64,000 bases of DNA, from positions 480,001 to 544,000 of the forward strand of contig CAWHWQ010000005.1 in NCBI GenBank assembly GCA_963833095.1. Reading direction: 5' to 3'. The number at the start of each line of letters is the position of its first letter. Positions within the stretch are counted from its first letter, which is position 1. The notes below the pieces were generated by a model that worked only from the letters and a program-made list of their open reading frames with translations, did no database searches and was not told the DNA's origin. A program made the translations under genes and the position numbers. The DNA comes from Vulcanimicrobiota bacterium (GTDB lineage Bacteria > Vulcanimicrobiota > Vulcanimicrobiia > Vulcanimicrobiales > Vulcanimicrobiaceae). This document shows, piece after piece, positions 1 through 64,000 of the stretch.

Positions 1-128
1 TCCGGCGCGCGTGCGCGGCGGCGCCGAGATCGTGCAAATCGGCCTCGTTGATAGATGCGCACGCCTTCTTCGAACGTGAGGCGTCCGCCGGTTGCGGCGC
101 GATCGAGCAAACTAGCTAGCGAGGACAC
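1..128 (-). CDS. mqnC: N-terminus of cyclic dehypoxanthinyl futalosine synthase (radical SAM); runs off the window edge
   Basis: Minus strand reads LLDRAATGGRLTFEEG..., then (after a frameshift) NEADLHDLGAAAHAR, typical of an MqnC/CofH-family start. Lies directly downstream of mqnA and mqnE. Confidence 0.6.
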   Translation of the reverse strand, partial: MSSLASLLDRAATGGRLTFEEGVRIYQRGRFARSRRRRARAP

Positions 129-973
129 CGATGACCTCCGGGAGCGACGAGCGGAACCGCACGCGATGGCGCCGATGGCGTGCAGCTCGCGGCAGAACGC
201 GGCGAGGCCGTTTTGCGCGGCCGAGTGGAACGTGAAGTTGAGTTTGCCGTAGTAGGCTTCGTAAAACCCGGGCGGACGCGCGATCAGACGCTGCGCTTCT
301 TCGACGACACGTACGATTGGTGCGAGCGCGACCACGTGTAGGCATCGGTGAGCGCGTCCATGCAGGCGCGAACGCCTTCGGGATCGCGCTCGTAGGCGTC
401 GCGGCGCGCGGCCCACACCGCGAAGACGGTTTGCTGGCCGGTCCACTCGTGCCACAAGCGTGCCGAGATCGTAGACCTGATCTCGCGCGGCAGCGACTGG
501 ATCGCGTCGATCGCCGAGTCGCCGATCAGCAGCGCCGGCTTCGCCGGCGCGCGCGCGCATCGAGCGGATGCGCCTCTTCGACGTACTCGGCATGCACGCC
601 GTAGCGGCGTTCCAGCAGGACCCGCAGCAGGTTCTCGCCCGACTGGCCGATTCGCCCGTAACGTAGATCGTCACGCCGTCGAGCTGCGCGGGCGGCGTCT
701 GCGAGACGAGCACGACGGAAACGACTTCGTCGCGCGCGCCGATGCACAGATCCGGCAGCAGCACCAGCTCGTCGGCAGTTGGCGGCCCAGGCAAACGCCG
801 CTGATCGGGCTCAAATCCAGTTCGCCGCCAAGCAGCATCGCGTTGAGGCGCGACGGAACGTCGGCATGCAGCGTCCCCGGATACGCGATAGCGCCCGCGT
901 CGAACGCGGCATAGACCGGCAGATCGTTGGTGTACGACGATCCGCCGCAACGCAGCGCATATGCCGCACTCAC
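112..973 (-). CDS. mqnA: Chorismate dehydratase (futalosine pathway), frameshifted
   Basis: Segments YTNDLPVYAAF, DVPSRLNAMLLGGELDLSPIS and LIGDSAID; operon context with mqnE and mqnC. Split across several frames. Confidence 0.8.
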
Positions 974-2122
974 GCGGTCAACCAGGTCGCCGCTGCGGTC
1001 GGGCGGCGCCCAGTCGTACGGGAAACGTCTCGATACGTCGAGTTGCGCCGGACCGGCATGTAGCCGGCGCCTTCGATCAGGCGGCGGAACTCGCGGTCGT
1101 CGACGTATTGCCCCGACTGCGTGCCGGCCGAGTGATAGATCATCTCCTCGTCGGTCGAGCCGTGCGTGCCGTCCATGTCGTCGGCGCCGTACTGCAGCGC
1201 GACCTGGCAAACTTTGAGCCCCTGGATCATCCAGTAGGCCTTGATGTGATCGAAGTTGTCGAGCATCAGCCGCGCGACCGCGAACGTGCGCAGATCGTCG
1301 AGGCCGGTCGTCCAGCCGCAATCCGAAAGTTCGTTGCCGTCGGGGTGAAACGCCAGCGGAATGAACGCGTTGAAACCCGGGCAACGCGCTCTTGCGATTC
1401 GCGCAGGCGGATCATGTGATCGACGCGATCTTCGAGCGACTCGATATGGCCGTACAGCATCGTCGCGTTGCTCGCGACGCCTTGGCGATGCAGTTCTTCG
1501 TGAATCGCGATCCAGTTTGCGCTCGAGACTTTGTTCGGGCAAATCTTCGCGCGCGTCTCTTCGCCGAAAATCTCGGCCGCGCCGCCGTTGACGTTATCCA
1601 GGCCGGCATCTTTGAGCGCCGCGACGATATCGGGGAAACGACAGCCGATGGCGCTTGGCCATGTACTCGATTTCGGCGGCGGTGAAGAGCGAGAGCTGAA
1701 CGTGCGGCAGCGCTTCCTTGAAAGCGGCGCATCAGCGGCAGCCAGTAGTCGAGCGAGAGCTGGCGCGGATCGTGGCCGCCGACGATATGAAGTTGATTGA
1801 AGTTCGTGCCGGTCTCCATCGCCTTGGCGAAGACCTGGTCGGCCGTCATCCGGAAGACGCGATTCGGGTTCTTTGAACTCGTCGGCTGCGAACGAGCAGA
1901 ACTTACACGCGGCAAAGCAGACGTTGGTCGAGTTGATGTAGCGGTTGAGAACGTAGTACACGTTCTTGCCGCTCTTGCGCTCCTTTTGATTGCGCGCGAG
2001 GCGGCCGAGCGTGTGAATGTCGGGCGTGCGATAGAGCGCGAGCCCGTCGGCCATCGAAAGCGGCATCGCCCGCCTCGACTTTGCGCTCGATCTCGATCAG
2101 CGCGGGATCACTGGTATGCCAC
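970..2122 (-). CDS. mqnE: Aminodeoxyfutalosine synthase (radical SAM), frameshifted
   Basis: CxxxCxxC motif (NVCFAACKFC), NATMLYGHIES, FIPLAFHP, RLMLDNFDHIKAYW, ALQYGADDMDGT. Confidence 0.85.
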
Positions 2123-2149
2123 GTGAACCTTCCTATTCTATCTTCGGCT

Positions 2150-2780
2150 CTAACTCTCGCGCCCCTGCAGGGCAAGACCTTTGTGGGCAAGAGCGGCCAG
2201 CGCCGCGGCGATGACGCCACGCCCCAGAGCACCCCGCCCACAAGGTCGGTCAGGTAATGGGCGCCAAGCGCCAGCCGCGACCAGAGGATCCCGAGCGCCA
2301 GCGGCAGCTAAGCCGCAGGCAAGCCGGCTCGTGCCGGGCGGCAGTCGCTGCGGCGCCACAAAGTCCGCCCAGCAACAGGTAGAAGCCGACGGCGATCGCC
2401 GCATGCGAGCTGGGGTACGAAAACGCCGTCTCGTGTTTCACGACCCAATCCAGACGCCGCGGCCGCGCAAAGAGATGTTGAAAGAGATCGGCGCCGCTGC
2501 CAGCAGATGCAGCAGCACGACGAATCCGAACGCGACGCGCGCCGCGCCACGCGGGGAAGCGAAAGGCGATCGCAATCAGCGCGATGGCAAGCGGCCCGAG
2601 CAAGTATGCGATAGCCGAACCAAGTAAACCACCAGGCGATCAGCGTCGAATGATTCACCCATGACGCTCGCTCGAGCGATCAGCGCACGCCGGTTCGCCG
2701 GTGCGTGATCGACGATCCTCCCGAGCGACAGAAATATCCCGAGAAGCCCGAATGCGATCGGCGGCAGCGATGCAGGCATG
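2150..2780 (-). CDS. PAP2-family membrane phosphatase, frameshifted
   Basis: Hydrophobic segments, ARPR and FSYPSSHA motifs; a C-terminal GAHY motif in another frame. Confidence 0.65.
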
Positions 2781-2794
2781 CGTAGCAGGAACGG

Positions 2795-5008
2795 CTGCAG
2801 AAGAGATCTTGTTGGCCGCCTTCGCCATCTTGCCAAGCCGCGGCGCCATCATTTCGAGCTCGGCGAAGCCGAGCAGAATTTTGCGCGGCTTGGTGCCTTC
2901 GTGCGGCCCGACGACTTTGAACTCTTCGAGCTGCTTCATCAAGCGCACCGCGCGCGGATGGCCGATCGAAAACTGCGACTGCAGCTGCGCGGTCGACGCG
3001 TAGTTGGTTTCGATGATGAACTTGGCGGCGTCGTAGCAGAGCGGGATCGGCGTCTCTTACCGTTCTTTTCTCGTCGTCGCCGACCGGAACGATCTCGACG
3101 TCGAGCAGATTATCCGGCCGCGCCTGCTTCGCCCAGAAGTCGACGAGCCGCGTTGACCTCGTTGCCGGTGATCAGCGCGCCCTGCGCGCGAATCGGCTTG
3201 GGCGCGTCGATCGGGAGATAGAGCATGTCGCCGCGGCCGAGCAGCCGTTCCGCGCCGTTCATATCGAGAATCGTGCGCGAGTCGACTTGCGAACTCACCG
3301 CAAAGGCGATGCGCGACGGAACGTTGGCTTTGATCAAGCCGGTGATGACGTCGACCGACGGGCGCTGCGTCGCAACGATCAGGTGGATGCCGGTCGCGCG
3401 CGCGAGCTGCGCGATCCGCATGATCGTCGTTTCGACTTTGGCCGGCGCGACCAGCATCAAATCGGCAAGCTCGTCGATGATGATCACGATGTACGGTAGC
3501 TTTTCGTCGGGAAACTTCGCGTTGTATTCTTCGATCTTGCGCACGCCCGCCTTGGCGAAGCGCTCGTAGCGCGAATCCATTTCCTTGGTCATCTCGAACA
3601 GCGCGCCGGCCGCCAGGCGCGCGTCGGTGATTACCTCTTTGATAAGATGCGGAATGCCGTTGTAGACGGTCAGTTCGACGCGCTTCGGATCGATCATCAG
3701 CAGCTGCACTTGATCCGGCGTTGCGATGACCAGCAGCGAAGCGATGATCGTATTCAGGCAGACGGATTTGCCCGAGCCGGTCGCGCCGGCGACGAGCAAA
3801 TGCGGCATCTTGCGCGAGGTCGCCGAAGACCGGGCGGCCGGTGATGTCTTTGCCGAGCGCCATCCAAAGCGGCGGAACCGTTCCGCGGTTCGGCATCGCT
3901 TCGAGAATCTCGCGGATCGCCACGATCGACACCGTTTGAGTTCGGGATCTCGATCCCGACTGCCGATTTGCCGGGAATCGGCGCTTCGATGCGCACGCTG
4001 GTCGCCGCCAGCGCGAGCGCGAGATCGTCGGCGAGCGAGGCGATCTTCGAAATCTTGATGCCGCGCTCGGGCTTGAGTTCGTAGCGCGTGATCGACGGGC
4101 CGCGCTCGATATGCATCACCTTCGCGCCGACACCGAAGCTCGCCAGCGTGTCTTCGAGCACGTGCGCGCGGTTCGAATCGTCGACGACTTGCGCTTGCGG
4201 CGGATCGAAGAGCGCAAGATCGGGCAGGCGGTACGTACGCGTCGAGGCGACGAGGTCGGCGGATTCGTACTCGCCCGGCAACCGCCGCCGGCACCGGCAT
4301 GGGCGATCGGCGCCGACGGCCGGTACAGGCGAAAGAACGATCGGAGCAGCGACGCGCGGCGGCGGCGGTTCCGTCCTCCACTTCGTCGCTCGGCGTCGCA
4401 GCGTTGACGGCTTCGGCTGCTTGCGGTCGCTGCTTTGGAAGCGCAGAACGCCTCGCGCACCGAGGCGTGCCCTTCCGGGACCGGCAAGCGACATCTTCGG
4501 AAATTTTGGCGAGCGAATCCGCCGAGAGGAACACGAGCACCCGGCCGATGAGCTGCTTGAGGCTGACGTTCGTCAGCCACAGCGTGAGCGACAGCGCGAC
4601 CGAGCACCAGCACGACCCAGGCGCCGGCCGTGCCGACAAGGCCGCTCAGCGCCCACCAGATGCTGCCGCCGACAAGCCCGCCGTTCCGCTGCGGCCGGCT
4701 GAGCCAAACATCGCATCGATGATCAGGAAATAGACGAGCGCCGACGTGCCCTGCGTGGCGATCAGCCCCGGAACGTTGACTTCAAGGAAGATGATCCCGC
4801 CGAAAAGCGCGACCAGCACCGGGAAAAGCGCGGCGGCTCCTCCAAAGAGTCCGTGCAGTCCGTCCGCGAGCGCGTGGCCGATGTTGCCGGCGTGCTGCGG
4901 CACCGCCAGGGAGATTCCGCAGAGGATCGCCATTCCGAACGCGGCGATTCCGACGATCTCGAGGTTCAGCCGCTTCCTCGCGCTCGTCTTCCGGCGTGCT
5001 CTTGCCAT
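2795..5008 (-). CDS. ftsK: DNA translocase FtsK/SpoIIIE, frameshifted
   Basis: N-terminal TM helices, [14 protein letters not shown] (Walker A), [10 protein letters not shown] (Walker B), [25 protein letters not shown]-terminal gamma domain. 3' end approximate. Confidence 0.93.
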
Positions 5009-5045
5009 GGAAACTATCGTTTCTTCGTATCGATTAGGAGTTCAT

Positions 5046-6130
5046 TTGACGACCCCGACCATCGTCGTCCTCGAGGGCGACCAGACCGGACAAGAACTGC
5101 TCGTCGAAGCGCTGCGCGTGCTCGACCGATCGGTCATCGACATCGAGCTGCCTTCGAGCACTACGACCTCTCGCTCGAAAATCGGCGCGAGACGAAGAAC
5201 GCACGTCGTGCTACGATGCCGCCGACAGCGATGAAGAAACATCGTCTCGGCCTCAAAGCCGCGACGATCACGCCGGAACAAAAAGGCGACGTCGGTTCGC
5301 CCAACGCGATCCTGCGCAAAGCGGTCGACGGCAAAGTGATCGTCCGCACCGGCCGCAAACTGCCGCGCGTGCGCCCGGTCGCCGGCATTCACGCGCCGAT
5401 CTCGGTCGTGCGCATGGCCGTCGGCGACGCGTACGGCGCGAAGGAATGGCGCGAAGGCGAGGGGATGGACGAAGTCGCGTATCGGACCGAAGCGATTTCG
5501 CGCAGCGTCTGCCGGTCCGTCGCTGAATACGCGTTCGTTCACGCGCGCAAAATGGGCGCGAAGGTTTTCGGCGGCCCGAAGTACACGGTCAGCCCGGTCT
5601 ACGAAGGGATGCTCAAGGAAGAGATGGATGCCGCCGGCCGCGCGCCATCCCGACGTTCCGTACGAACCGCAGCTCATCGACGCGACCTACGCGCTGCTGC
5701 TTTCGAATGCCGGCGACTACCGCTGGTGATTCCGTCGCTCAATCGCGACGGCGACTGCCTCTCGGATTTGGTCATGCAGCTCTTCGGCTCGATCGCCGGC
5801 GCCGAATCGGTGCTGCTCGTCGTTCGACGACGAGCTCAAGCCAGATCGGTCGTCATGGCCGAAGCTCCGCACGGCACGGCGCCGCGGCTCTTCGGAAAGA
5901 ACGTCGCCAACCCGCTGGCGATGATCCTGGCGGCCGGCGCGGTGCTCTCCTACATCGAGGACCGGCGCGCCGAGCAACGCAGTCGCGTGCCATCTACGAG
6001 GCCGTCCTTCGAAGCCGTCCACGAGGGCATCGCCACCGCCGATCTCGGCGGCCACTCGACCACGACCGAGTTCACCGACGCCGTCATCGAAGGCGTGCGA
6101 CGCAAACTCGACGTCTGGTCGACGCTCTAG
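5046..6130 (+). CDS. Isocitrate/isopropylmalate dehydrogenase family protein, frameshifted
   Basis: AGGAG RBS then TTG start; IVVLEGDQTGQEL, NRDGDCLSD, EAPHGTAP, ANPLAMILA, TADLGG motifs. Confidence 0.85.
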
Positions 6131-6160
6131 CTCTGGGATGAGTGTAAAGTTTCATATAAA

Positions 6161-6224
6161 CCAGGACCACGGAACTATAGTTCCTTGGTCTGGGGTTAAG
6201 CAGGCGCTTACGGGGGACCGATTT
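6161..6224 (+). promoter_or_regulatory. Palindromic putative operator and weak sigma28-like promoter upstream of the PilZ gene pair
   Basis: Perfect 14-bp palindrome GGAACTATAGTTCC (6171-6184) inside an imperfect inverted repeat 6161-6193; TAAG-N16-ACCGATTT at 6197-6224 resembles the FliA/SigD consensus. Confidence 0.35.
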
Positions 6225-6234
6225 TATAAAAAGG

Positions 6235-7089
6235 ATGTTGGGGCTCTCACGACGCGCCGTTCAAGGTATTGAACGGGGCAATCAGCGACGTACCTACCGG
6301 CAGTCGATCGAGTTACCGATTGCGATCGAGGCTGGTCTGCCCGCGCCTGTATATGGAACCCTCGTCAATATTTCCGAGACCGGTTGCCGGATACGCTCGC
6401 TGATCCTGATCGATCGCGACCGCGACGTCCGCTTCGAACTCAAGCGCCCCGGTCACAAAGCCATCTCGCTCAAGGGACGCGTCGTCTCGCGCTCGACCCC
6501 TGCCACCGGCGGCGGATATGAGTACGGCGTCACCTTCGTCCTGAGCAATTCGGAGCGCGAGGTGCTCCTGCGGGAGATTCAAGAGATGCAGCGCCGCGAA
6601 GCTGCGGCTCGGGCGGATAATCGCCCGCAAGCCGCTGTGACGCCGGCGACCACCGGCAAGCAGCGCCGCGGCAGCGTCCGCACGATGGTCGGATTTCGGG
6701 TCCGCTACCGGACCCCCGGCAAACCTGCGATTGTGGCCGAGGCCAATGACGTCTCAATGGGCGGTCTGCGCCTCATCACGGTCGAGAAGATCGAGATCGG
6801 GACGATGGTCGAGTTGCGCTTCACGCTTCCCAACAGCGTGCTGTGGGTCTACCCGGCAGCCGAGCAACGCACCGAGATCACGCCCTTCGGCGAGCGCCGC
6901 ATCCGGATTCCCGACAACCGTCGCGCTTTCGACGAGATGCTCGTTCACGGCCGCGTCGTGTCGCGTTTCGCGCCGCAGCGTGAGCGCGAAGTCTACGGCG
7001 TGCAGTTCACCGATATCGATGGTTACCAACGCGAGGAGATCGCGCGCTTTACGCATGCGGTGCAACTCGCGAAACTTCGGTCGGATTAG
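6235..7089 (+). CDS. Tandem PilZ-domain protein (putative c-di-GMP receptor)
   Basis: Two RxxxR + [D/N]xSxxG motif sets: RRTYR/NISETG and RGSVR/DVSMGG. Intact ORF. Confidence 0.85.
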   Translation: MLGLSRRAVQGIERGNQRRTYRQSIELPIAIEAGLPAPVYGTLVNISETGCRIRSLILIDRDRDVRFELKRPGHKAISLKGRVVSRSTPATGGGYEYGVTFVLSNSEREVLLREIQEMQRREAAARADNRPQAAVTPATTGKQRRGSVRTMVGFRVRYRTPGKPAIVAEANDVSMGGLRLITVEKIEIGTMVELRFTLPNSVLWVYPAAEQRTEITPFGERRIRIPDNRRAFDEMLVHGRVVSRFAPQREREVYGVQFTDIDGYQREEIARFTHAVQLAKLRSD

Positions 7090-7125
7090 ACCGCAGCGGA
7101 CATTCCAAGGAAAGGCTACCCTATC

Positions 7126-8016
7126 ATGAGCTGGATTCCCAAGAAGAGTACGACCGCAATGGGTTGGGGTGCACCCGCGCAGATTGCAACTCCTGTCGCG
7201 ACCCTGATGACTCCCCGTTCCGCGGTTTGCTCGCTGGAGATGCCGGTCGTGATGAGCGTGCGCCGTCTGCCGGCGCCGGTTTACGGCACGCTGATTGATA
7301 TCAACGCCCAAAGCGCTCGCGTTCGTTCGCTGGTCCTGATGGAGCGCGGCGCCGAGGTCGAGTTCGACTTAGCGCTCCTTGGAAACGAGCCGATCACGCT
7401 CAACGGCCGAGTTGACGCGCGTCGTAACGCCAACTCCGGTGCCCGGTTCGAGTATCACCTCTCATTCGCGTCAATGGCCGAGGCTCAAATCGATGCATTG
7501 GTCCGCATGGTTCGCGCTCTCGAACAGCGCAACGCGGCGTCGCGCTCGATTCAGAACTCGATTGCGCAGCTTCCCACGACCGACAAAGCAAAGCGCGGCA
7601 GCTACCGCGCGCTCTCCGCGTTTCCGGCCTATTTCCGTCGCGAGGGCGACGCGTGGGGCGAAGGCAAGGTTGGTGACATCTCCGCGACCGGAATCCGCAT
7701 GAGCTGCGCCGAGCTCGTTGCGATTGGCACGATGCTCGATATGCGGATCACGTTGCCCTCGAGTGTGTTGGACGTCTACCCGGAAGAGACGGCGGTGCTC
7801 GACCTGACGCAAAACGTGCCGCGCCGCATCGGCCGCGCCGACATGCGTCGCAAGTTCGAAGAGATGGTGCTGCGCGGACGCGTAGTCACGCGCTTCCAGC
7901 CGGTCCGTGATCGCGAAGTCTACGGCGTTGCGTTCATCGAGATCGACGGATACCAACGCGAAGAAATCGCGCGCTTCACGCACGCGGTGCAGCTCTCGAA
8001 GATCCGCAGCGCCTAG
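7126..8016 (+). CDS. Tandem PilZ-domain protein, paralog of the upstream gene
   Basis: Shares LPAPVYGTL and REVYGVxFxxIDGYQREEIARFTHAVQL with 6235-7089; the second domain has RGSYR/DISATG. Confidence 0.8.
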   Translation: MSWIPKKSTTAMGWGAPAQIATPVATLMTPRSAVCSLEMPVVMSVRRLPAPVYGTLIDINAQSARVRSLVLMERGAEVEFDLALLGNEPITLNGRVDARRNANSGARFEYHLSFASMAEAQIDALVRMVRALEQRNAASRSIQNSIAQLPTTDKAKRGSYRALSAFPAYFRREGDAWGEGKVGDISATGIRMSCAELVAIGTMLDMRITLPSSVLDVYPEETAVLDLTQNVPRRIGRADMRRKFEEMVLRGRVVTRFQPVRDREVYGVAFIEIDGYQREEIARFTHAVQLSKIRSA

Positions 8017-8038
8017 ACGATTCGGCCGCGGCTAGCGG

Positions 8039-8883
8039 TTAACGTAGCGAGATCAACAAAACGCCGGCGAGCGCAAGTGCGACGCCGGCTTTTTGCGTGC
8101 GCGCGAGCCGCTCCTTGAGCACGACCCGAGCCAGGAACACGGTGCTCGCCGGATAGAGGCCGGTAAGCACCGCGGCGATCGCGAGACTGCCGTAGAACGT
8201 TGCGAGGACATACAGCACGTTCGCGATCATGTCGAGCAGACCGCACACGACGATCGGCGGCCAGTCTGAGCGAGGAGCGGCGAGGCTCGCACGCGTCGCA
8301 AGCGTGACGACTAGCAAGAGCGCGATTGACGCAAGACGCGCTGCGACGAGGTTATGCAAACCCGAGGCCGGATGCGTAATTCGACAGCAAGATAAGAAAC
8401 CGCCGAAGCCGAAGCCGGCGATGATCGCCTCCCTCACACCCTCCGTCGCAATCTCACGCTTGCCGTAGTCCTCAAACGAGAGCGAGATCATGACAATTGC
8501 GATAAGCGCGAGGACAAGGCCGATCATTTGAATGAGTGCGAGCCGGTCGCCGCGTATCGTTCCATAGATCAGCGGAATGGCGGCCGCTAAAACTGCGGTG
8601 ATCGGCGAAACGACGCCCATTTTCCCAATCGAAAGCGCGTGATACAGCATCGCCATGCCAATGCCGCCGCCAACGCCGCCGAGCAAACGCCCAACAAATA
8701 GTCGCTCGCAACCGGCTGGCCCCGGCGAGAACGGAAGCCGGCGACGGAGCAGGGCAAAACCGGCGGCTTGCGAGAGCGCGGCACGCTGAAGATCGTGGCG
8801 CGCCGCGCCGCTACCCCGCCTAAAAATCGGCCGCCCCGTAGAGCGCAGCCGAGAAGCAGGCTCAGCGCGACGCCGATCGCGCG
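8039..8883 (-). CDS. EamA/DMT-family transporter (5' part frameshifted)
   Basis: Multiple TM helices; LYHALSIGKMGVVSPITA and LTGLYPASTVFLARVVLKERL motifs. Confidence 0.8.
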
Positions 8884-10587
8884 CTAGACTTCCATCACCA
8901 CCGGAATCACCACCGGCCGGCGTTTCGTTCGCGCGTAGATCGACTTGGTGACGGTAGTGCGAATGTGTTCTTTGACGGCGTTGACGTCGCGCATCGCTTC
9001 GACCGAAACCTCGCCGATCGCCGTCACGCAGTTCGGTGCGCAGTTCGTCGAGCACGCCGTCCGACTCGGGCAAGATAGAAGACGCCCTTCGAGATGAGAT
9101 CCGGGCCCGCCGATCACGCGCGCTTCTTCGGAATCGATCGCGACGACGACCATCATGATGCCGTCGTTGGAGAGCGCCTTGCGGTCGCGCAATACCGCCT
9201 CGCCGACGTCGCCGACGCCCGAGCCGTCGACGAGCACGTTGCCGCCGTACGTCTTGCCGATCTTGTCGCCGTACTCTTGCGTGAACTCGAGCACGTCGCC
9301 GTTCTCGACGACGAAGACGTTGTCGGATTCGACGCCGGTCTGCACCGCCAGGCGTCCGTGCTGCACGAGCATGCGGTACTCGCCGTGCACCGGCACGAAG
9401 AACTCCGGCCGCACGAGGTTGAGCATCAGCAGCAGCTCTTCTTGCGAGGCGTGCCCGGAGACGTGCGACTTGCCGTCGGTGCCGTGAATCACGTGCGCGC
9501 CGAGCTTGTAGAGATTGTTGATCGTCTTATAGACGCTCTTCTCGTTGCCCGGGAATCGGCGTCGCGCTGATCACGATCGTATCGCCCGGGACGATGCGGA
9601 ACTTCTTATGATCGCGCACCGACATGCGCGCGAGGCCGCTCATCGGTTCGCCCTGCGAACCGGTCGTCATCACCACGACCTGTTCCGGCGGATAGCTGTC
9701 GACGTCTTCGATCTTGATCGTCGTCCCGGGCGGGATGCGCAGGTGCCCGAGCTCGCTCGAGAAATGCACGACGTTCTGCATCGAGCGCCCGAGGAACGCG
9801 ACCTTGCGCCCGAAGCGCTCGGCGTGGTCGACGGCCTGCTGGATGCGCGGCACGTTCGACGCAAACGACGCGATGACGATGCGCCCTTTGGCGCGCGCGA
9901 AGATCGCCGTAAAAGCCTCGCCGACGATGCGCTCGGAGAGCGTATGGCCGGGCCGTTCCGCGTTGGTGGAATCCGAGAGCATGCACAGCACGCCGCTCGT
10001 CGCCGACGCGCGCGATGCGCGCGAAGTCGGCGGGCTTGCCGTCGATCGGCGTTTGGTCGAACTTGAAGTCGCCGGTGTGGAAGATCGCGCCGACCGGCGT
10101 GCGGAGCGCCAGCGCGCAGGCGCCCGCCACCGAGTGATTGATGTGCACGAACTCGGCGTCGATCGAGCCGTAACGACACACGGTCGCCCGGCTTGACCTG
10201 CATGAAGTTCGATTTCGCCCATCTTGTGCTCGCGCGATTTGGCTTTGATCAGCGCGACCGTCATCGGCGTTCCGGCGACCGGCGTGTCCGGAAACTCGCG
10301 CAGAAAATACGGGATGCCGCCGATGTGATCTTCGTGCCCGTGCGTCACGAGCACGCCGCGCAGCTTGTGCGCGCGCTCGCGCACATAGGTGAAATCGTTG
10401 ATGACGACATCGACGCCGAACATCTCTTCGTCGGGGAACATCAGGCCGCAGTCGACCACGACCAGATCGTCGTTGGTCTCGATCACGGTCATGTTGCGGC
10501 CGATTTCGCCGCACCCGCCGAGAGGGACGACGCGAACGTAGGGCTCGTCCGGGCGGCGCGGGACGATCAGGGTATCGGGTTATTCAA
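8884..10587 (-). CDS. rnj: Ribonuclease J, frameshifted
   Basis: PLGGCGEIGRNM, THGHEDHIGG, HTGDFKFDQTP, TGSQGEPMS, HVSGHA, PVHGEYRML, RRPVVIPVVMEV. Confidence 0.93.
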
Positions 10588-10621
10588 AATGGCGCACTTT
10601 TCTTCGCGGACGGCGCGGGTG

Positions 10622-11000
10622 ATGGAGGCTCAGGCTCAACGATACCTCGCAGGGGTTGCCCTGGTTGGCTACCGCAGCGGCCCTTACCCTGGCCTCACCG
10701 GCGCCCCAGGAGCTACCTTCGCCCAGGCCGCCGGCCGCGGCGAGTACTCCGGCCGTCCCGGGCGCGTTCTTCTCGAAAAGCGCCCTGCGCCGGGCCCGGC
10801 TCATCATCCAGATGCATATGCTGGAGCTGCGCGAAGAGCGACTCGAATGCGTCCGTGCCGCGATTTTGCGGCGCCTCCCGCCGGAACTGCGGCCGACCGC
10901 AACAGGCTCGAGTGCCAGTGGAGTGAAACAATCGAGCGCTCCGAGCGCTACAACACCCCGTAGCGCGATTTCGAAAAGCGAGGATAAACAAGTGCTGGTA
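10622..11000 (+). CDS. Possible hypothetical exported protein (frameshifted, boundaries uncertain)
   Basis: Signal-like stretch LAGVALV/ATAAALTLASPA followed by a Pro-rich and a helical segment; fills the gap between rnj and the Yip1 gene. Confidence 0.3.
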
Positions 11001-11034
11001 GCCGACAACAAATGCTTCATCGAGAGAGGGCCTC

Positions 11035-11746
11035 ATGGCTATCGACTAACCGCGACCCGAAGGCGAACGGCCTAAAGACGCATTCGATACGTCATTTCCC
11101 CCAAGGAGGCATTCGAATCGCTTCGAGTCGTCGCCGACCTGGGGATGGGCGCATTTCTCATCACCTCGTGCGTCGCGATCTGCCCATACTTCGTGCCATG
11201 ATGCCCGCAAGCATTCGTGGCATCGCCGGCGACTTTGCGAAGAACCCGCAGATGCGCGGATGACCCCCGAGCAAGTCGCAAAAAGCGCTGGACATGGCCA
11301 AGAGGTCTGAGCTTTATCTGGCGGGGCCATTCTACGATCGTCGTGCTCTTCTTCGGCCTGATCGAAGCGCTCATCATGCTGGTCTTCAACGCCATGGGCC
11401 GCGGGTCGGGCACGTTGAAACGCTCTGGGCGAGCGCGGTGAACATCGGGATCATCTACGGAATCTCGCAGATCGTCGGAATGGCGGTCATCCTCTTGCGC
11501 GGCGCGGACGCTTCACAACGGCGGCGGTGAAGTCGGCGGTCCCTTCGCTCGCGCTGCTCGCACCGGCGGGTGCGGGCATAAAACTGGTGGCGTTCCTCGC
11601 CACGATCACGCCGTTTTCGATCTGGTCGATCGTGCTCGTGATGATGACGATGACGATCGTGGCACGCGTTCCAAAACTCCAAGCGTGGCTCGCCGCGATT
11701 CTTGTTGGGTTTTACCCGCACTTATGCCGTGGTGTTTGCCAAGTAA
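11035..11746 (+). CDS. Yip1-family (YknW-like) membrane protein, heavily frameshifted
   Basis: GAGAGGG RBS then ATG; fragments PKEAFESLR..PTWGW and FLATITPFSIWSIVL; several TM helices; first gene of an ABC export operon. Confidence 0.6.
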
Positions 11747-11758
11747 GTAGGAAGATCG

Positions 11759-13270
11759 ATGCCCTGGAAGACTCTCGTGCTGCCGGTTATCGCGGCGGTG
11801 GCGCTCTCGACCGGCCCGATTCGGGCCGGTAAGCGGACCACGCTTACCCCGCGACAACGCACCGCGCATACGGCCCATACCGGGCCGCCTTCAACGGCGG
11901 CTCAGCTGCGCCCCGGCGGCGCTCGGCCGGCAGCCGATGTCACTGAGCGATGCGGTCACCTACGCGTTGACCACAGTTCGACGGTCTCCACAGCAGATCG
12001 CCAACGTCGCCGACGCCAGCACGCACTCGCATCACAACGGGCGACGCGTGGCCGCTGGTCAACGGGCAGCTTCAGAGCTACCTTCCAAAAGCGCCAACTT
12101 CGAGGGCGCGTTCGCCGCAATCGGCGCTTCGCAGCAAAATGAGTCAGCCAGAACACCGTGCAGATCGGCATCAAGTAACTGGAACCTGGACAGCGGCGGA
12201 TTTGCTTTCCTGGCAGCTGGCCGCGGCCCGCGCCTCAGGAAGCCCAGGCCCGCAACACGCTGGCCAATACGGAGGACCAGATCGCGACCAGCGTGACCAA
12301 CTCCTTTTACGCCAGTCGCCCAGCGGCAGGCCACGTGCTGGTCGATCTCGTCGCGCCTCAACTATCAAAACATCTTGCTCGACGCGTCAAAAACCAAAGA
12401 GAAAGCCGGCGTGGCTGCGGGCGTCGACGTCCTGCAGGCGCAGGCGCCAAGCCAAGAGCGAGTCGCAGCTCGTTGCCGATCGCGCCGGCGTCGACGACGC
12501 GAGCGAGCAGCTCGCCAACAGATCGGCGCACCGATCCAATCGAAGTTCCTGGTGCCACACGCCATCCCGCAGCCGCCGATTCCGCCAGGATCCGTCGACT
12601 CGCTCGTTGCGATTGCCGACGTCAATGCCGCCCCGACGTCTTCCGCCGCGCACGAGGCCGTCTGGCCGCGCAATTACACGCGCAAGGGCTGGAACGTCGA
12701 ACTCTGTTCCGTGAATCCATCTCGGCCAACATCGGCAACCAGTTTTCCCCGACGGGCGCGGTGGCCGAGCAGCAATCGATCGATCAGGAATGCACCGCCG
12801 GTCTCATCCCGCGCCGATGCCCGACCGTGCCGCGCGGCTCGTTCGGGTTCTGGTCGATTCGGCGCTGTCTCGACGTTCTCGCTGCCGATCGTCGACTACA
12901 ACGCGCGCCACAGCGAGCGCGTCAACGACGACGCGCAGCTCGCTTCGGCGAAGACGAACGCTGGACCAAACCCGCCACAAGGCAGATCGACGTTCGCCAA
13001 GCTATCGCGCCGCGAAGACCGCGGAAGCCCAGCTCTGCCTCGCGCAAGTCGAAGCCACGGCCGGCACGGAAGCCGCACGCATCGCCGAACTGCAGTACAA
13101 GCGCCGGCGTGAAGGGGATCTACGACGTCCTTCAGGCGCAGCAAGAATCGCCCAATCGGCGCAAAACGACTACGTGAACGCGCGCGATCAACTACGTCAA
13201 TGCGGTCGTCAAACTGCGAGTCTCGCTCGGAACCTACACTGCCCGAAGCGCCGTCCTGGATCTGAAATAG
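11759..13270 (+). CDS. TolC-family outer membrane efflux protein, heavily frameshifted
   Basis: Signal peptide MPWKTLVLPVIAAVAL; MSLSDAVTYAL; AGVAAGVDVLQAQA; ARIAELQYK..G..YDVLQAQQ. Confidence 0.7.
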
Positions 13271-13278
13271 GAAGCATC

Positions 13279-14603
13279 ATGAGCAAACGCACACGCAACC
13301 TCATCATCATCGCCGGCGCGCTCGTGCTGCTCGTGATCGTCGCGGTCGTCGCTGCTCGCCGCAAGCACGCCGATGTCGCCGAAGTCCGGCTGCAAAACTC
13401 AGCTACACGACATTTACCGTGAAGCTTCCCGAGAACGGCGTCGTGATGAATCCCACGACGCGGCGACGATTCCGGCGCTGGTCGGCTGGCAACCTCGGGC
13501 AGATCTTCGTTCAAGGCCGGCAGCGCGGTAAGCCAGGGCGAATTGCTCGCGACGATTTACAACCCGACGATCCAGTACAACGCGGCGGGCTCGCGAGGCC
13601 GACTGCGGCATCGGCCGGTTGCGAACATCTCCGCGGCGCGTGGTCTCGAGAAAGAGCGCGCAAGGTCGGCAATCAGGCGCAGGTCGATACGAACAAGTCG
13701 TGCGCTCGATCTAGCGCAAGCGCGTGTACGAGGAAGACGTGTCGCATGTTACGCCAACAAGGCGATCCGCGCAATCAAGCTCGACACCGACAAAGCCAAC
13801 GCTCGACCAGGCGCAAGTCGCCTACGATCAATCCGTGCAGCAGCTAAAGCTCGGCGCGGTCTCCGGCTACAACGGCGGCTCGCGTTCAAGCGGCGCAAGC
13901 GGCGGCCGAAAAGAGCGAGCATCATCAACGCTCAGAACCAGCAACAGACTCGCGTTCTACAGATCCGCGCGCCGTTCGAGCGGCGTCATCCAAAGCGTGA
14001 CGCTGCGCAGACCAACAACGCGCTGCGCCCGCTCCAGCCCGGCGATGCGGTCGACGGCGGGGCAAGCGATCTTCACAATCGCCGGCGGACACGATTACAT
14101 CGTGCGCGCGCAAGTCGACGAACAGGACATCATCAACGTGCGCCTCGGGCAAGCCGGCGAACGTGAGCGGAGAAGATTTTCCCGGCAAGACCATTCACGG
14201 GCACGTCGCGCGCATCGCACCGATCGCGACAAAATCGACCGATGCCTCGAGCACCGCGAAGCAAGTGCTCACGACGATCGCAGCTCGACCAGAACCCGCC
14301 GTTTCTCCGCGACGGAATGAGCGCCGACGTGGACATTCTCACGACCGACATTCCGCGCGTCGATCGCGATTCCGAACGACGCAATCGTCACAAGAGAACG
14401 GCAAATCCGCCTACGTCTACGTCGTGCAGCGGCGGCATCGCCAAGAAGCGCTCCGTACCTAGGTCGCCGGGAAACGGCGACACGCAAACGTTCGTGATGT
14501 CCGGATTTGCCCCGGCGACGCGATCGTCGCGCAGAAGGCCCTCGGCCTCACCGACGGTGCGAAGGTGAAAGCGATGCCGTCACCGCCGAGCTCGCTCCCC
14601 TAG
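13279..14603 (+). CDS. Periplasmic adaptor (MFP, MacA/YknX-like), frameshifted
   Basis: N-terminal membrane anchor; IRAPF, VRAQVDEQDIINVRLGQ, GHVARIAPIA, LRDGMSADVDI. Confidence 0.8.
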
Positions 14604-14608
14604 GCTAC

Positions 14609-15815
14609 ATGACCTATCTTCTCTCCTATCTCGAGGAAGCGATCGCGGCGCTGTGGCGCAATCGAGTGCGCTCGGTCTTGACGATGCTCGGCATGATCAT
14701 CGGAGCGCGTCGATCATTGCCGTCTTCGGCATCAGCCGGGCCGCGACGAGCGGGATTACCGGAACCTTCGCGTCGTTCGGCACCCGGTCCCCATCGGCGT
14801 CGAGACCATCGTCACAGAACTATCCGGCACGCGCGCAATGCGTTACCGACGACGCTGCCTCTGTTGGCCGCAGCCCTCGGCGATCGAGTCGAGCGACGTG
14901 CAAACCATCGTGGGAGCGCACCTAGAAAGTCGCTATACGGAGCGACGAACGAGCATTACTCGGTTGCGACACAGGATCGTTTCAAGACGATTCCTTGCGA
15001 TGACCGAGGGACGCAAGATCGACGCGAACGACGTAGCCTAGCGCGGCGCGCGTCGTTGCGCTTATCGCAGAGCTCGCCGACAAGTTTTTCACGGACGCGC
15101 CAGTCGATCGGACAAGAACTTACGATCAACGGTGCCCGCTATACAGTTGTCGGCGTCTATCGCCGACATCAAGGCTCGTCCTCTGCTCAACGTCAATTGC
15201 CGGCTCGATTATATCGTCATTCCCGACTCGACGTTTCACCGCGATCTCAACGAGCCTCCGCCGACAACATTGAAATCTACCCATTGAAGGGGTCGAATGC
15301 CGACGCGCTGCGCGACCAAATCGTGAGCGTGCTCCAGCACATCCATGGACCGCAGGCCCAATACGTCGTCACCGATAGCGCCGCCCACATCGGCAGTTTC
15401 GAAAACGTGCTCAACATCATCGCGCGTCGGCCTTCGGCGCCATCGGCGGCGTCGCGCTGGTCGTCGCCGGCATCGGCATCATGAACATCATGCTGGTGTC
15501 GGTGACCGAGCGCACGCGCGAGATCGGCATTCGCAAATCGATCGGCGCAAACCGCGGCAACATCATCTTGCAGTTCCTGATGGAGTCGTCGTGCTTTCGC
15601 TCATCGGCGGCGGCATCGGCATGGGGCTCGGCATCGCGCGTCACGCATCGGCGCGCGCACGTGCTCAGCCACACAGCTCGGCGCGCTGCTCATTCCGTAC
15701 TTGCTGATCGTCAGCATCGCGCTCGCGTTTTCGATCGCGATCGGGAATGGTCTTCGGCACGTATCCGGCGAATCGCGCGGCCAGCCTGGACCCGATCGAG
15801 GCGCTGCGCTCGTGA
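14609..15815 (+). CDS. ABC transporter permease (MacB/FtsX type), frameshifted
   Basis: [52 protein letters not shown]. Confidence 0.85.
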
Positions 15816-17022
15816 TGATTACATCGAAGAAGCGATGCCGTGCTGTTGGCCAACAAAATGCGTCGCTGCTGACGATCACTGGGTCTGATCATCGGCGTCG
15901 CGGCCGTGATTGCGATCCAAGTGCTCGGAGCGAGCATGGCGGGCGCGATCAACGGGCTGCTCGGCGGCATGTCGCCGACAACTCGCTTCATCATCTTCCC
16001 GAACTCGCCGCAAGCGCAACGTCGTCCAGGCAGCGATTAAAACTGAGCGACTTGCAGACGATCATGGCGCGAGGTCCCCGGCATCACCTCGACGCCGTTC
16101 CACTCGGCGGCGTCAGCCGACTCGTGCGCCACGGTCACAACACCGGAACGCTCATCGCTCTCGCCGGAAACCGCGATTCCGCTTACGACAACCTGCCGCG
16201 TCTACGGCCGGCATATCGAGTCAAGACGACATCGATGCCGCGCGCACAACGTAGCCGTCATCTACGACGAACGTACCGGCTCTTTCCTGAAGGCGGCGAT
16301 CCGACCGGGGAGAGCATCTATGCCGGGCCGAACCGCTACGTGATCGTCGGCGTGCTTGCAGAGCCGCGAGCAGGGTTGCTCAACGCAACGTTTGGCGGCG
16401 ATGTTGCGATCCCGTGGACGACGTACTTGCGTCAGTACATCCGCGGAGATCGCATCTTCGCCGCGCGCTTCATCGTGGAGGACGCAGATCGACCATGCCC
16501 GCAACCGAGGCCGCCGTGATCAACAAGATCCGCGCGCTGCGCAAAGTAGGCACCGACTTCGCAGTATCAAACCTTCGACAAGGCGCAATTCACCCAAGGC
16601 ATCAACGGCGTCTTCGGCGCGATGACGCTCATCGTCGCCCTGATCGGCGCGGTCTCGCTGCTCGTCGCCGGCATCGGCATCATGAACATCATGCTGGTTT
16701 CGGTCGCCGAGCGAACGCGCGAGATCGGCGTACGCAAAGGCGATCGGCGCGCGCCGTGGCAGATTCTCGCGCAGTTCTTCATCGAAGCGCTGCTGCTGTG
16801 CGCGCTCGGGCTGCGCGATCGGCTGGGCGATCGGGCTCTTGGCATCGGCGGCTCGTCAATGACGTCTTGCGATCGTCAAAGTCACCGGATACATCGCGCC
16901 GCTGCCGTGGCTCCAAGCGTTCCTGATTGCGGCCGTCTTCGCGTCGTCGTAACGCTCGCGTTCGGCACCTATCCCGCCTTCCGAGCGGCGGCGCTCGATC
17001 CGATCGAGGCGCTGCGCTATGA

Positions 17023-17026
<4 letters not shown>
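15815..17026 (+). CDS. Second ABC transporter permease (MacB/FtsX type), frameshifted
   Basis: [43 protein letters not shown]. Confidence 0.85.
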
Positions 17027-17732
<706 letters not shown>

Positions 17733-17836
17733 CCAAAGGCTAGCTTTATAGCCCCGTGAGGAACGCTCTGAAACCAACCATCGTTTTGCGGGTAGAAATA
17801 GCCTCAAGAATAATCTTCCCCTCAGATTGGAGAATC

Positions 17837-19066
17837 GTGAAGAATCGCGTATTGCCCACAGTCATCGTCGGCCTCGTCGGGCGCCATCCTCGGCAGCTTC
17901 CTCATGATGCTCTACGCGAGCACGCACTTCGCCAATGTCGCGGGGCCGGACCATACGCCGCCGGCCGTCGCCGCCGCTCCGCTCAACGGCGTCAGCGATC
18001 AAGATCGCATCGTCAGCGCCGTCAAGCGCACGAAAGCGTCGGTCGTCGCGATCACCGAGACGATCAACGGCCAGCAAGTCGTTCCGCTCGACCCGTTCAT
18101 CCAGCAGTTTTTCGGCCAGCAGGGGCCGGGCATCGTCCAGCACTACAAGGGGCAAGCCTCCGGTTCGGGCTTCGTCTACGACGACCAAGGGCGACATCGT
18201 CACCAACGCGCACGTCGTAACCCGCCGCAGTGGCGCAAAGTCTCCAAGCTGACGGTCGTCTTTTCCAACGGCGATAAGGTGCCGGCGCACGTCGTCGCCG
18301 CGAACATCGGCGCCGACGTCGCGATCATCAAGAGTCGACGACTACGCGAAGCTCCCGCCGCCGCTTGACTTCGCCGACTCCGATCGGCTCGAGCAGGGCC
18401 AGTGGGCAATCGCCATCGGCGAGCCGCTCGAGCTGCAGCAGACCGTGACCGTCGGCGTCGTTTCGGCCTTCAACCGCGACGAACCGATCGCGACCGAGAA
18501 CGGCGGCGACGGCTATCGACTTCAAAGGCCTCCTCCAGACGTCGGCGCCGATCAATCCCGGCAACTCCGGCGGCCCGCTGATCGACATCGACGGCCGCGT
18601 GATCGGCATGAACCAGTCACCGATCGAATCGGCGTACGCCCAAGGCATCGGCTTCGCGATCCCGTCGAACACCGTCCGCACCGTGGTCGCCGCAGCTCCA
18701 AGCAACCCGGGCGTCCATCAGGGCACCGACGCCGGCTTCATCGGCTCTGCACGGGTCGATCTCACGGCCGGTTTCCGCAATCAAACCGGCTACAACGGCC
18801 AAGGCGGCATCGGCGTCGGCCAAGTCTTCCCGGGCTCGCCCGCCGACAAGCCGGCACTCGAACCCGGCGACGTGATCCTCCAGGCCGACGGCAAGCCCAT
18901 AACCACGGCGACGCGCTCGCAACTACATCGCCTCCAAGAAGCCCGGCGACACCATCCGCCTCGAAGTCTGGTCGCAAGGCGTCAAGAAATTGTCGCCATC
19001 AACCTCGAGGAACGCCCGGCCGACCAAGTCGGCGCCCCCCAACAGGGCAACGGCCAGGGTCCTTAG
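17837..19066 (+). CDS. htrA: HtrA/DegP-family serine protease with a PDZ domain, frameshifted
   Basis: [39 protein letters not shown] segment [19 protein letters not shown]. Confidence 0.88.
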
Positions 19067-19081
19067 ACAAAGACTAAAAAC

Positions 19082-19170
19082 CGAAGGACGCGACATCCGA
19101 GGCACCCTTCGAAGCAAGCATAAGCAAGAAAGCGAGCGGAGCAGGGTGCCTCGGGGCGTCGCGCCCTTCG
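19082..19170. repeat. Long imperfect inverted repeat (about 27-bp arms) between htrA and dnaK
   Basis: CGAAGGACGCGACATCCGAGGCACCCT ... AGGGTGCCTCGGGGCGTCGCGCCCTTCG. Confidence 0.8.
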
Positions 19171-19428
19171 TGTAGGACCCACCTGCAACCGGCCTCTTCC
19201 GTTTGGTGTTGGAAACAACAGACCCGTCCTCGTGTATGATGGTGGGTACTACGACTGCGTGAGCCCGTAAGCGGCAAGGCAGACTTCGCCCTCGTTTCGC
19301 ATCCCCGAATCCATGTGACTGTTGCACTTACCTCGGTGCACACTCGCCTCGGCTAAGGTTGCGGCGAGTGCCCGCAGAGAAGCTGGTCCGGAGCCCCCGC
19401 AGACATATTTTCGAGAGGTAGTATTTAC

Positions 19429-21293
<1,865 letters not shown>

Positions 21294-21297
21294 CTCC

Positions 21298-21388
21298 TTG
21301 TCATCCCGAGCGTAGCGAAGCGTAGTCGAGGGACCGGCGTTAGCTGCCCTTCGACTACGGTGCTTCGCACCTACGCTCAGCGTGACAA
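21298..21388. repeat. REP-like palindromic element between dnaK and grpE
   Basis: TTGTCATCCCGAGCGTAG...CTACGCTCAGCGTGACAA termini, with internal GTAGTCGAGGG/CCCTTCGACTAC arms. Confidence 0.75.
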
Positions 21389-21400
21389 AGACTCTTTGAT

Positions 21401-21929
21401 ATGATGAACGATAACGAATTATTGACTGAAGCCGGTGAAGCGACGCTCGATCCTCCCGCGGGATCGACCGGCGATCTGCGCACGCAGCTCGCCGCGGCAA
21501 ACGCCAAAGCCGACGAAAACTACAACAAGTTTCTGCTCGCGATGGCCGATTTCGAGAACTACAAGAAGCGGATGGAGCGCGACATCGACTCGATCGTCAC
21601 CTCGCATCGCCGGAAGCTGCTCGAACGCTTTCTTCCCGTGCTCGACAACCTCGAACGCGCACTCGCATTCGATCAAGGCGGCGGCGACGGACTGCGCGGC
21701 GGCATCGAACAGACGCTGCGCGGGTTCGAAGCCATGCTCGCGAGCGAAGGCGTAAAGCCGATCGACGTCAAGGGCAAACCGTTCGATCCGCGCATCGCCG
21801 AAGCGATCGGTACGCTGCCGGCTCCGAAGGCGTCGCCGACGACACCGTCCTCGAGGTCGCCCAGAAGGGCTACACGATCGGCGACGAGGTGCTGCGCCTG
21901 CACAAGTCATCGTCGCCAAAGACGACTGA
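21401..21929 (+). CDS. grpE: Nucleotide exchange factor GrpE (one frameshift near the 3' end)
   Basis: [38 protein letters not shown]; its TGA overlaps the dnaJ ATG. Confidence 0.92.
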
Positions 21930-22956
21930 TGAACTACAAGGACTACTACGCGGTTCTCGGCGTCCCAAAGAGCGCGGCGGAAAAAGACATCAAGTCCGCG
22001 TACCGCAAGCTCGCGCGCAAGTGGCATCCCGACGCGAATCCGGACAACCCCAAAGCGGCCGAGGAGAAATTCAAAGAGATCTCCGAGGCCTACGAAGTGC
22101 TCGGGCGATCCCGAGAAGCGCAGGAAGTACGACGTTCTCGGATCGATTGGCAGCGCGCCGCGCAACAAGCCGAGCAGCAGCGCCGGTATCACCGCACCAC
22201 AGCGACAGCGACAACGATTTCGCGTTCGACTTCAGCGACGGCACGACGGGCGGCCGGCCAAGCGGATTCTCGGATTTCTTCGACATGTTCTTCTCGGGCA
22301 TCGGGCGGCGGCAAACGACGCAGACGCACCGACTTCGCGCAGCGCGGCCAAGATCTCGAAACGACGATCGAACTTGCGTTGCGCGACGTGTACGACGGCG
22401 GCAAGAAAGCCGTCGCGCTGCAGGTCGAAGACCTCTGCCCGCGCTGCCGCGGCACCGGCACCGATCAACGGCCGCCTCTGCCCGCAGTGCCACGGCACCG
22501 GCCGCGTCCTGGTCACCAAGAAGTTCGACGTTACGATTCCGAAAGGCATCCGCGACGGCCAGCGCATTCGCTTAGCGGGTCAAGGCGGCGTCGGCATCAA
22601 CGGCGGCCCGAACGGCGATCTGTACCTGATCGTCAAGCTGCTCGACGATTCGACGTACAAGCGCAAGGGCGACGATCTCTACGTCGATCTGCCGGTGAGC
22701 ATTTACGATCTCGTCCTCGGCGGCGAAGTCAAGGTGCCGACGATGGCCGGCCAAGTCGCGATGACGATTCCCGAAGGCACGCAGAACAACGCCTGCTGCG
22801 CCTGACCGGCAAAGGCATGCCCAAGGTCAAGGGCGGCGGGTGCGGGCGACCAATACGTTCGCCTCATCGGCCAGCTCCCGCAGAGCCTCACCGATAAAGA
22901 GAAGAAACTCTTCAAAGAGTTCGCGGGTCTGCGCAACGGCAAGAAGAGCCTCGTAG
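21929..22956 (+). CDS. dnaJ: DnaJ-class co-chaperone with a shortened zinc finger, frameshifted
   Basis: [21 protein letters not shown] region [10 protein letters not shown], two CxxCxGxG motifs, [21 protein letters not shown]. Confidence 0.88.
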
Positions 22957-22964
22957 GAGGCGCC

Positions 22965-23334
22965 ATGATCAAGGATATCGCTTTCACCGCGTACCCGTCG
23001 AACAACGTAAAGTCGACCCGTGAGTGGTACGAAAAGATGCTGGGCCTCAAGTTCAGCGGTGCATTCGAAGAGAACGGCGTCGAGAAATATAACGAGGCGC
23101 ATGTCGGCAATGCATACTTCAGCCTCATGACGTCCGAATGGGTCCAGCGCGAGCCCGGAACCGGTGTCGGCGTTGCATTTGAAGTCGACGACATCGAGGC
23201 GACGGTCGAAGTCTCTGCGTGATAGCGGTGTTGCCGTTGACGACATCTACAGCACCCCCGTATGCAAGGTTACGTCGTTCGACGATCCCGAAGGCAACAA
23301 GGTGACGCTGCATCAAATCACGGTGCCGCACTAG
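22965..23334 (+). CDS. VOC/glyoxalase family protein (one frameshift)
   Basis: AGGAGG RBS; WYEKMLGL, VAFEVDDIEA, FDDPEGNKVTLHQ. Confidence 0.8.
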
Positions 23335-23360
23335 ACGATGTTTGCCGGCCACGGGTTGAT

Positions 23361-25154
23361 GTGGTCGAACAGTACTCGCCCGATAAACCGAGAATTCGGC
23401 GCAAGGTCGACTGGCGGCGCATCGGCGCGCTGTTTCGCCCCTATTGGCGCGAGCAGTCCGTCGTTTTCGGCTGCATCGTCATCTCAGCGCTGCTCGGTTT
23501 GATTCCCGGCTTCATGACCGCGCGCATCATCGACGTCGCGATTCCGCAGAAGGACTTTCGCGAACTCACGATCGACGTCGGCGTCATCCTGGCAACGGCG
23601 CTCCTCTCGATGGGATTCGGCGTAGCTGCAGGGTTATCTGAACTCGCTGGTCGGCGAGGGCATCATGCGCGACATCCGCACGCGGCTCGTCTCGCATCTG
23701 CATCGCATGCCGCTCTCCTTCTTCACCGGCACCAAGACCGGCGAAATCATGAACCGCGTCTCCAACGATGTCGACAACATCGACAACGTGGTAACCGGAA
23801 CGCTGACCACGATCATCACCAACGTCGTGATGATCCTCACGACGCTCGTCGCGATGTTCGTGTGGAACTGGCGCCTCGCGCTGGTTTCGCTGGTCGTCGT
23901 TCCGTTCATGATCCTGCCGCTCGGACCGGTCGGCCGGCGCATGTACGAGATTCGCAAGAAGACGCGCGAACAGCGCGATACGATCGAGTCGATCACGCAA
24001 GAAACACTCTCGATCTCCGGGATCACGCTGATCAAATCGTTCGCGCGCGAAGCCTACGAGCGCGCGCGCTTCTACGACGTCGGCACGCGACTCATGACCC
24101 TCGAGATCCGTCTCGCGATGGTCGGCCGATGGTTCCTCGCTTCGGTCACCGCGATGGTCATCGTCGGGCCGGCGCTCGTCTGGCTCGGCGGCGGCTGGCT
24201 CGCGCTGCGCGGCGCGATCGACAGTCGGCGTGATCGTCGCGTTCATCGGCTACATCCAAGGCCGACTCTACGGGCCGGCCGCGGCGCTGGTCGGCGTCCA
24301 AGTGCAGATCGTCAGCGCGCTTGCGGTCTTCGAGCGCATCTTCGACTACCTCGACATGAAAACCGAGGACTACGATCCGCCCGGAGCCGTCGTGCTCAGC
24401 GATATTCGCGGCGAAGTGCGGTTCGATCGACGTCACATTCGGCTACGATTCGGACCGCGTGATCCTCCACGACGTTTCCTTCGACATCGAACCCGGACAG
24501 ATCGCGGCGTTCGTGGGTCCGTCGGGCGCCGGCAAAATCGACGATCACCCAGCTCGTTCCGCGCTTTTACGATCCGCAACACGGTCGCGTACTGGTCGAC
24601 GATCACGACGTCAAGACGTTAACGCTCGAATCACTGCGCGCTGGAATCGGCATCGTCACGCAAGAGACGTATCTGTTCCACGACACGATCGCAGCGAATC
24701 TACGCTACGCCAAACCCGACGCAAGCGACGACGAATTGATCGCGGCGTCGCGCAACGCGAACATACACGAGTTCATTACGACGCTGCCCGCTGGGCTATG
24801 AAACGATCGTCGGCGAGCGCGGCCACAAGCTCTCGGGCGGCGAGCGTCAGCGCCTAGCGATCGCGCGCGTGTTGCTCAAGAATCCGTGCATTCTGATTCT
24901 CGACGAAGCGACCAGCGCGCTCGACTCGCACAACGAGGCCGCGATCCAAGATGCGCTCGACGTCGTGATGCGCGGCCGGACCAGCCTCGTCATCGCGCAT
25001 CGCCTCTCGACCATCGTCAACGCCGACGTGATCTTCGTCATTGAGAACGGTCGGATCGTCGAGAGCGGCTCGCATGCCGTGTTGCTCGCTCGCAACGGCG
25101 CCCTACGCGCGCCTCTACCGCACCCAGTTCCGCGACACGGCGATAGCGACGTGA
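23361..25154 (+). CDS. ABC exporter (fused TMD-NBD, MsbA/MdlB-like), frameshifted
   Basis: [58 protein letters not shown]. Confidence 0.9.
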
Positions 25155-25258
25155 TCTGGTTCACGCGCCCACCGTCATGAAAGGAAGTGCTGTGGATTGC
25201 GGGGATCGCGACCGCGGTCGTTCTTGTATTTGTGATTTCCGTATTCTTCCGGAAGTAG
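25151..25258 (+). CDS. Putative small single-TM protein with an in-frame TGA
   Basis: GTG overlaps the ABC stop (GTGA); reads [34 protein letters not shown]. Confidence 0.4.
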
Positions 25259-25261
25259 CGC

Positions 25262-26141
25262 CTAGGAGTAGATCGGTTCGATCGATCCCATCTTCCCCGA
25301 CTGAAAATCGGCGAAGGCTTGCTCGAGTTCATCCGGCGTGTTCATAACGAACGGTCCGTAACGCACCATCGGCTCCTCGATCGGCTTGCCGGTGAGCATC
25401 AGGAACTCGAGCGGCTCGGTGCCTGCGTTTTCGACGGGGATCGTATCACCGTTGCGATCGAACACGATCGCCGCGCGTGCTGGATGCACGCGCTCCCCAC
25501 TAAAGCGCGCGTCGCCCGACATCAGGTACACGATCGCAGTGTGTCCGTCTTGCACCCCGTGCTCGATGCGCGCGCCGGGCTCGAGACGATAGTGCACGAA
25601 ACCAATCGGAATGCGCGTTTGCGCGGCACCCTTGACGCCTTGCACCTCGCCCGCGATCACGCGCGCCGTCGCAAGCCCGTCCGCGCTGCGCCACACCGGG
25701 ATCTGCGACGCGCGCACGTCTTGATAACGCGGACGCACGAACTTATCGACCTTGGGAAGGTTGATCCAAATCTGGAAGCCGTGCTGACGCCCGCCTTCGC
25801 GCATCATGCGCTCCGAGGGCATCTCGGCATGCACCACGCCGGCGCCGGCGGTCATCCACTGCACGTCGCCGGCACCGAATCTCGCCGCGATGGCCGGCCG
25901 AATCGGCGTGCTGATTCTCGCCTTCGATCACATACGTCACGGTCTCAAAACCACGATGCGGATGGTCGGGCGCGCCAATCGCCTCGCCGGGCGCGTAGAC
26001 GACCGGCCCGAGTTCGTCGATCAGCAGAAACGGATCAACTTGCATGACGCCTTGCACCGGAAATGGCCGGTGCACCAAAAAGCCGCCGCCCTCATGGAAA
26101 TCCTGGGCCGGCAGCACGAGAGAAACCTTGCGTTCTGACAT
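25262..26141 (-). CDS. Pirin family protein (one frameshift)
   Basis: DPFLLIDE, HPHRGFETVTY, QWMTAGAGVVHAEMP, FQIWINLP, YGPFVMN. Confidence 0.92.
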
Positions 26142-26179
26142 AGCAGTCTTCATAACCCGCGCGCGGTTGCGGCGGGTTC

Positions 26180-26851
26180 CTACGCAACTCCCGCCGGGAT
26201 CTTCATCTCTTTGGGCGGATGCGGGACGTGCAGCTTGGCACCCGTCGCGGCCTGGACATCATCGACGGTTACGCCGGGGGCAACCTCGAGCAACACCAGC
26301 CCCCGCGACTCGACGTCGATCACGGCCAGGTCGGTGACGATCTTGTTGACCACGCCCTTGCCGGTCAGCGGCAGGCCGCAGTACTCGAGGATCTTGTGGG
26401 CGTTGCCTTTGGCAACGTGTTCCATCATGACGATGACGCGCTTGGCGCCATGGACGAGATCCATCGCGCCGCCCATGCCCTTGACCAACTTGCCCGGGAT
26501 CATCCAGTTCGCGAGGTCACCGTTTTGCGAAACTTGCATCGCGCCGAGCACGGCGAGATCGATGTGACCGCCGCGAATCATGCCGAACGAAAGTGCGGAG
26601 TCGAAGAACGACGCGCCGGGCAGTACCGTCACCGTCTCTTTACCGGCGTTGATCAGATCCGGGTCTTCCTCGCCTTCGTACGGATAGGGCCCCATGCCCA
26701 GAATGCCGTTTTCGCTTTGCAGCGTCACGGTGATGCCGGCGGGCACGTAGTTTGGAATCAGCGTCGGCAATCCGATGCCGAGGTTGACGTATTGTCCGTC
26801 CTGGAGTTCCAGCGCAACACGCGCGGCTAGCTGAGTACGTGTGAGCGGCAT
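26180..26851 (-). CDS. scoB: 3-oxoacid CoA-transferase subunit B
   Basis: [25 protein letters not shown]. Confidence 0.9.
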
Positions 26852-27600
26852 TAGCGTTTCCTCGTTGTCACGCGTTCGATGCGTTTTCCTTGCGAACCGA
26901 CTTTGACGATGCGTTGCACGAAGATCCCGGGCAAGTGCACGCTTTCGGGATCGATCTCACCGGGTTCCACCAGCTCCTCGGTCTCGACGATCGTGATCTT
27001 GCCGGCCATTGCGCACAGCGGATTGAAGTTGCGCGTCGCCTTATGGAAGACCACGTTGCCAGCGGTGTCGGTAACCGACGCGCGCACGAGCGCGTAATCG
27101 CACACGATGCCGAGTTCCATCACGTAATCGCGCCCATTGAACTCGCGCGTATCTTTTTTCGGTGAGGCAATCGCGACCGACCCGTCGGTGTTGTACTTCC
27201 ACGGTAGACCGCCGTCCGCAACCAGCGTTCCGACGCCGGCCGGCGTGAAAAACGCTGGGATACCACAGCCGCCCGCGCGCAGCCGTTCGGCAAGCGTCCC
27301 CTGGGGGACCAATTCAACTTCGAGCTCGCCGCCGAGGTACTGGCGCTCGAATTCCTTGTTCTCCCCGACGTAGGAACCGGTCGTGCGGCGGATGCGCTTG
27401 TGGTCCAGCAGCACGCCAAGGCCCCAGCTGTCGACGCCGCAGTTATTTGACACGGTCACGAGGTCGCTTGCGCCCTGCTCGAAGAGCGCCTGGATGAGAT
27501 TTTCGGGAATGCCGTTGAGGCCAAAGCCGCCCACTGCGAGCGACGCGCCGCTGCGGATATCGGCGACCGCCTCCGCGCACGTCTGGAACACTTTGTTCAT
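26851..27600 (-). CDS. scoA: 3-oxoacid CoA-transferase subunit A
   Basis: [39 protein letters not shown]. Confidence 0.9.
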
Positions 27601-27657
27601 GTCGGGCTATTGCGCCGATTGACGGAACGGCTCCCTCCCCCGTGGAAGCCTGGTGCC

Positions 27658-28824
27658 ATGAGCATTGCACCCCCTCGCACCGTCGATAGCGACGAAGAGG
27701 CCATGATCATCAATGTGGTGCGCGAACTGGTTGCGGAAAAAGTCGCACCGCGCGCCGCCGAGATCGATGAGACCGCCGAATTCCCGACCGACATCAAAGA
27801 GCTGTTCGCGCAGAACGACTTGATGGGTATCCCAATTCCCACCGAGTACGGCGGCCTAGGCGGCTCGTTCGTCACCTACGTCAAAGTGGTCGAAGAGATC
27901 GCAAAGGCCTGTGCGTCGAGTTCGTTGATCGTCGCGGTGCAAGAGCTTGGCATGCTGCCGATTCTGATCGGCGGCAGCGAGGAACAAAAGAAACGCTTCC
28001 TTCCCGACATTGCATCGGGCAAGAAGATCGCGGCATACGCCTTGACCGAAGCCTCGAGCGGTTCCGATGCGCTGGGTTCGATGCGCACGCGCGCCGAGCG
28101 TCAGGGCGACAAGTACGTGCTCAACGGCCAGAAGATTTGGATCACCAACGGCAGCGTCGCCGATGTCGTGTGCGTCTTTGCAGTCACTGATCCCGATGCG
28201 GGTTCGCGCGGCGTTTCGGCGTTTGTCGTCGAGAAGGGCACCAAGGGATTCAGCGTCGGCAAGAAAGAGAAAAAGATGGGCATCCGCGGTTCACCCACCG
28301 TGGAGCTCGTCTTTGACGACTGCGACGTGCCGGCCGCGAATCGCTTGGGCGAAGAAGGCGAAGGTTTCAAGATCGCGATGAAGGTGCTGGATAAATCGCG
28401 GCCCGGCATCGCCGCGCAAGCGCTCGGCATTGCCGCCGGCGCGCTCGAGTATGCAGTAAACTACGCCAAAGAGCGCGTCGCGTTCGGTAAGCCGATCGGC
28501 CAACATCAGGGCCTGGGATTCATGCTCGCCGATATGAAGACCGAGGTCGAGTCAGCTCGGCTACTGCTTTACGAAGCGGCGCGCAAATGCGACGAGGGTA
28601 CACCCGATGTCTCGCTCTGGGCCTCGATGGCAAAACTCAAGTGCGGTGATGTGGCGATGTCGGTGACGACCGATGCGGTGCAAGTGCTTGGTGGATTTGG
28701 GTACTCGTCGGAATACCCGGTCGAGCGGATGATGCGCGACGCAAAAATCACGCAAATTTACGAGGGAACCCAGCAAATTCAGCGCTTGGTGATCTCTCGT
28801 GCCCTCGTCGGCAAGGGAAAATAG
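27658..28824 (+). CDS. Acyl-CoA dehydrogenase
   Basis: YALTEASSGSD, NGQKIWITNG, KKMGIRGS, QVLGGFGY, RDAKITQIYEGTQQIQR. Confidence 0.93.
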   Translation: MSIAPPRTVDSDEEAMIINVVRELVAEKVAPRAAEIDETAEFPTDIKELFAQNDLMGIPIPTEYGGLGGSFVTYVKVVEEIAKACASSSLIVAVQELGMLPILIGGSEEQKKRFLPDIASGKKIAAYALTEASSGSDALGSMRTRAERQGDKYVLNGQKIWITNGSVADVVCVFAVTDPDAGSRGVSAFVVEKGTKGFSVGKKEKKMGIRGSPTVELVFDDCDVPAANRLGEEGEGFKIAMKVLDKSRPGIAAQALGIAAGALEYAVNYAKERVAFGKPIGQHQGLGFMLADMKTEVESARLLLYEAARKCDEGTPDVSLWASMAKLKCGDVAMSVTTDAVQVLGGFGYSSEYPVERMMRDAKITQIYEGTQQIQRLVISRALVGKGK

Positions 28825-28981
28825 AGGCCGAACATAGCGCGAGCGAAGCCTGGAGGGTAGGGCTCGCTTGCTGCGAACTTCCTGAACCGTTGTTGCGTTT
28901 TTAGGACGTAACGGAGCACACGATGCGGCCTTCTCACGCCGCAAGACGTTCCCGTATTTTGCTATGGAAGGAGGTACTACC

Positions 28982-29320
28982 ATGACCAAGACCCTCGCAT
29001 CGCTCCTCGCAGCGGCGTTCCTGATGACCGCCCCCGCGATGGCTGCAAGCCCCGCCCCCAAGGCATCAGCCAAAGCCGCTTCGTCGATGAAGTCGACCAA
29101 GCCGGCCGCTAAACCGGCTGCAAAACCGGCTGCAAAACCGGCTGCAAAACCGGCCGCAAAGCCGGCGCCGAAGGCGACCAAGAAGCCGCGTCTCCAGAAG
29201 ACGGCGGCTACCGCGAAGCCCATGGCGACCAAAGCTCCGGCCAAGTCGTCGATGAAGTCGACCAAACCGGCCGCGAAACCGGCCGCAAAGCCGGCGCCGA
29301 AGGCGACCAAGAAACCGTAA
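28982..29320 (+). CDS. Small secreted Lys/Ala/Pro-rich repeat protein
   Basis: AAGGAGG RBS; Sec signal MTKTLASLLAAAFLMTAPAMA; KPAA repeats; followed by a terminator. Confidence 0.8.
   Translation: MTKTLASLLAAAFLMTAPAMAASPAPKASAKAASSMKSTKPAAKPAAKPAAKPAAKPAAKPAPKATKKPRLQKTAATAKPMATKAPAKSSMKSTKPAAKPAAKPAPKATKKP
29099..29170 (+). repeat. 12-bp coding tandem repeat (KPAA x5 plus KPAP)
   Basis: AAACCGGCTGCA x3 plus synonymous variants; a larger unit beginning TCGTCGATGAAGTCGACCAA occurs at 29081 and again at 29246. Confidence 0.9.
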
Positions 29321-29340
29321 CCCTCGTTCTTATCCATCCT

Positions 29341-29377
29341 ATGACGGCGCAGTCGTACGACTGCGCCGTCATTTTTT
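29341..29377 (+). terminator. Rho-independent terminator (perfect 32-bp palindrome plus T-run)
   Basis: ATGACGGCGCAGTCGT|ACGACTGCGCCGTCAT followed by TTTTT. Confidence 0.85.
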
Positions 29378-29392
29378 GGTAGCCTAAAAACA

Positions 29393-29920
29393 ATGGCCGA
29401 CCGCGCAGATCCAATGAAACCCGAGTTCACTGCCCAAAACCCGATCGTCGAAGCCGCAACGCGCCTTCGCGCGCGGCGCGACATCGGCCGCGCGATCGAC
29501 GGCCCCGGCGATGCGCAACGTGAAGAGGTTCCGCAGGACGCGGAAGCTTCGCTGCAGCTCTTCCATCGCCGGCTGCTCGACGGCGCGAAACGCCTTGAAT
29601 CGATCCTCGGAAAAGGAGCGTTGAAAATCGTCCGGCTGGAGAAGCCGCTGCGCGTACGCGTGCGTTTCGGCGAGCAACGCGTCAGCCTCGATCTCGATGA
29701 CGTGCATCAACTGGTGCGCATCACCGGCGCGGGGCTCGACGGCGAATATCAGTTTGATATGGCAGCGTCAACCCCGGCACTCATCAATATCTCCAAGATC
29801 TCGACCGAGGCAGGCTACGGCGAGGCGCTTACCGCTTCTTCTTTGTTGAAACTGATCGCGCAGGACGCCGAGTTGCCGCGGCCTTCGCACTTGGACGGAT
29901 CCGGCCCGCTGCCGTTGTAG
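29393..29920 (+). CDS. Hypothetical protein
   Basis: Intact 175-aa ORF with natural composition; no family recognised. Confidence 0.6.
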   Translation: MADRADPMKPEFTAQNPIVEAATRLRARRDIGRAIDGPGDAQREEVPQDAEASLQLFHRRLLDGAKRLESILGKGALKIVRLEKPLRVRVRFGEQRVSLDLDDVHQLVRITGAGLDGEYQFDMAASTPALINISKISTEAGYGEALTASSLLKLIAQDAELPRPSHLDGSGPLPL

Positions 29921-30590
29921 CGTTCATCTTCGCGATGATCGGCGGCGTCGGGCAGACGCCGTTCACCGGGCACTGACCGCACAACGGCGTCGGAGCCTTA
30001 CAAATTTCCCGGCCGTGTAAGATGAGCCAGTGGTGCGCAAAGCGCCACTTCTCGCGCGGCACGAGCGCCGTCACGTCTTCTTCCACGCCCAGCGGCGTCG
30101 TCGCCGTGGTCAGACCGAGCCGATGCGAAACGCGAAACACGTGCGTATCGACCGCGAACGCCGCATCCTCAAAAGCAACCGACATCACGACCGAGGCGGT
30201 CTTGCGCCCGACGCCGGCGAGCGATTGCAACGCGTCACGGTCGTTGGGAATTTCGCCGCCGAACTTATCGACCAAATCCTTCGCCGCGCTGATGATGTTT
30301 TTGGCCTTCATCCGGAAGAAGCCGGTCGATCTGACGAGCTGCTCAACATCGGCGACCTTCGCTTTGGCTAGCGCATGCGGCGTCGGATACTTTGTAAAGA
30401 GTTGCGGCGTGGTTTGATTAACGCGCGCGTCGGTGGTCTGGGCAGAGAGTATTACCGACACCAAGAGCTCGAATGGATTGCGATAGTGCAGGGCGGTCAC
30501 CGCGTGCGGATAGGTGCGCTCGAGAATCGCGAGCTCTTGCTCGGCGATTTCGAGCGAAATCACCTTTTTTGGGAACGGTATCTTCGGCAT
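29829..30590 (-). CDS. nth: Endonuclease III
   Basis: LLVSVILSAQTTD, HhH motif LAGVGRKTA, VDTH, 4Fe-4S motif CKAPTPLCGQCPVNGVC. Confidence 0.95.
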   Translation of the reverse strand: MPKIPFPKKVISLEIAEQELAILERTYPHAVTALHYRNPFELLVSVILSAQTTDARVNQTTPQLFTKYPTPHALAKAKVADVEQLVRSTGFFRMKAKNIISAAKDLVDKFGGEIPNDRDALQSLAGVGRKTASVVMSVAFEDAAFAVDTHVFRVSHRLGLTTATTPLGVEEDVTALVPREKWRFAHHWLILHGREICKAPTPLCGQCPVNGVCPTPPIIAKMNATTAAGRIRPSAKAAATRRPARSVSTKKKR

Positions 30591-30632
30591 CTTAGAAGCG
30601 GTTTTTCCGCACGACGTTAGAACCCATTCCGA

Positions 30633-31913
30633 ATGACGTTTTCCGGACCGTCGCAGGCCAACGAGCGAGCGGTCGAGCTGCGTGCCGCGGGACGGTTGCC
30701 CGAGGCGATCGCCGCGCTTCGCGACGGTGTCGCCCTCTTCCCGAACGTGATCGAGCTGCATCAGAATCTCGCCCACATGCTCTACGAGTTCGGCGAGCTT
30801 CCCGGCGCGATTGCCGAGCACCGCGCGGTGCTCGGCATCGAAGAGAATAACGTGGCCTCTCGCTTGGGCCTCTATGAGCTGCTGCAAATCGCCGGCGAGC
30901 GCGATGAAGCACTCGTCCATCAGCGCGTCGCGCTGCGCATTCGGCGACTGTTTTCACAAATTGCTCCGCACGAGCAGCGCAGCATATTATGCTTGTGCGG
31001 CCCGGGTGATTGGCAAGCGAACATTCCGGTCGATTTTCTCTTCAACCACGATACGACTACCGTGCACAAACTCTATCTTGTCGATGACAAAGACATGGAC
31101 GCCCAGGTCCCGCTGCGATACGACGTGGTGTGGAACACAATCGCCGAGTCACCCGAGGCGCTCCCCTATCTCGCGCTCGCTAACCGGTTCATGCACGCGC
31201 ACAGCAAACCCACGCTCAACTCGCCTGCGCGCGTTATCACGACCGGTCGATCGCTCCTGGACTCAACGCTTTCCGGAACGAACGCTCGGGTCGCGCCTGT
31301 AGTCATCGTCGAGCAGGAACGTCTGCGCAATGCTGCGTTGCCCCTTGCCTTTCCGCTCATCGCGCGTCCGCTCGGCTCGCACGCGGGTCAAGGCCTCGAA
31401 CGTCTAGCCGATCAGGATGCGTGCGGACCATATGTCGAGCGCAATCCGTCGCAACGGTATTTCGTGAGTTCATTTATCGACTACGCGAGCGCCGACGGCT
31501 ATTTTCGCAAGTACCGCGTGGTCTTTGTGGATGGAATACCCTACCCAGTTCATCTCGCGATCTCGCCCAATTGGATGATTCACTATTACAACGCGCCGAT
31601 GCGCGAGCATGAGTGGATGCGCAAGGAAGAGGCTGCTTTTCTCGCGGATCCGCGCCTGGCATTTGACGGCCCCCGCTTCGAGACATTGGTAAAGATCGGC
31701 GCTGCCGTGGGCCTCGAGTACTTCGGCATCGACTGCGGAATCGACCGCGAGGGGAACGTGCTCGTCTTCGAGGCCGACGCTGCGATGCTCGTGCATACCA
31801 GCGACCCAATCGATCTTTATCCCTACAAACACGAGTTCGTTCCCAGAATCTACCGCGCAGTGGAGCAAATGATCGACCGGCGCAAAGCCGGCGCCTCGCC
31901 TGCCGATACCTAA
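30633..31913 (+). CDS. TPR plus RimK-like ATP-grasp protein
   Basis: N-terminal TPR-like helices; FPLIARPLGSHAGQG, FIDY..DGYFRKYRV, YFGIDCG..LVFEAD. Confidence 0.75.
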   Translation: MTFSGPSQANERAVELRAAGRLPEAIAALRDGVALFPNVIELHQNLAHMLYEFGELPGAIAEHRAVLGIEENNVASRLGLYELLQIAGERDEALVHQRVALRIRRLFSQIAPHEQRSILCLCGPGDWQANIPVDFLFNHDTTTVHKLYLVDDKDMDAQVPLRYDVVWNTIAESPEALPYLALANRFMHAHSKPTLNSPARVITTGRSLLDSTLSGTNARVAPVVIVEQERLRNAALPLAFPLIARPLGSHAGQGLERLADQDACGPYVERNPSQRYFVSSFIDYASADGYFRKYRVVFVDGIPYPVHLAISPNWMIHYYNAPMREHEWMRKEEAAFLADPRLAFDGPRFETLVKIGAAVGLEYFGIDCGIDREGNVLVFEADAAMLVHTSDPIDLYPYKHEFVPRIYRAVEQMIDRRKAGASPADT

Positions 31914-31919
31914 AGGGTC

Positions 31920-33317
31920 ATGACCGCGTCTAGGCCGTATGAGCTTGCCGTCGTTGGCGGTGGCCTCTCGGCCACCGCGCTTGCTTGCGCGCTCAGCGCA
32001 CGCGCGAGACCGGATTTTCGCGCGGTCTTCTTCAATCGCAGCGACCTCGGTCCGGGCACGGCCTACGCTCCGCAATCGGCCAGTCTTTTGATGAACGGGC
32101 CGGTGCGCGCGATGTCGGCCGTACCAGGCGACGATCGCCATCTCGCGCGCTATCTGGTCGACGAAACCGACGACGCGATGATTTGCCGCGCGCGTTTCGG
32201 CGCGTACCTTCGAGCGACGAGTGCGAATGCGCTCGCGCAGCACGCCGGAATGACGCACGAGCGCGCCGAGATCATCGACATCGAGCGAACCGACACTGGA
32301 TACCGCCTCACCGATGACAACGGTCGCCGGCACGACGCGCGAAGCGTGGTGCTCGCGCTGGGCAATCTGCCGCCGAACGATCGTTTTCTCCCTGAGAGCG
32401 TGCGCCGTCATGCTGGATATGCCGGCGACCCTTGGACGGCGGACATCGCGCATTTCGACCCCGCAGCCGAAGTCGTCGTCATCGGTAGCCGGTTGACCGC
32501 AATGGACACGATCGCACTGTTGGATGAGCGCGCATTCCGCGGGCGCGTGCATATTGTCTCGCGCCACGGTCTTTTGCCGCTAGTCGAGGATACAGGCGTG
32601 CGAGGAGTCGACGCGGCAACTCTTGGCCTCGATATTCGCACGCCGTATACACTGCTGCGCTCGCTCCGCGCTGCCGCCGCTGGATTTTCCGGCGATTGGC
32701 GCGCACTCATCGAGGCGCTGCGTCCAATTACGCCGGCGATCTGGAGCGGGTGGAGCGATCGCGAACGCAAGCGTTTCTTACGTCATCTGCAATCGATGTG
32801 GGCAATCCATCGCTATCGCGTTCCTCCCGCGACCTATGCGGCGTTTACCCGCATGAAAGCCGAGGGACGTATCAGAGTTCATCGCGGCCATGTCACCGGC
32901 GGCATCGCGCGGTCGAATGGGATCACCCTGAACATCGCGGCTCCAACCGGACCGCTTGAACTTCATGCCGCGTACGTCGTTAACTGCACGGGCCCGAATT
33001 CCGATCTGCGTACCGTCGCGCACCCATTCGTCCGCAACGCGCTTGCGCGTGGGCTAATGCGCCCCGATCCGCTCGCACTCGGCGTCGACGTGACAAGTGA
33101 TTATCGCGTCCTCGACGTAAAGGGCCAGCCCCAGCCGCAGCTCTTTGCAATCGGTCCGCTGCTACGCGGCCTGTGGTACGAGACGACGGCGGTCGGCGAG
33201 ATTCGCAAACACGCTAGCGAGATCGTCTCGCTGCTATTTGAGGTAACTCTCGATCCAGCCCGACCAGCGGCGGTAAACGTCGAGCGAGCGGACGGGATCG
33301 CCCGGAAAGTGTCCTGA
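31920..33317 (+). CDS. FAD/NAD(P)-binding oxidoreductase (YdhS-like)
   Basis: AVVGGGLSA, GPGTAY, VIGSRLTAMD, SRHGLLP, NCTGP, AIGPLLRGLWYETTAV. Confidence 0.85.
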   Translation: MTASRPYELAVVGGGLSATALACALSARARPDFRAVFFNRSDLGPGTAYAPQSASLLMNGPVRAMSAVPGDDRHLARYLVDETDDAMICRARFGAYLRATSANALAQHAGMTHERAEIIDIERTDTGYRLTDDNGRRHDARSVVLALGNLPPNDRFLPESVRRHAGYAGDPWTADIAHFDPAAEVVVIGSRLTAMDTIALLDERAFRGRVHIVSRHGLLPLVEDTGVRGVDAATLGLDIRTPYTLLRSLRAAAAGFSGDWRALIEALRPITPAIWSGWSDRERKRFLRHLQSMWAIHRYRVPPATYAAFTRMKAEGRIRVHRGHVTGGIARSNGITLNIAAPTGPLELHAAYVVNCTGPNSDLRTVAHPFVRNALARGLMRPDPLALGVDVTSDYRVLDVKGQPQPQLFAIGPLLRGLWYETTAVGEIRKHASEIVSLLFEVTLDPARPAAVNVERADGIARKVS

Positions 33318-35249
33318 GACCGGATACGCCCAGAATTGCACCGTCGTACCGCGGTCTTTGAGCGCATGGTAGAACTTGTACGACTGCGTGATCGGCACGC
33401 GTTGATCGCCGACGTCGCTTAAGATCAACGTCGGCGTTGTGACGCTCCAGGCAGCGCTGATCGGTGACTGATCGATGTAGTTCTTCGTGAGGCCTTTGAC
33501 GTAGGGCGAGCCATTCATGTCGAACCGCCAGCCGACGCCGTTGTCGGCAAGCGCGTACTCGTCGATCAGGTCGTTGACCGCCGCACCAGAAACCGCGGCC
33601 TTCCAAATATGGTAGTGGCCGATCATCCACGAGGTCATGTAACCGCCGTACGACCAACCCGAGACGGCGATGCGCGAGGTATCGATTTTGTACTGCTGTT
33701 CGAGCGCGGCGATGCCGGCCATCACATCGCGCCCTGGACCCGCACCTGAATCATTCACGATGCCGTACCAGTACTTCGCGCCGAGATTGTCGCTGCCGCG
33801 ATAGTTCGGATTGAAGACGATGTACCCGCGCGCCGCCAGCAATTGATTGAACCCGCTAAACGAGGTGATCGAGGCCGAATTCGGTCCGCCGTGGATAACC
33901 AGCACCAGCGGATAGGTCCTGGCGGAATCGTAACCGGGTGGAAGCGTCACCACACCGTCCTCGAGAAAGCCGTCGTTTTGCCATTGGATAGCACGCACCA
34001 CACCGAGATCGAGCGCCGCGATGGCATCGTTATAACTGGTAAGGCGCTGCGGCGCGGAATCAGGCGACGGCATGTAGTAGAGCTCGCTTGGATGGTTGGG
34101 CTCGCTCCCGGCAAAGGCGATCGCGCCACTCGTGGCGACCGAGGCATCGAGCCAAAAACCTTGCGATGGCTGCACGCCGTGAAGATCGAGGCGCACGGAT
34201 TTTCCGTCGAGCGGTTTGATCCACAGTGCCGCGTCGGTATCCTTATGCCCCGAGATCAGCAGCTTCTTTGAATCCGGCATCCAGATGAAGCGCTGCACGT
34301 TGGTATCGATGCCGGACGACGTCACGTCGGCACCGTCGCCACCGCCTGCAGGCGCAACGTAGATCTCGTTGACGGCGGCTTCGTCGCCGGCCTGCGGGTA
34401 CCAGTACGCGACGTGCGTTCCGTCGGGCGAATATTCGCCGAAGCCTTCATATTTGCCGTGCGACGTCAGCGGAGTGATCTTGCCTCCGGCAAGCTCCAGC
34501 GCGCAGACGACCGCGCCGTCGGAATCCGCGTCGTACGCGTTCGGCATCTTGGTGAAGACGATCGATTTGCCGTCGGGCGACCACGAGATCGGCGGCCCCG
34601 GCGAACTTGGCGGTTGCGCCGAGGGCAGACTCCAGCTTCCGCTCGTAAGGCGCTTCGTCGTAGTCGATCCGTCAGCATTAAATGCGAGCAGCCAAATATG
34701 ATTGCTCGTCGGCGCCGAGCGATCGTCGTACGCCTGATCTCCGACTACGAACGAATCGAGATGTTTCTCGACGTCTTTTTTGTTTGAAGGCTCGTCGGGA
34801 GCGACGAAGGCAATCGCCCCGCCGTCCGGACGCCACGCGAATTCTTCTACGCCTTTGGGTGCCTTAGTGGCCGCCACTGCGTCACCGCCGCGCATCTCCA
34901 TGATCCAGAGTTGCTGATTGACGTCGTCGCCGGTGCCGTAATCGGCGAGGAACCCGAGCTTCGTTCCGTCCGGCGACCAAGCCGGCGACGCTAGACCTTT
35001 GCGTTCGAAGGTAAGGGCGCGCGCCGTCTTCGTTGCGACGTCGTACAGCTCGAGCGTACGGTCGTTGATGTCCGTCTTGAGATTTTGGCGTGTCAAGACA
35101 AAAGCAATTTGCTTTCCGTCGGGCGAGATCGCGACGTTCGAGACGCCGGCGATCTTGGGAAAGTCGTCGAGCGTAAAAACGCGCGGCGCCGACGCCGGAG
35201 CCGCCGCGATGCATACAGCGAGCAGTACTGAAGCCGTGAGTCTTTTCAT
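33234..35249 (-). CDS. Secreted S9-family (prolyl oligo/acylaminoacyl) peptidase
   Basis: Signal peptide, WSPDG propeller repeats, IHGGP, NYRGS, GWSYGG nucleophile, D and H of the triad (DQRVP, SGHF). Confidence 0.92.
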   Translation of the reverse strand: MKRLTASVLLAVCIAAAPASAPRVFTLDDFPKIAGVSNVAISPDGKQIAFVLTRQNLKTDINDRTLELYDVATKTARALTFERKGLASPAWSPDGTKLGFLADYGTGDDVNQQLWIMEMRGGDAVAATKAPKGVEEFAWRPDGGAIAFVAPDEPSNKKDVEKHLDSFVVGDQAYDDRSAPTSNHIWLLAFNADGSTTTKRLTSGSWSLPSAQPPSSPGPPISWSPDGKSIVFTKMPNAYDADSDGAVVCALELAGGKITPLTSHGKYEGFGEYSPDGTHVAYWYPQAGDEAAVNEIYVAPAGGGDGADVTSSGIDTNVQRFIWMPDSKKLLISGHKDTDAALWIKPLDGKSVRLDLHGVQPSQGFWLDASVATSGAIAFAGSEPNHPSELYYMPSPDSAPQRLTSYNDAIAALDLGVVRAIQWQNDGFLEDGVVTLPPGYDSARTYPLVLVIHGGPNSASITSFSGFNQLLAARGYIVFNPNYRGSDNLGAKYWYGIVNDSGAGPGRDVMAGIAALEQQYKIDTSRIAVSGWSYGGYMTSWMIGHYHIWKAAVSGAAVNDLIDEYALADNGVGWRFDMNGSPYVKGLTKNYIDQSPISAAWSVTTPTLILSDVGDQRVPITQSYKFYHALKDRGTTVQFWAYPVSGHFPGDPVRSLDVYRRWSGWIESYLK

Positions 35250-35260
35250 TTTGTCTTCCT

Positions 35261-37240
35261 TTACTTCAGGTACTGCTCGAGCCAGTCGAGCCAGTGCTTT
35301 TGCACGTCTTCCGCGCGTACCGGATCGGAGGGGAAGTGTCCCGCCACCGGATAGGCGATGAACTTCACCGTGGTGCCGTTGTCCTTAAGCGCATGATAGA
35401 GCTTGAATGAGTTGGTGATCGTCACGTTATTATCGCCGATGTCACCCATGATCAGCGTCGGCGTGGTGGCCTTTGGCGCGTCTGCGATCGGCGATTGCTC
35501 GCGCCACTCAGCTGTATTGATCGGGTTCCACGGTTTGCCCGCGAAGAACGGAACGTCGGTATCGTAATAGAACGCAATGTTGTAGTCGTCAAGCCAATCG
35601 TCGAGCGACGCGCCGCTGACCGCGGCCTTCCATACATGGTAGTGGCCGATAAGCCACGACGTCATGTAGCCGCCGTACGACCAGCCCGAGACGCCGATCC
35701 GTGACGTGTCGACCGGATACTCGCGCTCGACGGTTGCCAGCCCCGCCATTACGTCCTTGCCTGGACCATCGCCGGCATCGTTAGTGATCGCGTGTTCGTA
35801 GGCGTCGCCTAAATTCGTGCTCCCGCGATAGTTGGGCGAGAACACGAAGAATCCGTGCGAGGCAAAGATCTGCGCCTGGCTGCTCCATCCGAGCGTCGAT
35901 GCCCCCTGTGGGCCACCATGAATCAGCAAAATCAGCGGCGCTTTCCCACCTTTATAATGCAGCGGATAAACCAGCACACCGTCTTCCGCGAAGTTGCCTT
36001 TGGTCGAACGCCAATTCACCGCGACCTCGCGCGCTACGCCGGTCTTGGCGACGAATCCATTTTCATCCGTAAGTGCGATCGGTTTACGGTCAGGCGAGGC
36101 CGCGTAGTAAATCTCGGTCGGGTGGCTTGCCGATGATGCGGTAAACACGAAGGCGCCGCTCTTTGTGCTGTTGCCCAGACCGGCCGGCTGCGCGCTTCCG
36201 AGATCGATCCGCCGAATGTGGCCGCGCAGCGGCCAGTACCAGAGCGATTGACGTGTCGCGTCGGGGGTAGCAATCCAGAGCGCATCGCCGCGCCCGTCCC
36301 ACGCGGCGCCGGTAACGTCGCGATCGAGTTGCGTGCGAAGGTCGGCAATCCGTTGCCCACCTATGGCGGCAACGTAAAGGTTGACGCCTTGCGTGTAGTC
36401 CCCGCGCGTGTTTCGCGCGTATGCAACGATCTGCGAGTGCGGCGCAAAGAGCGGACCGTCTTGTAATGATTCCCCCGGTACCAACGGTCGCCGCGCTCCG
36501 CTATCGGCATCGAGCAATTCAATGTACGACGCCAATGAATCGCCGACGAATGGCGTCGGGAAGTGCTCGATCGCGAGGGTCTTGGAATCCGGCGACCAGG
36601 AGAGCTCGCCGCCGCCGTCCGGACCGACAACGGCGGTACTCCATGAACCGCTGGTCAAACGCCGCAGGTGCGAACCGTCGGAATTGCAGATCCAGACGTG
36701 TACCGGCGGTGTTCCGGCGCGGTGCAGGTAGTCGTTGTCTTGCACTTGGAACGCGTCGAGATGGGTTTTGTTTGCGTTTGAATTAGGATCGTCATCCTGC
36801 ATCGTGTAAGCAAAGCGACGCCCATCCGGACTCCATGCATAGCTGGTGACGCCATTCTTTGCATGGGTGATCTGCCGCGCATCACCGCCATCCATCCGTA
36901 GCACGAAAATCTGGTCCTGCGGATTCTTAACGGCAACGTCGGATGCGCTGAAGGCGATTGCTCCGCCGTCAGCCGACCATCGCGGTGAGGAGACCCCCTT
37001 GCGATCGAAGGTCAGCTGCCGCTGCGCGCGCGTGCGCACGTTGAGGAGCCAGAGCTGCCGGTCGGTGTGATCCTTGGCAAAATCGGGAACACCCCGGACG
37101 TACACGATAAGTGCTCCGTCAGGAGAAATCTGCGGCTCCGATAGCGAGACGACATGCCGCGCGTCTGAGAAGTCGAAAGCGCGCGCGGGTACTGTTGCGG
37201 CACATAGCGCGATTAGGGCCAAGGCATAAACAAACCGCAT
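35261..37240 (-). CDS. Secreted S9-family peptidase (tandem paralog)
   Basis: Signal peptide, WSPDG repeats, IHGGP, GWSYGGYMTSW, DNNV, AGHF. Confidence 0.92.
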   Translation of the reverse strand: MRFVYALALIALCAATVPARAFDFSDARHVVSLSEPQISPDGALIVYVRGVPDFAKDHTDRQLWLLNVRTRAQRQLTFDRKGVSSPRWSADGGAIAFSASDVAVKNPQDQIFVLRMDGGDARQITHAKNGVTSYAWSPDGRRFAYTMQDDDPNSNANKTHLDAFQVQDNDYLHRAGTPPVHVWICNSDGSHLRRLTSGSWSTAVVGPDGGGELSWSPDSKTLAIEHFPTPFVGDSLASYIELLDADSGARRPLVPGESLQDGPLFAPHSQIVAYARNTRGDYTQGVNLYVAAIGGQRIADLRTQLDRDVTGAAWDGRGDALWIATPDATRQSLWYWPLRGHIRRIDLGSAQPAGLGNSTKSGAFVFTASSASHPTEIYYAASPDRKPIALTDENGFVAKTGVAREVAVNWRSTKGNFAEDGVLVYPLHYKGGKAPLILLIHGGPQGASTLGWSSQAQIFASHGFFVFSPNYRGSTNLGDAYEHAITNDAGDGPGKDVMAGLATVEREYPVDTSRIGVSGWSYGGYMTSWLIGHYHVWKAAVSGASLDDWLDDYNIAFYYDTDVPFFAGKPWNPINTAEWREQSPIADAPKATTPTLIMGDIGDNNVTITNSFKLYHALKDNGTTVKFIAYPVAGHFPSDPVRAEDVQKHWLDWLEQYLK

Positions 37241-37249
37241 GGGCTCTCC

Positions 37250-38166
37250 TCAATCTTGTAGCGCGATCGTTTCTCCATCGCGGGCAATCAAGCCATCACG
37301 CTCCAGTATTGCCACGAGCTCCCCCACATCCTCCAGCGAGCGTTCCGGCATCAACGGCTGCAAATCGCCGTGCAAATCGAGCAACGAGATGCGCTGCCCC
37401 GGCGGCAGCGCGCGCAGACGATCGATGATGCGCCCCCGCGCAAAGCGCGTCGTCCGCGCGAAGGGGAGCGCGTTTTGAGGTGACCGAGTTTTGGCATGCT
37501 CCTTGCGCGCAACCTCGAGCCGCGCCGCATCGATCGGAGCGGCAGCGCAATGCTCGCGCAACGGGCAAATCAGGCATTTTGGCGCATGCGCCGTGCATAT
37601 CGTCGCGCCCAAATCCATCATCGCGGAATTCCAGTCATGCGCGCTCCGGAAACGGCGACTTCGCGTGCGCGCTCGTCGAGTTCGCGCTGCCCTGCGCGGC
37701 TTGGATACTCCACACCATAGTACACACGATGCACGATGCGACGGATATTCGTATCGAGCGGTGCGTCATCGACATCAAAGCCGAAGGCGCGAATCGCGGC
37801 AGCTGTATACGGCCCGACACCGGGAAGCTGTCGCAACAAATGGGTTTGCGACGGCATCACTCCGCCGAAACGACCGACGATCACGCCCGCCGTCTCGTGC
37901 AAGCGCACGGCTCGCGAGTTATATCCTAGACCCTTCCATTCGCGTAGAACGTCCCCTACGCTTGCCCGCGCAAGCGCGGCGAAGTCCGGAAAGCGCGCCA
38001 CGAATGCTTCGAACTTGGGAACGACACGATCGACTTGCGTTTGCTGCGAGCATGAACTCGCTAACGAGCGTGTAGTAAGGATTGCGAACGACGCGCCACG
38101 GCAACTCGTGCGGCCGTGCGTTCGTACCACCTTCTTACGTCAGCCGCGCGTGTCGAACGGATTCAC
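37250..38166 (-). CDS. mutY: A/G-specific adenine glycosylase (compact form), frameshifted
   Basis: LPWR, LVSEFM..QQTQV, WKGLGYNSRA, LPGVGPYTA, MDLGATICTAHAPKCLICPLREHC. Confidence 0.88.
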
Positions 38167-39639
38167 GCGCGTAGCGACACGCATCGCTTCGCCGATGCGC
38201 CGGATGCCTTCGCCGATCTGGTCGCGTGTGACGGCGGTGAGCGCGAGGCGAAAGTAATGGTCGCCGCCCGAGTTCGCGAAGAACGCTTCGCCGAAAAGAA
38301 ACGATGCGCCGAAACGTTCGGCGACGTCGAGCAGCGCGCGCGCGCGCATTTCGCGCGGCGTCGATGCCCACAGGTAAAATCCGCCGGCAGCGCCGGCTCG
38401 CCTTGAGCGCCCGGCGGCCAATGCTCGGCGATCGCTTCGTCGGCGAGGGCTGCGGCGCAGCAACAGTTCTTCGCGCAGCTGCTCGACGTGCGCGTCGTAA
38501 CCGCGCTCGAGATAGTCGGCGATCGCCGCCTGCACGTACAGACTCGTCGCCATATCGTAGGCTTGTTTGCGCAAGCAGCAGCCGCTCGAGAATCGTCCGC
38601 GGCGCGAGCGAGCCAGCCGACGCGCAGACTCGGCGCGATCGTCTTCGAGAACGTCGAAAGGTAGACGACGTGATCCGGCGCGAGCGAGACGAGCGGCGGC
38701 AACGGTTCGCTGCGCGAGCGGGCCGTACGGATCGTCTTCGACGATCGGCACGCCGGCGCGGCGCGCGATCGTCGCCAGCCGTTCGCGCCGGTCGGCGTTC
38801 ATCGTCGCATTGGTCGGATTGTGCAGCGAGGGCATCGTGTAGATGAAGCGCGGCCGGCGCGTGCGCAAAATCGCCTCGACGTGATCGACGCGCATCCCGT
38901 CGTCATCGACCGGCACGGGAATCGCGCGCAGGCCGTTGATCTGAAAGACCTGCAACGCGCCCGGATACGACGGCGACTCGACGATGATCTCGTCGCCCGG
39001 TTCGGCGAGGCTCTGCGCGACGATCGCGATGCCTTGGGTCGAGCCGGTGAGCACGATGATATCGTCCGGGCGCGATGCGCGCCGCCCCGCGCGCGTTCAT
39101 CCGCGTCGGCGATCGCGCTGCGCAGCGGCTCGTAGCCTTCGGAATCGCCGTAGGAAAGCACGAAGCGCGGATCGCGCGCGACGCGCGCGAACGATTTCGC
39201 GAGTTCGCCGAGCGGCGAGGGCTCGTCGGGCGCGACGCCTTGCACGAACGAGATCCGGCCCGCCTCCTGCTTGGCCGCGAGCTCGCCGAGGACGTTGGGG
39301 AACTCGCCGACCCGCCAAGGCGGCAGCGTGACCCACCAGGGAACGCCCGCCGCTCGCTCGGGCTGTCCGCCGCGCAGCTGCGGCACGACCCGCGAACCCG
39401 AACCGACCCGCTGCTCGATCAGGCCGTCGCCGACCAGCTCGCGATAGGCATGCACGACCGTGCTGCGGTTGACGCCCAGCTGCTCGGCCATGCGTGCGCT
39501 CGGGCGGCAGCCGGGTCGACTCGGGGAGCGTGCCGGCGAGGATCGCCTCGCGCAGATGCTCGTAGATCTGCCGGTAGAGCGGGACGATCGACTCGCGGTC
39601 GAGATCTGGCAGAATGCCGGCCCATCCAATCTTGGGCAT
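38140..39639 (-). CDS. MocR/GntR-family regulator (wHTH plus PLP aminotransferase domain), frameshifted
   Basis: PLYRQIYEHLREAI, LGVNRSTVVHAYREL, VESPSYPGA, HNPT, EDDPYG, STFSKTIAPSLRVGW. Confidence 0.88.
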
Positions 39640-39697
39640 TGATGGGGTCCATTTTTCGATGAACCAAGGCCTAAGGCTTGCCGACAACCAGAATACG

Positions 39698-41836
39698 ATG
39701 CTTGACTATCAAGCGGTCGATACGCGCGTTCCCTTTGTGGGACGCGCGTACGAACTCCGCGTCCTCCTGGCTTTTTTGAAGCGAGGGGGGTTACTGACGC
39801 TTGCCGGTCCCGGAGGTGTGGGCAAGTCGCGGCTCGCTCACGAAGCGATCGCGCGCTTTTCGCGCGAGCACGCGACTGAAAGTATCTTTGTTCCACTCGC
39901 CGGTGTGATGCCCGAAGCCGTCGTCGGAACGGTGATGAGTACGATTGGAATTTCGCAAGAGCCGGCTCGTTCGGCGCTGGACACATTGGTCGACCGATTG
40001 GGCGATCGACCGTTGATCTTGGCGCTCGACAACTGCGAACACGCTCCCGACGAAACGTCGGCGCTTATCGACGCGCTCCGCGCCTTGCCGCACGTGACCA
40101 TCTTGGCTACGAGTCAACGTCGTTTGGATTACGCCGACGAGACCGTTTTTGAGGTCGAACCGCTTCCCGTCGAGGACGGCGTTGCGTTCTTCCTCGCTCG
40201 CGCCAACCTGGATCCGCTGCGTGTCGATGAAGCGACGATTGCGACCGTCTCGACGATCGTCGAACGCCTCGACGGGTTGGCGGTCGCTCTCGACCTCGCC
40301 GCAGCGCGTTTAGCCTCGCTCTCGCTCGAGCTTCTAGCAGAAGAACTTGGCGAACTGCGCCCCTATCAACTGCGTTCGACCCGCGGCTCAGACCCGCGCC
40401 ATCGCACGATCGGCAACGTCATCGCCTGGACGCACTCGCAACTCGGCGACTGCGCGAAGCGCGCTTTCGCGCAGGCTTCGCTGTTCGCCGACGAGTTCGA
40501 CGAAGATGATCTCACCGCATTGGGCGACCTCGCCCCCGACGAAGTACGCGTCGCGCTCGATGAACTTGCGCTCAATTCCCTCGTTATGACGACGGAGTTC
40601 GGGTATCGCATGCTGCTGCCGATACGCGCCGTGGCGACGCGAATGTTGACTGCGGTGCGCAACCGCCGAGCGTTCGACGATGCATTTGCCCTGCGCATGA
40701 ACGCGCTCGCATCGCAGTTGTGGGCGCAGATTCGCGGTAGCGGGGAAGGCGCAGCCAAGGCTATTGCTCGTTTGCACGTGCGTTACGCGGACTTTTGCGC
40801 GACGATTGCCTGGGCGCTCAAGCGCCCGCAAGATCGGCTGGCTTCGATCGATGACGTTTTAAGCGTTATGATGACGATCTGGGCCGAAGGCGGACGTTTC
40901 ACCGAGGGGTTGCGCTGGACCGAACGCCTCGAATCAGTCGCGGGACGTTTGAGCGCGCAACTGCGCGGGCGCGTCTACTTCTTAGGTCTGTGCGTTGCGC
41001 ACGCCGCTTCGGAATACCACCGCATGGTCGAAACCGGGCCGCTCACCATTTCGGCATTTACGATTGCGGGAGACCAACTCGGCCTTGCCCGGGCTTATAA
41101 TGCGCTCGCAGTTGCGTCGCTCAATACGGGCCGAATCGAAGATGCGTCCACCTACGTCGAAACGTCGATACGGTTCTACGAGCAAGTCGGACACCAGCGC
41201 GGCGTGGCGACGGCCTTGATCAACCAAGGAAGCATTCTCTTCGATGGCCATGCGGATCACCCGCGAGCGCATGAAATCTTCCAAAAAGCCGTCGTCGCGC
41301 TCGAACGAGAGGGCCCTCCGGCGCTTTGCGGCATTGCGCTCGGCGACCTCGCTGAAGTCGAGTACGCGATGAGCGAGTACGATGCCGCCGCCGCGCATGC
41401 TCGCAACGCAATCGAACGATTCGAGCAAAATTCCGCTCCGCCGATGATCGCTTGGGCGCACCAGACGCTTGCGCGTTGTGCGCTCGCGCGCGGTCAGCTC
41501 AGCGTCGCGGGCGAGGAACTGCTCATCGCCTGCGAGTTGCTCCGGCACACGCCGCAGCCGCTCTACATCGCGCGCCTGGCAGAGGTCAGCGGGCGCAGCT
41601 TTCTCCTCGGCGGCAACCCCCGAAACGCCGCGCTGGCGCTGGCTGCCGCCCGCCGTTACCGCAGCGAGCGCGCCCTGGTCTCGTTCGGCATCTTCTCGCG
41701 CGAGGTCGCGGCCGACGAAGTCGCGCTTGCCCAGCATCTCGCTCCAGCCGACCTGGCCGAAGTGGCCCGCTCGGCGACTACCCTCGATCTGGCTCGGCTG
41801 TGCGGCCTCCTCGCCGGGCTGCTTAGCGCGGGATAG
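39698..41836 (+). CDS. STAND-type ATPase (AfsR/LuxR-ATPase-like) with TPR repeats
   Basis: FVGR, GPGGVGKS, LALDNCEH, LDGLAVALDLAAAR, RHRTIGNVIAW; C-terminal TPR-like helices; intact ORF. Confidence 0.85.
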   Translation: MLDYQAVDTRVPFVGRAYELRVLLAFLKRGGLLTLAGPGGVGKSRLAHEAIARFSREHATESIFVPLAGVMPEAVVGTVMSTIGISQEPARSALDTLVDRLGDRPLILALDNCEHAPDETSALIDALRALPHVTILATSQRRLDYADETVFEVEPLPVEDGVAFFLARANLDPLRVDEATIATVSTIVERLDGLAVALDLAAARLASLSLELLAEELGELRPYQLRSTRGSDPRHRTIGNVIAWTHSQLGDCAKRAFAQASLFADEFDEDDLTALGDLAPDEVRVALDELALNSLVMTTEFGYRMLLPIRAVATRMLTAVRNRRAFDDAFALRMNALASQLWAQIRGSGEGAAKAIARLHVRYADFCATIAWALKRPQDRLASIDDVLSVMMTIWAEGGRFTEGLRWTERLESVAGRLSAQLRGRVYFLGLCVAHAASEYHRMVETGPLTISAFTIAGDQLGLARAYNALAVASLNTGRIEDASTYVETSIRFYEQVGHQRGVATALINQGSILFDGHADHPRAHEIFQKAVVALEREGPPALCGIALGDLAEVEYAMSEYDAAAAHARNAIERFEQNSAPPMIAWAHQTLARCALARGQLSVAGEELLIACELLRHTPQPLYIARLAEVSGRSFLLGGNPRNAALALAAARRYRSERALVSFGIFSREVAADEVALAQHLAPADLAEVARSATTLDLARLCGLLAGLLSAG

Positions 41837-41872
41837 GTCGGCGCGGCCCGCGGCGAAGGCCTGTTATAGTGA

Positions 41873-43375
<1,503 letters not shown>

Positions 43376-43378
43376 CGC

Positions 43379-44022
43379 ATGGCGCGCCTGCTCGACCTCG
43401 GGGTCCGCCCGTACCGTGAGGTATGGGATCTGCAGCATCCATTGCACGAAGCGGTGCGCGAAGGGCGCGAGCCCGATACCTGGATTTTCGTCGAGCACCC
43501 TCCGGTCATCACGCTCGGCCGACAAGCCAAGCGAGACAACGTCTTGCTTTCGCCCGAGCTACTCGCCGCGCAGGGCGTCGACGTCGTCGAGATCGAGCGC
43601 GGCGGCGACGTTACCTACCACGGCCCGGGCCAGCTCGTCGTCTATCCGATCCGCAAGCTCGAGCGCTTTCGCGAGATCGTGCCGCTGGTGCGCGCGCTCG
43701 AAGAGCGCCGTGATCGAGGCGTGCGCGCGTTTCGGCATCGCCGCCGAGCGCTGGAGCGAACATGCCGGGGTCTGGGTCGGGCGCAACCAGATCTGCGCGA
43801 TCGGCCTGGCAGTGCAAAAGATGGTTTCGCTGCACGGCATCGCGCTCAACGTCTCGACCGAGCTGGACTACGACCGGCTGATCAACCCCTGCGGGCTGAC
43901 CGACCGCGGCATCACGTCGATCTCGCACGAGACCGGACGAAGATGTCACGATCGACCGAGGTCAAGCCCGTGCTTCGATTCGAGGAGCTAGCTCGGCGAG
44001 TTTCGATGCACGGTTGCAGTGA
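43379..44022 (+). CDS. lipB: Lipoyl(octanoyl) transferase, frameshifted
   Basis: [38 protein letters not shown]. Confidence 0.92.
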
Positions 44023-44026
44023 GCGT

Positions 44027-44923
44027 ATGGCGATCGAGATCGATCTTAATCGACGGACAGCCGGCCGCACGCGCGCAAGCCGGATGGCTGCGCGTTGCGC
44101 TTGCCGTCCGGCGACGACTACGAACGCGTGCGCGCCAAGGTCAACACGCTCGCGCTCAATACCGTTTGCAAGGAAGCGGCTTGCCCGAACATCGCCGAAT
44201 GCTGGGGCGCCGGCACCGCGACGATCATGATTCTGGGCGACACGTGCACGCGCGGCTGCCGCTTCTGCAACGTGAAGACCGGGAACCCCGGGGCGAAGTC
44301 GATTGGCTCGAACCGGTTCGCGTCGCCGAAGCGGTGCGCGACCTCGGCTGGAAGTATCTCGTGCTGACCGCCGTCGACCGCGACGATCTCGCCGACGGCG
44401 GCGCGCTGATCTTCGCAAACACGGTTCGCGCGATCCACGAGCGCGTGCCGGATCGCAAGGTCGAGATCCTCAGCGGCGACTATCGCGGCGATCTCGCGGC
44501 GCTCGACATCGTGATGGATGCGCGGCCCGACGTGTTCGCGCACAATCTCGAAACCGTTCGCCGGCTCACGCCGACCGTTCGCGACAAGCGCGCCGCCTAC
44601 GATCAATCGCTGCGCGATCCTCGCGCACGCGAAAACGCGCGCGCCCGAACGCTTCACGAAGACCTCGCTGATGCTCGGCCTCGGCGAGACCGAAGACGAG
44701 ATCGAACACGCGATGGACGACGCGCGCGCGTCGGGCGTCGACATTTTCACGATGGGTCAATATCTGCAGCCGACCAAGAAGCATCTTCCGGTCGTCGAGT
44801 TCGTCACGCCCGAGAAGTTCGACCGACTCGGCGAGCTCGCGAAGAACAAAGGATTTCATCAAGTCGTCTCGAGCCCGCTTTCGCGCAGCTCCTATCACGC
44901 CGAACAAGCCTTCCGAGCGGTAA
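44027..44923 (+). CDS. lipA: Lipoyl synthase, frameshifted
   Basis: [40 protein letters not shown]. Confidence 0.93.
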
Positions 44924-47900
44924 TGACCAGCTTTCTTCATTTCCGGCCCGGTCTTTGCGGCGGTCTGTTCGCTCATCATCTTGATCGCCGGCTTGGTCGT
45001 CATTCCCGACGCTCGCCATCGCGCAATATCCGCAGATCGCGCCGCCGGTCGTAACCGTCACGGCGACCTACATCGGCGCGAGCCCGCAAGCCGTCGAAGC
45101 GCAGGTCACGACGCCGCTCGAGACAAGCGGTGAACCGGTGCAAGGCCTGCGCTACATCAGTTCGACGAGCGCGCAGGGCGTCTCGACGATCACCTGTACG
45201 TTTAACCTCGGCGTCAATCTCGACATCGCCGCGGCCGACGTGCAAAATCTCGTGCAGTCGGCGCTCGGGCAGTTGCCGCACAACCGTCCAGCAGATCGGC
45301 GTCACGGTCTGCAAAAACTCCGGCGCGTTCGTCATGGGCATCGCGCTCAAGTCGGACTAACCCGAAATACGACACGCTGTTCCTGAGCAACTACGCCCAA
45401 CTCAATGTCGTCAACGATCTCTCGCGCATCCCCGGCGTCTCGCAGGTCCGCATCTTCGGCCAGCGCCAATACGCGATGCGCATCTGGCTCAATCCGCGTC
45501 AAGCTTGCCGGCGCAAGGTCTCGACGCAACCGACGTCGTCAACGCGCTGCAAGAGCAAAACGTCGAGGTCGCCGCCGGCAGCATCGGCGCCGCGCCCGAG
45601 TCGCCCAATCAACAGTACACCTACACCGTCAACGCGCTCACGCAGCTCTCACGATCCGAACAATTCGCGAACATCATTCTGCGCGCGAATCCCAACGGCG
45701 GCTTCATCCGTCTGGGCGACGTCGCGCGCGTCGAACTCGGCGCTCAGGACTACTCGACCGCATTTGCGCTTCGACGGCAACGAGCAACGTCGTCGGTCTC
45801 GGCGTGCTGCAGTACCCCGACGCCAACGCGCTGCAGGTTTCGCCGACGTGGTCAACGCGAAGATGGACTCAGCTCCGAAGCCAATTTCCCCCGGGCATCA
45901 CTTGCAGGTCGCGTTCGACACGACGACCTTCGTGAGCGAGTCGATCAAGGAAGTCGTCACTACGCTGCTGCTCTCGATCTTCCTGGTCGTGCTGGTCATC
46001 TTCCTCTTCTTGCAGGATCCGAAAGCCACGCTGATTCCCGCGGCCACGATTCCGGTCTCGCTGATCGGCACGTTCTTCGTGATGAAGATCTTCGGGTTTA
46101 CGATCAACACGATCACGCTCTTCGGGTTGACGCTCGCGGCGGGTCTCGTGGTCGACGACGCCATCGTCGTCATCGAAAACATCGCGCGCCACATGGAGAG
46201 AACACGGGCAAGAGCGCCGGCTCGACGGCGCCGCAGAAGCGATGACCGAAATTCAGAGCGCGGTCGTCGCGTCGTCGCTGGTGCTGCTTGCCGTCTTCAT
46301 CCCGGTCGCGTTCTTCCCCGGCACGACCGGACAGCTCTACAAGCAGTTCGCGCTGACGATCGCGGCTGCGATCACGATCTCGCTGTTCCAAGCGCTCACG
46401 CTCGCGCCCGTGCTCTCGTCGCGTTTGCTGACACGGCGAGTACCGAATCGAACTTCTTCTTCTTCCGCTGGTTCAACGAGCGTTGCATAACTTCCGCGAG
46501 TGGTACGCGCGAACGCTGCCGAAGCTGTTCCGCCAGCGCTGGCCGGTGTTCGGCGTCTTCGTGCTCGCGCTCGTCGCTGACCGCATTGTTGTTCAACACG
46601 ACGCCGACCGGCTTTCATCCCGAGACGAAGATCAAGGCTACTTCATCGTGATCGTGCAAGCGCCCGAAGGCACGTCGCTTGCTGCAACGAACAGCAGATC
46701 GCGATCCAAGGCGGAGAAGATCATCCGCGCGCAGCCCGAAGTGCTGCACGTCTTCGACATCGGCGGATTCAGCTTCACCGGGTCGGCGCCGAACCGCGGC
46801 ATCATGTTCGCCCTGCTCAAGCCGTGGGGCGAGCGCAAACGGGTCCGCAACATTCGACGTCGCGCGTGCGTTGCTCGACGTCGACGCTTGATCGCCGCGT
46901 TCTACAAGCAACGTCCCCGAGGCGCAGATCTTCGCGGTCAATCCGCCGGCGATCAACGGCGTCGGCAGTTTCGGCGGGTTCCAATTCGAACTCGAAGATC
47001 GCGGCGAACGTCGGGCTTGCCGGCTCTTGATGAATACGGCGTTCGCGATGATGGGCGCTGCGCGCAAGGATCCGCGCTTGACGCAGTCTTCACGCAGTTC
47101 CGCATCAACTCGCCGCAAATCGAAGTCAACATCGATCGAAACAAGGCCAAGTCGATCGGCGTCGAATCTCAACGACGTCTTCCAGACGATGGAGGTCGAC
47201 CTCGGCTCGCTGTACGTCAACAATTTCACCTATCTCAACCGCTCGTGGCAGGTCGACATTCAAGCCGACGCGCCGTACCGCAACGATCCAGCGTCGCTGC
47301 AGAACCTCTACGTCGTCCGCTCCGCGCCGGACCGGTACGTGCCGATTCATCGCGACGTCGGACACCAACGGCATACCGGCGCACGGACCGTCATGACGCC
47401 GATCAGCGCGCTGGTCACCGTGAAGCAGACGCTGGCCGCGCCGATCATCACGCACTACAACCTCTACCGCAACATCGAGATCAGCGGAAACGCCGCGCCA
47501 GGCCACGGCTCGGGCGAAGCGATCCAAGCGATGGAACAGATCGCGGCAAAGTGTTGCCGACAGGGCGTCAGCTACGAATGGTCGCGGGCTGCAGCTCGAC
47601 GAGATCGCGGCCGGAAGCCAGAGCGTCTTGATCTTCGCGCTCGGCTTGGTCTTCGTGTTCCTCGTCCTCTCGGCGCAATACGAGAGCTTCATCGATCCGC
47701 TGATCGTGCTGCTGGCGGTGCCGGCGGCGCTGCTCGGCGCGCTCGGCTTTCATGAACTTCCGCCACATCCCGATTCCCGTTTCTCTTCGATGCCAGCCTC
47801 GCGCAGGACGTCTACGCGCAAGTCGGCTACGTCATGCTGATCGGCCTGGCGAGTAAGAGCGCGATTCTGATCGTCGAGTTCGCCAACCAGCAGATTCGCG

Positions 47901-48218
47901 CGGGCGCCGACATCGTCACGGCGGCGCTGCGCGCGGCTCAGACGCGGCTTGCGTCCGATTCTGATGACCTCGATCGCTTTCATCATCGCCGTCATGCCGC
48001 TCGTCTTCGCGAGCGGCGCCGGCAGCGCGGCGCGGCATTCGCTCGGCACCGTCGTGTTCGGCGGCATGCTGGTCTCGACGTTCCTCAACCTGGTGATCAC
48101 GCCGGTGCTGTACGTCATCATCAAGAGTCTCGAATTGCGCGGGACGAGTCACGTTGACGGCAAACCACGCGGAGATTTCGTAGACAGAGCGCCGGAAGCG
48201 CCCGCAATTCCAAGCTAA
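44923..48218 (+). CDS. RND efflux permease (HAE1/AcrB family), heavily frameshifted
   Basis: [65 protein letters not shown]. Confidence 0.9.
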
Positions 48219-48308
48219 ACATAAGGGTTTTAACGTCGCCCAAACCGAAGAGGTCGCGAGCCGGACCCTGATACTTTTAATAGGCCGGTCCTCGAGTTGG
48301 AGACGATT

Positions 48309-49529
48309 ATGCTCAAAAGCCTCACCCGAGCGAGCGCGGCACTTCTTGTTGCCCTCTCGTTCGGTTTTTCCGTTGTGCCGGCGCAAGCCGATCAAAGCGG
48401 AGCCCTTGCAAACGGTGTTGTGAGCGGCGCCAATACGGCGATTCGCAACGCCATGGATCAACAAACGCAATCAAAGACTGCAACGAAACGTCAAGACGGT
48501 ACGCAGTCGACGGTAGCGCAAGTTCCTCCCGTCAATCAGCAACCTGTCGGCGGTGCCACGCAAGTCGGCCTCCCGACCGGTTTCACCTACTTCGCCGATT
48601 TCTCGATCGCGTATCCGTGGGGAAACATCGGCACCGCAAGCGGCAAGTGGCTGCAGGGCGGCGTTGACGGAATGGTTTCGTACGGCTTCAGTCCGACGTC
48701 ACGCGTCGTCGCGTCGTACTATGAACTACAGCATTATCCGTACGGCTTCAATAGTGGAACTGTACCGTTCTATTTACCACCCGGCTTTCCGAACGCCGGC
48801 TGTCAGAGTCTCGGTCAGAACGCCGTTGGAAGCTGCCCCGGAACGAGTCCGCAGTTGGATCTCACGACCAAGGACCGTTTCATGCTCCTTAGTTACGAGC
48901 AGTTGTTTTTGGTCGGAAAGTTCGGTGGTCGCGCGCTTCCGATCGTGGTGACGCCGACCTACGTCTCGCGCTGGTCGACGATCAATCAGTCCGGCAACGG
49001 AACCGATGTCGTGCCGTTCGTGAACCCGCTCAACGGAGCGCCGGTCACCGGCGTTGCAACGCGCACAGCGCAATACGATTCGGTCGCGGTCACAGTCCCA
49101 TTTCTCAAGACGTCACGTATGTTCGGGACGTTCACGGTTGCGCCGACGTGGCTGACGCATCTCAACGGTGTCAATCAAAGCAACACGGCGCAACTCTATC
49201 AGGTTCTCTACCTGGAGTACAACGCCAGCCGCAACCTGCGCTTCTTCTACGAGCCGCAGGCCTCGCGCGATTATCTGCCGACCGATCCGTATCCACAACA
49301 CTTGAACGCCTACTTTCTTGGGGCGACCGAGCGTGTTGGAAAAGCTGGGTTCATCCAGGTCGTGCTCAACAGCGGCGGTCCGTCGAACTACAGCCCCTAC
49401 GGCGTGAAGTACTTGCAGTGTTACGGACTACCGTGCAGTGCAAACACCGTACCGGCACTGGGCGGTTTAAAGGCCACGCAAATTCAAGTGCAATTCGGCG
49501 TCGGCTCGCCCGTCGTTCTGCCGTTCTAA
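48309..49529 (+). CDS. Exported hypothetical protein, possibly an outer-membrane beta-barrel
   Basis: GGAG RBS; signal peptide ending AQA; alternating amphipathic beta segments rich in Y/F/G; C-terminus QIQVQFGVG...F. Confidence 0.6.
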   Translation: MLKSLTRASAALLVALSFGFSVVPAQADQSGALANGVVSGANTAIRNAMDQQTQSKTATKRQDGTQSTVAQVPPVNQQPVGGATQVGLPTGFTYFADFSIAYPWGNIGTASGKWLQGGVDGMVSYGFSPTSRVVASYYELQHYPYGFNSGTVPFYLPPGFPNAGCQSLGQNAVGSCPGTSPQLDLTTKDRFMLLSYEQLFLVGKFGGRALPIVVTPTYVSRWSTINQSGNGTDVVPFVNPLNGAPVTGVATRTAQYDSVAVTVPFLKTSRMFGTFTVAPTWLTHLNGVNQSNTAQLYQVLYLEYNASRNLRFFYEPQASRDYLPTDPYPQHLNAYFLGATERVGKAGFIQVVLNSGGPSNYSPYGVKYLQCYGLPCSANTVPALGGLKATQIQVQFGVGSPVVLPF

Positions 49530-49545
49530 GGGATTGGGTAACGCA

Positions 49546-51165
49546 ATGAAATTATCGTATCTCTCGCGTCCGCTTGCGATCCTCGCGTTGACGGCGCTCG
49601 CCGCTTGCGGCGGAGGTAGCAGCGGCCCGGGGCCGCACGTAAACGCTCCACAACCGATCGTCACGCCGGCCGGCGGAACGCCGCTCGTGGGCATCGGCGA
49701 CAGTCTCACCGCCGGATATCAATCAAACGGGTTCCTGGGTCAAGCAAATCCCCTGGTGACGTATTCGGGATCGGCATATCCGGGTCACGCGGTACCACCG
49801 GGTCAAGAGAACGGCTTCTGGGCCGACATCTACGTGCAGCTCACCGGCGTGCCGGCAGCCAGCATGTACGTCCCCTCGACCTCGCCGCTCCCGCTCATCG
49901 CAGGGATCGGCCTCGGCACGCAGCTCGTCGTCAACAATCCTAACCTCTTCACGCCGGTGCAGCTGTGCAACAGTACTATCAATATCGAAGCCTACTCGAA
50001 TACGGCGTGGGCGGCGACCCGATTGAGCCCGACGACGCAAAACGCCGATCTCGGCGTTCCGGGTATCACGATGCATGAAGCAGTCGCGATGACCGGTCCG
50101 CTCACCGGACCGCCGAACACATTTAACGCCACGACCGGGGCGTGCGGCTACAGCACGCTCGCGAATGACCCGACGTCGGGCGGCCTGCAATCGGTGGTAT
50201 CCGGCGAAAGCGAACTGTTCTATCCGGTCATGGGTAGTTATCTCAATTCGGCGGTACCGCAATTGACGGAGCTGAACGTGGCCGTTGCGTTGCAGCCGAA
50301 GCTGGCCACCGTGTGGCTCGGCGCAAACGACGTGCTCAAGTTCTCGTTCTCGGGCGGCAACCCGGTTGCGAGTGATTCGCCGACGCAAATGCAAGCCGAT
50401 CTCACGCAGATCATCAAAGCGCTCACTGCGAAGGGAACGAAAGTCCTGATCGCCGATCTTCCAAACGTGCTCTCTGCGCCGCAATTCTTTCCGCAGGGCA
50501 ATCGTCTGGTCGCCGATCTCGCAACGCTGTTGACGCCCGCGCTCGGCTCGGGTGCAACCGCCGCGGCAACGGCAATCGCGAGCTACGTCGCCACGCAGTA
50601 TGGTGTGACCACCGGCGGCTATTTAACCGAGAGCGGATTCTTGGCGATCATCAACACCTGCGAATCGCCGAAGACGCAAGCCTTATGCCTCACACCGCCG
50701 CTCGATCCGAGCGGACCGGGAAGCGGCCTTGGCGGCGCCTACCTGACGCCGGCGCTCGCGACCGAGGTCGCACAGCTCAACGCCGGATACAATCAGGTGA
50801 TCGACGCCGTCGCCAGCGGCTCGGGTCCGAACGTCGCATTGGTTCCGATCAACGCGACCTTCTCAGCGCTTGCGCCGTCAACGACGGTTCCGGGTTCGGC
50901 GCCTAATCTCAACACCGTCGTGCCGGGCGCGCCTTCGGCAACCTACTTGTTCGGCGGTAATCTGGTGACGTGGGACGGCCTGCATCCCTCAAATCTGGGG
51001 TATGCCGTTATCGCAAACACGTTCATTGCGACCGCGGACACCGCGTTCGGAATGACGATCCCACCGATCACCAACGCGCAACTCAACGCCATCAATGCAG
51101 CCGATCCGTATAACGGGCAATCGGTGAACGCGGCGCTCGGTGCGCCGATCTTCCCACTTCCCTAG
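49546..51165 (+). CDS. SGNH/GDSL hydrolase lipoprotein
   Basis: Lipobox LAAC; block I GDSLTAG, block II LGVPG, block III LGAND, block V DGLHP. Confidence 0.88.
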   Translation: MKLSYLSRPLAILALTALAACGGGSSGPGPHVNAPQPIVTPAGGTPLVGIGDSLTAGYQSNGFLGQANPLVTYSGSAYPGHAVPPGQENGFWADIYVQLTGVPAASMYVPSTSPLPLIAGIGLGTQLVVNNPNLFTPVQLCNSTINIEAYSNTAWAATRLSPTTQNADLGVPGITMHEAVAMTGPLTGPPNTFNATTGACGYSTLANDPTSGGLQSVVSGESELFYPVMGSYLNSAVPQLTELNVAVALQPKLATVWLGANDVLKFSFSGGNPVASDSPTQMQADLTQIIKALTAKGTKVLIADLPNVLSAPQFFPQGNRLVADLATLLTPALGSGATAAATAIASYVATQYGVTTGGYLTESGFLAIINTCESPKTQALCLTPPLDPSGPGSGLGGAYLTPALATEVAQLNAGYNQVIDAVASGSGPNVALVPINATFSALAPSTTVPGSAPNLNTVVPGAPSATYLFGGNLVTWDGLHPSNLGYAVIANTFIATADTAFGMTIPPITNAQLNAINAADPYNGQSVNAALGAPIFPLP

Positions 51166-51167
51166 AC

Positions 51168-51232
51168 GGTTCGTTCCGCCCCATGGGCGGTCGCACATCG
51201 TGTGCTACGAACCTTCAGCCGCATCGTGCGGC
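51168..51232. repeat. Structured dispersed element, copy A (three-way junction plus hairpin)
   Basis: GGTTCG-[CCGCCC cat GGGCGG]-[GCACA tcg TGTGC]-CGAACC-ttca-[GCCGCA tcg TGCGGC]. Confidence 0.75.
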
Positions 51233-51236
51233 CACC

Positions 51237-51278
51237 CAAGAAGAAGAGCCCGGGCAACTGCCCGGGCTCTTCTTCTTG
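51237..51278. terminator. Bidirectional terminator between the convergent SGNH and gdh genes
   Basis: 20-bp perfect arms: CAAGAAGAAGAGCCCGGGCA-ac-TGCCCGGGCTCTTCTTCTTG. Confidence 0.85.
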
Positions 51279-51290
51279 TTTCGCAACCGG

Positions 51291-52558
51291 TTAGGCGTAG
51301 ATGCCACGCAAACGGAGCGCCCGTACCACGCGGTCGATGGCAAGCGCGTAGGCCGCGGTGCGGTAATTCGAGTTGCGCGCGTTCTTGATCGTACGCAATT
51401 CGCCCAGATTTGAGAGCAGCACGTCCTCGAGCTTCTCGTTGACCTCGGCCTCTTTCCAGAAGTAGCCCATGCGGTCTTGAGCCCACTCGAAATACGAGAC
51501 GGTCACGCCGCCGGCGTTCGCCATGATGTCGGGGATGACGACGATGCCGTTTTGCTTGAAGATCCGATCGGCTTCGGGCGTCGTCGGCCCGTTTGCGCCC
51601 TCGACGATCAGCTTCGCCTTGACCGTTCGCCGCGTTCTCGGCGGTGAAGACCTTCTCGAGCGCGGCAGGCACGAGCACGTCGCAATCGGAGGTCGAGCAG
51701 TTCCGCGTTGCTGATGCGGTCGCCGCCCTTGAAGCCCTCGAGGCTGCGATTCTTGACCGCATGATCGATCGCGCCGCGGAACATCGATACCGTCGGCGTT
51801 GTAATAACGCGCCGGTGACATCGGAGATGCCGCACACTTTGCAGCCGCGCTCTGCGAAGAGTTTCGCCGCGTACGAGTCCGACGTTGCCGAAGCCTTGAA
51901 TGACGACCCGCGTCTGTTCCGGAGGCGATCCCATCTGCGTGCATTTCGTCGAGCGCGCAGATGCGTGACGCCGCGTCCGGTCGCTTCGACGCGTCCGCGC
52001 GACCCGCCGATCTCGAGCGGCTTGCCGGTCACGACGCCCGGCACGTTCTGTCGCACGTGCATCGAGTAGGTGTCCATGAACCAGGCCATGACTTGCGGCG
52101 TCGTGTTGACGTCGGGCGCGGGGACGTCCTTATCCGGGCCGACGACTTCGACCAGCTCGGCCGCGTAGCGGCGCGTGATGCGCTCGAGTTCGTTCATCGA
52201 AAGGTCGACGGGATCGCAGGTCACGCCGCCTTTTCCACCGCCGAACGGAAGATCGACGACGGCGCATTTCCAGGTCATCCAGAACGCCAGCGCCGTCACT
52301 TCGTCGAGCGTAACGCCGGGATGGTAGCGAATGCCGCCCTTAGCGGGTCCGCGCGCGAAGTTGTATTGAACGCGATAGCCGGTGTAGACTTCGAATTCGC
52401 CGCTAGTCTCGCTGGAACGGAATCGAGAAGATGATTTGACGCGATGGGTGCGTGAGGATTCGCCGCATTCCCGAGTCGAGTTCGAGAAGATCGGCCGCTT
52501 CGTTGAAATAGGCGATGCCGTCTCCAAAAACCGAGACTTCGCGTACCGCAGTGGTCAT
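51291..52558 (-). CDS. gdhA: Glu/Leu/Phe/Val dehydrogenase (glutamate dehydrogenase type), frameshifted
   Basis: [59 protein letters not shown]. Confidence 0.88.
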
Positions 52559-52651
52559 AAAGTATTTTTCAGCCTCCGGGGAGATCAAACCCCAAAGGCT
52601 ACGGGAAATTACCGAAAACTCCCTTGGATGGAGCTATGCGGTGCAAAGCCC

Positions 52652-52674
52652 AACCTTCAGCCGCATCGTGCGGC
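52652..52674. repeat. Structured dispersed element, partial copy B (23-bp exact repeat of 51210-51232)
   Basis: AACCTTCAGCCGCATCGTGCGGC is identical at both sites. Confidence 0.8.
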
Positions 52675-52733
52675 GTAGCTGCTATGCGATAAACGTCTTA
52701 ATGTGGCCGCTTGGTGTCTCTAGCGAGACGAAT

Positions 52734-53828
52734 TTACACGTTGAAGAGGAAGTTGACGACGTCACCCTCTTGCATCACGTAGTCTTTCCCCTCGGCGCGG
52801 ACTTTGCCGGCGTTTTTGAGCGCCGCCATGGTCTTGTACTCGACGTAATCGTCATATGAGACGATCTCAGCGCGAATGAATCCGCGCTCGATGTCGCCGT
52901 GAATCTTGCCCGCCGCCTGTGGCGCTTTGGTCCCCTTGGCAATGGTCCAAGCGCGAACTTCTGGTTCGCCGGCGGTAAGGAACGTCATAAGTCCAAGCAG
53001 ATCGTAGGCACGCAGTGCAAGCTCGTTGAGGCCGCTACGTTCGATGCCTAGCTCAGCGCAGAATTCGCGCGCTTCGTCGTCGGTGAGACCCGCTAGTTCC
53101 GATTCGATCTTCCCGCACAGCACGACGACGGCACTGCCGTCTTCCTTCGCGACCGCGCGCACGGCATCGACCAGCGGACCCGGCTTGCCGATCTGCTGTT
53201 CGTCGACGTTCGCGACATACAGCAGCGGCTTCGCGGTGAGCAGAAAAGACTCGTTTGCAATCTCGCGCTCGGAACTTTCGAGTGGGAAGCTGCGCGCGGG
53301 CTTTCCGGCTTCGAGCGCGGCGACGACATTTTGCGCGGCATCGTGCGCAGCGCGGCGCTTGGGATTCGTCCGGGCCTCGCGTTCGAGTTTGTCGAGCCGC
53401 TTCTGCATGGTGGCAAGATCGGCAAGCGCAAGTTCGATCGAAATGATTTCGATATCGCGCGCGGGATCCGGGCTTCCCTCGACATGCGTCACGTTGTCGT
53501 CCTCGAAACAGCGCACGACCATCGCAATCGCATCGGTCTCACGAATATGACTGAGGAAGGCGTTACCCAAGCCTTGTCCGGTCGAGGCTCCGCGAACGAG
53601 TCCGGCGATATCGACGAAGCGGACGGTTGCGGGCACGATGCGCTGGCCGTGCACGAGCGCTTGCAGAACCTGCAAACGGTCGTCGGGTACTGCGACTTCT
53701 CCCACATTCGGTTCGATCGTGGCAAACGGATAATTTGCCGCGAGCGCTTGAGCGGAACGGGTGAGGGCGTTGAAGATGGTGGACTTGCCGACGTTGGGCA
53801 AGCCGACGATACCGCAGGATAGCGCCAT
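52734..53828 (-). CDS. ychF: Redox-regulated ATPase YchF
   Basis: GIVGLPNVGKST, NYPFATIEPN, DIAGLV, GKIHGDIERGFIRAE, EGKDYVMQEGD. Confidence 0.96.
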   Translation of the reverse strand: MALSCGIVGLPNVGKSTIFNALTRSAQALAANYPFATIEPNVGEVAVPDDRLQVLQALVHGQRIVPATVRFVDIAGLVRGASTGQGLGNAFLSHIRETDAIAMVVRCFEDDNVTHVEGSPDPARDIEIISIELALADLATMQKRLDKLEREARTNPKRRAAHDAAQNVVAALEAGKPARSFPLESSEREIANESFLLTAKPLLYVANVDEQQIGKPGPLVDAVRAVAKEDGSAVVVLCGKIESELAGLTDDEAREFCAELGIERSGLNELALRAYDLLGLMTFLTAGEPEVRAWTIAKGTKAPQAAGKIHGDIERGFIRAEIVSYDDYVEYKTMAALKNAGKVRAEGKDYVMQEGDVVNFLFNV

Positions 53829-53914
53829 GGTGCGGGCCCTTGCGTTCGTGCGGGTGTCGCCCGCACCCTTGCCGAGTAGCAAGAGAATCCCGCGGGTGCG
53901 TCGGATACCACCGG

Positions 53915-54391
53915 ATGCGCCAAATGAAGGTCGACAAGCTCGGGATCGACCTATTGACCCACGATCCGGTTGTGATCCTCAAGGATATGGACGGGTCGCA
54001 CTACCTGCCGATTCTCATCGGCCCGTTCGAGGCCACGGCGATCGCGCTGGCACTCGAAGGCGCTCCGGTCCCGCGACCGCTTTCGCACGACCTCATGCGC
54101 AACATTCTTGAGTCGCTCGAGACGACGTTAGAGCAAGTTATCATCCACGATATCAAAGACTCGACGTTTTACGCGAAGCTGATCTTGCGATGCGATGGCG
54201 AGTTGCAAGAGATCGATGCCCGCCCTTCCGACGGCATCGCCTTGGCGCTACGCATGAAGGCACCCATCTACGTAACCGACAAGATCGTCCTCGAAGAGTC
54301 GACACCCGACAAGAAACCGGTCGACGACTCCGAGATGTCGCGCTTCAAGAAATTCCTCGACGACCTTAAGCCATCTGACTTTAATAGATAG
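53915..54391 (+). CDS. Bifunctional nuclease family (DUF151) protein
   Basis: LPILIGPFEATAI, PRPLSHDL, DARPSDGIALALR. Confidence 0.9.
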   Translation: MRQMKVDKLGIDLLTHDPVVILKDMDGSHYLPILIGPFEATAIALALEGAPVPRPLSHDLMRNILESLETTLEQVIIHDIKDSTFYAKLILRCDGELQEIDARPSDGIALALRMKAPIYVTDKIVLEESTPDKKPVDDSEMSRFKKFLDDLKPSDFNR

Positions 54392-54412
54392 CACGCTCAA
54401 GAACTGGAGACT

Positions 54413-55213
54413 ATGGAAACGACGACGGAACGCGCCGACATCGGCGTTTTTGGCGGTTCGGGATTTTATTCGCTAATCGAAAACGCCCGTGAGGTGTGGA
54501 TTGAGACGCCCTACGGCGCTCCAAGCGACCGCGTCGCGCTCGGCGAAATCGCCGGCAAACGCGTCGCTTTTTTGCCCCGCCACGGAAAGGATCATCGCTT
54601 CCCGCCGCAATCGATCAACTACCGGGCAAATTTATGGGCGATGAAAGCGCTTGGCGTGAAATTCATCATTGCGCCCAATGCCTGCGGCTCGCTCAAGAAA
54701 GAGGTCAAGCCGGGATCGATGGTCGTCTGCGACCAACTCGTGGACCGCACGGCGGGGCGCAAGGACACGTTTTTCGACGGCCCGATCACGACCCACGTTA
54801 GCTTTGCCGACCCCTACTGCCCGACGTTACGGCCGATCGCTGTCAACGCGCTGCGTTCGCTCGACATCGAAACGCACGAGCGCGGCACAGTCGTCGTCAT
54901 CCAGGGGCCGCGCTTTTCGACACGCTCGGAATCGAAGTGGTTTCAGAGCCAAGGCTGGGAAGTGATCAATATGACGCAATATCCCGAAGCGTACCTAGCC
55001 CGCGAACTCGAGATCTGTTTTGTGAACATCTCGCTTATCACCGACTACGACGTCGGTATCGACGGGATCGCGCCGGTCTCGCATCACGAAGTCATGGAGG
55101 TTTTCAAAAAGAACAACGATCGCGTGAAGAACGCCATCGGACGGATCGTCGAAGGGATCGATTTGAAGGCCGACTGCTCGTGCCACCACGCGCTCGCCGG
55201 AGCACGGGGTTAA
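54413..55213 (+). CDS. mtnP: S-methyl-5'-thioadenosine phosphorylase
   Basis: IGVFGGSG, TPYG, FLPRHG, INYRAN, QGPRFSTRSES, ITDYD. Confidence 0.9.
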   Translation: METTTERADIGVFGGSGFYSLIENAREVWIETPYGAPSDRVALGEIAGKRVAFLPRHGKDHRFPPQSINYRANLWAMKALGVKFIIAPNACGSLKKEVKPGSMVVCDQLVDRTAGRKDTFFDGPITTHVSFADPYCPTLRPIAVNALRSLDIETHERGTVVVIQGPRFSTRSESKWFQSQGWEVINMTQYPEAYLARELEICFVNISLITDYDVGIDGIAPVSHHEVMEVFKKNNDRVKNAIGRIVEGIDLKADCSCHHALAGARG

Positions 55214-55217
55214 TTTG

Positions 55218-55922
55218 ATGCGCCGCCGTGGACCACGCGTCAACCTGGCCATCTACGGGCAAGCGTTCGTCCACCTCGTGCGCCATCCGTCGATTCTCGC
55301 GTTGCCGCTGCTGGCCGCGATCATCGACATGTTTACGTCATATTGGCAGACGCTCTTTACCGATCCGCTTGGAGGGTACGGCGGAGGGCTGTTCCAGTTT
55401 GTTCTTCAGATTCTGTATTTGTTCGCGTTCGGCGGTGCGGTCATCCAAGCCAACAATATCGCGCGCGGCTACCGCGCCGGCTTCGATGACGCGTGGGAAG
55501 AGACACGGCGAAAGGCCGGCGGTATTCTGATGGCCGCGCTTGGGTTTCAGTTTGTCATCTACGCCGCGCAGTATATCGGCGGTCTGCTCGGCAGCGGGTT
55601 GCTGCAAACCGGACTGCAGCTCCTCGCGTACTTCTTCTTGATTCTCACGATCCCAGCGGCCGCGATCGGTGGACTCCCGGGAGGCCTCGCGCTTTCGGGT
55701 TCGATTCGGGCGGTGCGCGCCAACCCACTCGCATGCGTGATCCTCGCAGTCGTCTTTATCGCTCTCTGGGTTTTTGCCCCGGCGTTCCTTCTTGCGCCAC
55801 TCGCACAATATGGCGTGATCGCCTCACTCATCGGCGTCGCGCTCTTGCGCGCAGTCGTCCTCGCGTATCTCGCGTTTCCGTTTGCCGTAACCTACGACGA
55901 AACCGCGTTTCGCGGTTACTAA
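55218..55922 (+). CDS. Hypothetical multi-pass membrane protein
   Basis: About 6 hydrophobic helices; intact ORF. Confidence 0.7.
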   Translation: MRRRGPRVNLAIYGQAFVHLVRHPSILALPLLAAIIDMFTSYWQTLFTDPLGGYGGGLFQFVLQILYLFAFGGAVIQANNIARGYRAGFDDAWEETRRKAGGILMAALGFQFVIYAAQYIGGLLGSGLLQTGLQLLAYFFLILTIPAAAIGGLPGGLALSGSIRAVRANPLACVILAVVFIALWVFAPAFLLAPLAQYGVIASLIGVALLRAVVLAYLAFPFAVTYDETAFRGY

Positions 55923-56926
55923 GCTTTTCCAGTCAGCGCCATGCGCACCAGTTCGCTCACCATCGTTGGGCTGACGTTCGTGCGCGCGAGGCGCTGCGCG
56001 TCGTCGAGCTTGCCGAACATTGCGATCGATTCTGCCGGCGGCAGCGCCGGTAGCGCGCGCAAGTCGTCCGCATAGTCCACGCTCATTACGGTTGCCCGAT
56101 CGCCCGCGCAGGCCAATGCCGTCCAGTCACGCGCAAGTGTCTTAATGAGCTCTAAGCCTTCATCGAGCGTTTCTCGACTCGCCCAGCCCTCCTCGGGCGT
56201 CTCGCCGCGCGTCACGGCAAAGAACCACGTCGCAATCTGCGACCGCAACGTCTCATCATCGCCCCCAAGCGCGGAAAGGGCGCGTGTAACGCTTCCTTGA
56301 CCTAGCGACGCGCCGAGATGCGCACGTTCCTGATCGTATCCAAGCTTAAGCAAAATCTCGCGCACTTGGCTCTGCGCGAGCGACGGGAAGCGCAGCTCGA
56401 TCACGCGCGAACGGATCGTCGGCAAGAGGCGCCCGGGTGTCGGCGAGGTGAGGATCAGCACGACGCCGCGCGGCGGTTCTTCGAAGAACTTGAGCAGCGC
56501 GTTTGCCGCGTGATGCGTAGCAAAGTCGATATCGCCGAGCAGCAAGACCCGCATGCCGCCGCTGTATGACTGCATCGAGAGCTGGCGCACCAGATCGCGT
56601 GCAGTGAGGTCCTCGCCCTCATAGAAGCCCATCGCCGCGTCGGCGTCACCGATCTTGAGAATACCGATGTGCTCGAGAAAATCCGGATGGCGGCCGCCTT
56701 CGCTTGCAAAGAGCCGGCACGACGCGCAGGTGCCATCGTACCCAAGGACTCCCTCCTTGCGCGCCTCGCAAAGCAGCGATTGGGCAAGACGTCGTGCGAA
56801 GAATTTTTTACCCACGCCGGGCGGCCCGCTGAAGAGATATGCGTGCGCGAGCGACGCAGGCGTCAGCCGGCCAAAATAGGTCTTTGGTCCCTCGGCTCCG
56901 ATGACGTCGAACTGCAGGTCGCTCAC
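55919..56926 (-). CDS. holB: DNA polymerase III subunit delta'
   Basis: HAYLFSGPPGVGK, C..CASC, HPD, AANALLKFFEEPP, LLPTIRSR; directly downstream of tmk. Confidence 0.88.
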   Translation of the reverse strand: MSDLQFDVIGAEGPKTYFGRLTPASLAHAYLFSGPPGVGKKFFARRLAQSLLCEARKEGVLGYDGTCASCRLFASEGGRHPDFLEHIGILKIGDADAAMGFYEGEDLTARDLVRQLSMQSYSGGMRVLLLGDIDFATHHAANALLKFFEEPPRGVVLILTSPTPGRLLPTIRSRVIELRFPSLAQSQVREILLKLGYDQERAHLGASLGQGSVTRALSALGGDDETLRSQIATWFFAVTRGETPEEGWASRETLDEGLELIKTLARDWTALACAGDRATVMSVDYADDLRALPALPPAESIAMFGKLDDAQRLARTNVSPTMVSELVRMALTGKA

Positions 56927-57537
56927 CCGAGAACACCGACGAGCACTGCGAACGTCTGCGCGATCAACTCCTCTTCGGGCTTGGTCGCGTCAAGTACACG
57001 ATAGCGCGGCGACTGTCGCGCGAGATCGAGAAAACCGCGGCGCACGCGTTCGTAAAAACCGGGATCTTCGCGTTCCATGCGATCGCCGGCGCCCCCGTCG
57101 CGCGAAGCCACACGTTCACGCGAAACCGCGACCGGCAGGTCGAGTACGAAGGTCAAATTCGGAATCAGACCGCCGCTGGCCGTATCGCAAAGCTCTTGCA
57201 AGAATGCAAGCTCGATCCCGCGCCCATAGCCCTGGTAGGCCAGGGTCGAGTCGACGAAGCGGTCGCAGAGGACGATTGCGCCGCCGCGGAGAGCCGGTTC
57301 GATCAGCTCGACCACGTGCTGCGCGCGCGCAGCATTGATGAGCAGCGCTTCGGTCAACGGAGCCACCGCCAAGCCCGGCTCGAGGAAGATTTGACGGATC
57401 GCGTCTCCCGCCGGCGTCCCCCCCGGCTCGCGGGTCACGATGGTTTCTTTGCCCGTAGCGCGTAATCGTTCGGAAAGGCCGGCCACGAGCGTACTCTTGC
57501 CGCAGCCTTCAATGCCTTCAACCGTGATAAATGGCAC
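56923..57537 (-). CDS. tmk: Thymidylate kinase
   Basis: FITVEGIEGCGKST, TREPGG, DRFVDSTLAYQG. Confidence 0.95.
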   Translation of the reverse strand: MPFITVEGIEGCGKSTLVAGLSERLRATGKETIVTREPGGTPAGDAIRQIFLEPGLAVAPLTEALLINAARAQHVVELIEPALRGGAIVLCDRFVDSTLAYQGYGRGIELAFLQELCDTASGGLIPNLTFVLDLPVAVSRERVASRDGGAGDRMEREDPGFYERVRRGFLDLARQSPRYRVLDATKPEEELIAQTFAVLVGVLG

Positions 57538-57565
57538 GGTATGTTATTCGACGGAGCGGCTTTGT

Positions 57566-58255
57566 ATGTCATCTCCCAGCTCCATGTTCGGCGATCTCAT
57601 CGAGTGGTTTCTCGGGCGCGCCGGCGACCGGCGCCAGTATAAGCGTAAACCTGGTGCTTACCACATGTGGTATCAGCCGAATGCCAACGACCCCAACTTG
57701 CTCAAATCGGGTGTAGGCCTCGAGATCTCGCCGAATGGCGCAATGTTCATCCTGCAGGAACCCGTCGCGGCGAACTCCTTTAATATCATCGCTCGCGTGC
57801 GGGAGCGCAACATTCCGCTCCGTGTCAAACATGTGCGTTCGGATCAGGTGCAGCACCAAGGCGGAAAGTGGCACCGGTACATGTGCGAATTCGTGGGAAT
57901 CGCCGCCGACGATTGGGATGCGATCGTTCGCTACGTCAACGATGAACCTGAAAGCGACCGGCGCAAGATGCAGAATCAGGAGCCCAGCGAGAAAGTTGAC
58001 GACGCCTATCGCCTGCTGCCGCTAGCGCTGCAACAAAAGATCATGGGGATGCTGGTAGCGCAGAACAAACTCGAGCAGCCGAAACCCGGCCAGACGCCGC
58101 TGCTCAAGCTGTTTTACGGTGGCCTCGTGAACCGTCCGGGACAAAAGCCGGCGCACCGTTTCAACGTCCACAGTCGCATCAAACGCGGCGATGAAATGCT
58201 TGCCTTCGACACTCGATTTTTAGTGGGCGAAGACGGCGAGATCACCGCTCTCTAG
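57566..58255 (+). CDS. PilZ-like domain protein with an unknown C-terminal domain
   Basis: DRRQYKR (RxxxR) and EISPNG (variant of DxSxxG), followed by a beta-rich segment ending EFVGI...WDAIVRYV. Confidence 0.6.
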   Translation: MSSPSSMFGDLIEWFLGRAGDRRQYKRKPGAYHMWYQPNANDPNLLKSGVGLEISPNGAMFILQEPVAANSFNIIARVRERNIPLRVKHVRSDQVQHQGGKWHRYMCEFVGIAADDWDAIVRYVNDEPESDRRKMQNQEPSEKVDDAYRLLPLALQQKIMGMLVAQNKLEQPKPGQTPLLKLFYGGLVNRPGQKPAHRFNVHSRIKRGDEMLAFDTRFLVGEDGEITAL

Positions 58256-58271
58256 CCGGAACTTGTAAATC

Positions 58272-58907
58272 GTGCATAGTGCAGCGATCCTCTTACTTGT
58301 GCTCCTCAAGGGTGAACCGTTGGCAGGGCGCTGCGCAACGTTCGTTCGTGACACCCGCACATTCGCCAATGTCCGCAGCGCTCCGAATGGCGCGCCCCTA
58401 CGAGCGCTGCCCAACGATACCGAAGTGCACGTCGACGAGGATCGCGGCGGCTGGTTGCACATATCGGCTCCGGTGCCCGGCTGGATTTACGTGTCCGCTA
58501 CCGTGGTCTACTGTGGGTCAAAAAGTCTCGACGACCAACATGCGGTCATGCCCGCTCTTGACAAGCTCGGCGCGCGGGCGCAAGAAGACCAACGCGCTGC
58601 CGATATGCTTATGCGCTATCAGGTGTTCGGAGCGGCAGATGGATACGCGGGCGAAACCGCCAGCGATGCTCTCGCGGCGCTGATGTCGGCGAACCCAAAA
58701 CTTCTGATCTCGGTCTTGGACCAACTGCCCGAGACCAAGCGCGAAGATCTCCTACGGGGTCTGGTCTTGACCGGGTCCGGGAACGTCATGCGAGTCCATG
58801 CGTTCGATAAGGCCGTCGCCGCTGAACCCTCGCATCCAACCTCGGCCACATGGAGAAAGCTCCAGCGGAAATGCGGGCAGAATCTGGGCCGACTGCCCAA
58901 TTGCTGA
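58272..58907 (+). CDS. Putative exported SH3b-like domain protein
   Basis: ANVRSAP...GWLHI...GWIY pattern; helical C-terminal half. Confidence 0.55.
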   Translation: MHSAAILLLVLLKGEPLAGRCATFVRDTRTFANVRSAPNGAPLRALPNDTEVHVDEDRGGWLHISAPVPGWIYVSATVVYCGSKSLDDQHAVMPALDKLGARAQEDQRAADMLMRYQVFGAADGYAGETASDALAALMSANPKLLISVLDQLPETKREDLLRGLVLTGSGNVMRVHAFDKAVAAEPSHPTSATWRKLQRKCGQNLGRLPNC

Positions 58908-58970
58908 CAAGCGCGAGCGAAGGCGCGCGACTGTAGTGAGCAAAGCTTTAGCTTTGATCGATAAAGTCTG

Positions 58971-60518
58971 CTAGTCTGCTATTTTAAAGATTCTTACGCG
59001 GCGATTTGGTTCGAGGCCGGTGCTGCGCGACTGCAAGCGATATTTCTCTGCCAGCTGATGCTGCATGCGCCGTACGTACGACGTTTGCGGTGAAAGCTCC
59101 ATCGCCTGATTGGTGAGTAGGACCTGATAAACGGCTTCCTCGGCTTCACGCAGCGCAATCTCTTCGTGATCGATTGAACCCAGATTAAAGACGTCGCGAA
59201 GCGCACTTTGGATTTGCGTCGTCGTGTTCGTCTTAATCGAATAGATCGGCACGTTGTCCGAGGCGATCTGCTTGAGCTTGGGCTGGCCTTTGCGCTCGAG
59301 CGTCTTGAGCGTCAGCACGACGTCGGCATCGTCCCAATTGCGGGCAATCGACGCATTGATGCGCAGGTTGTGGACCGCGCGCTCGATCTTGTTGCGCGAG
59401 ACACCGTAGGGGAAAATCAAGAGAGGCTTGTCCACCGACTCATCGTGCTGCTCGTGATGGTGATGCTCGAGCGACTCGGTGAGCTGCGGCATCGTCTCGG
59501 TGTCGGCTTCTTGCACGATCGCCACGTCACCGCTGGCCGTGCGCTGGCGGATCTCAGGCTGCGGCTGGTAACCGCGAAGAAGCGCGTCGACGACTTCAGC
59601 GACATTTTTGTGGATCGCGAGACGATCGCGATCCTGAATCTCGACGAGCAAGTCAAACGTCGGCGGCGCCTTGCGTTCCAGGACCGTCTTGCGTGTGCCG
59701 CGACGGCGCGCTTCCTCGTCCGAGAGCGTCACCGCGCTAATGCCGCCGAGCAAATCCGAGAGCGTCGGATTCATTAACAGATTTTCGAGCGTCTGCCCGT
59801 GGGCCGTGCCGATGAGCGTCACGCCGCGTTCGGCGATCGTCCGAGCTGCGCCGGCTTCCATTTCGGTCCCGATTTCATCGATGACGATCACTTCGGGCAT
59901 GTGATTTTCCACCGCCTCGATCATCACCGCGTGCTGCAGCGCTGGATCGGCGACCTGCATGCGACGCGCCAGGCCGATCCCCGGATGCGGGATATCCGAA
60001 TCGCCGGCGATTTCATTCGACGTATCGACGATCACGACGCGCTTACGATCTTCAGAAAGAATGCGCGCGCATTCGCGCAGCATCGTCGTCTTGCCGACGC
60101 CCGGACGCCCGAGCAAGCAAATCGACTTGCCGCTGCGCAGCACATCGAGCAAAATGTCGATCGTACCATACACGGCGCGACCGACACGGCAGGTTAGCCC
60201 GACGATCTTGCCTTGACGATTGCGGATCGCGCTGATGCGATGCAACGTCTGCTCGATCCCCGCGCGGTTGTCGGGCCCGAAATGCGAAATTCGCGAACAG
60301 ACATGCCCGATGTCCTCGTTGGTGACCGGCGTCTCGGAGAGATATCGAAAGTCGTTGGCAAATCGAGCCTCGGGCGGACGGCCCAAGTCGAGCACGACTT
60401 CGATGATGTCTTCGAGATTGTGGAGCCGCACCAGCGACTGGCGGATGGGGAGTGGGAAGATGTCGAGGAGCTGTGAGAGTTCCCAGCTCGGGGAAACGGA
60501 CTGCGCTTTAACGGCCAA
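58971..60518 (-). CDS. SpoIIIAA/Ycf45-like AAA ATPase with a C-terminal R3H domain
   Basis: GRPGVGKTT, VDTSNEIAG, NHMPEVIVIDEIG, TAHG; RRMQHQLAE..GLEPNRRVRI (R3H). Start placed at the TTG after GGAGG. Confidence 0.88.
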   Translation of the reverse strand: MAVKAQSVSPSWELSQLLDIFPLPIRQSLVRLHNLEDIIEVVLDLGRPPEARFANDFRYLSETPVTNEDIGHVCSRISHFGPDNRAGIEQTLHRISAIRNRQGKIVGLTCRVGRAVYGTIDILLDVLRSGKSICLLGRPGVGKTTMLRECARILSEDRKRVVIVDTSNEIAGDSDIPHPGIGLARRMQVADPALQHAVMIEAVENHMPEVIVIDEIGTEMEAGAARTIAERGVTLIGTAHGQTLENLLMNPTLSDLLGGISAVTLSDEEARRRGTRKTVLERKAPPTFDLLVEIQDRDRLAIHKNVAEVVDALLRGYQPQPEIRQRTASGDVAIVQEADTETMPQLTESLEHHHHEQHDESVDKPLLIFPYGVSRNKIERAVHNLRINASIARNWDDADVVLTLKTLERKGQPKLKQIASDNVPIYSIKTNTTTQIQSALRDVFNLGSIDHEEIALREAEEAVYQVLLTNQAMELSPQTSYVRRMQHQLAEKYRLQSRSTGLEPNRRVRIFKIAD

Positions 60519-60545
60519 CGCGTTCCTCGCCTCCAAGGGTGACAG

Positions 60546-60610
60546 GGTTCGCCCGGCCTCCGGCCGGACGCGCATCCTGCGCTTCGAACCTTGATCCGCA
60601 TCGTGCGGAT
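60546..60610. repeat. Structured dispersed element, copy C
   Basis: GGTTCG-[CCGGCC tcc GGCCGG]-[GCGCA tcc TGCGC]-CGAACC-ttg-[ATCCGCA tcg TGCGGAT]. Confidence 0.75.
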
Positions 60611-60697
60611 TGTTGTGAGTAGTTACCCACAGCCAGGTAGTCGCCCTCCCATATCTTGGGTCGGGTGGCTAAGCAACCACTAGGGAGCGGGTTTTTC

Positions 60698-61081
60698 CTA
60701 ACTTCCTTGATGCGCCTTGAAGGTGTAGATCCGTCCGCTGGCGGTCGCAGTCCCACTGAACCACTGGCCGTTGAGCGTCCCGCGGAACGAAAGCGGTCCG
60801 ATGAGCAGCGTGGCGTGGCCGGATGCGTCGACACCGCCGGTGATCGGCACGTTTCGCCGCCGGTAAAGTGGGCCGCCCGGCTTGAGCGAGGTATCGCTAT
60901 AGGTCCCGCTGATGGTTCCGTGGTTGAAATTCAGTTTCATACTGCCCGAATACGGTTGCGCGTTCGAATTCGCCGGCGTAAACGCGACAACATACGAAAC
61001 GTTGTGGGCGACCGTCGGCGTAGCCATCGCAAACGTCAGCGCTAATGATGCGACCGCCAGGCAGCGCAGTAAAGCAATCAT
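60698..61081 (-). CDS. Small secreted hypothetical protein
   Basis: Signal peptide followed by a Gly/Thr-rich beta-strand domain. Confidence 0.6.
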   Translation of the reverse strand: MIALLRCLAVASLALTFAMATPTVAHNVSYVVAFTPANSNAQPYSGSMKLNFNHGTISGTYSDTSLKPGGPLYRRRNVPITGGVDASGHATLLIGPLSFRGTLNGQWFSGTATASGRIYTFKAHQGS

Positions 61082-61097
61082 GGCGCTATCCTACACC

Positions 61098-62693
61098 TTA
61101 TTCGGCGACAACGCGAATCGTGCGCAATAGGTCATCGTTGGGTCCCTGAATACGCACCCCGGCTTTGAGTTCGAGCCGCAAGTAGTCGATGAGGTCGGGA
61201 GTGATCTCCTCGCCCGGTGAGAGCACGGGGATGCCGGGCGGGTAGGGCGAGATGGTTTCGGCGCAAATGCGTCCGGCGGACTTACGAAAGTCGACGAACT
61301 CCGTGTTCGCCAGGAACGCGTCACGCGGCAGCATGCGCATCGGCGGAATCTGCGGCATTTTATAAGTACCGCGCTTGAGCCGCTGCTCGAGAATACCCGA
61401 GGGCGCAAACATGTCGAGCGGACGATCTTCGCGCGCCATCTCTTCGAATGCGGTGATTAGACGTTCCGCCGCTTCGCGCGTCGTCCCAATGGTAAACAGT
61501 GCGACGACGTTAAACAAGTCCGCCAGTTCGACTTGAATGTTGTAGCGTTTACGAAGAAGTTCGGAAGCTTCGTAGCCGGTGTAGCCGAGCCCAGTCACGC
61601 GCACCGTCATCTTGGTCGGGTCCAAATCGAAGACACCCTCGCGGCCTTGAATCTCTTCGCCAAATGAATACAGGCCCTCAATCTCGTTGAGCCGGCGGCG
61701 CGTCTCTTGCGCAAGGTCGATCGTTTGCGAGAGGAGCGCGGCGCCTTGCGTCGCCATCTGCATGCGCGCTACGTCGAGCGATGCGACCATCGGCAGATTG
61801 GGTGAGGTCGAGAGAAACATCTTGAGGACGGCTTTGAGGCGATCCAGACGCACGCGATCGCCGATCTGATGCAGCATCGCGCACTGCGAAAATGCCGAGA
61901 GCATTTTGTGCGTGGAGTTGATCGACAGATCCGCGCCGGCTTGCGTTGCCGAAATCGGCAAGGCCGGATGAAACTGAAAGTGCGGTCCCCACGCCTCGTC
62001 GACCAGCAAGAGCATACCCGCGTCGTGGGTGATGCGTGCGATCGATTCGAGATCAGCTGCAACGCCATAATACGTAGGCGAAACAATGTAGATCGCTTTG
62101 AGATCCGGGTGCTCGGCAATCGTGCGCGCTACCGTTTCAGGCGTCACCGAGTTGTCCATGTGCATCTCTTGATCGACCGCGGGCTGCATGTAGATCGGAT
62201 GCGCCCCGCTCATGACGAGCCCACCAAGCATCGACTTATGCGAGTTGCGCGGGACCGCGATCTTCTCACCAGGATTCAGCGCGGCCATCATCATGCACTG
62301 ATTGCCGCTAGTCGAGCCGTTGATCAAGAAAAAAGTGTGATCGGCGCCATACGCCTCGGCGGCGAGTTCTTGCGCCTCTTTGATCGATTCGGTCGGCTGC
62401 AAGAGATCGTCGATGCCGGGCATCGGCGTGAGATCGATCGCCAAGATATTGTCGCCGACGAATTCGCGGAACGACAGTTCGGTGCCGCGCCCCTGCATGT
62501 GACCGGGCGTATGAAACGGCAGCACGCCCGAATCAACGTATTCGAGCAACGCTTGAAAATACGGGGTCTTGGTCTGGTCCTTTGGAGGGCGCGCCGGCCG
62601 AGCCTCCGCGCCCCCCGCGCTTTGCGCGGCCCCCCCGATTCCGGGCGCGCTCTTGAAACTGCCAAGCTTAAAACTCCCCGAGGGCGCGCCCAA
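61098..62693 (-). CDS. Orn/Lys/Arg decarboxylase (fold-type I PLP, YaaO/SpeA-like)
   Basis: FHTPGH, LINGST, RNSHKS, VDEAWG, STHK (PLP Lys), STSP, PYPPGIP. Start uncertain. Confidence 0.9.
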   Translation of the reverse strand: MGAPSGSFKLGSFKSAPGIGGAAQSAGGAEARPARPPKDQTKTPYFQALLEYVDSGVLPFHTPGHMQGRGTELSFREFVGDNILAIDLTPMPGIDDLLQPTESIKEAQELAAEAYGADHTFFLINGSTSGNQCMMMAALNPGEKIAVPRNSHKSMLGGLVMSGAHPIYMQPAVDQEMHMDNSVTPETVARTIAEHPDLKAIYIVSPTYYGVAADLESIARITHDAGMLLLVDEAWGPHFQFHPALPISATQAGADLSINSTHKMLSAFSQCAMLHQIGDRVRLDRLKAVLKMFLSTSPNLPMVASLDVARMQMATQGAALLSQTIDLAQETRRRLNEIEGLYSFGEEIQGREGVFDLDPTKMTVRVTGLGYTGYEASELLRKRYNIQVELADLFNVVALFTIGTTREAAERLITAFEEMAREDRPLDMFAPSGILEQRLKRGTYKMPQIPPMRMLPRDAFLANTEFVDFRKSAGRICAETISPYPPGIPVLSPGEEITPDLIDYLRLELKAGVRIQGPNDDLLRTIRVVAE

Positions 62694-62701
62694 ACGACGT
62701 T

Positions 62702-63688
62702 TTAAGCAAGAACTTCGAAGCCGAGCCGTTCGAGCATCGCGAAGTCATCTTGATCGCTGCGACCGCCGGTCGTCAAGTAGTTTCCAAGCACGATGCCGCT
62801 CGCGCCGCTGCGCATGCCCAGATCTTGTAGGCCTTGCAGCGTAATCTCGCGGCCTCCGGCAAAGCGTACGAGCGCGCGCGGGAGCGCCAGACGCGCCATC
62901 GCCACGAAGCGCAGCGCCTCAACCGGTTCGACCAAAGAGCGATCTTGGAACGGCGTGCCCGGCCGCGGATTAAGAAAGTTTATCGGCACCTCTTCGGGCG
63001 CGAGCTCCGCAAGCGTACAGAGAAAGTCAATCCGATCGTCAAGGGTCTCTCCCATGCCGATGATGCCGCCGCAGCAGACCTCGAGTCCGGCACTACGCAC
63101 CAGCTGCAATGTCTCCATTCGCTCGTCGAACGTGTGCGTGGTGCACACCGACGGAAAATAACGCCGCGAGGTTTCGAGGTTGTGATTGACCTTGTCGACT
63201 CCGGCCGCAACGAGTTGCGCGACTTGGTCCTCACGCAGGATGCCGAGTGAGACCGCGACTTTGAGGGGCAGCTCGCTCTTGATCGCGCGCACCGATTCGC
63301 ACACGCGCTCGAGCAGCCGCGTCGAGGGACCGCGCACCGCGACAACGATGCAGAATTCACCGGCGCCGCGCTCGTACGCGTCGCGCGCCGCGGCGACGAA
63401 GCTTTCAACGCTCGAGAGTGTTTCAGGCTCGACATCGCTTGCAAAACGCGCGCTCTGCGAGCAAAAATGACAATCCTCCGAACACCCGCCCTTCTTGGCG
63501 TTGTAGAGCACCTCGACCGCGATTCCATTGCCGCAACTTGCGGCGCGCACGTCATCGGCGAGGGTCAGCAGATCCGGAACGTCCTCATCCGGAAGCTGCG
63601 CAAGCGATTCGAGCAGCGCTCGATCGGCGGGAAGTCCGCGGCTCAGAACACGCTCACGCGCGTTCGCAATGGTCGAGTGCAAGGGCAT
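62702..63688 (-). CDS. bioB: Biotin synthase
   Basis: CSEDCHFCSQS, NHNLETS, CCGGIIGMGE, PINFL, RFAGGRE, GNYLTT. Confidence 0.93.
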   Translation of the reverse strand: MPLHSTIANARERVLSRGLPADRALLESLAQLPDEDVPDLLTLADDVRAASCGNGIAVEVLYNAKKGGCSEDCHFCSQSARFASDVEPETLSSVESFVAAARDAYERGAGEFCIVVAVRGPSTRLLERVCESVRAIKSELPLKVAVSLGILREDQVAQLVAAGVDKVNHNLETSRRYFPSVCTTHTFDERMETLQLVRSAGLEVCCGGIIGMGETLDDRIDFLCTLAELAPEEVPINFLNPRPGTPFQDRSLVEPVEALRFVAMARLALPRALVRFAGGREITLQGLQDLGMRSGASGIVLGNYLTTGGRSDQDDFAMLERLGFEVLA

Positions 63689-63695
63689 CCTCGTG

Positions 63696-64000
63696 CTAGG
63701 TAAAGTATGGTGCGAAGATCTGCGCGCCGGTCTTTACCGAAGCAGCCTCGTCTTCGTCAAACGGCAGAATGCCAAGAATCTTGACCTTTCCCTGCAGCGT
63801 CCGCTCGACGTCGGCACGATAGTGATCCTCGGTCGGTCCCCAGCGCTCGACCAGCACCGCGCCCACGAGCCTGATCCCCGCCTGCTGGCACTGGTTAGCT
63901 GTTAGCAACGCATGATTGACGCAGCCGAGCTTGAGGCCAATCGCAAGCACCGTGTCGAACGCACCGAGAACCGCGATGTTCCCGAAATGCTCCCGAGCAT
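63696..64000 (-). CDS. bioD: Dethiobiotin synthase, C-terminal part (runs off the window edge)
   Basis: GLKLGCVNHALLT motif; directly upstream of bioB. Confidence 0.8.
   Translation of the reverse strand, partial: AREHFGNIAVLGAFDTVLAIGLKLGCVNHALLTANQCQQAGIRLVGAVLVERWGPTEDHYRADVERTLQGKVKILGILPFDEDEAASVKTGAQIFAPYFT

Follow-up and report, generated by a model that had tools for sequence, protein, structure and literature searches.

A REP-like repeat with four covarying helices, set flush with gene boundaries in one group of soil bacteria, resembles Bacillaceae-1

A non-coding repeat of about 66-68 nt, folding into four helices, is dispersed through the genome analyzed here (G000). It is a REP-like element that comes and goes between species and, as sampled, is confined to one group of soil bacteria. 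Judged by sequence comparison, it resembles the Bacillaceae-1 type of repeat without being a member by Rfam score. The best explanation of the whole, to which we give about an even chance, is that the element acts as folded single-stranded DNA that a protein would insert at gene boundaries.

Architecture and covariation of the element

Two full copies (A and C) and two decayed ones lie in the window, that is, the whole stretch of 64,000 nucleotides that was analyzed (Table 1). Copies A and C, with their stems and the three compensatory changes between them, were found where an earlier note on this DNA had placed them. P1 closes a three-way junction with P2 and P3, and P4 follows. Folding of both copies gave z-scores of -4.8 to -6.1 as DNA and -2.8 to -4.4 as RNA, on either strand.

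Table 1. Copies of the element and neighboring features in the window
Feature	Position	Strand	Remarks
Fourth copy, a remnant (L042)	8014..8040	+	Internally deleted; on a stop codon
GDSL-like lipase/acylhydrolase gene	49546..51165	+	Host gene of copy A; stop TAG at 51163-51165 is the docking site
Copy A, full element	51165..51233	+	83.7 bits
Two-way intrinsic-terminator-like hairpin	51238..51277	.	Between copy A and gdh
Glutamate dehydrogenase gene (gdh)	51291..52561	-	Copy B upstream
Copy B, decayed element	52626..52674 (about)	+	Upstream of gdh; 22.7 bits
SpoIIIAA-like ATPase gene with R3H domain	58971..60518	-	Host gene of copy C
Copy C, full element	60543..60610	+	82.5 bits

The linker before P4, previously read as unpaired, proved to be paired, so that copies A and C extend over 51165-51233 and 60543-60610 rather than 51168-51232 and 60546-60610. 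Its TTC/TTG pairs with GAC/CAG at the 5' end (of 106 aligned copies, 86 have G-C, 6 have C-G, and 5 have A-T as the first pair), and its A pairs with the final T in 83/106 copies. All loops had been described as 3 nt long, which holds for P2 but not for P3 and P4. The apparent closing pair of the latter two is A-T in only 68 (P3) and 72 (P4) of the 106 copies while its T is nearly fixed, so these loops are pentaloops, with C-ASGAN-G as their minus-strand sequence. Position S holds G or C in 105/106 copies for P3 and in 106/106 for P4. Counting one copy per site, the P3 loop carries GGA in 53/71 sites and the P4 loop CGA, not GGA, in 54/71; only 20/106 copies have GGA in both loops, and 17/106 have it in neither. 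The unpaired junction bases are T in 104/106 and C in 105/106 copies. GACG is part of the paired P1, the 5' flank of the element reads NTA/NAA/NGA, and the two ends (GACGG.. and ..GCGG(C/G/A)T) form no inverted repeat, the last bases covarying with P4. Kissing of the P3 and P4 loops was rejected because all four S/S combinations occur, as was a cUNCGg RNA tetraloop for P2, given that all TNC loops (75/75) have a paired base on the 5' side of the closing C and that the second G is missing from 13.

Core stem cells are Watson-Crick in 2112/2226 cases across the 106 copies, a fraction raised by the construction of the alignment, from which 15 divergent rows of 121 were dropped and in which only well-parsed matches were kept. 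Against a tree-based null, 5/27 pairs, spread over all four helices, exceed the 95% family-wise level, as do 4/27 when each site is represented by a single copy; pairs outside the structure never do. The test was our own R-scape-like script with a tree-aware null, not R-scape. At shared sites, 33/68 variable pairs swap between Watson-Crick types. Covariation in all four helices, together with the nearly fixed junction and loop bases, bears out the suggestion of the earlier note that the structure is selected.

Copy number and distribution

Searched with a covariance model, the genome gave 46 matches (E<=0.001), which fall on 39 sites; nhmmer returned 41 matches in the genome against none in the reversed genome, so that the repeat family is not due to chance. 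Among 140 genomes sampled from the phylum, the element is present in all 17 genus relatives and in one other genome, as expected of the lineage-specific REP-type element that had been proposed; a lone match in genus g7 (G023) was discarded, its sequence showing no element. Copies per genome range from 1 to 46, these counts being lower bounds. Tandem arrays of 3, 6, and 3 units occur, and one subfamily sits at unrelated loci in different genomes. In viral contigs, one degenerate pattern gave no exact matches.

Position at gene boundaries

Copies lie flush with gene boundaries at the P1 end. At 37/70 sites, the element begins at a stop codon that closes an open reading frame of 80 or more codons, 28 of them as TA|G and only 1 as TGA, even though TGA makes up 39% of stops. 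The P1 foot is at most 10 nt from a gene boundary at 26/39 sites, compared with 5/39 for the P4 end, and 9/42 tRNA genes have a P1 foot within 3 nt of their 5' end. For the gene at the P1 foot, the plus strand is sense at 20 and the minus strand at 19 of the 39 sites. Neither a replication-strand bias (18 vs 21, with a weak skew) nor a bias toward highly expressed hosts (15 host genes, p 0.21, by a rough codon proxy) was found.

For stop-docked copies, the docked gene and its G000 orthologue have the same end point in 34/37 cases and differ by no more than one residue in the other 3; on this basis, truncation of genes by the element to create new stops was rejected. A 3' TA accompanies 26/37 stop-docked copies compared with 6/34 of the others; the following base is C in 11 of these 26, unlike in a duplicated stop, so that target duplication is not demonstrable. 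One-sided erosion of the flank up to the gene boundary was rejected for stops, where it predicts T|GA junctions and none was seen; it may explain the tRNA and start-codon cases.

Loci in the window and alleles in relatives

The initial G of copy A is the G of the lipase TAG stop, and the lipase of relatives lacking the element stops at the same residue. Copy A had been placed between convergent genes; more precisely, it overlaps this stop, and between it and gdh stands a two-way terminator-like hairpin, which is not part of the element as it is present also in relatives lacking it. In this assembly, gdh is broken by two frameshifts. The partial copy reported in the gdh leader at 52652-52674 is indeed there, with the 3' arm of P1 and P4 intact, but is the remnant of a longer element that G009 and G017 carry at this site in full length. 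Copy C lies just upstream of the ribosome-binding site of the ATPase gene, as noted before, its P1 foot 8 nt from GGAGG (60530-60534, minus strand). The fourth copy, a remnant, had been missed; a full copy occupies its site in G015.

Across relatives, sites A, B, and C show full, P4-only, scar, and empty alleles, the element being lost in most of them, and REP arrays fill some of its sites. Many of the "empty" alleles are deletion scars, and therefore much of the patchy occupancy may be loss from old insertions. On a two-gene tree, site C looks ancestral and decaying. Among the alleles compared, no clean pre-insertion allele was found, and a metagenome scan for site C recovered 4 loci with only known allele types and no strain-level pair.

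Such stepwise deletions, along with a near-neutral mismatch spectrum and the spread of copy number, would fit a neutral relic, that is, an old repeat under no present selection in which template switching restores perfect stems. This account is already disfavored, and we consider it highly improbable: the unpaired junction and loop bases are nearly invariant although the stems have turned over, and the same loops recur in a second repeat family (see below) and in Bacillus.

DNA or RNA

Wobble pairs make up 15 (plus strand) or 27 (minus strand) of 85 non-Watson-Crick cells compared with 34/50 in the genome's own tRNA stems (p 8e-9 and 7e-5, respectively). On the minus strand, the P2 loop is GNA in 52/65 sites and AAA in 9; background hairpins are 28% GNA on either strand. 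As far as one account of DNA mini-hairpins goes, only GNA triloops give an extra-stable form (PMC13037366). The scarcity of G-U pairs, the GNA loops of P2, and the use of both strands as sense together favor a DNA element, although template-switch repair of palindromes can also yield scarce wobble. The minus strand would then fold as a three-way junction plus hairpin, in which a GNA mini-hairpin and a pair of C-ASGAN-G loops spaced 26 nt apart would be recognized by a protein that is probably dimeric. A trans-acting enzyme likely inserts the copies P1-end-first at gene boundaries, chiefly at the TA of TAG/TAA stops, and loss may proceed by slippage between short repeats.

The flush position at transcript landmarks could also reflect a domesticated RNA structure, with the transcript fold kept, whatever the route of spread, to protect or process RNA ends, as a 3' barrier behind stops or in pre-tRNA and mRNA leaders. 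Copies in tRNA leaders are the most diverged, yet all helices are kept and the A/U-rich P1 is compensated. At tRNA-Lys, a -10-like box precedes the element, which in turn precedes the tRNA, so that the element is probably transcribed there, within a probable pre-tRNA; the minus-strand junction and loops, moreover, are purine-rich. We nevertheless regard an RNA role as unlikely, given that the same strand-specific loops are kept whichever strand is sense, that wobble is scarce, and that 3 of the 6 genomes examined at the tRNA-Lys leader, like most relatives at sites A-C, have lost the element.

A more specific RNA role builds on the earlier note, which likened the hairpins to CsrA sites: a CsrA dimer would bind the CAGGAUG hairpins of the minus strand, and the copies would serve either as a sponge scattered over the genome or to repress genes from their leaders. 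AGGAX pentaloops are described as real, lower-affinity Csr/Rsm sites (PMC4005645, as far as that source covers them), GGA prevails in P3, csrA is present in the genome, copy C adjoins a ribosome-binding site, and one copy gave a weak match to the CsrB model (13.4 bits against a cut-off of 71). The invariant GGA in the loops of the transcribed strand that marks Csr/Rsm sites is lacking here, with CGA prevalent in P4, GGA seldom in both loops, and the gene at the P1 foot expected to transcribe the other strand at about half of the sites (20/39). In addition, G and C interchange freely with A and T excluded, which a GGA readout does not predict; csrA is found in 34/41 genomes, including genera without the element; and it lies in a fliW-csrA-flagellin-like locus (named from translations) whose leader has ANGGA sites, not these hairpins. 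The CsrA proposal thus appears weak, and we rate it as distinctly unlikely.

Search for the mover and a second repeat family

The RAYT transposase domain Y1_Tnp (PF01797) was absent from the genome itself (0/1) and from all 11 genomes at least 90% complete; among 18 genus genomes, 1 gave a weak match (23.6 bits) in a locus without the element. As no Y1 HUH gene is flanked by the element, RAYT was rejected as the mover; of the genes that the earlier note proposed to look for, then, csrA is present and no RAYT is linked to the element. IS630 was likewise rejected, with no DDE_3 in G000 (81% complete). A crude HUH-motif regular expression over the predicted proteins gave 0 matches, and no small gene bracketed by the element occurs in the loci seen.

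The same pair of loops is found in a second repeat family of this genus, unrelated to the element, where it lies within inverted TGTC-REP doublets (9 copies in this genome; 16/17 genus genomes). With twin loops as cargo of REP doublets, a REP core forming an extended P2 in copies of three relatives (L125, L156, and L157), and REP arrays in some of its sites, the element might be a passenger of this genome's TGTC/CGTC-REP and Ssn-like GIY-YIG nuclease system. That seems very unlikely: the repeats on either side of the nuclease gene are TGTC-REPs rather than copies of the element, the gene was not found in 7/17 genus genomes, including the single-contig, copy-rich G002 and G006, and sister genera that lack the element do have it. 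Neither RAYT nor IS630 nor the local Ssn-like nuclease explains the element.

Comparison with known systems

GTAG- and CGTC-tagged REPs, including BIME/REPIN, are extragenic palindromes that often supply the TAG stops of flanking open reading frames, as described by Di Nocera et al. (2013, PMC3733652). Like these, to the extent of that description, the element is extragenic, palindromic, lineage-restricted, and multi-copy, with tandem arrays and TAG stops at its termini. Unlike their 20-40 bp single hairpins, it has 66-68 nt and four helices, no fixed unpaired GTAG or CGTC tag, no inverted-dimer organization, and no RAYT. In the Ssn nucleases with NTS/SRM repeats, according to the material in Chenal et al. 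(2025, PMC11893778), a small protein reads a hairpin repeat in single-stranded DNA and does so strand-specifically. Those SRMs, single hairpins of the CGTC type, border the ssn gene, a place taken here by TGTC-REPs and not by the element, and no small GIY-YIG gene both flanked by and co-distributed with the element was found. The terminal inverted repeats of IS630-type MITEs (RUP, Correia, ERIC) are absent; as to their TA target duplication, the base after the 3' TA of stop-docked sites (26/37) is not A/G-biased, and there is no clean empty allele.

TwoAYGGAY (RF01731) and Desulfotalea-1 are multi-copy structured repeats for which CsrA binding is proposed only (PMC2864571; Li et al. 2026, 10.64898/2026.09.22.753630). 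As far as these sources describe them, they share with the element two GGA-type loops, strong copy-number variation, and REP-array neighbors, and mobile-element-like spread has been proposed for them; unlike the element, they are much longer and bear AYGGAY hexaloops on two hairpins from one basal stem. An RF01731 search of G000 gave no match, as did its control.

The closest likeness is to Bacillaceae-1 (Rfam RF01690; Weinberg et al. 2010, PMC2864571), as represented by the seed in the supplement. It is of about 67 nt and has two hairpins with NUC(C/G)U (NUCSU) pentaloops, the first nested in an outer stem and the second directly after it; UCC and UCG forms of the loop both occur. Some of its terminal hairpins in the seed are letter-identical to P4 variants, and it too has many dispersed copies per genome. 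Four of the five RF01690 matches in G000 at E<=1 fall on the element or on a two-hairpin variant. The best score there is 28 bits against a gathering cut-off of 35, which none of 41 genomes reaches. More generally, at the Rfam gathering cut-off, there were no matches in the window and none on the elements of 15 further loci. The judgment of the earlier note that this is no known family thus stands as to Rfam cut-offs but not as to kind, which is known. The literature on Eremiobacterota REPs, Bacillaceae-1/RUCCU, TwoAYGGAY, and R200/REPIN, mostly open-access, held no description of the element.

The two differ in that the conserved GCUAA/AAC internal loop of the Bacillaceae-1 seed is replaced here by the P2 hairpin and three-way junction (NC and T bases), in loop spacing (26 nt here, about 28 in the seed), and in phylum. 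Bacillaceae-1 is linked with rRNA operons; no element copies were found around the 16S genes in 4/4 genomes examined. Bacillaceae-1 is filed as an RNA, its strand and function being unsettled and CsrA binding a proposal only in the account of PMC4333381.

This independent version from a distant phylum, diverged in more than 100 copies, reveals the bases that matter (the two C-ASGAN-G loops, with G or C alike) and provides three testable arguments for DNA. More tentatively, and with well under an even chance in our judgment, the element, the REP-enclosed second family, and Bacillaceae-1 might belong to a single class of twin-loop elements that spans phyla and acts as single-stranded DNA. The enzyme reading them would be distinct from RAYT, IS630, and the local Ssn and would position copies precisely at tRNA ends and at stop and start codons. 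On that view, the small-RNA label of Bacillaceae-1 would be an error, the motif being a mobile DNA signal. Should no enzyme be found, the element would be one more well-described intergenic repeat, whereas an enzyme writing a 68-base cassette flush to gene ends would represent a new targeting rule. Bacillus subtilis carries Bacillaceae-1, so that a laboratory strain is available in which to look for the missing protein.

Structure and covariation of the element

Two full copies of a four-helix repeat (A and C) and a partial one (B) had been claimed for the window, and all three are there as described. Copies A and C fold far better than shuffled sequences, on either strand and as DNA and RNA alike. 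The alignment was built from 143 matches, of which 131 parsed with good pairing and 121 were unique; 15 divergent or misparsed rows were left out, giving 106 rows at 71 sites. The Watson-Crick share of core stem cells is 94.9% (2112/2226). As the earlier note had proposed, pairing is kept by compensatory change: at least one pair in every helix, and no off-structure pair, covaries above the tree-based null. Shuffle and slide controls on 29 copies from the source genome, G000, agree, and orthologous copies in different species carry compensatory differences at 33 of 68 variable pairs. The element is real and selected. Its architecture was revised at two points: the bases of the “tt-x-a linker” pair, and 3-nt loops, attributed to all hairpins, are confined to P2, those of P3 and P4 being 5 nt. 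The unpaired junction bases are near-fixed (T, 104/106; C, 105/106), as are the loop bases, suggesting that something reads more than the pairing.

Anatomy of the element (plus-strand consensus; S, G or C) and positions of copies and neighboring features
Feature	Position	Description
P1		10 positions, one internal mismatch
P2	after P1 5' arm	5-6 bp, triloop
Junction P2/P3		2 nt, last is C
P3		4 bp, loop NTCST; single T, then P1 3' arm
P4	directly after P1 3' arm	6 bp, loop NTCST
Copy A	window 51165-51233	full
Copy B	window 52626-52674	decayed, gdh leader
Copy C	window 60543-60610	full
Short form	window 8014	internally deleted
Array, G000	C3:91898-92331 (L030)	variant element in six tandem units of 73 nt, immediately ahead of tRNA-Gln(UUG)
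Array, G149	L275:1506-1703	three head-to-tail 66-nt units, flush with fabH start codon
tRNA-Leu, G000	C1:371810-372130	predicted with ~240-nt intron; element flush at tRNA 5' end
9-mer inverted pair	window 60614-60631	TGTGGATAG / TTACCCACA, just past copy C
gdh	window 51291-52561	two frameshifts
RND permease gene	window 45476-47631	split
TGTC-REP doublet	window 21300-21400	inverted
Second repeat family, G000	C1:509899-510024 (L258) and 8 more places	~110-nt cargo, two NTCST hairpins, inverted TGTC-REPs around
Second GIY-YIG gene, G000	C5:230430-230760	truncated, likewise between REP-type repeats

Genomic distribution

Further copies, expected beyond the window for a real element, were found in G000 (2.8 Mb, 62% GC, 81% complete): nhmmer gave 41 matches, against 0 in the reversed-genome control, and the covariance model gave 46 (E ≤ 0.001), which merge into 39 sites when arrays of three and six units are joined. 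Short internally deleted forms are additional to these, and a two-hairpin variant lies just 3' of the tRNA-Gln(UUG) that follows the six-unit array.

The model found the element in all 17 other genomes of the genus, with copy counts in relatives being lower bounds (at most 121 candidates scored per genome). Among 23 genomes of other genera, one gave a marginal match, which on reading shows no element. In an even phylum sample (140 genomes), matches came from two genus members and from G149, a genome of another genus in the family, where an open frame traverses the three-unit array. An exact degenerate pattern occurred at 27 loci among 185,579 species genomes, with titles naming Eremiobacterota/Vulcanimicrobiota or Ca. 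Aquilonibacter, or uninformative or other (two “bacterium,” two “Acidiferrales”), and had 0 matches in viral contigs. The element is lineage-restricted. G036, a genome flagged unpublished, is counted in several of the negative tallies; the positive claims are independent of it.

Docking at gene ends

By our own gene calls, 26 of the 39 G000 sites have their P1 foot no more than 10 nt from a gene boundary, compared with 5 for the P4 foot. Across species, the element starts exactly on a stop codon at 37 of 70 sites (TA|G at 28, TGA at 1), compared with ~7% expected from a model with only a TA target. In 34 of the 37 stop-docked cases (rows include several copies per site), G000 orthologues stop at the same residue, so the stop codon is the native one. 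The element also occurs in reverse orientation at 9 of 42 tRNA genes, no more than 3 nt from their 5' ends. In two relatives it adjoins the 3' end of a tRNA-Ser, and in G149 the start codon of fabH.

DNA or RNA

The sense strand, set by the gene at the P1 foot, is plus at 20 sites and minus at 19. Of the non-canonical stem cells, 18% are wobble pairs when read on the plus strand and 32% when read on the minus strand, against 68% in G000 tRNA stems. The minus-strand P2 loop is GNA at 52 of 65 sites, a class described in PMC13037366 as the one triloop type forming an extra-stable DNA mini-hairpin. Scarce wobble, GNA loops, and the even strand split together favor folding of the minus strand as single-stranded DNA. 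However, palindrome repair can also purge mismatches, row selection enriches paired copies, and copies in tRNA leaders are probably transcribed.

CsrA-type RNA sites, raised in the earlier note, are an improbable reading: csrA is present in G000 and AGGAX pentaloops are genuine Csr/Rsm binding sites according to PMC4005645, but the P4 loop carries CGA at 54 of 71 sites, only 20 of 106 copies have GGA in both loops, and genera lacking the element have csrA to the same extent.

Turnover between species

Site C, adjoining the R3H-ATPase gene, holds a full element in three genomes, P4 only in six, scars in three, and nothing recognizable in five, and is without the element in five sister genera; on a two-gene tree, it looks like an old insertion eroding through deletion. 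Site A has one full and two short alleles, the remainder being empty or rearranged, and site B has a full element in two relatives. One subfamily occupies unrelated loci in different genomes. No clean empty allele was found among the relatives compared, which are too distant for one (84-90% gene identity). With regard to a target duplication, TA stands at the 3' side of 26 of 37 stop-docked copies, against 6 of 34, but the base after it is C in 11 of the 26.

Upstream of gdh (L069-L082), alleles without copy B share a conserved CTCGCT..GCCAAGC motif, replaced in G000, G009, and G017. This motif may be a promoter or regulator site that the insertion has displaced. As gdh is intact in relatives, its frameshifts and the permease split are probably assembly indels. 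The DnaA-box-like 9-mers beside copy C are kept upstream of the R3H-ATPase gene in most genus relatives (L086-L102); one half is degenerate in G000.

Candidate movers and TGTC-REPs

The earlier note had proposed looking for a RAYT/HUH gene; in profile searches of G000 and the genus genomes, RAYT was essentially absent, and IS630 was not found in G000. An Ssn-like GIY-YIG nuclease was rejected as mover: its gene is flanked by TGTC-REPs, without the element, and its distribution does not track the element.

The loop pair recurs, enclosed by inverted TGTC-REP doublets, in a second genus-wide repeat family, which has 1-15 matches in each of 16 of the 17 genus genomes. In addition, three element copies have a REP core as P2; hence, some link between the element and TGTC-REPs remains. 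A simple pattern locates 134 TGTC-REP starts in G000.

Comparison with known motifs

The earlier note recognized no known family in the element, and in the window all Rfam families stayed below cut-off. Across G000, Bacillaceae-1 (RF01690) had five matches at E ≤ 1, all below cut-off, four of them on the element or its two-hairpin variant. In the RF01690 seed, as presented in PMC2864571, NUCSU hairpins are likewise nested and adjacent, the two loop forms both occur, and genomes hold many copies; where the element has P2, the seed has a GCUAA/AAC internal loop. CsrA binding, proposed in PMC4333381 for the reverse complement of Bacillaceae-1, is unvalidated. The TwoAYGGAY repeats, as described in 10.64898/2026.09.22.753630, offer a parallel: they too have twin loops, lie next to REP arrays, and show a spread like that of mobile elements. 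The element works like Bacillaceae-1 and REPs, yet stands outside membership of both; the likeness may come from shared ancestry or from convergence. It belongs with a known but unexplained kind of repeat, to which this analysis adds the tie to Bacillaceae-1, the DNA signature, the rule of docking on stop codons, and the second repeat family.
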